This document shows, in pieces, positions 1 through 21,185 of a DNA stretch of 21,185 nucleotides. A program made the translations under genes and the position numbers. Positions within the stretch are counted from its first letter, which is position 1; every line of letters begins with the position of its first letter. Below the pieces are notes generated by a model. It was given only the letters and a program-made list of their open reading frames with translations. It did no database searches and was not told the origin of the DNA. The stretch is from NCBI GenBank assembly GCA_030614005.1, contig JAUWKS010000055.1, positions 1 to 21,185 on the forward strand, in the 5' to 3' direction. The stretch is from Candidatus Heimdallarchaeota archaeon (lineage in GTDB: Archaea; Asgardarchaeota; Heimdallarchaeia; JABLTI01).

Positions 1-156
1 ACCCACAAGACCTATAGGTGGTCGCTGATCTTTGGCAGTAGACTCAACCTCAAATCTCGTCTGCCATTGACCATCTGCAAGCAATTTCAAAATTGCTATT
101 TTTGCTTGATCATCTGCGACTAAATTATAGATGCGATTAGCAATGATTGAATTCAT
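1..156 (-). CDS. 5' part of a hypothetical protein, possibly winged-helix (runs off the window edge)
   Basis: Not in the ORF track. Hand translation from ATG 156: MNSIIANRIYNLVADDQAKIAILKLLADGQWQTRFEVESTAKDQRPPIGLVG, open to position 1. The ATG overlaps the sepF stop (ATGA, 156-153), typical of translational coupling. KIAILKLLADG..T..EV resembles the start of wHTH domains (inference). Confidence 0.6.
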   Translation of the reverse strand, partial: MNSIIANRIYNLVADDQAKIAILKLLADGQWQTRFEVESTAKDQRPPIGLVG

Positions 157-578
157 ATGATTCCTTCCTCTGTAGGAGGTTCAGGTGGAGTCATTTCTTC
201 CGAATTTTCATTTTCCTCAAGTAGTCTTTTGATTAGGGATAATTTCATATTTGGAGGAACGACAACCACAAAATCCTTACCTAAAGCAACAATATCTCCG
301 CCATAGGTTCTTGTAAACGATTTCAATTGTTGAATAGAACGTTTAAGACGGATCATATCCAATCTTGCAAGGTCTCGTACTCCGAGAATAACAACATTTC
401 CCCTAGAAATTGTATCACAAATCATATCTACATCGTGTAAACCTCGGAGCGTTAAAGTTAACACTTCTTTTTGCTCGAGATTTTGAAGATGGTCTCTTGT
501 TTTCCTTCTAAAAAGGAAGCTGGATGTGCCTATAATTGTACCTACACCAATAATTCCTAAAGCTGTTAATATAACCAA
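153..578 (-). CDS. sepF: Archaeal SepF-family cell division protein with N-terminal hydrophobic segment
   Basis: Core LRGLHDVDMICDTISRGNVVILGVRDL...LKRSIQQLK...GGDIVALGKDFVVVVPP matches the SepF pattern (GNIV, GGDI, TP/PP end). TTG start with GGAGG 8 nt upstream (587-591). Confidence 0.75.
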   Translation of the reverse strand: MVILTALGIIGVGTIIGTSSFLFRRKTRDHLQNLEQKEVLTLTLRGLHDVDMICDTISRGNVVILGVRDLARLDMIRLKRSIQQLKSFTRTYGGDIVALGKDFVVVVPPNMKLSLIKRLLEENENSEEMTPPEPPTEEGII

Positions 579-692
579 TTGTTAATCCTCCGTAGATTAC
601 CAATGTATCATATTCAACTCCCTACATTAAAAGACAAAGAATATGCGCATATTACAGAGAAAGTAGCTAGAGAATAAGAGAACCAAAAGTGA

Positions 693-1001
693 TTAGAATC
701 GCACCAAACTCATCGGTAACCACTCTTTATTTCCATCGTTATATTCAATTTTAATGTTTTCACCTTTGACTTTGATTACAGAACCGGGATAGTAGTTTTC
801 TCCACCCTGCCATCGCCCTTCAATAGGAAGCCCTTTTTCTATTCCTATTGGTCTAATATATTCAATAGTTAATATCTCAACTGTTCCCTCATCATAAACC
901 ACATGGATATTCAATTCATCTATTTCTTGAATAGTACAAGCATACCAATAATCATCTTGACGCCAATTTGCTAATACACGGTCACCTTCGGAAACAGTCA
1001 T
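693..1001 (-). CDS. Stand-alone tandem Tudor/Agenet-like domain protein
   Basis: Two ~50-aa repeats: GDRVLANW..DDYWY..TI.EI....HVVYDEG..E.L....IRP and G..IEGRW.GGENYYPG.V..V....IKIEYNDG.KE.L....VR. AGGTGA SD at 1006-1011. Confidence 0.8.
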   Translation of the reverse strand: MTVSEGDRVLANWRQDDYWYACTIQEIDELNIHVVYDEGTVEILTIEYIRPIGIEKGLPIEGRWQGGENYYPGSVIKVKGENIKIEYNDGNKEWLPMSLVRF

Positions 1002-1035
1002 TGTATCACCTATGCTCTTTCTTTTAATTAAACGA

Positions 1036-1050
1036 TTTTAAAAGAGTTTC
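1036..1050 (-). promoter_or_regulatory. Putative BRE/TATA promoter for the Tudor gene
   Basis: Minus strand GAAACTC-TTTTAAAA about 35 nt before the ATG. The same GAAANNN-TTTT(A/T)AA pattern recurs upstream of pgsA, mutL and mutS. Confidence 0.45.
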
Positions 1051-1056
1051 AGCTAA

Positions 1057-1227
1057 TTAAATCTCAGAAATCGCTGTTACAGGGCAGCATTCAATGCAAT
1101 GCCCACAATCTGTGCAACCTTCGCTAATCTCTAATTTATTATTCTCAATATAATAGAGACCCTCGGGACAAATTGTTGCACAACCTAAACAGAATCCACA
1201 AACTTTATGATCGATTTCAACAGGCAT
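1057..1227 (-). CDS. 2[4Fe-4S] dicluster ferredoxin (56 aa)
   Basis: Two CxxCxxCxxxCP motifs (CGFCLGCATICP; CTDCGHCIECCP). Start moved to ATG 1227 (MPVEID), giving a typical ferredoxin length. Confidence 0.9.
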   Translation of the reverse strand: MPVEIDHKVCGFCLGCATICPEGLYYIENNKLEISEGCTDCGHCIECCPVTAISEI

Positions 1228-1311
1228 TTTTCTGAACACCACTAAATAGAAAAACCATCTAAGATAATAAATTATTCGTATTAAATGTTTAAACCACTTG
1301 AGGGACATGTA

Positions 1312-1539
1312 ATGGTAATTATAGCAAAAGAAATTGAAAGAATGGTAGAACTAGAAACAAAGGCTTGGGACACAAAAGATGTTGAAATCTTACTTCAATT
1401 ATTCCATCCAGATATGGTTTGGCCTTGGCCTGCAACTAATCGTTCTCACGATCCAATGGAATGGAAGAAATATTATTCAGACAAAGCTTCATCCTTAATT
1501 GTGAAGGGAATAGACACATTAACAAAAACATTACAATGA
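1312..1539 (+). pseudogene. Truncated or internally deleted SnoaL/NTF2-like (DUF4440-type) gene
   Basis: EIERMVELETKAWDTKDVEILLQLFHPDMVWPWP...HDPMEW is a recognisable NTF2-like N-terminus. The ORF ends after ~75 aa; recalled family length is ~140 aa. TTTAAA TATA-like box at 1288-1293. Confidence 0.55.
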
Positions 1540-1563
1540 ACTCCTTTCTGGAATTAACTTTCT

Positions 1564-1764
1564 TTATCTACTAGAAAAAGCATTAAAAGTATTATAGTAA
1601 ACAGCCACTAAAGGCATTAAGAACGGTTTAGAAACATAACGAACAATTAGTCCTGCCTATTCTTTGTCAGCATAAATTAGTAATTCACCAATCAAATGAG
1701 CAACCGCAAATAAATAACAAGAGAATATAATCCATGAAGGGTATTTCCGACCAAGACTCTGAGT
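1564..1764 (-). pseudogene. Remnant of a YhhN/lysoplasmalogenase-like membrane protein gene
   Basis: Not in the ORF track. Hand translation: TQSLGRKYPSWIIFSCYLFAVAHLIGELLIYADKE*AGLIVRYVSKPFLMPLVAVYYNTFNAFSSR*. RYVSKPFLMPL..YY matches the recalled YhhN KPLLMP motif. In-frame TAG at 1659-1657, TAA at 1566-1564, no ATG start. Confidence 0.55.
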
Positions 1765-1791
1765 TAATAAAAAAAAGAAAAGACAGCTAAC

Positions 1792-1799
1792 TTATTAAA
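1792..1799 (+). promoter_or_regulatory. Putative TATA box for a near-leaderless priL-priS transcript
   Basis: TTATTAAA ending about 20 nt before ATG 1820; no SD upstream of priL. Confidence 0.4.
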
Positions 1800-1819
1800 C
1801 ATTCTTTTCTATTCTCTTG

Positions 1820-3139
1820 ATGAGGAAAACCGGCTTGATTCCAGATTGGGTTGTGATTAAACGTTTAGATGAAGTCTCTATCCCTCGAGAGAAATTTCAG
1901 ATAGATATGGAAACTTGGCCGCTAATTGCTCGAGAGAGAGTTAACAAGTTTATTCAAGGTGCTCGTTGGTATCCTTCTAAGAGTGCTTCCAGAGGAAGTT
2001 ATGAGCAAGAAATTTATGAAGAATTTGCTGGTCATGGATTACTTAGACTTGCTGCAGCTGATAACACACGTATTATTGGTTGGCTAATTGAGCAAGAAGG
2101 TGATCTTTTCGAGTGGCGTTATCTCCATGCTAAGACTATCCAAGAAAAAGTAGATATTGCCAAGTATTTTTTTGGTGAAGACAAAGTTATTGGTCCGAGA
2201 GATCTTTGGGCACGGTTCAAGATCGATAATAAATATTTCAAGGATTTTAAAATGGGAAATAGACGGACTGGCGCTATGGGATTGCATTTTACCTGTGTTC
2301 CCAAAATTGTTAGCATTCGTTCTGCTCTTTTACGTGATGGTTGGGTTCTTAGTACCGTAGATGATTTCTCCAATGGAGTTAAGGTTGCCTTTGAAGAAAC
2401 CTTGAGGAGAAGAATAAAAGAAACCATCACACGTTTGGATCCAACGACCCGAGAAGCTGTTAAAGAAGTTCAAGAAGAAATTGGTCGGTTAATTCACTCA
2501 ATAGCTTTTGCCAGAGGAAAAGTAGATCTAGAAGATTATAATCTATTCAATCGACAGGATATCTTTCCTCAATGTATGTTAGATTTATATAATATTATTA
2601 TGAGCAAAGGACATTTGAACCACTCCGAAAGGTTTCAGCTTGGATTATATCTAAAACGATTGGGAATGTCAGTGGATGAGCAATTGCGTTTCTGGTATAA
2701 TAACGCAGTTGATAATGCTGGAATGTCATATGAGCAATTTGCACATGGTAATCCAGGATATATCATTAGACACATGTATGGGTTGGCAGGTGGAGAAACA
2801 GACTATGATGCACCTGCTTGCAATAAATTACAGTTTGAATATTATTGCACCTTTATGCATCAATCTGTAGAGGAAATCGATAAACACCTTCGTAAAGAAT
2901 TTAAGAATCCATCAAATCAGAAAGAGAACGCAATTCGACAATTAGAAAGCAAAGTTGTTGATAACAAACCTAGTGAAGCTTGTGCAATACTCTTTAGCCT
3001 AAGATATAACCGAGGTTGTAGACCAATATTTCATCCAATTAATTATTCTACTTATGCAGCAAAAGTAAAGAAAATAATTGTTCTTCCGGAACAAACCAAG
3101 AAGAAAGGATTGCCATCTAAGAAAGATAACAAAAAATAG
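1820..3139 (+). CDS. priL: DNA primase large subunit, eukaryotic p58-like, with 4Fe-4S C-terminal domain
   Basis: FPQC...HLNHSERFQLGLYLKRLG...YIIRHMYG...DYDAPAC...YYCTF...EAC...HPINY (four Cys ligands). N-domain GHGLLRLAA...WLIEQEGDLFEWRY. ATG 1820 preferred over TTG 1817. Confidence 0.92.
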   Translation: MRKTGLIPDWVVIKRLDEVSIPREKFQIDMETWPLIARERVNKFIQGARWYPSKSASRGSYEQEIYEEFAGHGLLRLAAADNTRIIGWLIEQEGDLFEWRYLHAKTIQEKVDIAKYFFGEDKVIGPRDLWARFKIDNKYFKDFKMGNRRTGAMGLHFTCVPKIVSIRSALLRDGWVLSTVDDFSNGVKVAFEETLRRRIKETITRLDPTTREAVKEVQEEIGRLIHSIAFARGKVDLEDYNLFNRQDIFPQCMLDLYNIIMSKGHLNHSERFQLGLYLKRLGMSVDEQLRFWYNNAVDNAGMSYEQFAHGNPGYIIRHMYGLAGGETDYDAPACNKLQFEYYCTFMHQSVEEIDKHLRKEFKNPSNQKENAIRQLESKVVDNKPSEACAILFSLRYNRGCRPIFHPINYSTYAAKVKKIIVLPEQTKKKGLPSKKDNKK

Positions 3140-3154
3140 CTCTGAGGCAGAAAA

Positions 3155-4171
3155 ATGATCCAAGCAAAAAACGATGATAAGAAACAGCCCAAAGTTCCTA
3201 CAGAGCTTATACAAAGATATTACAAAGAGATTTTTGATCCCGGTGATTTAATATCAATAATAGGCTTATCCACCTTCTATCGAAGAGAATTTGCCTTTCT
3301 ACTTAAGGGGAACATCTTTGTGAGAAATATCTCTTTCAAAGACACACAAGAAATGATTCGATATATGTCAAAAAATCCAATTAGACTTTCATATATTGGT
3401 GCTGTCTACGAAACCCCTCCATCAAAACAACACAATATTCAACGAATTAAGTGGGAATCTCGAGAGTTTTGTTTTGATTTAGATATTAATGATTACGACC
3501 TTGTACGAGTTTGTGGTTGCCAAGGAAAAGAACAGTACTGTTCTGAATGCTGGTCCTTGGTTCAAGATGCAGCAGCTTTTCTTGATAAATCCCTTCGAGA
3601 GGATTTTGGTTTCAAGGATATCGTCTGGGTTTTTTCAGGCAGAAGAGGTTTTCATGCCTGGGTTCGTGACCCTATTGCCGGTAAATTGTCACAATTACAA
3701 AGAAACAGCATTGTTAGATATTTAACGTTAATTAAAGATGAAACTCGCACACAAGCCGTTGAAAAAGATTTGAAGAACGTTATACCTTTACGAGATCGTA
3801 TTATTGAGATGGTTGCAAAATCCTTCTTTACACGAGCAACAGATAAAGAACTTCGAGCCGAACCTTTCAAATTTACTGGAAAACAAATTGAAAGATTACG
3901 TTATAACCTCAAAAATAGTTCCCGTCCGTTTCACTTTACTTATGATACAATTTTAGATAGTAAGAAAAATCGCGATAATGTTTTCACACATATTATTAAA
4001 TATCGTTTTCCACGCATTGATAGAAAAGTGTCTATAGATATTAGACGAGTGCTCAAAGTTCCGGGAGGAGTGCAAAGTACAAATGGAAGGATTTGTTGCA
4101 AAGTGGATATAAAGAAGATATACCATTTCTTCCCTGAAAATGCACCTAGTATTTTCGATTATTTCTCCTAA
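3155..4171 (+). CDS. priS: DNA primase small (catalytic) subunit, eukaryotic p49-like
   Basis: REFAF, YIGAVY, catalytic REFCFDLD, Zn motif CGC..YCSECW, FSGRRGFH, and FPRID..V....R.LKVP. 15 nt downstream of priL. Confidence 0.95.
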   Translation: MIQAKNDDKKQPKVPTELIQRYYKEIFDPGDLISIIGLSTFYRREFAFLLKGNIFVRNISFKDTQEMIRYMSKNPIRLSYIGAVYETPPSKQHNIQRIKWESREFCFDLDINDYDLVRVCGCQGKEQYCSECWSLVQDAAAFLDKSLREDFGFKDIVWVFSGRRGFHAWVRDPIAGKLSQLQRNSIVRYLTLIKDETRTQAVEKDLKNVIPLRDRIIEMVAKSFFTRATDKELRAEPFKFTGKQIERLRYNLKNSSRPFHFTYDTILDSKKNRDNVFTHIIKYRFPRIDRKVSIDIRRVLKVPGGVQSTNGRICCKVDIKKIYHFFPENAPSIFDYFS

Positions 4172-6102
4172 CTGAAGAATTCTTGAGCAATTGTTGCTAT
4201 TCTACCAGGTTCATATTGTATTGGTCGAGTATTTTGTCGTAGCCAAGCAGGTAAGAATCGAGCAGTGTAACTTTGACCGAAACGATAATCTAAGAAAATA
4301 ATTAATCCTCGATCATTAATTGAGCGTATTGGTCTTCCAGCAGCTTGAGAGGCTCGACGTATGGCAGGAATGACGTATCCATATTCTCTTCCTTTTTTAG
4401 GGAAATGTTCTTCCAGATAAGCGATTTGTGATTCTATACGTGTTGTTGGTCGAGCATATGGAATACCAACAATTATACAAGTATTCATTTGTTTTCCGGG
4501 AAAATCAGCTCCTTCTGAGCTTCGACCACCTAAAACACCCATTAGTACTGCTCCTCCTCTTGTTGAGAGATTCTTGTATTCTTCAATTAATCTATCATTT
4601 GCTGAGGAAGTCATTTTTCTTTGTTCGTAAAAGAATGGTTTGTCAAGATAACTTTCAACACCTGCATCTAATAACCCTTTAAGAACCACATATGAAGCAG
4701 CAAAAATGCCTGTATTTGATGGTGTGTTATTAGCTGCTTCCGCAATAATTTCACACATCTTTTTGTAATTTTCAGGAGTACGATCAGCTAACCTTGTACT
4801 AATTCTATCGATAATAAAACCTTGAACATTCTTTTCTGAATAAGGTGAATCAAGAACTTTCGATACCAGTGGAAGTTTATCTAGACCAACAATTTTTGAA
4901 TAGGAATCAATTGGTTCTATTGTTCCTGAAATATGCACACTATTACTTACATATTCAAGGACATGTTTTGTAGTAAAACGAGCATCAAGAGAAACAACCT
5001 CAAATCTAACACTCCAACCTTCCATACGAGTACGATAGCTTGTAATTAAGTGTAGAAATTCTGTCCTGCTTTTTGTTAGAACAAATCTTCGCAAAAATTG
5101 TCCAATGCGATGAATATATGATCTTGGTGATTTATTTCTAGATAAATATTCATGTTGTATTTTCATTCCAGCACTGATCAATTTATCAACATAATCTAAA
5201 TCAATAGTTGCGCCGATTTCTCTAGAAAGACTGAGTAAAATTGCTCGGGCATCAATCTTCTTTTCAACATCTGAACGTACTTGTGCTTCTTCAAGAACGG
5301 AAGTCAACCCTCTGACAAGTCTTAGAAACTGTGGATAATTGAATGCCTTAATCTCTTTCAAGGCTTGTCGTAGTGAGTAAATACTTAGTTGATCACTTGA
5401 AATGCTAAGAGAAGCATCAATAATATTATGACATTCGTCTACAATTAATAATAACTCACTCATACCACGATCTACTTTACCTAAAAAAATCTCACGAATT
5501 GGTGGGTTGAATAAATATTGATAACTTGCTGCAACTACATCAACTTTTTCAACTAATTTTAGAATGAGTTCATATGAGCACAATCTATTTTCTCTGCAAA
5601 GATTATTTATTTCTGTGCTTGTAGAAGGCACTTCTTCGAGAATCTTCATAACATTACGAAAATTAGGTGACTTCTCATCCATCCTGTTATGGTACTCGCA
5701 TTTTCGTAGTTTCTTTAATTGATTACATAAAACTGAAGCCGTTGCTGCATCATCAGCATGTTTTTCAATTATGGGATGGGGACACATTTCCTTTCTACCA
5801 CGAATTGAGACACCACTAACGTTTGTTTCCTTAGCAATCTCTTTCAATTCAGAAATAACACGATCTGCTTGTTTGTTTGTTCTACAGACGTGTATTATTT
5901 GCAAATCTCGTTCTCGCGCAATTGGTATGCAAGCTGACAATGCTGCAACTGTTTTACCTAATCCATTTGCGCCTTCAATGACCACATTTTTCTTCGCTTT
6001 CAATGCTGCATAAATAGTTGAAATTAGCTCATCTTGAATAGGTCTAATATCATCATATGGAAAAATGTCAATTATTTCAGCAGGGATTTTAATGGCAGTC
6101 AT
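4168..6102 (-). CDS. xpd: XPD/Rad3-family Fe-S DNA helicase (SF2)
   Basis: Walker A variant EGANGLGKT, Fe-S Cys set (EMCP, VLC, KCEY, LCSY), DECH, SGT, GGRSSEGADF, GIPY, QAAGRPIRSINDRG. Start ATG 6102 or TTG 6117. Stop overlaps the priS stop (4168-4171). Confidence 0.92.
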   Translation of the reverse strand: MTAIKIPAEIIDIFPYDDIRPIQDELISTIYAALKAKKNVVIEGANGLGKTVAALSACIPIARERDLQIIHVCRTNKQADRVISELKEIAKETNVSGVSIRGRKEMCPHPIIEKHADDAATASVLCNQLKKLRKCEYHNRMDEKSPNFRNVMKILEEVPSTSTEINNLCRENRLCSYELILKLVEKVDVVAASYQYLFNPPIREIFLGKVDRGMSELLLIVDECHNIIDASLSISSDQLSIYSLRQALKEIKAFNYPQFLRLVRGLTSVLEEAQVRSDVEKKIDARAILLSLSREIGATIDLDYVDKLISAGMKIQHEYLSRNKSPRSYIHRIGQFLRRFVLTKSRTEFLHLITSYRTRMEGWSVRFEVVSLDARFTTKHVLEYVSNSVHISGTIEPIDSYSKIVGLDKLPLVSKVLDSPYSEKNVQGFIIDRISTRLADRTPENYKKMCEIIAEAANNTPSNTGIFAASYVVLKGLLDAGVESYLDKPFFYEQRKMTSSANDRLIEEYKNLSTRGGAVLMGVLGGRSSEGADFPGKQMNTCIIVGIPYARPTTRIESQIAYLEEHFPKKGREYGYVIPAIRRASQAAGRPIRSINDRGLIIFLDYRFGQSYTARFLPAWLRQNTRPIQYEPGRIATIAQEFFS

Positions 6103-6201
6103 TTTATCTAATACCAACTTCTACTTTGGAGAATACGATGATAGAGAATTTTAATCTTTGTATTACAATAAAGCGAAATCTTCCAAGAATTGATTGGTGT
6201 A

Positions 6202-6765
6202 CTAATCCTGTACTTGATCCATCCATTCCGTCAATGAAGATTCTTTATAGAGGGAATAACCTATTTCATCGAACACTTTTGGTAAGTAATCAAAATGAGT
6301 TACGAATAACTTGATGTTTTTACTCAGTTGCTCCCGGAAGGGAATGCCTAAAATATTCTCATTTTTTGAGACAAAATGATGAGATATTTTTCTATAGGAG
6401 AAATGCACATCTTTAGTTAAACAAAGGATACCCAAAAAAAGATCGGCATTATTTTTGGTGCTATAATTCCATCTGTCTTTTTGAGAGGGTTTTTGAGCAT
6501 CTTCAATCGAGTATTCTATTATATATCGTATAATTTGTTTACAAAATTCAGTCTCTCGTTTTCTGGATACAGTATTCCAATCCTTCACTTCAACAAGAAC
6601 ATGAAAAATACGACCTGAAATCTTTCTCAAAGCAACAATATCAATCCTCTTGCCACTTTTCAAAGAAACCTCTTGTTTAACAGCAAAGTGATGTTGTTGT
6701 AAAAAATCCGCAACCTTTGTTTGAGCAATCTTCCAAGCTGGTTTTTCATCACTCACTTTGTTCAC
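6202..6765 (-). CDS. PD-(D/E)xK restriction-endonuclease-like protein
   Basis: N-terminal helix, then RIDIVA...LVEVKDW and a downstream Q..RY, as in Mrr/NERD-type nucleases. Confidence 0.6.
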   Translation of the reverse strand: MNKVSDEKPAWKIAQTKVADFLQQHHFAVKQEVSLKSGKRIDIVALRKISGRIFHVLVEVKDWNTVSRKRETEFCKQIIRYIIEYSIEDAQKPSQKDRWNYSTKNNADLFLGILCLTKDVHFSYRKISHHFVSKNENILGIPFREQLSKNIKLFVTHFDYLPKVFDEIGYSLYKESSLTEWMDQVQD

Positions 6766-6794
6766 ATCAATAAATAATCTACAATATTGATGAA

Positions 6795-7439
6795 CTATTT
6801 TACTTTCGCAACTTTGCTTAGGATTTTTACAACATCTTTGTCGATAGTCTCAATAAATTTGAGTGCGTCATCCAATTCAGTTGAACGATACATTACAACT
6901 GCGATAAGCCTTCTTTCTGGATCTTTAGGCAAGGGTTGAATGGTGAATTGTACAGATTCTTCTGGAAATTTTCCAGTGCCTGCAGCAAGAGTAAAACCAC
7001 TTGGATGTAGTTCCTTGCCACTCCAACTAAATTTGAATGCTTGTTCATTGTATAATTTGTTGAATAATTCCTTAACGGGTGTGGGGGAAAACACTTCAAA
7101 CTTAGAATTTATCTCCATTACAACAGTAGCAGTTAATGCTTGATCCCCTAATACTTTTTCATAAAAGTCATAGGCATCTCTGAACAAAGTTAAAACGTTT
7201 TCTGCAGGTTGAGCATCGATTACAAATCCTTTTCTAGAGAAGACTATTAACGATTGAGGATTTGTTTTTGGACGGAAAAGATATTCTTTCAGAGGGCCTC
7301 TTGGAGTTTTTATTTGTCTAGTATTTTTTGTATAATCTCTTCTAGTAGCAATATCAGCTATTGCTTCAACATCAACTTCAGGTCCAACATGAATGAGATG
7401 TTTGAAAATTACATGTGATCGTTCAACTATAAAGGACAT
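6795..7439 (-). CDS. Hypothetical protein (214 aa, alpha/beta)
   Basis: Long ORF co-oriented with its neighbours, with a GGAG SD upstream. No family recognised. Confidence 0.7.
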   Translation of the reverse strand: MSFIVERSHVIFKHLIHVGPEVDVEAIADIATRRDYTKNTRQIKTPRGPLKEYLFRPKTNPQSLIVFSRKGFVIDAQPAENVLTLFRDAYDFYEKVLGDQALTATVVMEINSKFEVFSPTPVKELFNKLYNEQAFKFSWSGKELHPSGFTLAAGTGKFPEESVQFTIQPLPKDPERRLIAVVMYRSTELDDALKFIETIDKDVVKILSKVAKVK

Positions 7440-7490
7440 TTTTCTTTGCTCCTAATATATGAGTTATTCATTTTTCTATGTGATTATTTT

Positions 7491-8222
7491 TTACTCTTCT
7501 GATTCCTTTTCTTTACTCTCTTCTGGTTCTTGTATAACTTCGTTACCAATTTCAATCATTAATTTACGAATGTAGAACATTCTTTGAATTGTTGTTATAA
7601 ATGATAACAAACCTACCAATATAATTCCAATAGGTAATGCTACAGGCCACCAGATAAAAAGTATGTTGCCAAGTACTAGAATCAATATTTTCTCTCTTCG
7701 CTCCATTATTCCGACGCTTTCAACATTCATTTGTGCAACGCTTTCACCTCGTGCTCGAGAGTAACTTGCAAAGATCATTCCTGCAAAGGAGAACAAACAC
7801 CATGCAGATACTGAGATTGTAGCAATTCCAGGCCAATGAGTCTCGAGAGGTTCGAATGTATAAATTCCAATGGCAATTCCGAACAAGTAACAAAATTCAA
7901 CGAATCTATCCATAACCGGATCTAACACTTGTCCAAATTTGGTTGTTTTTCCCATTGATCTTGCTACAGAACCATCTACTACATCAAGCATTCCAGCGAT
8001 AAACATTAATGGAAAACCAATTGCCCACCAATACTCAAATGTACCCACTCTGCCATTGAATGCATACATTGTTGCAGATGCTATTGCAAACATTGCAGAA
8101 ATCATTGATATGGCATTTGGCGTTATACCCATTTTTCCAATAAATCGACCAAATGGAAGCATCATCTTCTTATATCCGCCCCTTGTCCTTAACTTAAATT
8201 TGCGCCACCAAGACATGAACAT
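7491..8222 (-). CDS. pgsA: CDP-alcohol phosphatidyltransferase (archaetidylinositol phosphate synthase-like)
   Basis: Signature DVVDGSVARSMGKTTKFGQVLDPVMDR; ITPNAIS; SYSRARGES; G.MERREK; multiple TM helices. Start ATG 8222 or 8216. Confidence 0.9.
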   Translation of the reverse strand: MFMSWWRKFKLRTRGGYKKMMLPFGRFIGKMGITPNAISMISAMFAIASATMYAFNGRVGTFEYWWAIGFPLMFIAGMLDVVDGSVARSMGKTTKFGQVLDPVMDRFVEFCYLFGIAIGIYTFEPLETHWPGIATISVSAWCLFSFAGMIFASYSRARGESVAQMNVESVGIMERREKILILVLGNILFIWWPVALPIGIILVGLLSFITTIQRMFYIRKLMIEIGNEVIQEPEESKEKESEE

Positions 8223-8266
8223 CAACAAACTATCTTCTGATATTATATAATCATAAAATAACCTAC

Positions 8267-8280
8267 TTTAAAACCATTTC
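8267..8280 (-). promoter_or_regulatory. Putative BRE/TATA promoter for pgsA operon
   Basis: Minus strand GAAATGG-TTTTAAA; a second TATA-like ATTATATA lies closer to the start. Confidence 0.4.
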
Positions 8281-8357
8281 TAACCTTTCAGCAATAAAGA
8301 ATTCAGCAGAATAAAAGATGTGAAGAAACGATGTCCCCCAACACACTAACACACTTG

Positions 8358-8610
8358 TATCACCGATTAGAATAATTCTTCCTCAACCGTGGTCTCTCGA
8401 GGTGGGAGTAGTTAGTCATTTCTTCGGGGATGAAAGCAGCTCAATTGTGTGGGCGACTTGGGTTGACTTTTTCCTCATCGCAAAGCAATACGCATAAGCT
8501 AGGAAAAGAGCCGTTTAAAGTCGTCGATAGTCAATTTATGCTCTCGTGCGAGTCCAGTGTGCGCCTCCCCTTGCTTTGGTGGTCATTGCAAGAATATTCC
8601 AACTATCACC
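8358..8610 (+). repeat. 7-bp direct repeat TATCACC (8358-8364 and 8604-8610) flanking the structured element
   Basis: Both copies directly abut the imperfect terminal inverted repeats (GATTAGAATAATTCTT vs reverse complement GTTGGAATATTCTT), as a target-site duplication would. Confidence 0.6.
8365..8603. other. Structured non-coding element (candidate ncRNA or MITE): long imperfect inverted repeat
   Basis: ~46% GC by hand count (111/239), clearly higher than the flanking intergenic DNA. Six nested helices all centre on ~8488, plus a C(UUCG)G hairpin at 8417-8432. No credible ORF. Confidence 0.6.
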
Positions 8611-8731
8611 AACTCTCTAGAAGGCTTATCCTATCATCATGTACTTTATACAGATATTGAGAATAAAAAAGCTTGCTTAAAACAGAAAATGACAAGTCAA
8701 AGTGACTTGTACATTGCCAGATTTTTTTTAT

Positions 8732-9286
8732 TTATTGTAACGCTGAACCACAAGTCACACAGAATTTATCCTTAGCGGTTATCTTAGAACCGCAATATGG
8801 GCAGTATCCTTGATCTTGCATATTCTGCATAATTGGAGTAATCTCTATACCTTCAGGTTCACTAATCTTCTTGCTTGCATTTATTGGTGTGGGAGTTGTT
8901 GTTCCAATTGGAGGTTGTCCTTTTACTTCAAACACCACTACTTCACCGCTTTCAGGATCAAATGAAGCTTTTAGTTTTCCTTCTGCTCGTAAATCAACAA
9001 TCATCTCTTTTAGATCACGCTTTTTCATACGGAGTTCTTCACTTAGCTGATTCAGTTGTACTCTCTGGTAGGATTTTAACGCACCTAATACTTTCTCACG
9101 ATTATAGCGATAACTGAGAATATTAGAGATACCGGCAATTAATAGTATTCCACCTGGAATAAACATCCAGTAACTTCCAGGAGTATTTGGAAATCTTACT
9201 GCAATTATGCCCCAGATAATAAAACCGATGCCAAATGATAAGGTCCAGAGATTTCCGCGACCGAATGAACGTTCTATGTAACCCAT
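8732..9286 (-). CDS. Membrane protein with 2 TM helices, PCI-like winged helix and C-terminal zinc ribbon
   Basis: TM1 LWTLSFGIGFIIWGIIAV, TM2 WMFIPGGILLIAGISNIL; YQRVQLNQLSEELRM...MIVDLRAEGKLKASFDPESGEV (PCI pattern); CPYC...FCVTCG. Start ATG 9286 or GTG 9298. Confidence 0.78.
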   Translation of the reverse strand: MGYIERSFGRGNLWTLSFGIGFIIWGIIAVRFPNTPGSYWMFIPGGILLIAGISNILSYRYNREKVLGALKSYQRVQLNQLSEELRMKKRDLKEMIVDLRAEGKLKASFDPESGEVVVFEVKGQPPIGTTTPTPINASKKISEPEGIEITPIMQNMQDQGYCPYCGSKITAKDKFCVTCGSALQ

Positions 9287-9464
9287 TTTGTAAATCACAT
9301 CAAATAGTTGTAATAATTTCTTTCTAATACTAAATTGCTCATTAAGCTAAAAAAACCTTTACTATCAGAACTTGAAGAAAAGTTGTTTCAATAGTTAGTT
9401 TTATAAGCTAATAAGTAACACAAAAAAAACTGCTTTTAAACGAGAGTATGCTCTGGTTATTATC

Positions 9465-9479
9465 TTACTTTAAAAGTAA
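9465..9479. promoter_or_regulatory. Palindrome TTACTT-TAA-AAGTAA overlapping a TATA-like TTTAAAA in a divergent promoter region
   Basis: Perfect 6-bp arms; chance occurrence is plausible in AT-rich DNA. Confidence 0.3.
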
Positions 9480-9542
9480 AATCATCTGATTGACATTTAG
9501 GTTAAGAGAGAGCACAAATTAATACATTTGGTTGAAGAAACT

Positions 9543-9785
9543 ATGGCATTAGAACAATTCCAAAACTCGACTACAAAACAAAAAAATACTTCGATTATAA
9601 ATAATGAGGGTAACATTATACGTAAGAATCCCCGATATCAAGGACAATTATCATATTTGAGAGAGATCATTTTATCTGATTGCCCAGATATAGATGCAAA
9701 TTTATTATCTGAAAAACTTGATGTTACTTTCTTAACAGCACAAATTCTCTTAAGCGATTGCTATGAAAAAGAGATAAAGAAATAA
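9543..9785 (+). CDS. Small hypothetical protein, possible HTH in the C-terminal half
   Basis: ATG 9543 (or TTG 9528). PDIDANLLSEKLDVTFLTAQILL resembles an HTH. Fills a gap between minus-strand genes. Confidence 0.55.
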   Translation: MALEQFQNSTTKQKNTSIINNEGNIIRKNPRYQGQLSYLREIILSDCPDIDANLLSEKLDVTFLTAQILLSDCYEKEIKK

Positions 9786-9850
9786 AGAAAACGAATTTAC
9801 AAATTAGAAAAATGGTTACTGCTTGAGCATTTAACCAACAAAGCTTTTTT

Positions 9851-10150
9851 TTATAGTTCCTCTAAGATTTTCTTCATTTCTTCTGTTTTATCTTCAAGAA
9901 CCCAGTCATCAGGTATGAAGAATGCAGCGGAAGAAGTTATTCTTATAGCATCTTTTACATTGATATCCAATGTGCTCAGATCTATTTCTCCTGTCATTTC
10001 CGTTGGTTTGAAAATACCACAATCAGGACAGTACCAACCGGATTTAACGTCATCAGCACTTGGTGTTTCATCTTCCGTTAATTTAGCAACAACGAAATTC
10101 ATTGGGCGATCACATTCAGGGCAAAGAGGTTGTTCAGCCATATTTTTCAT
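9851..10150 (-). CDS. Small zinc-finger protein
   Basis: CPECDRPM...WYCPDC (two CxxC); AAGGA SD upstream of ATG 10150. Confidence 0.7.
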   Translation of the reverse strand: MKNMAEQPLCPECDRPMNFVVAKLTEDETPSADDVKSGWYCPDCGIFKPTEMTGEIDLSTLDINVKDAIRITSSAAFFIPDDWVLEDKTEEMKKILEEL

Positions 10151-10189
10151 ATCCTTTTAGTTTACAATCATTCCAGTTAGTTTTTCTCT

Positions 10190-11449
10190 TTAATCCAAAA
10201 CTGTCTTACACATACCAACGTATCCTTGTGCTTCAGTCATTGATTTCTGAATTAATGTAATTAAATTTTTATCCTTAACTTTTTCTGCTATTTTAATTGC
10301 TTTTTCAAAAGCGTTTTCACCTTGAGTAAACAAATCTAATGCTTCTTGATATTTTTCTGAGTCTAAATTGAAAATTCCTTGAGACTGATAAAAGTGTCCT
10401 AAGTAATATTCTTGCTGTGCTTCCCATCGGTTCAAAGTTGCTTTATCGTCTTCCTTATTTGGGAATGCTTGAATTGCTTGTTTCAAAAAATCTGCAGCTA
10501 ATTCAAATTGTCTTGTAGCTTTCTTTGCATCATTGAGATTTTTAAGAAATTCATTTGCATTTGCTTCATACATACTTGATTTCAGCATATAAGAGTAGGA
10601 TTCGAACAATTTAGCATTTTTTCCATCTATTGATAGTTTACTTGCTCGTCTATAAAATTTTGAAGCAAGATTGCATTTCTCACTACCTTCGGTAAACTCT
10701 CCATCATTGGAGTGTTTAAAAGCTTCTTTCCACAAAACCGAAGCTTTTTGCTCTACAATCATTCGTACAATGGTTTTCAAAATTTCATTTTGTTCTTTAA
10801 CCCAAACAGAATATGATGGATTGTAATAAGCAGCAATTACAAATGATTTGTAAGCTCCTAAATTCCTTTTTTTTGCTAGGTGTAAATTCTTATTATCAAA
10901 GGCTTGTTCTCCTTCTATTTTTAAGGATAAGCCTTTAGAGAAATTTTCCCGAGCTTTGGCATTATATTTCAGCAGTGGGTTATCATTCTGTTCAACTATT
11001 TTTCCTTCTAAAGTATATGAATTTAGTGCTTCCAATAATGCTTCAATTTGTTTTTCAGGTGGTGTTCCTTTTTTTAATGCAAGACATTCAGAATTTCTAC
11101 CTTTAGAGAAAAGGTCCATTCGTTCAGCTTCTTGTTGATATTCCAATGAGAAACCAGTACTCATTCTTTGGAATCGAGTAAGCATCTTTCCACCTTCCAC
11201 ATATTCAAGAGAAGCACCAGTATAATCTCCCTGGCGGTATTTCTTTTCTCCCTCAATTATTGAAAATACACCCTTATAGAGGTAGAGAGAAATTTTGGCT
11301 ACCTGATCGCCATCGTCATCTTTTTGTTTTAAAGATTTAATCTTCTCATCAATAGAAATGGAAACTTCTTGTAAATTTGTTCTAAATTCATCAAAGAAGA
11401 ACAATTTTTTCTCGGATAGTGAAGCAGCTGCACTCAAACTTCTATTCAC
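10190..11449 (-). CDS. All-helical TPR-like repeat protein
   Basis: Repeating helix pairs with A/G/Y patterning (e.g. GIFNLDSEKYQEALDLFTQGENAFEKAI). An AGGTGA SD overlaps the GTG, so the real start may be TTG 11437. Confidence 0.72.
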   Translation of the reverse strand: MNRSLSAAASLSEKKLFFFDEFRTNLQEVSISIDEKIKSLKQKDDDGDQVAKISLYLYKGVFSIIEGEKKYRQGDYTGASLEYVEGGKMLTRFQRMSTGFSLEYQQEAERMDLFSKGRNSECLALKKGTPPEKQIEALLEALNSYTLEGKIVEQNDNPLLKYNAKARENFSKGLSLKIEGEQAFDNKNLHLAKKRNLGAYKSFVIAAYYNPSYSVWVKEQNEILKTIVRMIVEQKASVLWKEAFKHSNDGEFTEGSEKCNLASKFYRRASKLSIDGKNAKLFESYSYMLKSSMYEANANEFLKNLNDAKKATRQFELAADFLKQAIQAFPNKEDDKATLNRWEAQQEYYLGHFYQSQGIFNLDSEKYQEALDLFTQGENAFEKAIKIAEKVKDKNLITLIQKSMTEAQGYVGMCKTVLD

Positions 11450-11596
11450 CTTTAATATAGATTATTTACAAAAATTACTTTAAGAAACCTTTGTTTGTGA
11501 CTTATTCAAAATTAACTATAAAAACTAAAAAATAATATTTGAAAATTAGTTTATCCATAATTTTGGACTGGAACTAATTTTCATAATCATTCGTTC

Positions 11597-12784
11597 TTAT
11601 TGATTTGGTATTGTAGTTACAACTCTACTATTACCTGTTAAGTAAACTGTGTGTTCAGATTGAGATACAAAAGATCCCTTAACATCACACAAAGCTGGAT
11701 ATCGCTTTATTTGACCCTTAATTGATAAATCTCTAATAGCAACTTTTGCTGTTGGAATAGAAATTTCATTTGCTATCCATCTTGTTGTAAATGGAAAGTC
11801 TTGATACTTAGCCAAAATCACTTTTCGAGCTTTACGAGAAGCATCTAAGCGTAAACCGATTTGGAATGGCACCAAGTGAAAGATGAAACATCTTCCTTCA
11901 TCAGGATGAATGCTTCCTGTTCCTGATGTGGCGAAAGTCTCTATGGCAAAAGCTTGTCCTTCTTCTAATTTGAACCCTTTTGTGCCACTAATATTTGGAA
12001 TAGTAATTGGTCCATGTAAAAGATGTTGATCTAACTGATGACCAGTTAGGTCACGTATCGGTCGAAAACCATAAGATCTAATTATTGACTCTATTTCTTC
12101 TCCAAGTCTATCGGTAAAAATACCTGGACGAATCATATCAATGGTTGCTTTTGTTGCTTCTTCAGAAGCTTTAATTAAATCTCCATGATCACTTCCAAAT
12201 GAGACTGTGAAAGCAGTATCTGCTACATAACCATCCATATGAACTCCACAATCAATCTTAACAATATCTCCTTTTTTTATGACAAGATCATCATTAGGTG
12301 GAGCAGAATAATGTGCAGCAATATTATTAATAGAAACGTTTAATGGAAAAGCCCATTTTCCACCTAATTCAACAATCTTAGCTTCTCCTGCTTCACATAA
12401 TTCTAAGACTGAAGCACCAACTTTCACTTTCTTTCTTAGCAATTCTTTCACTTTAATTGAAATTTCTCCTGCTTGGAGGTATTTCTCTAAAGGTCCTGCT
12501 TCTTCTGATTTTCCTACAGATTTCTTCTTCTTAACAACTTTTTTAGGTGCAACTTTCTTTGCAACAGTCTTTTTAGCAGTAGATTTTGATGCGGGCTTTA
12601 CTGCTGTTTTCTTACTAACGGTTTTTTTAGTTGCTAATTTCGTAGTTGATTTTTTTGCAGCAGGCTTTTTTCTAGTAGTGCTTTTCTTAGTTACCTTTGA
12701 GCTTGCAGTCGCTTTTTTAGCAGTTGCTTTTTTACTTGAAGTGGATTTCTTCTTTGGGGGTGGATTTTTACTATATTTGGACAT
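11597..12784 (-). CDS. map: Type II methionine aminopeptidase with Lys-rich N-terminal extension
   Basis: AAHYS, KIDCGVH, YVADTAF, TGH, AIETF and QSEHT metal-ligand motifs, plus the type II helical insertion (PFTTRW...YPAL). Confidence 0.95.
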   Translation of the reverse strand: MSKYSKNPPPKKKSTSSKKATAKKATASSKVTKKSTTRKKPAAKKSTTKLATKKTVSKKTAVKPASKSTAKKTVAKKVAPKKVVKKKKSVGKSEEAGPLEKYLQAGEISIKVKELLRKKVKVGASVLELCEAGEAKIVELGGKWAFPLNVSINNIAAHYSAPPNDDLVIKKGDIVKIDCGVHMDGYVADTAFTVSFGSDHGDLIKASEEATKATIDMIRPGIFTDRLGEEIESIIRSYGFRPIRDLTGHQLDQHLLHGPITIPNISGTKGFKLEEGQAFAIETFATSGTGSIHPDEGRCFIFHLVPFQIGLRLDASRKARKVILAKYQDFPFTTRWIANEISIPTAKVAIRDLSIKGQIKRYPALCDVKGSFVSQSEHTVYLTGNSRVVTTIPNQ

Positions 12785-12968
12785 CTTGTTTTCTCCTATC
12801 TATCTATCAAACAATGCTTATTCTCTTATTAATTCTTCCCGATAAAAGAAAAATTACATAAAACTTTTGGTACAAATGCATAAAAAAATTTCACTAAATT
12901 AACAATAGAAGTAGTTTTTGTCTTAAAAAAGAACTAAAAGCCAAACTCAAAATCATTATTGCAGATTG

Positions 12969-13002
12969 AAAAAATAAAAAAAGATAGGAACTTGGTTCCT
13001 AT
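12969..13002 (-). terminator. Hairpin plus U-tract terminator after the surface protein gene
   Basis: Minus strand ATAGGAAC-CAA-GTTCCTAT (perfect 8-bp stem, 13002-12984) followed by C and TTTTTTTTATTTTT, 2 nt after the stop codon. Confidence 0.65.
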
Positions 13003-13004
13003 TC

Positions 13005-14663
13005 TTATTTCTTGACTTTCTTAATAATAAAGACTGAAGCAGCTAATCCGAATAGACCGGCAATAATACCGAATGCTGGTATTGGTGCTACTGAAGCAGC
13101 TAAGAACCAGTAATAATCGGATGTAACTTTGTTGAGACTTGTATCCCAAGCTTGCACGAAGTATGTGTAATTGTTTACTACACCGATAGCATGATCAATT
13201 GTTATGTTTGCAATAAAAGTTGTGCTTCCTGGTGCGAATTGTACCATATCAATCTTTAGGTTTGTACCATCACCTACATATGAGAAAAGACAAGCAGTAA
13301 TATCGTCAACGACACAATAGTCGTCAGCGAGACCAATAGTTACAACAACGTAGTCTTCGTCTAGAGGAACGCCATCTGGATATCTATCAACCAAATCAAC
13401 GATACCCTCAATATTTGGAGCTTTGGTGTCATCAATCTCAATTGTTTGATTTAATTGGATTGGAGCTTCGTACTTAGGATAGAGAGTAACAAAGATTGTT
13501 TGCTCGCCTAAAGGCATATCCCATTCATCGAAGAAGAACAAGAAACTGTAGTTGCCGGTTGCTTCATTGACTCCAACATTAAAGTATTGACCTGCACCAT
13601 AAGTGTCATCCCATCCATCCATTTCAACAATTAAGTCGTAACCAACGAAATCGTCGAATACACCACCAGTTATTACGAGTGCTTCATTGACTGGATCACC
13701 AACAATTGTTGTGAAGGTTAACGCAGCAGCATCATTTGTCAAAGCGACATTTAATGCCATTGTACTAATAAGCATATCAAAAGTGTCATCTTGGTTAGCT
13801 GAACCAACATAGAAAATCAAATCGTCTGCAAAGTCAAGAATAAAGTCATCGGCATCGCCAGTGTCTAATAGTCTAATCATTTCTACAGTGTAATAATCCA
13901 TTAAGGTATTATTCCAATCAGAGGAAACAACGGTGTCTGTTTGACCACCTGCTGCTACGGTTGTAGAGTTTAACCAAGCATCATACATTGTACCATTAGC
14001 TAATGCAAATTCATCGCTGATTAAAGTGGATAAATCACTTTCATACAATGGTTTAGCATCAACGAAAGTATCAGTAGTTTTGTTTGTGTTCATTACGTAT
14101 GGATTGGTACCAGCATCTACATCACCAGTAGCATTGCATTCAAATGCGAAACCAGCATTGGTTCTTGGAGAAGTAGTCCAGATCATCATGTCTGAATCAT
14201 TATTTGCGTAAGGTCCAGTAGAGAAACCAATTTGGATAACATCATCTGCGCCATCAACAAATTGCCAATCAACGAGAGCGGCATTGATCATACCGGTTTT
14301 ATTCCATTGACCAACTGTAACATCCTCAGTTGAGTCTTTCCATTGTAAAGCGACATAAACATAAGTTGCGTCATAAACTAAAGAGACGTTTACTCCTCCG
14401 AAAACTTCGAAGGACAAACCTTCCCATTCAGCTAAGTCGCCGTCGGCTACAAGGGTGTAAGCGGTTGCATCTTCAGCTAGTATACCTTTGTCACCCATTG
14501 GGTCTCCCATTACATCAGGAGTGAACAATTCAGACTCGGTAGGAGCTGATGCAGATCCAGTTTGTGCTGGTAATGTTACTGTTCCAACAGCAAATAAGCT
14601 TGAGAACATAGCAAGTAACAGTACTGCAGCTAAAATTTTGCTTCTTTTCATTATTCGAATCAT
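13005..14663 (-). CDS. Secreted acidic surface glycoprotein with DOMON/EB_dh-like N-domain and PGF-CTERM-like sorting signal
   Basis: Signal peptide MKRSKILAAVLLLAMFSSLFA; DGDLAEW...YDATYVYVALQWKD...YTVEMIRLLDTG; 12 N-x-S/T sequons; C-terminus IPAF-GIIAGLFGLAASVFII-KKVKK. Confidence 0.85.
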   Translation of the reverse strand: MIRIMKRSKILAAVLLLAMFSSLFAVGTVTLPAQTGSASAPTESELFTPDVMGDPMGDKGILAEDATAYTLVADGDLAEWEGLSFEVFGGVNVSLVYDATYVYVALQWKDSTEDVTVGQWNKTGMINAALVDWQFVDGADDVIQIGFSTGPYANNDSDMMIWTTSPRTNAGFAFECNATGDVDAGTNPYVMNTNKTTDTFVDAKPLYESDLSTLISDEFALANGTMYDAWLNSTTVAAGGQTDTVVSSDWNNTLMDYYTVEMIRLLDTGDADDFILDFADDLIFYVGSANQDDTFDMLISTMALNVALTNDAAALTFTTIVGDPVNEALVITGGVFDDFVGYDLIVEMDGWDDTYGAGQYFNVGVNEATGNYSFLFFFDEWDMPLGEQTIFVTLYPKYEAPIQLNQTIEIDDTKAPNIEGIVDLVDRYPDGVPLDEDYVVVTIGLADDYCVVDDITACLFSYVGDGTNLKIDMVQFAPGSTTFIANITIDHAIGVVNNYTYFVQAWDTSLNKVTSDYYWFLAASVAPIPAFGIIAGLFGLAASVFIIKKVKK

Positions 14664-14745
14664 CTTCCTATAATATTATTAGGCCAAATCTAATATTCCT
14701 AAGCGTATTAGGAACATAGAGTTGTAGTTTTATTTATTATAGCGA

Positions 14746-14760
14746 AATATATACTTTTTG
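14746..14760 (-). promoter_or_regulatory. BRE/TATA promoter for the surface protein gene
   Basis: Minus strand CAAAAAG-TATATATT, implying a ~60-nt 5' UTR. Confidence 0.55.
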
Positions 14761-14788
14761 GATGCCTTAGAGAGTTGATTATACTTTA

Positions 14789-14883
14789 AGCAATTGTTTT
14801 ATCAAGTTAGCAATTGTCTTATTAAATATACTGTTTTGTCAAGGAAAGAAACTGTTCATGAACTGTTCAGAATAGAATGAACA
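14789..14883. repeat. Cluster of short direct and inverted repeats (operator-like)
   Basis: AGCAATTGT at 14789 and 14809; AACTGTTCA at 14850 and 14861; palindrome GTTCATGAAC 14854-14863; TGTTCA/TGAACA 14864-14883. Confidence 0.45.
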
Positions 14884-14928
14884 AATAATGAAGAATTTTT
14901 ATTTTAGCAATGGAAATTTAGACAATAA

Positions 14929-16755
14929 TCAAACAATACGACCAAATTCCTTCTCTAAATCCTTTTCAGTTATGCGTATAATTGTTGGTCGCCCATGTGG
15001 ACAAGTGAATGGTTGCTTGCAAGCACTTAATTGTTCCAAAATTGCTATTGTTTTCTCAATAGATACGGGATCTCCACTCCTTACGACCGAATGACATGCC
15101 ATTGTTTTAAGTATGAGGTCCAATCGTTCATTAACATCAGGGATATTTGCGACATCTTTTCTCATTTCATCAATTAGATTTTTGATATCCTCTGTGGTTT
15201 TAAGCAAATCCATTACAACAGGCAACCGACGAATGATGAATGTGTTTCCTCCAAAGTGCTCTAAATTAATTCCAACTTTTTCTAATTGAGGAATATTTTC
15301 TTCCAAAAATAATCGTTCTTCTGTGGATAGGTTAAAGGCTATAGGTTGCAAGAGTTCCTGAGTAACAAAATTTGCATTATGATATAATTCAAGTAAATGT
15401 TCATACATAATTCTTTCATGAGTAGCATGGATATCTACTACTGCTATACCTTCGCTAGATTCACACAAAATATAGAGGAGATGTGCTTGCCCTAATGGTC
15501 GTATCCAAAAAGTATCTGATAAAGCAACGGCAGTAGGAGAAATGACAAGTGCGCTTGTTTCGTTTAAAACTGAAGAACTCTCATCAAACCTTAATTTTGT
15601 ATCTACACTGCTTATCGGTTTCAATAGTGCTGAAGATTTCCCATTTGATTGAGGAGTAATTGTTGTATCACTAACTGTGCCATCCAATCTAGTTTGGGCA
15701 CTTGCAGCAACACTTGAAGAGCTTTTTAGTAATCCTTTACTTTCACGCCATAGTTCATTGTTTTCTAAAGTGTGAGTTATTGCTTCTTGTACAATATCAT
15801 ATATTTCTCTACTTTCACTAAATCTGACTTCACGTTTAGTAGGATGGATATTTACATCTACTTTTGAGCTTTCGATGTTGATATTTAATAATGTAACAGG
15901 ATAGCGATGTTTCATCAAGAGTGTTTTGTATGCTTCTTCTATTGCTTCAGAAATAGTTTTGCTACGAATATATCGCTTGTTTACATAGAGCATTTCATGA
16001 TCTCGAGATGCTCGAGAGAGACTCGGTGCAGAAGTAAAACCAGTGATTTGAATGCCATCTTTTTCGAAATTTACCGGGAGCATCTGTTTTGCGAAATCTG
16101 CCCCAAATATTGATATGAAAGGTTCTATTGGATTTGAACTTCTGGGGCTATTAAGTAAAGTTGCTTTATTATGTTGTAATTTAAAGTGAATTTCCGGATG
16201 AATTAATGCTTGCCGATTAGCTATTTCCATTATGTGACCTAATTCTGTTGTAGGTGTTTTCATGAATTTCTTTCTAGCAGGAACATTGTAGAATAAATTC
16301 CTTATAATAATAGATGTACCAACTGAGCATTCCCGTTCTTCAATGAGTTCTAGATTTCCACCTTTTATTCGAACAATTGTTCCAGTGAGAGCGTTTTCTT
16401 CTCGAGTAATTATTTCCATCATTGAAACAGAAGCAATGCTTGCCAAAGCTTCCCCACGGAACCCTAATGAGGCGATACTATCTAAATCCTCAATTGCTTT
16501 TAGCTTACTTGTTGTATGTGATTTCCAAGCTAAAGCAGCATCCTGAGAATTCATTCCAATACCATTATCAATCACCCGTATCAGATCTAATCCATATCCC
16601 TCAATGAATATGGAAATCTCTGTAGCTTGAGCATCAATAGAATTTTCTACTAACTCTTTTACTACTGAGGCAGGACGCTCTACTACTTCTCCTGCAGCAA
16701 TTTTATTGATTGTTTTTTGATCTAATTGAACGATGATTCTCTTTTTTTTACTCAC
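14929..16755 (-). CDS. mutL: DNA mismatch repair endonuclease MutL
   Basis: NKIAAGEVVERPASVVKELVENSIDA, DNGIG, TSK, GFRGEAL, DVNIHPTKREV; C-terminal DIHATHERIMYE, ACH and CPHGRP. Confidence 0.97.
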   Translation of the reverse strand: MSKKKRIIVQLDQKTINKIAAGEVVERPASVVKELVENSIDAQATEISIFIEGYGLDLIRVIDNGIGMNSQDAALAWKSHTTSKLKAIEDLDSIASLGFRGEALASIASVSMMEIITREENALTGTIVRIKGGNLELIEERECSVGTSIIIRNLFYNVPARKKFMKTPTTELGHIMEIANRQALIHPEIHFKLQHNKATLLNSPRSSNPIEPFISIFGADFAKQMLPVNFEKDGIQITGFTSAPSLSRASRDHEMLYVNKRYIRSKTISEAIEEAYKTLLMKHRYPVTLLNINIESSKVDVNIHPTKREVRFSESREIYDIVQEAITHTLENNELWRESKGLLKSSSSVAASAQTRLDGTVSDTTITPQSNGKSSALLKPISSVDTKLRFDESSSVLNETSALVISPTAVALSDTFWIRPLGQAHLLYILCESSEGIAVVDIHATHERIMYEHLLELYHNANFVTQELLQPIAFNLSTEERLFLEENIPQLEKVGINLEHFGGNTFIIRRLPVVMDLLKTTEDIKNLIDEMRKDVANIPDVNERLDLILKTMACHSVVRSGDPVSIEKTIAILEQLSACKQPFTCPHGRPTIIRITEKDLEKEFGRIV

Positions 16756-16800
16756 TGCAATAGCACCAAAGTTTTCTTTTAAAATTCAATGTAAATCAGC

Positions 16801-16816
16801 ATTTAAAAACCGTTTC
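16801..16816 (-). promoter_or_regulatory. Putative BRE/TATA promoter for mutL
   Basis: Minus strand GAAACGG-TTTTTAAAT about 45 nt before GTG 16755. Confidence 0.5.
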
Positions 16817-16974
16817 TATCCAATAGCAATAATGATTAGTTTTTGCAAATGTTAATTGTAGCTGTGTGAACAAAGCTCAGATATTTATACGAAAGATGTT
16901 TAAATCTCTGCGTTATGACAAATTACCGTTTATTTTACTGAAAAAATTTAATGGCTGTTTTGGAGTAATAATTA

Positions 16975-17982
16975 ATGGCTTGGATTTATGGTTTAGCAAT
17001 ATTTCTTGGAGTGTTATCATATTCCATGCTAAATGTTGGGATGGGATTACAAAAGAAAGGAGCAGAGTCCCTTCCAAAAATCGAAAAGCAAAAGGTTTGG
17101 CAGAACTTAAAAAATTTCTTTACAAACAAAACTTGGTTATTGGGATTTTTATTAGTACAATCTCAATGGATTTTATTAACAATGGCATTAGATTTTGCCC
17201 CTATTTCAATTATTACTCCACTGATGAGCTTTGGTATGGTAGCCTTGGTCATTTTTTCGTTTTTCTATCTAAAGGAATCGATTTCTTTTGTAGAAATAAT
17301 GGGTATTATAGCAATAATAATTGGTATAGTAATTTTAGGTTTAACCAATCCCGAGGAAGAGGTTCTCTATACGCTCAATGAAACAATAGAACGGTTTTCA
17401 AGCACCTGGTCTATTGTCTTTCTAGTAATTATTTTTGTTATTTCCATCGGATTAATTCTATTATCTATTCTCAGAAAATACAAAAACGCTGATATATTAT
17501 TTGGGATTTCTGCAGGGATTACTGATGCTTTAGGAGCAATTCTTCTTAAAGCATTAATGAGCGGAGCGGATTTTCGAGATAAAACAATTGTTAATGATTC
17601 TGTTACAAATTGGGTTTGGTGGTTCTTCATGTTTACTATGATAATATTTAATGGCACTGCCACCATTTATCTACAGGTTGCTTATCAACGCGGCAAAGCA
17701 GTTATTGTTGCACCAATTTTTGGTGTGCTCGCAATGATTGTTCCTGTGTTTGCTGGAATAATTATTTTTAGTGATTGGGCAATTTTTGTTGAGCAAAATA
17801 TGATTGGAAAAATGCTTTTGAAAATAGCCGCATTTGTAATAATTATTGCTGGTGCGGTTGTTCTTTCAATAAAAAGTGCTAGAACTCAAAAGAAAGAAAA
17901 TGGAGAGAACCCACCAGAAGAATATCAACCTCTAGTGAAAGGTCTAGAAGAAATGGAATATGCTAAAAAAAGCATAGATTAG
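16975..17982 (+). CDS. DMT-superfamily transporter, NIPA (Mg2+ transporter)-like
   Basis: GMGLQKKG, W..GF, ALDFAPISIITPL, FYLKE, G.I.II.G and YQRG.AV...PIF motifs; about 9 TM helices. Confidence 0.82.
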   Translation: MAWIYGLAIFLGVLSYSMLNVGMGLQKKGAESLPKIEKQKVWQNLKNFFTNKTWLLGFLLVQSQWILLTMALDFAPISIITPLMSFGMVALVIFSFFYLKESISFVEIMGIIAIIIGIVILGLTNPEEEVLYTLNETIERFSSTWSIVFLVIIFVISIGLILLSILRKYKNADILFGISAGITDALGAILLKALMSGADFRDKTIVNDSVTNWVWWFFMFTMIIFNGTATIYLQVAYQRGKAVIVAPIFGVLAMIVPVFAGIIIFSDWAIFVEQNMIGKMLLKIAAFVIIIAGAVVLSIKSARTQKKENGENPPEEYQPLVKGLEEMEYAKKSID

Positions 17983-17989
17983 AAAACTG

Positions 17990-20689
17990 CTATTTCAAAT
18001 TTTCATGACTTCTTTTTACGCGTTCAAGAATTTGATTGAGCTTATTCATAGCTTCTAAAGGAGTGAGGTTATCTATTTCTAGCTCTTTTAGCTCTTCAAT
18101 GATTTCTTCATTAATTCTATCTTTTTCGTCACGCTGAGATTGGTTAAAGATGCTTTTTGTTAAAGCAATGTTAGTATCAGTGTTTTTAGTACCGTCGGCT
18201 ACCAATCCAAACAAATCAGTTTGAATTGAACCAAGTTTAGGTAAATCTTTTCCGAGAGCAGTTTCATCAGACCCGTTTGACTGTAATTCGAGATAGTGCA
18301 GAATTTCTTTTGCACGACTTATGACGGCGTCAGGCATACCAGAAAGTTTTGCTACTTGAATTCCATAGCTTTTATCAGTCCCACCAGGAATGATTTTATG
18401 CAAGAAAAGTATCTGGTCATCCTTTTTCTTTACTTGAACACTATAGTTCTTCACTCGTTCAAGATATTGCTCGAGATTAATTAGTTGGTGATAATGAGTT
18501 GCAAATAATGTCTTTGAGCCTAAATTCTTGGAATTGTGAATGTACTCAGCTACAGCCCAAGCGATGCTTACACCATCATAGGTTGAAGTGCCACGACCGA
18601 TTTCATCTAATATTATTAAACTGCGTTTTGTTGCATTGTTAAGAATATTAGCAGTTTCATTCATTTCAACTAAGAAAGTAGATAGACCTTTTGAAATATC
18701 ATCAGAAGCACCAATTCGAGTAAAAATCCGATCAACAACACCGATAGTTGCTTTATCAGCAGGAACGAAACAACCTATTTGAGCCATCAGAGTAATTAAT
18801 GCTACTTGCCGGATATAGGTAGATTTACCACTCATATTTGGACCGGTAATAATCAATAATTGATCCGATTTATTATTCATTTTAGAATCATTAGGAATAA
18901 ATGGTTGATCAAGAAGCATTTTTTCTACTACTGCGTGACGTCCATTTTTGATTTCAAGTTTGTATGAGTTATTTACTATCGGTCTAACATAAGCATTATT
19001 TCGAGATACTTCTGCAAAAGTAGTTAAACAATCTAACTCAGAAATTTTTTCAGCATTAATGAGAATTTTGCCAATATCATCATGAACTTTGTCACGAATT
19101 TCACCAAAGAGCTTGTATTCTAGATCACTAATTTGATCCTTAGCGGTGAGTATTTTAGCTTCATATTCTTTCAGTTCGGAAGTAAAATAACGTTTACCAT
19201 TCGTTACCTCTTGTTTTTGAACGTAATTTTTTGGGACCAAATTGAGATAATTCTTTCCAACTTGAATGTAATATCCCAGCACTCTATTATATTCGACTTT
19301 AAGTGATTTAATACCTGTTTTTGATTTTTCTTCCAACTCATATTGAATGATCCATTTGCGCCCACCTTCAGAAATTTCGCGAAGAGCATCAAGCTCTTTG
19401 TTATATGCACTTTTAATTATCCCACCTTCTTTCAAATTTGGAGAAGGAGATTCTTTAATGGCACTATCAATGAGCTTAACTAAAGGATCCAATTTATGCA
19501 GTTCTTTGATTATTCTTTTTGGTGCAGCAGTGGTCAATCTTTTCAATATTTTTAAAATCGAAGGAATAATTTTAAGAGAATTTTTTATCGAAATGATATC
19601 TCGAGCATTTGCACGCCTTAAAGAAACTAGACTAGCTAAACGCTCTAAGTCTTGGATGGACTTCATAGCTGTTCGCAAATCCTCTCGAGCAAAAGAATTA
19701 CTAACAAATTCCTCAACGGCATCTAATCGCTCATTGATTATCTTAGGTTCGAGTAAGGGTCTACGAACTGCCCGTCTAATATATCGACCACCCATTGAAG
19801 TACAACTTTTATCGAGAATCTCTACAAGAGTGCCTTTAGAAGTATTATCCCTAACATTTTTAGTTAATTCTAAACTGCGGAATGAAGCAGGGTCAATAAT
19901 CATAAACCCTTTTGTTGAGTATAAGGACAAATGATGAATGTTATCTAGTTTTGTTTTCTGGGTTTCCATAAGATAATCTAAGAGAGCACCTGCAGCAGAG
20001 ATTGCAAGAGGTTTGTCTTCGCAACCATAACCTTCAAGAGTTTTAGTATTGAAATGCTCTGTTAAAAGTTGATAGGCACTATCATAAGAAAAGCGATATG
20101 GTTCCAAATGGGAAATCATTACTCCTTCTAGACAAGTAAAAACATCTTCTGGGAAATTTCCTTTCTCAGGAACTAAACACTCGGTTGGGGAGATACGGTT
20201 TAATTCAAGAATTAGTTCATCCAAAGGAACTCCTTCGATGAAGTGAGTTACTCTGAACTCACCAGTAGAAACATCCGCCAATGCAAGTCCATAATTTTTC
20301 CCTTTCTCAAAAATTGAAATGATATAGTTATTTTCACTCGATTCTAACATAGCACTTTCAGTGAGAGTTCCGGGAGTAAGAATGCGAGTCACGCCACGTT
20401 TAACAAGACCTTTAGCTTCACTTGCATCTTCTAATTGGTCAACAATAACTACTTTATATCCATGCTTAACAAGTGTGGACATGTAACCGTCAACAGCCTT
20501 CGCTGGAACACCAGCTAGGGGTAAACCAGAACGTGCAGTAAGAGTTATACCTAAGATTTTTGCTCCTAATTTAGCGTCGTCGTCAAATAGCTCGAAAAAA
20601 TCACCTACTCGAAATAAGATAAAGCAATCTGGGTATTTACGTTTGAATTTTTGATACTGTCTGAGCATTGGTGTGGACTTTGATGACAT
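17990..20689 (-). CDS. mutS: DNA mismatch repair protein MutS (MutS-I)
   Basis: TPMLRQY, FRVGDFFELF (F-x-E mismatch sensor), GPNMSGKST, STFLVEM, DEIGRGTST, FATHYH, SYGIQVA. GAGGG SD at 20700-20696. Confidence 0.97.
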   Translation of the reverse strand: MSSKSTPMLRQYQKFKRKYPDCFILFRVGDFFELFDDDAKLGAKILGITLTARSGLPLAGVPAKAVDGYMSTLVKHGYKVVIVDQLEDASEAKGLVKRGVTRILTPGTLTESAMLESSENNYIISIFEKGKNYGLALADVSTGEFRVTHFIEGVPLDELILELNRISPTECLVPEKGNFPEDVFTCLEGVMISHLEPYRFSYDSAYQLLTEHFNTKTLEGYGCEDKPLAISAAGALLDYLMETQKTKLDNIHHLSLYSTKGFMIIDPASFRSLELTKNVRDNTSKGTLVEILDKSCTSMGGRYIRRAVRRPLLEPKIINERLDAVEEFVSNSFAREDLRTAMKSIQDLERLASLVSLRRANARDIISIKNSLKIIPSILKILKRLTTAAPKRIIKELHKLDPLVKLIDSAIKESPSPNLKEGGIIKSAYNKELDALREISEGGRKWIIQYELEEKSKTGIKSLKVEYNRVLGYYIQVGKNYLNLVPKNYVQKQEVTNGKRYFTSELKEYEAKILTAKDQISDLEYKLFGEIRDKVHDDIGKILINAEKISELDCLTTFAEVSRNNAYVRPIVNNSYKLEIKNGRHAVVEKMLLDQPFIPNDSKMNNKSDQLLIITGPNMSGKSTYIRQVALITLMAQIGCFVPADKATIGVVDRIFTRIGASDDISKGLSTFLVEMNETANILNNATKRSLIILDEIGRGTSTYDGVSIAWAVAEYIHNSKNLGSKTLFATHYHQLINLEQYLERVKNYSVQVKKKDDQILFLHKIIPGGTDKSYGIQVAKLSGMPDAVISRAKEILHYLELQSNGSDETALGKDLPKLGSIQTDLFGLVADGTKNTDTNIALTKSIFNQSQRDEKDRINEEIIEELKELEIDNLTPLEAMNKLNQILERVKRSHENLK

Positions 20690-20740
20690 CGATATCCCTC
20701 AACTAACTTTCTTCCGTTACAATCAATCATTGAAAAGGTG

Positions 20741-20755
20741 TATTAAAAAGGTTTC
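20741..20755 (-). promoter_or_regulatory. Putative BRE/TATA promoter for mutS
   Basis: Minus strand GAAACC-TTTTTAATA about 50 nt before the ATG. Confidence 0.5.
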
Positions 20756-20824
20756 AGATATTTTTATCTTGAAGAGCGTTTGAAGGGAATTATAAATAAA
20801 AAAAGAAAGGAGGTAAAAGATTTA

Positions 20825-20875
20825 ATGGATTTGTCCAAATTAAAATCTTTATCCACTTTAGTAAACTTGAAATAA
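20825..20875 (+). other. 16-codon small ORF (MDLSKLKSLSTLVNLK) behind a perfect AGGAGGT
   Basis: AGGAGGT at 20808-20814, ATG 20825, TAA 20873-20875. May be a decayed gene or non-coding. Confidence 0.25.
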
Positions 20876-20896
20876 GAGTTGAGAGAGAAATTCTGT

Positions 20897-21079
20897 ATGA
20901 GTGCTCCTGTTATCATTGTTAAATACAACCCCAAATGGCCTGATTTATTTAGGGAAGAACGAAAAAGGATTTTAGCAAAAGTAGGCGAACTTGGAATCCA
21001 AGTTGAACATATTGGTGGTACTGCAGTGCCAGGACTTGGAGCAAAACCAATAATTGATATTATGATTCTATTTCGTTAA
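20897..21079 (+). pseudogene. Truncated GrpB/UPF0157-family nucleotidyltransferase-like gene
   Basis: IVKYNPKWPDLF.EE...VEHIGGTAVPGLGAKPIIDIM is the GrpB N-terminal signature. Stops after 60 aa (family ~170 aa); the other two frames also stop within a few codons. Confidence 0.7.
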
Positions 21080-21185
21080 CTAATATTTAAATTTTCCACA
21101 GTCAAAGAAAATAAGCAAGTATCATTTTTCATAGAAATATCAATAATTTTGCATAGTGATTCTCCTACAATTCAATACCCTTTCT

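Follow-up and report, generated by a model that had tools for sequence, protein, structure and literature searches.

Domains that recognize methyl marks on proteins are usually viewed as eukaryotic inventions, a view set out in one preprint (bioRxiv 10.1101/2021.11.30.470311). The locus described here raises the question of whether a very small protein encoded in a Heimdallarchaeota MAG could be such a reader and, if so, by what route its gene came to be there. The window, by which is meant the whole stretch of DNA that was analyzed (21,185 nucleotides), had been examined once before, and the original prediction described within it a 102-aa protein made of two Tudor-like repeats. That protein is an exact match to the translation of a minus-strand ORF, and all of the motifs that had been quoted are found in it (NW13-RQDDY-W19Y20, V35-YDEG-39, RW64-QGGEN-Y70Y71 and E86-YNDG-90). 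The gene and its two halves are laid out as follows.

693..1001, minus strand: coding sequence, stop codon included, of the 102-aa stand-alone tandem Tudor protein, from the ORF and its translation
846..1001, minus strand: Tudor repeat 1 (aa 1-52), from residue-level alignment to the RDM15 Tudor (7DE9)
696..845, minus strand: Tudor repeat 2 (aa 53-102), from the internal repeat and family alignments

The internal repeat is evident from the protein itself: an ungapped alignment of its two halves spans 48 columns and scores 54, compared with 20.5 +/- 3.9 in 500 shuffles (z 8.6). Comparison with orthologs in two sister genomes shows mainly synonymous differences (dN/dS 0.09-0.13), so that the gene is real, functional, and under purifying selection. 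It is single-copy in the host genome (3.6 Mb, 90%-complete), and a member of its 90%-identity cluster bears the NCBI name [quoted passage not shown] The protein is acidic, with a pI of 4.53 and a net charge of -8.4, and repeat 1 alone has a pI of 4.05. It starts with MTVSEGDRV directly before strand 1 and has no hydrophobic N-terminus; a signal peptide was looked for in the protein and none was found, and the product is presumably small, soluble, and cytoplasmic.

Membership in the Tudor "royal family" (Pfam clan CL0049) is indicated by clan profiles that score above their curated cut-offs. Tudor_3 (28.5 bits, cut-off 25.8) and Agenet (28.8 bits, cut-off 27) each match two stretches of the protein, Tudor_5 and the BAHCC1-like Tudor score lower, and DUF4537, a tandem-type model, covers residues 6-100. 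When compared with the sequences of the PDB, the family profile matches SETDB1, RDM15, MTF2, 53BP1, and KDM4A at E 1e-6 to 1e-4. An AlphaFold2 model computed from a 14-sequence alignment (pLDDT 92.7, pTM 0.76) predicts two five-stranded SH3-like β-barrels, with strands at residues 8-13, 18-28, 31-36, 41-44, and 49-51 in barrel 1 and at 59-63, 70-79, 82-87, and 92-96 in barrel 2. In this model the two barrels take the mutual orientation seen in 53BP1. A Foldseek comparison, which had been proposed as a check, returns the methyl-lysine tandem Tudors 53BP1 and Crb2 as its best matches; the top of the list against the PDB contains only Tudor-clan readers (BAHCC1 TTD, 53BP1, Crb2, FMRP, SETDB1, and plant Agenet proteins), with TM up to 0.86 for 53BP1. 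In VIA-align, the tandem Tudor of 53BP1 (residues 1484-1588) superposes on residues 2-102 of the model with a Z of 14.7 and an rmsd of 1.7 Å over 99 residues, and that of Crb2 follows with Z 10.8. A KOW/SH3 fold without a cage, the outcome named beforehand as speaking against the original prediction, can be rejected; among the Foldseek matches, KOW comes no higher than rank 46 and has an rmsd of 11.8.

The family profile matches the Tudor domain of Arabidopsis RDM15/PDS5C (PDB 7DE9) at E 1.4e-6. In RDM15, the cage around the H3K4me1 methyl group consists of W616, Y623, and Y641; both protons of the ammonium are held by D643 and D645, and E647 is the residue to which H3R2 binds (PMC8184781). 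The HMMER alignment to 7DE9 equates W13 of repeat 1 with W616, Y20 with Y623, Y36 with Y641, E38 with D643, T40 with D645, and E42 with E647. The cage-like W/Y residues noted in the original prediction thus sit on experimentally defined cage positions, W13/Y20/Y36/E38/E42 corresponding to W616/Y623/Y641/D643/E647. Six residues of repeat 2 occupy the places equivalent to the repeat 1 set. The codons concerned are as follows.

W13 963-965, Y20 942-944, Y36 894-896, E38 888-890, T40 882-884, E42 876-878, minus strand: cage-like residues of repeat 1
W64 810-812, Y71 789-791, Y87 741-743, D89 735-737, N91 729-731, E93 723-725, minus strand: cage-like residues of repeat 2

The aromatic W-Y-Y triad of an RDM15-type Tudor is therefore present in both repeats, as W13/Y20/Y36 and likewise W64/Y71/Y87, whereas the two-Asp feature contributed in RDM15 by D643 and D645 is replaced by E38 and T40 in repeat 1 and by D89 and N91 in repeat 2, with K at position 91 in three related sequences (G001, G010, and L039). 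Because this clamp is incomplete, the protein is not classed as an RDM15-type Kme1-specific reader. Among 168 other tandem units, the family consensus is YDDGDxE, and the cage positions are the most conserved of the family: D occupies position 38 in 82% of the units and position 89 in 85%, and E is found at position 93 in 87%. This consensus is exactly the W616/Y623/Y641/D643/D645/E647 pattern of RDM15, and many bacterial members consequently carry the complete RDM15 signature. What the archaeal protein shares with RDM15/PDS5C and with plant MSH6 as H3K4me1 readers is the signature W-x6-Y ... Y-D-[DE]-G-x-x-E; the difference is that RDM15 has a single Tudor within a large chromatin protein.

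Comparison of orthologs suggests an asymmetry between the two pockets. Across the archaeal clade, five sequences of which were aligned, no substitutions occur at W13, Y20, E42, W64, or Y71, position 36 is occupied by Y or F, and position 38 by D or E; conservation of W13, Y20, E42, 36, and 38 extends to a wider table and to the L037 ortholog. Position 40 varies as T/M/D, position 89 as D/S/T/M, and position 91 as N/K/E/D, and since 89 and 91 vary in this way, the pocket of repeat 2 is the less conserved. Repeat 1 thus looks like the functional pocket, as in 53BP1. From the alignments, the auxiliary cage position would be T40 (in repeat 2, N91, or K in orthologs) and not the Asp or Tyr of characterized readers, and the sequence does not by itself reveal a methyl-state specificity.

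The 53BP1/Crb2 tandem Tudor is a reader of H4K20me2 and p53K382me2, and it is the known system that the predicted structure resembles in having two five-stranded barrels with the same mutual packing. W1495 and Y1502 of 53BP1 are presumably the counterparts of W13 and Y20, on the assumption that the aligned ranges are ungapped at the N-terminus, and F1519 and D1521 we take to be those of Y36 and E38. On this mapping, made through the aligned ranges and the 53BP1 residue numbering, four of the five positions in the W/Y/F/D/Y cage of 53BP1 Tudor 1 would be kept (W13, Y20, Y36, and E38), and the fourth aromatic wall, presumably Y1523, is T40 in the Heimdall protein. Differences are also substantial. 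Identity is only about 20%, and the Heimdall protein is archaeal and stand-alone, without flanking domains and without the C-terminal helix that lies beyond 1588. Furthermore, only Tudor 1 of 53BP1 has a cage, whereas cage-like residues occur in both repeats of the archaeal protein. The methyl-arginine readers SMN, SPF30, and TDRD3 represent another point of comparison, as they include the best single-sequence PDB matches to repeat 1 (SPF30, E 0.036), their cage residues align with W13 and Y20, and the single Tudors TDRD3, PHF20, SMN, and PHF1 superpose with VIA-align at Z 9.5-10.7 and rmsd 0.8-1.4 Å. Their cages are built from four aromatics, however, one of which lies in a G-Y-G turn, whereas the turn of the Heimdall protein is D-E-G-T.

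The sequence family to which the protein belongs is large and varied in architecture. A near-length word-indexed protein search found only four clusters, whereas an exhaustive representative search found 1014 homologs at E<=1e-3 and 317 at E<=1e-10. Matches down to E 1e-44 are to multi-unit proteins, including a caspase fusion (P0073) and forms with signal peptides. Four kinds of homolog can be distinguished. The largest are giant proteins of 10-30 repeats, the named ones coming from the stramenopiles Laminaria, Sphacelaria, Pythium, and Synura; such stramenopile giants (P0006, P0007, P0009, and P0053) are the top-scoring sequences of the exhaustive search. Proteins of 200-600 aa with 2-4 stretches form another kind, some of them with a caspase domain or an N-terminal zinc ribbon, and a further kind comprises stand-alone proteins of about 100-110 aa. 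The last is a pair of 193-aa triple-Tudor proteins from two "Promethearchaeota" (Loki-type) MAGs, encoded at the following positions.

L031:2812-3390: triple-Tudor gene of a Loki-type MAG
L032:2789-3367: triple-Tudor gene of a second Loki-type MAG

These triple Tudors have no signal peptide and carry the full YDDGDxE in two of their three repeats; at pI 8.8, they are unlike the acidic Heimdall protein.

The named members of the family are bacterial or stramenopile, and the earlier suggestion that similar domains occur in some bacteria is borne out by named examples in the Armatimonadota, Planctomycetota, Pseudomonadota, and Spirochaetota. In species-representative genomes, the Armatimonadota have stand-alone 106-aa family proteins without a signal peptide, the Planctomycetota have multi-unit forms, one fused to a kinase and some with C-terminal transmembrane tails, and members from the Pseudomonadota and Spirochaetota have a signal peptide or a lipoprotein-like N-terminus. 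Named bacterial loci are 34-61% identical to stand-alone family members, and in the ESM-Atlas the closest clusters consist of bacterial proteins, 92-108 aa in length, that are annotated as "tudor/Agenet domain-containing." Kaur, Iyer, Subramanian & Aravind (2018) described bacterial chromo-like domains that are mostly secreted, occur in 2-6 tandem copies, are often fused to caspases, and conserve the cage residues (PMC5906684). The Heimdall protein resembles that family in its homology to the YDDGDxE tandem units, its tandem repeats, and its conserved aromatic cage; the proteins described were bacterial and secreted, whereas it is archaeal and lacks a signal peptide. Secretion is a typical, not a defining, feature of the family. 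As the Heimdall protein belongs to a family described in 2018 and its near-identical relative already carries a Tudor label at NCBI, it is not a new kind of protein.

How a member of this family came to reside in a Heimdall archaeon is indicated by its distribution, the subject of a survey that had been recommended from the start. Only five of 399 Asgard genomes contain a match to the family profile, three of them in the host genus and the other two being the Loki-type genomes, which represent a distant family. Within the host genus, 3 of 11 genomes have the gene, and divergent orthologs with 75% and 54% identity are found on metagenome contigs. Tudor loci share the order XPD - PriS - PriL - SnoaL-like - ferredoxin - Tudor - SepF - wHTH. 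In a tree of SepF and wHTH, the five lineages with a Tudor gene group together as a single clade (UFboot 96, SH-aLRT 97), which is nested within the genus under midpoint rooting. One nested clade together with shared synteny implies one gain by insertion followed by vertical descent, and the gene was inserted once, between the ferredoxin gene and the sepF promoter, in the ancestor of one sub-clade of the genus. The Tudor protein has since diverged faster than its neighbors, with 54% identity compared with 69-74% for the same genome pair. With five of 399 Asgard genomes matching and a single gain inside one genus, the horizontal origin that had been raised as a possibility stands; the gene is of horizontal origin.

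The immediate surroundings of the Tudor gene are listed here.

1057..1308, minus strand: upstream neighbor, a small 4Fe-4S ferredoxin-like gene (Pfam Fer4_10)
1002..1056, minus strand: 55-nt spacer after the ferredoxin-like gene, from the sequence
1022-1032 and 1036-1043, minus strand: AT-rich TATA-like boxes, 21-42 nt upstream of the Tudor ATG, from the sequence
1005-1011, minus strand: SD-like AGGTGAT, 4-10 nt upstream of the Tudor ATG
625..666, minus strand: conserved element of about 42 nt, 5' of sepF and 3' of the Tudor stop codon, from alignment
153..578, minus strand: downstream neighbor, sepF (Pfam SepF)

The Shine-Dalgarno sequence that had been predicted for the Tudor gene is recognizable as the SD-like AGGTGAT, and its GGTGAT core is kept, along with the AT-rich stretch, in G001 and G010, the two genomes compared with the host to make three. 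The TATA-like boxes are a plausible putative promoter of the gene. On the upstream side, the ferredoxin-like gene is present at 10 of the 10 loci compared in the genus lineage, and in genus members without the Tudor gene it directly adjoins the upstream region of sepF; joint acquisition of the ferredoxin and Tudor genes is ruled out by its presence at all ten of these loci. Its ORF encodes 83 aa here compared with 61 aa in G010, and the extra N-terminal 22 residues, which are hydrophobic and aromatic, may reflect a wrong choice of start and not a real extension. An 84-aa ORF at 1285-1539 on the plus strand overlaps this long N-terminal reading. Its similarity (80% identity) is confined to the first 56 residues of a SnoaL-like protein of 149-151 aa that is intact in G001, L037, and L039, and the ORF is probably a truncated or frameshifted SnoaL-like pseudogene in the host genome.

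On the downstream side, synteny of sepF with the Tudor gene is seen in G001, G010, L037, and L039. The element at 625-666, with a consensus of about TTTCCTTGTATTAT...ATATTCTTTGCCTTTTAATG, occurs in 8 of the 8 aligned genus genomes, with the Tudor gene present or absent, and is conserved far beyond synonymous sites; it is likely to be a promoter, operator, or 5' leader of sepF. Since sepF keeps its own upstream signals, adjacency of the two genes need not mean an operon, and a Tudor-sepF operon is not supported, as the element is conserved both with and without the Tudor gene. No functional hints were seen in the neighborhoods of the Tudor gene, here or in bacteria, and the neighbors of the Armatimonadota and Loki homologs are inconsistent (GH76, GAPDH, HpaB, SUKH, and helicase).

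The source of the inserted gene is less sharply defined by phylogeny. Maximum likelihood analysis of 109 tandem units recovers a clade of the archaeal sequences (100/99) as well as one of stramenopile type (97/98), and it places the archaeal clade among sequences of the Armatimonadota, Planctomycetota, and Pseudomonadota with weak support (37/71). An AU test does not reject a sister group of archaeal and stramenopile sequences (delta lnL 2.7, p 0.45). A quick tree had given the Armatimonadota as nearest relatives (SH-aLRT 84), a placement dropped after a constrained search gave a better tree and the careful tree gave 37/71. A bacterial donor is favored because stand-alone two-Tudor forms of about 100 aa occur in bacteria and because of the maximum likelihood topology.

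A SET-domain writer of methyl marks was not found in the 90%-complete host genome. A candidate writer of another type is encoded elsewhere in that genome.

G000 contig 33, 6953-7498 (L042:1381-1926), plus strand: aKMT-like ORF of 181 aa, matching PDB 5FA8/5JWJ at E 1.4e-28

This ORF is a clear homolog of Sulfolobus aKMT, a broad-specificity protein-lysine methyltransferase, and its product has a hydrophobic N-terminal segment. Besides the host (G000), 9 of the 10 remaining members of the genus carry the gene, often in two copies, and it is present in 1 of 20 genomes searched outside the genus. Being genus-wide, this candidate writer pre-existed the gain of the Tudor gene and does not co-vary with it. 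With respect to ligands, the two histone-fold genes of the host have only short N-terminal extensions, and histone tails are ruled against as obvious ligands, both histones being without long tails. A search of the literature for experimental work on Tudor proteins from bacteria or archaea, binding included, found none. The acidity of the protein (pI 4.53, charge -8.4) favors a basic ligand over nucleic acid.

The explanation that best accommodates these observations is of a 53BP1-like tandem Tudor protein, gained once, in which repeat 1 would form a half-open aromatic pocket (W13, Y20, and Y36) backed by the carboxylates E38, E42, and D16. The group docked there would be a methyl-ammonium cation, with mono- or di-methyl-lysine in a basic segment of a protein as the most plausible form, and repeat 2 would contribute either a weaker additional pocket or a surface for support. 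In this way the protein would serve as an adaptor or shield that depends on methylation, and the marks that it reads may be written by the aKMT-like lysine methyltransferase of the genus. What the analysis shows directly is the gene, its fold class, the correspondence of residues, the distribution, and the single gain; we infer the ligand, its connection to a writer, and the donor, and the explanation as a whole is given somewhat less than an even chance of being right; that the protein is a methyl-mark reader is put at about the same level or slightly below. The stronger proposition, that this is the first genuine archaeal cytoplasmic methyl-lysine reader, horizontally acquired and reading lower-state marks made by a membrane-anchored aKMT-like enzyme, is doubtful.

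Several other readings of the same protein must be weighed against this one. It may be an adaptor indifferent to methylation, whose acidic barrels bind unmodified Lys/Arg-rich segments such as basic tails or ribosomal and chromatin proteins, with the aromatics making generic cation-pi contacts. The strong acidity of the protein fits this proposal, as does variation within the archaeal clade at the auxiliary positions that set methyl-state specificity (T40; N/K/E at 91), and the 53BP1 Tudor is reported to bind RG-rich peptides and DNA. An adaptor of this type is nevertheless judged unlikely, although deserving of serious consideration, as the aromatic triad and carboxylate are invariant in the clade and in the family, a pattern typical of methyl-ammonium pockets. 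Aromatic boxes with a carboxylate also recognize quaternary and methylated amines, so that a buffer or sensor binding a cationic metabolite (a polyamine, a choline/betaine-type quaternary amine, or a free methylated amino acid) can be envisaged for a protein that stands alone, without a partner domain and without conserved neighbors. Characterized members of the Tudor clan all bind macromolecular ligands, however, and the many-repeat relatives, some fused to caspases, suggest polymeric targets, making a metabolite binder quite improbable.

Binding to nucleic acid as an SH3-like or OB-like protein has precedent in Tudor and chromo domains, some of which bind DNA or RNA, but a protein with a net charge of -8.4 and a pI of 4.53, falling to 4.05 for repeat 1, makes such a role hardly credible. 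Just as remote is the prospect that the protein is a vertically inherited, eukaryote-like Asgard chromatin reader of the type ancestral to the 53BP1/Crb2 tandem Tudor. In its favor, the barrels are predicted to be arranged in three dimensions as in 53BP1, the Heimdall host possesses histones, and grouping with the eukaryotic (stramenopile) multi-Tudor proteins as sisters is not rejected statistically. Presence in 5 of 399 Asgard genomes and a single nested clade in the genus, however, fit one late insertion; the two histones are without long tails, identity to 53BP1 is about 20%, and two-Tudor proteins of 92-108 aa are common in bacteria.

The Heimdall lineage does carry a well-formed tandem Tudor. 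As a late and lineage-restricted acquisition, the gene is not to be counted as an Asgard "eukaryotic signature protein," and relevance to eukaryote origins is not supported. If an archaeal methyl-lysine reader is indeed encoded here, it would represent prokaryotic writer-reader signaling by lysine methylation outside of chromatin, and the 53BP1-type tandem Tudor architecture would predate eukaryotes or have arisen outside of them. The protein provides a very small soluble model for methyl-lysine reading by prokaryotic Tudor domains, with cytoplasmic bacterial relatives of about 100 aa, and a candidate aKMT-like writer in the same genome adds to its value as a test case.

Two other genes of the window exhibit domain compositions worth recording. 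Besides a PCI domain (24.2 bits, cut-off 22), the 188-aa protein at 8732-9298 on the minus strand contains a membrane repeat resembling DUF308 and, at its C-terminus, a zinc ribbon, an unusual mix for a eukaryote-type PCI module. Also on the minus strand, at 10190-11449, a 419-aa protein shows marginal similarity to the nucleotidyltransferase DUF2204 and, C-terminally, to the MIT domain.

Follow-up and report, generated by a model that had tools for sequence, protein, structure and literature searches.

A pair of adjoining genes from a Heimdall-group Asgard archaeon very probably (about 0.92) encodes the replicative primase of this Heimdallarchaeia-class lineage, with PriS as the catalytic subunit of the archaeo-eukaryotic primase (AEP) kind and PriL as the Fe-S regulatory subunit, and falls in a published Heimdall-group clade whose members are, among prokaryotes, the nearest known relatives of eukaryotic Pri1 and Pri2. 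The genes lie on contig JAUWKS010000055.1 of assembly GCA_030614005.1 (Candidatus Heimdallarchaeota archaeon), of which the whole stretch analysed, 21,185 nucleotides long, is called the window below. A first-pass annotation of this DNA had described them as a primase resembling eukaryotic p58/p49 rather than the classical archaeal enzyme. Profile scores, trees with 100/100 support and Foldseek comparisons agree on that description, and the resemblance of both PriS and PriL to eukaryotic primase, judged from their sequences, is far beyond chance. The same annotation suspected that the novelty might be limited, and rightly so, as the eukaryote-like Asgard primase is the subject of two papers from 2025 (PMC12770985 and PMC12680538). 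Since the same finding, with biochemical tests on a close relative, is already in print, what the window offers is solid confirmation and not a discovery.

The clade of eukaryotic-like primases was described in PMC12770985, and was named the "Heimdall clan" in PMC12680538. Biochemical work was carried out on Gerd_ePriS and Gerd_ePriL of Candidatus Gerdarchaeota archaeon B18_G1 (PMC12770985); the two subunits bind each other with a KD of about 2.7 nM, and the complex makes short primers, prefers dNTPs and retains polymerase activity. A three-helix module in PriL and an inversion of size, with PriL larger than PriS, were also reported for the clade (PMC12770985). In addition, a heimdallarchaeal PriL interacts with the C-terminal domain of DP2 (PMC12680538).

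Results

Locus and gene arrangement

Both genes are intact neighbours on the same strand, separated by a spacer of 15 nt (Table 1), and both reading frames and all the motifs quoted from them in the first-pass annotation were recovered in the two translations. PriL (439 aa) is longer than PriS (338 aa). The start of priL was placed at an ATG; an in-frame TTG stands at 1817, yet database copies begin at the ATG. A candidate TATA box sits in a 277-bp AT-rich non-coding stretch (1540-1816) 5' of priL, and would imply a leaderless or near-leaderless priL transcript. The Shine-Dalgarno-like GAGG within the spacer suggests co-transcription of the two genes and coupled translation. No terminator-like hairpin appeared between them in an intrinsic-terminator/sigma-70 scan, which is not a meaningful scan for an archaeon. 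While the proposed L-then-S operon order itself stands, it is not a special feature, because Loki-type Asgard and many TACK loci also have priL directly 5' of priS.

The source genome is 3.62 Mb in size and 90% complete. Neither a Pfam search nor a six-frame HMM search, in which a Loki-type PriL profile was used as well, found a further PriS or PriL in it. Sulfolobales-type primases have a third subunit, PriX; a six-frame genome search with PriL profiles gave no extra PriL-CTD-like open reading frame at E<10. A second, archaeal-type primase, for which a check had been proposed, is thus absent from this assembly, and the window pair is its only PriL and PriS.

Table 1. Features of the priL-priS locus (window coordinates; residues numbered from the ATG)
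Feature	Position	Strand	Basis or remark
Candidate archaeal TATA box, TTATTAAA	1792..1799	+	21-28 nt 5' of the priL ATG; from sequence
priL, primase large (regulatory, Fe-S) subunit, Heimdall-group/eukaryote-like	1820..3139	+	ORF, Pfam, PDB matches, ML tree, AF2 model
Four [4Fe-4S] cysteine codons of PriL	2573..2983	+	C252 2573-2575, C334 2819-2821, C343 2846-2848, C388 2981-2983
Three-helix module of PriL, residues 350-396, Cys3-Cys4	2867..3007	+	AlphaFold model; added to the C-terminal domain only in eukaryotes and the Heimdall group
Shine-Dalgarno-like GAGG	3144..3147	+	7 nt before the priS ATG, within the priL-priS spacer
priS, catalytic AEP primase small subunit, Heimdall-group/eukaryote-like	3155..4171	+	ORF, Pfam, PRIM1 match, ML tree
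PriS motif G/S, Y80-I81-G82 (YxG, Heimdall-group form)	3392..3400	+	26 residues before D108
PriS motif I, DLD (D108, D110), then short Zn knuckle C120, C122, C129, C132	3476..3550	+	
PriS motif II, SGRRGFH, S161-H167	3635..3655	+	Arg-Arg as in eukaryotes; SGHRG in Loki/TACK
PriS motif III catalytic Asp, D289 in FPRID	4019..4021	+	Aligns with the human FPRLD segment

PriS and its catalytic motifs

The translation of priS contains DLDINDYDLVRVCGC...CSECW, REDFGFK, WVFSGRRGFHAWV, FPRID and NGRIC. It matches Pfam PF01896 with an E-value of 2.4e-30 (106.5 bits; cut-off 26.8) over profile positions 1-162 of 163, and its motifs I (DxD), II (SGxRGxH) and III (D) and four-Cys Zn knuckle align with invariant columns. 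By profile and catalytic motifs, PriS can be assigned to the PF01896 archaeo-eukaryotic primase catalytic subunits. Against the PDB, human PRIM1 was matched at E 7.7e-44, and the Sulfolobus and Pyrococcus PriS at 2e-10 to 8e-9.

Motif G/S was defined in PMC12770985, where the Heimdall-group form, YxG, lies ~25 residues before motif I. Its last position is Gly in all Heimdall-group (27/27) and eukaryotic (10/10) PriS compared, and Ser in 33 of 33 Loki/TACK PriS. The distance between motifs I and II is 50 residues in the window PriS and the Heimdall group and 48 in eukaryotes, but 81 in Loki/TACK PriS, because an extra Cys-rich insertion of ~30 residues is present there. Across 121 Asgard genomes the distribution of PriS is bimodal, one type being short and high-scoring and the other long and low-scoring; all 18 sampled genomes of the same class carry the short one, and the pair occurs in roughly 40 of the 121, spread over many families.

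PriL, its cysteine ligands and the three-helix module

PriL contains GHGLLRLAA, WLIEQEGDLFEWRY, LRDGWV, FPQC, HLNHSERFQLGLYLKRLG, YYCTFMH, EAC and HPINY, and matches PF04104 at E 1.5e-39 (136.3 bits; cut-off 22.4). Only eukaryotic PRIM2 was matched by its sequence in the PDB (Xenopus, 4e-18; human, 2e-17), with no archaeal PriL chain among the matches at E 0.01 or better. The four cysteines are invariant or nearly so in 99 Heimdall-group and eukaryotic PriL, and every Heimdall-group (46/46) and eukaryotic (21/21) row has them aligned. PriL is therefore placed by sequence among PF04104 members with four conserved [4Fe-4S] cysteines, and cluster binding is predicted.

Cys3 and Cys4 are 45 residues apart in the window PriL. 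Among 93 aligned sequences, the median distance is 46 (40-66) in the Heimdall group, 40 (40-58) in eukaryotes and 7 (6-12) in Loki-type Asgard and TACK, which bears out the earlier statement that the last ligands of classical archaeal PriL stand closer together. The ~40-aa helical segment said to separate the two cysteines was likewise recovered, as three helices (350-360, 366-380 and 384-396; block pLDDT 96-98) in an AlphaFold (AF2) model of PriL; the segment is missing from Loki/TACK PriL. The model was built from a 99-sequence alignment and reached a pLDDT of 91.5, against only 39 in a single-sequence run. Its C-terminal domain fits human p58C (5f0q_A) with a TM of 0.81 and an rmsd of 2.4 A over 189 columns, the comparison with human primase that had been suggested, and the three-helix module is predicted to pack around the [4Fe-4S] site as it does in human p58C. 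In a Foldseek search of the PDB, the best 29 matches of the model were all eukaryotic PriL, while Sulfolobus PriL reached only E 7e-4.

Phylogeny and database neighbours

Maximum-likelihood (ML) trees (LG+C20) of both subunits were computed from the Heimdall group, eukaryotes, Loki-type Asgard and TACK; since Euryarchaeota and DPANN lay outside this sampling, the trees show only a grouping with eukaryotes rather than with Loki-type/TACK primases. Within that scope, the split between Heimdall group plus eukaryotes and Loki-type Asgard plus TACK received 100/100 in the PriL and PriS trees alike and was present in 100% of bootstrap trees. PriL and PriS of the window nest within the Heimdall group in both trees. 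The ML phylogeny proposed by the first-pass annotation thus supports its claim, and the outcome it had named beforehand as telling against it, nesting in ordinary archaeal clades, was not observed. The eukaryotes make up one clade which, in these unrooted trees, is sister to rather than clearly nested in the Heimdall group; this placement, sister or nested, is weakly supported (PriS 93/74, PriL 85/69). When the window PriS row alone was forced to Loki/TACK, the cost was 18.8 lnL with a p-AU of 0.071, not a rejection at 0.05; the row is a lone long branch, as filtering had removed its close relatives. A sequence from a 12-kb ENA contig (P0262) formed a very long branch within the Heimdall group, and is probably archaeal.

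A search of 5.8 billion proteins with PriS returned Heimdall-group Asgard and then directly eukaryotes, with no Loki, Thor, TACK or Euryarchaeota protein among the best 120 matches. An exhaustive HMMER search with PriL gave the same order, the sampled representatives being Wukongarchaeota, followed by animals, fungi and protists; a word-based protein search with PriL found close relatives only, and a genome scan with a Loki-type seed gave matches from Asgard and Thermoproteota alone.

The pair accordingly groups with eukaryotes and with Heimdallarchaeia, Wukong, Njord and Sif, apart from Loki-type Asgard and Thermoproteota, in trees sampled without Euryarchaeota and DPANN. Further Heimdall-group features of the pair are the three-helix module, the Gly of motif G/S, adjoining genes and a PriL that exceeds PriS in length.

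DNA polymerases of the genome

Two PolB (one PolB1-like, one PolB3-like) and PolD DP2 were found in the genome. The best PDB match of the PolB1-like protein was S. solfataricus Dpo1 (1s5j, E 1e-219) and that of the PolB3-like protein a Thermococcales PolB (E 4e-50), while Pol alpha compared with the two PolB gave only 1e-16 to 1e-24. The Pol-alpha-like PolB partner for which a check had been proposed is thus missing: both PolB match archaeal enzymes best, and the polymerase set of the genome consists of these two and PolD. The term "transitional" therefore applies to the primase alone.

Discussion

Comparison with eukaryotic and classical archaeal primases

The best sequence and structure matches of the window pair in the PDB are of the human PRIM1 p49/PRIM2 p58 type (4rr2, 5exr, 5f0q). 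Window PriS has in common with eukaryotic Pri1 the short Zn knuckle, SGRRGxH, the Gly of motif G/S and a similar motif I-II distance. PriL shares with Pri2 a Cys3-Cys4 stretch of ~40-46 residues folded as three helices, and with PRIM2 an H-x-x-H-x-x-R segment after Cys1. On the other hand, each window subunit is ~90 aa shorter than its eukaryotic counterpart, with a PriS tail after motif III of 47 aa versus about 104. Cys2 and Cys3 lie 9 residues apart, a distance shared with other archaea, whereas eukaryotes have 13-20, and motif G/S opens with Tyr rather than Asp/Glu. Unlike the eukaryotic case, the genes are operonic, and the characterised homologue prefers dNTPs and keeps polymerase activity. 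Nor does the pair belong to the eukaryotic pol alpha-primase complex, a tetramer in which PriL connects the primase to a Pol alpha catalytic subunit, with its Zn-finger C-terminal domain, and a B subunit; neither of these two subunits is available in this genome.

Classical archaeal primases, such as those of Loki-type Asgard and Thermoproteota, Saccharolobus solfataricus PriSLX (1zt2/5of3) and Pyrococcus p41/p46 (1g71/1v33), share with the window pair the two-subunit AEP with an Fe-S PriL, the priL-priS order and the Cys2-Cys3 distance of 9, and probably have the same kind of polymerase partners (PolD/PolB). The window pair is nonetheless not of the classical Loki/TACK type, which has Ser in motif G/S, SGHRG, the ~30-residue Cys-rich insertion and a Cys3-Cys4 distance of 6-12; all four differ here. 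The sizes are reversed as well, Loki/TACK PriS (~416 aa) being larger than PriL (~352 aa; medians). Classical archaeal enzymes make long products (PMC12770985), whereas the Heimdall-group homologue and eukaryotic primase alike make short primers.

Other readings of the likeness to eukaryotes

An ordinary archaeal primase could come to look eukaryotic through convergence, compositional bias or long-branch attraction, and the AU test on window PriS alone (p 0.071, above 0.05), the trees without Euryarchaeota and the archaeal traits of the pair (Cys2-Cys3 of 9, Tyr in motif G/S) are points in favor of this. However, each subunit separately gives 100/100, with the split in every bootstrap tree, and composition cannot explain a likeness made of discrete shared characters, namely the 40-46-residue three-helix insertion, the Gly of motif G/S in 37/37 versus Ser in 33/33, and the loss of the ~30-residue Cys-rich segment from PriS. 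The p58C superposition (TM 0.81) also argues against convergence, as do published trees with Euryarchaeota and DPANN, which agree on the grouping (PMC12770985). Convergence is thus largely refuted already, and we regard it as very unlikely.

A gene transferred horizontally from a eukaryote, or eukaryotic contamination of the metagenome-assembled genome (MAG), would reverse the direction of descent. It is true that eukaryotes form one clade sister to, rather than clearly within, the Heimdall group, and that an unrooted tree alone leaves the direction unfixed. But the contig is plainly archaeal (SepF, archaeal XPD, CDP-alcohol transferase; uniform GC of 32-39%), the genes lack introns and stand 15 nt from each other with an SD-like motif between them, and the pair is the sole primase of the genome. 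Its spread over roughly 40/121 sampled Asgard genomes in many families comes with an in-group diversity far above that of a recent transfer, and its intermediate characters agree with an ancestral grade rather than with a gene acquired from a eukaryote; such an origin is as improbable as convergence. Scarcely credible is a virus or mobile element as the owner of the pair, in place of the chromosomal replisome. Archaeal mobile elements often carry AEP primases, and several such elements occur in the source genome; yet the neighbours are housekeeping genes (XPD, MutL/MutS, SepF, methionine aminopeptidase), there is no compositional break, and all sampled genomes of the class have kept it, 18/18 with the short high-scoring PriS. 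With no other PriS or PriL in the genome, it is this pair that must serve as the replicative primase. All three readings, mobile element, contamination and convergence, were rejected.

Proposed working of the primase

As a chromosomal Heimdall-group primase, priL and priS would be co-transcribed, as the neighbouring genes and the characterised homologue suggest, and PriS and PriL would, like that homologue, form a tight heterodimer. PriS may then start the dinucleotide, aided by PriL's C-terminal domain, which would hold the initiating nucleotide and the 5' end of the primer. The primers are expected to be short (about 5-9 nt in the Gerdarchaeota enzyme), with dNTPs or mixed NTP/dNTP preferred, in the presence of Mn2+. 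Both short-primer synthesis and tight PriS-PriL binding are inferred here from 56-72% identity to proteins with published residue numbering. Because the genome is without Pol alpha, the primer would be passed to an archaeal polymerase, most likely PolD. With an archaeal-only polymerase set, the pair would work like the primase half only, and not as a member of pol-prim.

Implications for the origin of the eukaryotic primase

The Heimdall-group primase is among the clearest examples of a eukaryotic replisome part taking its eukaryotic form inside Asgard archaea, and is therefore relevant to the question of how eukaryotes came by their replication machinery. The window adds another intact example, in which the eukaryote-like enzyme is the sole primase and stands beside purely archaeal polymerases; it adds no new principle, and agrees with the published order of primase first and Pol alpha later. 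There may be an even chance that a eukaryote-type enzyme, as the only primase of its lineage, served wholly archaeal polymerases, that the p58C-type module and short-primer counting evolved and became essential before any Pol alpha, and that mixed states, here the archaeal Cys2-Cys3 spacing, the Tyr of motif G/S and the short C-terminus of PriS, which eukaryotes and other archaea both exceed, are true intermediates. If so, mutagenesis of these mixed states could order the events of primase evolution. A primase-before-Pol-alpha model has mostly been proposed already in PMC12680538; beyond it, the only novelty left would be an ordering character by character and this genome's "sole primase" status.

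Comparison with the Gerdarchaeota enzyme

The value of the window lies in independent confirmation, and in an enzyme that could be expressed instead, should the Gerdarchaeota one be difficult to handle. The window pair shares with the published Heimdall-group primases the clade, the YxG form of motif G/S, PriL larger than PriS, priL directly 5' of priS, and the three-helix module. Two proteins 72% and 65% identical to window PriS (P0027 and P0033, respectively) carry the published Gerd_ePriS numbering. B18_G1 has two additional archaeal-type PriL, versus none in the window genome. The cysteine ligands of Gerd_ePriL have the same numbering, C252/C334/C343/C388, as those of window PriL (PMC12770985), while motif G/S reads YVG in Gerd_ePriS versus YIG in window PriS, with the numbering offset by 6 residues.

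Results

The priL-priS locus

The window is one contig of a 126-contig genome (3.62 Mb, 90%-complete), and the GC content along it is even, at 32-39%. The products of priL and priS matched Pfam families PF04104 (E 1.5e-39) and PF01896 (E 2.4e-30), respectively, and the motifs quoted for them in the first-pass annotation were all found where it had placed them. An in-frame TTG lies one codon 5' of the priL ATG, and database copies all begin at ATG. The 15-nt spacer between the genes carries a GAGG 7 nt 5' of the priS ATG, and a hairpin scan found no terminator-like hairpin there. A 277-bp AT-rich non-coding stretch lies 5' of priL, and, from its sequence, TTATTAAA could be the TATA box for a leaderless priL mRNA. 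Nearby lie archaeal housekeeping genes (SepF, XPD helicase, CDP-alcohol phosphatidyltransferase, methionine aminopeptidase, MutL and MutS), the XPD helicase gene being convergent with priS; the nearest PriS/PriL homologues carry the names Candidatus Heimdallarchaeota or Asgard group archaeon.

Features of the primase locus and other genes of the window
Feature	Position	Strand	Product or role	Basis
TTATTAAA	21-28 nt 5' of priL ATG		candidate TATA box	read from sequence
priL	1820-3139	same as priS	439 aa counted from ATG	ORF listing and translation
priS	3155-4171	same as priL	338 aa	ORF listing and translation
Tudor-like gene	693-1001	-	102 aa	
DUF308/PCI gene	8732-9298	-	188 aa	
DUF2204/MIT gene	10190-11449	-	419 aa	
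methionine aminopeptidase gene	11597-12784	-		
MutL gene	14929-16755	-		
NIPA gene	16975-17982	+		
MutS1 gene	17990-20689	-		

Similarity to eukaryotic primase

PriS and PriL are eukaryote-like by score, and the likeness to eukaryotic over archaeal primase proposed in the first-pass annotation was borne out in both the PDB and the protein databases. Among all PDB sequences, human PRIM1 matched PriS over residues 15-219 and 280-333 (E 7.7e-44), and PriS of Sulfolobus, Pyrococcus furiosus and P. horikoshii scored 2e-10 to 8e-9. PriL matched eukaryotic PRIM2 only (Xenopus 4e-18, human 2e-17, yeast 1e-10), with no archaeal PriL chain in the PDB at E 0.01 or better. The top 120 PriS matches from 5.8 billion proteins, which include no Loki, Thor, TACK or euryarchaeal PriS, were led by Heimdallarchaeota (65-100% identity), followed by Borr-, Heimdallarchaeum-, Hermod-named, Hod- and Njord-archaeal proteins (33-45%) and, directly after these Heimdall-type archaea, eukaryotes (29-35%, E about 1e-43). 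In an exhaustive HMMER search with PriL, eukaryotic PriL came after ~58 archaeal representatives, 410-490 aa in length; those sampled by name were Wukongarchaeota, then Brachionus, Fasciola, Oopsacas, Mytilus, Gonapodya, Percolomonas and others.

An AlphaFold2 model of PriL, built on a 99-sequence alignment (pLDDT 91.5; C-terminal domain 96-98), has predicted helices at 350-360, 366-380 and 384-396, between Cys343 and Cys388. When the model was compared with the PDB by Foldseek, ranks 1-29 were all eukaryotic PriL (yeast 8foc_B at 8.8e-13, Xenopus, human), and S. solfataricus PriL first appeared at rank 30 (E 7e-4). The comparison with human primase suggested earlier placed the C-terminal domain on the isolated p58C domain (5f0q_A), whose full length the model covered (189 columns, rmsd 2.4 A, target-normalised TM 0.81). 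The two PriL domains are flexibly linked, which keeps the whole-chain TM down to about 0.35.

The four predicted Fe-S ligands, Cys1-Cys4, aligned in every Heimdall-group and eukaryotic PriL. As the first-pass annotation stated, classical archaeal PriL has its last two ligands closer together: the median Cys3-Cys4 spacing was 7 (range 6-12, n=26) in Loki-type Asgard and TACK archaea (Loki/TACK), against 46 (40-66, n=46) in the Heimdall group and 40 (40-58, n=21) in eukaryotes. Heimdall-group and Loki/TACK PriL share a Cys2-Cys3 spacing of 9, against 13-20 in eukaryotes, so that Heimdall PriL, with its archaeal Cys2-Cys3, is intermediate. Median PriL lengths were 449 (Heimdall group), 527 (eukaryotes) and 352 aa (Loki/TACK). 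In PriS, the last residue of motif G/S is Gly in 27/27 Heimdall-group and 10/10 eukaryotic proteins and Ser in 33/33 from Loki/TACK; its first position has Asp/Glu in eukaryotes but Tyr in both archaeal groups. The Heimdall group and eukaryotes share SGRRG as motif II; Loki/TACK PriS has SGHRG instead, and also an extra Cys-rich insertion. The motif I-to-II distance is 50 residues in the Heimdall group, 48 in eukaryotes and 81 in Loki/TACK. The tail after motif III measures 47, 104 and 95 residues, respectively, and Heimdall PriS is therefore truncated relative to both others.

Phylogeny and distribution

The competing view, that both subunits nest in ordinary archaeal clades, was weighed by maximum likelihood. 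Window, Heimdall-group, eukaryotic and Loki-type Asgard sequences were combined with named loci from Thermoproteota and Asgard archaea (Bathyarchaeia, Nezhaarchaeales, Culexarchaeum, Hecatellales, Thermoprotei, Nitrososphaerota, Thor-, Odin-, Jord-, Baldr- and Promethearchaeia), and redundancy was removed by greedy filtering. In the PriS tree (71 rows, 430 columns; IQ-TREE LG+C20+F+G4 PMSF), the Heimdall group, eukaryotes and one long-branched Asgard row were separated from Loki-type Asgard plus TACK at 100/100 and in 100% of bootstrap trees; the PriL tree (97 rows, 493 columns) repeated the Heimdall-plus-eukaryote split at 100/100. Nesting in ordinary archaeal clades was thus absent from both trees, whose sets are without Euryarchaeota and DPANN; published trees that include these show the same Heimdall-eukaryote grouping (PMC12770985). 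Window PriS groups with genomes of the same class in a clade of 9 rows (97/95), and window PriL is sister to protein P0146 (100/100) in a 7-row clade with Wukongarchaeota (97/89). Holding window PriS alone, a single long row, with Loki/TACK was 18.8 lnL units worse, without formal rejection (AU test, p 0.071). Eukaryotes form one clade for PriS (100/100) and for PriL (21 rows, 100/98), and a 93/74 branch of the PriS tree has the Heimdall group on one side; whether eukaryotes are sister to or nested in that group is weakly resolved.

One PriS (locus L039, G010:C85), from an Asgard genome of ~0.9 Mb (77% complete, family f15), has every character of the Heimdall type: a motif G/S ending in Gly, SGRRG, a motif I-II spacing of 55 and a short C-terminus. 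Its branch, at the base of the Heimdall-plus-eukaryote side, is very long, with 2.4 changes per site. No adjoining priL was found within the 8.6 kb examined.

Across 121 Asgard genomes searched with PF01896, PriS was cleanly bimodal. About 40, including 18/18 of the window's class, have a short, high-scoring form (open frame of 276-345 aa in most and up to 436 in a few; >100 bits; profile matched from position 1), and the remainder a long, low-scoring one (402-562 aa, 42-80 bits). The first-pass annotation noted an L-then-S operon; priL lies directly 5' of priS in most of 18 long-type loci examined, and this order is therefore ancestral and no eukaryote-like hallmark. A further, weak PF01896 match (21-31 bits; open frame of ~375-402 aa) occurs in ten genomes with Heimdall-type PriS (G021, G032, G042, G051, G059, G066, G084, G090, G100 and G105; families f20, f23, f25) and may be an extra AEP primase-polymerase paralogue.

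The rest of the replisome

A second, archaeal-type primase was sought as the first-pass annotation had advised, and neither Pfam searches nor six-frame HMM searches (Heimdall-type PriL, Loki-type PriL and PriS profiles) found another PriS or PriL in the whole 90%-complete genome; in contrast, Candidatus Gerdarchaeota archaeon B18_G1 has two extra archaeal-type PriL genes (PMC12770985). Of the two family-B polymerases present, each of ~920 aa, one matches S. solfataricus Dpo1 very closely (1s5j, E 1e-219) and the other is closest to Thermococcales PolB (E 4e-50), with Pol alpha and Pol delta scoring far below; DP2, the large subunit of PolD, is also encoded. The Pol-alpha-like partner looked for is thus absent, and the eukaryote-like part is the primase alone. 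The DP2 match (locus L133, G000:C87:9095-9898) lies in a 1637-aa open frame, longer than usual, that might hold an intein or added domain.

Discussion

The finding is real and its first interpretation is supported, but the suspicion of limited novelty was also justified: two 2025 papers describe exactly this primase. PMC12770985 reports the enzymology of the eukaryote-like Asgard primase, and PMC12680538 (Nat Ecol Evol) describes that of the "Heimdall clan", with its PriL>PriS size inversion, helices added around the Fe-S cluster and conserved priL-priS neighbourhood, and proposes that it arose before Pol alpha. The window's PriS and PriL show all the defining features examined. A Pol alpha partner defines eukaryotic pol-prim, whereas this genome is without one. 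Small additions here are the quantified Cys2-Cys3 spacing and C-terminal tail as intermediates, and a genome relying on the eukaryote-type primase alone.

PriS has complete catalytic motifs and a Zn knuckle, and PriL its four Fe-S cysteines; the predicted p58C-like C-terminal domain would wrap three extra helices around the cluster site. Proteins that share the published residue numbering of the Gerdarchaeota enzyme are 65-72% (PriS) and 56-62% (PriL) identical to the window's. By analogy with the characterised enzyme (PMC12770985), whose heterodimer KD is about 2.7 nM, the subunits would bind tightly and prime with Mn2+, best with mixed NTP/dNTP. Primers would probably be short, as with the Gerdarchaeota enzyme (no more than 5 nt on M13 and about 9 nt on oligonucleotides), whereas Pyrococcus and Saccharolobus enzymes make long products (PMC12770985). 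The same homologue suggests a retained dNTP-preferring extension activity and an Fe-S cluster stabler than in archaeal-type PriL. Hand-off may be to PolD, given that another Heimdallarchaeal PriL binds the DP2 C-terminal domain in yeast two-hybrid (PMC12680538).

Other genes of the window

MutL and MutS1 are full-length and bacterial-type, MutS1 with all five MutS domains, and lie on either side of a eukaryote-like gene for a NIPA magnesium transporter. They give an Asgard genome a complete mismatch-repair pair, about 11 kb away from priL-priS. The stand-alone Tudor-like protein, with weak sub-threshold Tudor_3, Agenet and Tudor_5 matches (E about 1e-6), is of tandem Tudor-like type in an archaeon, although the matched families are eukaryotic. 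The M24 methionine aminopeptidase (PF00557, E 6e-32) has a ~90-residue Lys-rich N-terminal extension that weakly matches histone-H1-like HC2 and recalls the eukaryotic MetAP2 N-terminus. The DUF308 membrane-repeat protein has a C-terminal zinc ribbon and, just above the cut-off, a PCI match (E 4e-5), an odd combination for PCI, a eukaryote-signature domain. The DUF2204 nucleotidyltransferase match (E 2e-4) is joined to a C-terminal match, below threshold, to MIT (E 4e-4), a domain typical of eukaryotic proteins associated with ESCRT.

Follow-up and report, generated by a model that had tools for sequence, protein, structure and literature searches.

The non-coding gap between the gene of a CDP-alcohol phosphatidyltransferase (pgsA; 7491-8228, minus strand) and a PCI/zinc-ribbon gene (8732-9298, minus strand) in the 21,185-nt stretch of Heimdallarchaeota DNA analysed here, hereafter the window, very probably harbours a single-copy gene for a box H/ACA guide RNA. 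This RNA is encoded on the minus strand, is roughly 300 nt long, possesses three hairpins and is, with the same high confidence, a diverged and expanded ortholog of HgcG/Pab40/Pf7/Afu4. Its approximate transcript comprises positions 8328-8640, a block conserved in 16 distinct homologs; the conserved unit (about 8322-8640) is wider than the 8358-8610 delimited in the initial annotation. All features given below lie on the minus strand unless stated otherwise, and RNA position p corresponds to window position 8651-p.

The stretch is non-coding and GC-rich, as had been noticed at the outset: G+C amounts to 44-47% in the element versus about 30-39% in its surroundings, and no reading frame remains open across its relatives. 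Two plus-strand ORFs (8430-8660 and 8557-8775) were rejected as coding genes, as neither is conserved among relatives. The element occurs once in its own genome, as a single copy in nine of ten genomes of the same genus and also in a sister genus, with 73-95% nucleotide identity, and in family f1, that of the window's copy, it is always located between the PCI gene and pgsA. In a pattern scan of metagenomes, 9 of 17 loci are chance or coding matches. One of the two readings offered by the initial annotation, a mobile element such as a MITE flanked by a 7-bp target-site duplication, has next to no probability. The repeat on which it was founded is real, TATCACC being present in exact form at 8358-8364 and 8604-8610; it is missing in relatives, however, and is one of 13 families of direct repeats of at least 7 nt within 601 nt. 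Both copies fall in parts of the RNA that are conserved as helix or K-turn; in RNA sense each reads GGUGAUA, one at the K-turn of hairpin A and the other at that of hairpin C. The element is furthermore restricted to one copy per genome at a single syntenic place with the same flanking genes, and lacks terminal inverted repeats. A single syntenic copy with covariation, in the own and in related genomes, had been named beforehand as the outcome indicating an ncRNA.

The three-hairpin fold on the minus strand pairs 98% of the cells in the alignment of 16 sequences. Compensatory changes are present in 15 pairs, compared to 6.5 ± 1.7 in shuffles, none of 500 of which reaches 15, and to 1-6 compensated pairs in slid controls. 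According to a tally of the pair types in the same alignment, about 150 of 1056 paired cells are G.U; the RNA strand is minus, because these pairs would become A.C on the plus strand. The other reading offered at first, a structured RNA with a lean towards the minus strand, consequently holds, with a single syntenic locus, covariation and contigs in RNA libraries on its side, whereas the UUCG hairpin then adduced for the plus strand does sit on plus, opposite to the RNA. Of the nested complementary segments originally combined into a rod of ~235 nt, 8432-38/8539-45, 8453-59/8518-24 and 8469-75/8501-07 recur in the covariation-supported consensus. The segments 8367-80/8590-8602 and 8404-08/8565-69, the outer ones, have no place in this consensus, their regions folding as separate hairpins, and 8443-47/8532-36 contains many non-pairs. 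On neither strand does 8358-8610 fold with a lower minimum free energy than its shuffles (z = -0.06 minus, +0.47 plus), nor does the whole transcript surpass shuffles in folding energy (z = -0.35). In view of these values and of the three separate hairpins supported by covariation, a single rod and its comparison with 6S RNA are rejected.

Near or at the 5' end of the RNA a box C-like UGAUGA (8634-8639) is conserved in f1 and is also found in one f14 relative, L083. The candidate promoter (8645-8670), proposed from the sequence only, combines TATAAA at 8645-8650, first annotated at 8647-8652, with TTTTTTATT at 8662-8670; the farther box TTTTTTATT fits better, because the first base covered by RNA contigs follows TATAAA by no more than about 13 nt. 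The 3' side carries a U-rich tail, UCGUUUCUUCACAUCUUUUAU (8311-8331), likely an archaeal terminator, and relatives possess T-rich tracts at the same position. Three metatranscriptome contigs from three studies (294, 241 and 210 nt) lie over their entire length inside the element and span 8335-8630, 8391-8628 and 8413-8616; two of them have a word depth of 48-54, and those of two studies end at 8628-8630. Being assembled contigs, from which strand, ends and expression level are not readable and in which DNA carry-over is possible, they are supportive only. The flanking genes are devoid of contig cover in four RNA-library runs, and missing cover was not counted as evidence.

In f1 the PCI gene is always found 75-90 nt upstream of the element and on the same strand, an arrangement also expected if the element were not a gene of its own but a cis-acting 3' UTR of this PCI/zinc-ribbon gene or a 3' fragment processed from it. 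Such an origin is very improbable, as homologs in family f2 are not located beside PCI or pgsA and AT-rich TATA-like boxes lie upstream of the element. Moreover, the 73-95% nucleotide identity of the element stands against 46-62% amino-acid identity of the PCI protein (the 92%-identical G010 copy left out), and the RNA contigs stop short of the PCI gene, the latter being a weak hint only.

The independent RNA gene preferred here does not represent the novel RNA class that had been suspected, and its features are of the box H/ACA kind. ACA is invariant in all 16 sequences at RNA positions 91-93, 201-203 and 317-319, at distances of 14-15 nt (hairpin A), 14 nt (B) and 13-16 nt (C) from the upper helix; published spacing rules are 14-15 nt or 15 ± 1 nt (PMC2377435, PMC7075261). 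In f2 the corresponding boxes read AAA, AUA or ACA, i.e. an ANA pattern. Every hairpin contains a K-turn-like motif with an invariant NNU-GA strand opposite UA, AA or GA; in f1, hairpins A and B have U rather than G at position 2n. Judged by sequence, all three motifs are putative L7Ae sites. The pockets of f1 are small, with 4-5 nt per strand. The upper helix of hairpin A (6-7 bp) is close to the Pyrococcus rule of 5-6 bp between pocket and K-turn (PMC2377435), while those of B and C, with about 10 bp plus a bulge, depart from it. This rule is not universal, because an active H. volcanii guide has an upper stem of 8/10 nt with bulges (SL1; PMC7075261).

Homology to a known family was traced stepwise. 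A model of the middle hairpin detects relatives in other Heimdallarchaeial families and in other Asgard lineages; model R1 finds family f2, and model R2 matches 13 of 14 f2 genomes (52-88 bits) as well as f9, f14 and f20. Within the same class, f3 and f4 yield no R1 or R2 match under strict filters, which does not imply absence. The f2 homologs have neighbours other than PCI and pgsA. Loci found with R2 are matched by RF00064 HgcG (Pab40) over positions 1-276, in G012 with 51.9 bits (E 4.4e-13) and likewise in G030, G053 and G083; scores of 22-52 bits (E 2e-4 to 4e-13) are obtained for orthologs in f2, f8, f9, f12 and further families. All Asgard matches remain below the gathering score of 77 bits. 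The window shows nothing at gathering score in Rfam, and with the E limit relaxed to 10 the segment 8150-8800 brings up C/D-box-like matches due to chance and nothing else; the best RF00064 match of the own genome (9.9 bits) is located elsewhere. Because the window's own copy is without an Rfam match, its membership rests on intermediates: homology to RF00064 is supported by this route, and by Rfam's own criterion the RNA is not a member. Other known RNAs were rejected. RNase P RNA and SRP RNA, considered on account of their size, are both present at other loci of the genome with above-threshold scores of 125 bits (contig C82) and 105 bits (contig C30), the stretch GAGGAAAAAGUC, considered as CR-I motif of an RNase P/MRP-like RNA, pairs locally with covariation, and a conserved D box, as in a U3-like or C/D RNA, was not found.

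According to the established model of the archaeal H/ACA RNP, each hairpin would bind L7Ae at its K-turn and offer its lower stem and ACA box as docking site to Cbf5-Nop10-Gar1, the strands of the internal loop would pair with rRNA on both sides of an unpaired uridine, and Cbf5 would turn this uridine into pseudouridine. We infer protein binding, targets and pseudouridylation of this kind for the window RNA. The genome contains genes for Nop10 (60 bits), Cbf5 (DKCLD domain, 56 bits, in a 353-aa frame) and two L7Ae-family proteins, besides a weak Gar1 match of 27 bits, under the curated cut-off of 29.3 bits. Continuous antisense matches of the element to 23S or 16S are no better than those of shuffles, strict canonical target scans with all three hairpins at first gave nothing convincing, and pattern scans of the whole genome for targets returned chance matches only. 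Weak pairing on the 5' side does occur in active archaeal guides (PMC2377435, PMC7075261). Targets in 23S are numbered below according to the rRNA of the own genome (contig C95, 25794 = 1).

Hairpin A (8563-8625), defined by consensus fold and pair counts, has double changes in four pairs of helix 4 and two pairs of helix 5. Its lower stem (8619-8625/8563-8570) is followed by the 5' pocket strand AGAGA (8614-8618), the upper helix (8606-8613/8575-8582), an apical stem-loop (8588-8603) and the 3' pocket strand GCAAG (8570-8574). The K-turn, a motif read by eye, consists of the bulged strand AAU-GA (8583-8587) and its partner UA (8604-8605), of which A65, U66, G67, A68, U46 and A47 are invariant in the 16 sequences. 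The invariant ACA box (8558-8560) lies 14 nt past the upper-helix base G38.U76, or 15 nt past U39-A75; in f2 the box is AAA, AUA or ACA at 14-15 nt. Through the relative L082, hairpin A is homologous to motif 1 of RF00064, with a pocket of GCGAGGA / GCGA in the Rfam model versus UCGAGGA / GCAA in the Asgard sequence of this alignment, and the pocket strands UCGAGG and GCAA are retained in f2, f9, f14 and f20. The best supported of the predicted targets is U2672 in the peptidyl-transferase segment GGCUUGC-UA-CCUCGAUG. The f2 guide would form 4+8 bp around the unpaired UA at U2672, its best site in 23S and 16S together, and 7 of 300 shuffled guides equal this match. For the f1 guide U2672 is also the best site, with 5+4 bp, a match that is not significant on its own (equalled by 115 of 300 shuffles). 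The window's own hairpin A would pair with 5+3 bp and leave three target bases unpaired, a weakness caused by the G-to-A change at RNA position 37.

Hairpin C (8335-8408) displays double changes in three pairs of helix 12. It comprises a lower stem (8401-8408/8335-8342), a 5' strand UCGAGAGA (8393-8400), a 3' strand GUUAGUGU (8343-8350), an apical hairpin (8369-8379) and a K-turn of GA (8380-8381) with GA (8360-8361), preceded by a loop of 7 nt rather than 3 nt; the register of the upper helix is uncertain. GAGAGA and GUUAGUG of this hairpin are also kept in f9, f14 and f20. The invariant, 3'-terminal ACA box (8332-8334) directly adjoins the lower stem and is followed by the U-rich tail. A plausible target is U2029 and/or U2031 in the loop of helix 69 (UAAC-UAUGA-CUCUC), in an atypical arrangement like the H. 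volcanii UNUN. The consensus guide reaches helix 69 in two registers, with 4 + 5 or 6 bp. Hairpin C requires 3-5 target bases to stay unpaired, and under canonical pairing rules it performs no better than shuffles. In f2, hairpin C is almost without a pocket.

The core of hairpin B (8452-8525), likewise based on consensus fold and pair counts, consists of a lower stem (8518-8525/8452-8459), the 5' pocket UAAAC (8513-8517), an upper helix with a bulged C (8502-8512/8465-8474), a K-turn of UA (8500-8501) with GAU-GA (8475-8479), an apical stem-loop (8480-8499) and the 3' pocket AACCC (8460-8464). Its ACA box (8448-8450) is invariant and located 14 nt past the upper helix. Across the phylum, double changes affect 13 of 21 pairs, in 57 cells compared to 23 in shuffles (0 of 500 reach 57). 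The helix GGCUC/GAGYC is invariant across Asgard lineages and ACCC stands 13 nt ahead of the ANA box in each lineage read, the 5' pocket strand varying from 3 to 9 nt. Exclusively in f1, the hairpin is surrounded by moderately supported outer stems (8423-8552, with 8540-8552 opposite 8423-8437; helices 6 and 7), in which 89-100% of the cells are paired and changes are mostly one-sided (G.U); here the ACA box falls within the internal loop of a longer stem. The compact f2 form lacks the outer stems.

In scans of 23S and 16S, hairpin B has no canonical two-sided target: its 3' strand pairs with 5-7 bp and its 5' side with at most 1 bp. Tentatively, the target might be the third U of GGGUU-U-A-GACC, through pairing of the 3' side only. 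Other options were discarded. The tRNA T-arm (GGGUUCRA) fits ACCC, the 5' strand of f1 being unfit and GGGUUC occurring in 6 of 17 detected tRNAs; a large-pocket model of the hairpin (ACGGCUC / AGUCAACCC) has an ACA distance of 18 nt and no matching rRNA site; and a 14-bp match (contig C9:49722) falls within an ORF of 257 aa. Hairpin B could represent an H/ACA motif with a special purpose, retained across the Asgard archaea and possibly working without two-sided guide pairing, an idea we regard as rather doubtful. Such a motif may modify the peptidyl-transferase GGGUU-U through a 5-bp 3'-side duplex alone, act on a non-rRNA substrate or serve as an assembly chaperone, and its one-sidedness, if true, would depart from the standard bipartite guide rule.

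In eukaryotes, snR30/U17 acts as a chaperone of pre-rRNA folding or processing. By analogy, the whole element might be an H/ACA-like, L7Ae-binding RNA with a main function other than site-specific pseudouridylation, either a pre-rRNA chaperone of the snR30/U17 type or an RNA in which one or two hairpins are orphans with non-rRNA substrates. Hairpin B, conserved across Asgard yet without a canonical two-sided rRNA target, would suit this role, as would the nearly pocketless hairpin C of f2 and the 4-5 nt per strand in f1 pockets. We nevertheless hold it to be improbable, since hairpin A has a predicted canonical target conserved across lineages and aligns with Pab40 motif 1, an active guide (PMC2377435), and active archaeal guides can pair weakly on the 5' side (PMC2377435, PMC7075261).

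The element resembles bacterial 6S RNA and MITEs only superficially, in its long-range complementarity and a single short direct repeat; unlike these, it possesses no single bubble rod, multiple copies, terminal inverted repeats or conserved duplication. Three-hairpin H/ACA RNAs of the Pab40/Pf7 type are known from Euryarchaeota. This type is now traced into several Asgard lineages, in which the archaeal K-turn (L7Ae) design is kept. The likeness to HgcG/Pab40/Pf7/Afu4 (RF00064) concerns the number of hairpins (three), the K-turn or K-loop and the 3' ANA box present in every one of them, the pocket of hairpin A (UCGAGG/GCAA in Asgard versus GCGAGG/GCGA in motif 1) and the matches of sister-family orthologs to the full-length model, with E values as low as 4e-13. 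In Pab40, experiments show motif 1 to be an active guide, directed at a conserved site in 23S domain V (PMC2377435). The window RNA differs in being undetected by the model, in its greater length (about 300 nt), the extra stem around hairpin B, smaller pockets, upper helices of about 10 bp with a bulge in hairpins B and C, and U at 2n in two K-turns.

H. volcanii sR-h45, an H/ACA RNA guiding 23S pseudouridines 2605, 1940 and 1942 (PMC7075261), was compared in structure and target pairing. It resembles the window RNA in its long bulged upper stem (8/10 nt) and in a K-turn loop that ends in U on the 3' side. In the UU-U-A target context its 3'-side duplex has only 5 bp, comparable to the AACCC with GGGUU proposed for hairpin B, and its helix 69 target UAUG shows an atypical arrangement of several unpaired bases, as proposed for hairpin C. 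In contrast, sR-h45 has two stem-loops and a 56-nt linker instead of three hairpins, and pairs with 3 bp on the 5' side versus at most 1 in hairpin B.

Standard Rfam annotation overlooks this H/ACA gene in Heimdallarchaeia, and what was an unassigned element becomes a functional RNA gene, the alignments of which could seed a broader covariance model. The current understanding of H/ACA RNPs is unchanged by it; the RNA offers a concrete handle for testing how rRNA is modified in the archaea most closely related to eukaryotes. The sites predicted for it belong to the peptidyl-transferase centre and to helix 69 and rank with the most conserved positions of rRNA pseudouridylation. Helix 69 pseudouridines are guided in yeast by snR191 and in human by U19, both eukaryotic box H/ACA snoRNAs. 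With such snoRNAs the Asgard RNA would share the chemistry, the spacing rule from ACA to target and overlapping conserved target sites; they are built from two hairpins, carry H and ACA boxes and lack a K-turn, whereas the Asgard RNA follows the archaeal K-turn design.

The interval between pgsA, the CDP-alcohol phosphatidyltransferase gene (7491-8228, minus strand), and a PCI-domain/zinc-ribbon gene (8732-9298, minus strand) reaches 44-47% G+C against a background of ~30-39% and very probably contains, on the minus strand, a gene for a three-hairpin box H/ACA guide sRNA. RNA position p corresponds to window position 8651-p. Hairpin A (8625-8563), the core of hairpin B (8525-8452) and hairpin C (8408-8335), all taken from the minus-strand consensus fold, share one layout, in which a lower stem and internal loop are topped by an upper helix, a K-turn motif of the GA type and an apical stem-loop. 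The bulged strands of the K-turns (AAU-GA, GAU-GA and GGU-GA in A, B and C) and their opposite strands (UA, UA and GA) are invariant, as are the ACA boxes of the three hairpins (8560-8558, 8450-8448 and 8334-8332, minus strand), which lie 14-15, 14 and 13-16 nt from the base of the respective upper helix. The box spacing required of active archaeal guides is 14-15 nt (PMC2377435) or 15 ± 1 nt (PMC7075261), and a K-turn loop with U as its 3'-most base, found here in three of three hairpins, is typical of archaeal guides (PMC7075261). With 6-7 bp, the upper helix of hairpin A comes near the Pyrococcus rule of 5-6 bp, from which those of B and C (~10 bp with a bulge) depart. A U-rich tail after the last ACA (8331-8311, minus strand) is a plausible archaeal terminator. 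Just upstream of hairpin A, a box C look-alike, UGAUGA (8634-8639, minus strand), is conserved in the window's own family, where no conserved D box was found; one relative from family f14 (L083) has UGAUGA in the 5' flank and CUGA near the 3' end. A C/D motif within an H/ACA RNA is known from Pab21 of Pyrococcus.

RNAalifold, applied to the minus-strand reading of 16 distinct sequences (metagenome contigs included), yielded 66 pairs in three hairpin domains, with 98% of the cells paired. Compensatory changes occur at 15 pairs, compared with 6.5 ± 1.7 in shuffles (none of 500 reaches 15) and only 1-6 pairs in slid-partner controls. By our own tally of pair types, about 150 of the 1056 paired cells are G.U and would become A.C mismatches on the plus strand, so the minus strand is the RNA strand; an earlier count over pairs common to both strand predictions gave 26 A.C against 9 G.U in plus-strand letters. 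The initial annotation had left the strand ambiguous; its lean towards minus is borne out by these counts and its plus-strand option falls. It had also proposed a single ~235-nt rod with a 6S-like topology, which gives way to three hairpins of box H/ACA type: three inner helices of the nested series persist, all within the middle hairpin, and two outer ones do not. The folding energy of 8358-8610 is no better than that of dinucleotide shuffles on either strand (z = -0.06 minus, +0.47 plus). The whole transcript is likewise not more stable than shuffles (z = -0.35), as can be expected of an RNA whose functional loops are large.

The element occurs once in its own genome (126 contigs, 90% complete) and once each in nine of ten same-genus genomes and in a sister genus, with 73-95% identity over a conserved block of ~8322-8640 that exceeds the 8358-8610 first delimited. 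The gene order (PCI gene, element, pgsA, 214-aa ORF) does not vary, and the PCI protein is less conserved than the adjoining element (46-62% amino-acid identity outside the 92%-identical copy of G010). No open reading frame is conserved across the relatives; conservation, synteny and reading frames together exclude a protein gene. The genome has its RNase P RNA and its SRP RNA at other places, so the element is neither. The flanking TATCACC repeat had been read as a possible target-site duplication of a MITE. Both copies are exact (8358-8364 and 8604-8610), but 13 such short repeat families occur within 601 nt, making the repeat unremarkable; the pair is not preserved among relatives, and the 3' copy forms one side of a covarying helix (GGUGGU/AUCACC to GACGGU/ACCGUC). 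With a single copy per genome in constant gene order, a MITE is excluded, and the structured RNA, the other option offered at the outset, is upheld by the covarying minus-strand fold. Insertions between the sRNA gene and pgsA are present in two relatives (225 nt in G010, L009 ~1820-2065; ~1.5 kb in G009, L027 3174-4676), both with unchanged spacing between the PCI gene and the sRNA gene. The PCI gene, directly upstream of the sRNA gene throughout the family, encodes a small protein with DUF308-like, PCI-like and C-terminal zinc-ribbon matches. A conserved CTTTAAAA at 8265-8272 (TTTTAAAG, minus strand), ~40 nt upstream of the pgsA start (8228), is probably the pgsA TATA box; pgsA would then have a promoter to itself, downstream of the sRNA gene.

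The Rfam scan suggested for the window produced no match at gathering score, and those listed up to E = 10 were attributable to chance. R1, a covariance model of hairpin B, retrieved weak full-length matches in a second family of the class Heimdallarchaeia (f2), whose compact ~240-nt loci have the same three hairpins, covarying lower stems and upper helices, and AAA, AUA or ACA boxes, the ANA pattern expected for H/ACA RNAs. A model of both families together (R2) found one copy in 13 of 14 f2 genomes (52-88 bits) and single weaker matches in three further Asgard families; its alignment has double changes at 13 of 21 pairs (57 cells versus 23 in shuffles), and hairpins A and C, their pocket sequences unchanged, recur in the flanks of the distant loci. 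One of these loci, L082 of f9, matches RF00064, the HgcG (Pab40) H/ACA model, with 33 bits (E ~1e-7), hairpin A aligning to motif 1. Among 151 genomes of the phylum, RF00064 gave 13 matches (22-52 bits, E 2e-4 to 4e-13), none reaching the gathering score of 77 bits; those in G012, G030, G053 and G083 coincide exactly with R2 loci, and the window's genome has no match at this locus. The model chain and the coinciding RF00064 matches point to an ortholog of the three-motif Pab40/Pf7/Afu4 RNA (PMC2377435), diverged and linkable only via intermediates. Instead of a novel ncRNA class, the element is thus a diverged H/ACA RNA of known type, below current Rfam thresholds.

Of the H/ACA partner proteins, Nop10, a DKCLD protein of Cbf5 type and two proteins of the L7Ae family are encoded in the genome, and Gar1 has a weak match there. 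ARAGORN (no intron mode) reports 17 tRNAs; its tRNA-Pyl(cta) with atypical 3' end (C71:90626-90718) is likely spurious. A small fraction of the words of the stretch is present in twelve metatranscriptomic runs, drawn from several studies of marine sediments and cold seeps. In the four runs aligned with the stretch, contigs lying wholly inside the element with 90-99% likeness measure 294 nt (8335-8630, word depth 48), 241 nt (8391-8628, word depth 54) and 210 nt (8413-8616), and ends at 8628-8630 recur in two studies. Assembled contigs reveal neither strand nor true ends and may derive from DNA, so they support rather than prove a discrete, abundant small RNA.

Targets were predicted on the genome's own 23S rRNA and on the 16S rRNA of another same-genus genome, the own assembly having no 16S. 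The 23S rRNA (C95:25794-29052) measures 3259 nt against 2987 positions of the family model and therefore probably carries expansion segments. The f2 hairpin A guide (5' strand UAUCGAGG, 3' strand GCAA) forms 8+4 bp flanking the unpaired UA at U2672 (GGCUUGC-UA-CCUCGAUGUCGG), a universally conserved context in domain V; it is the best site in 23S and 16S, equalled by 7 of 300 shuffled guides. Guides of the window's family have the same best site, U2672, where their 5+4 bp do not reach significance alone, and a G-to-A change in the window's own guide leaves 5+3 bp and three unpaired bases. The strands UCGAGG and GCAA are kept in f2, f9, f14 and f20, and resemble those of the pocket in Pab40 motif 1, for which guide activity at the conserved domain V site P. 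abyssi 2588 has been shown experimentally (PMC2377435); numbering offsets suggest that the two sites may be the same. U2672 is the likely target of hairpin A.

Two registers of pairing with helix 69 (GGGAGUAAC-UAUGA-CUCUCUU) are possible for the conserved hairpin C strands GAGAGA and GUUAGU, with U2029 or U2031 at the pocket top and 4 + 5 or 6 bp. The pairing has no statistical support in the scans. The loop is UAUG. H. volcanii has the same loop sequence and relies on one H/ACA stem-loop, in an atypical UNUN arrangement, for both of its helix 69 pseudouridines (PMC7075261). Helix 69 may plausibly be the target, at about even chances. Near scanned position 1305 of the 16S rRNA (L050), CCUCGAGAGAGG is identical, not complementary, to the hairpin C 5' strand CCUCGAGAGA, probably by coincidence. 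The invariant AACCC of hairpin B complements GGGUU of GCUGGGUU-U-A-GACC, where GGGUUU has its sole occurrence in the own 23S; the same context holds H. volcanii pseudouridine 2605, whose guide likewise has only 5 bp on that side (PMC7075261). With at most one pair from the 5' strand, this candidate site is a tentative and rather doubtful assignment.

Among H/ACA RNAs, the element is unusual in the lack of a clear two-sided target for the deeply conserved hairpin B, in the extra stem enclosing hairpin B in the window's family, in its small pockets and the U at position 2n of the K-turns, and in its long, bulged upper helices, those of B and C resembling stem-loop SL1 of H. volcanii (8/10 nt with bulges; PMC7075261).
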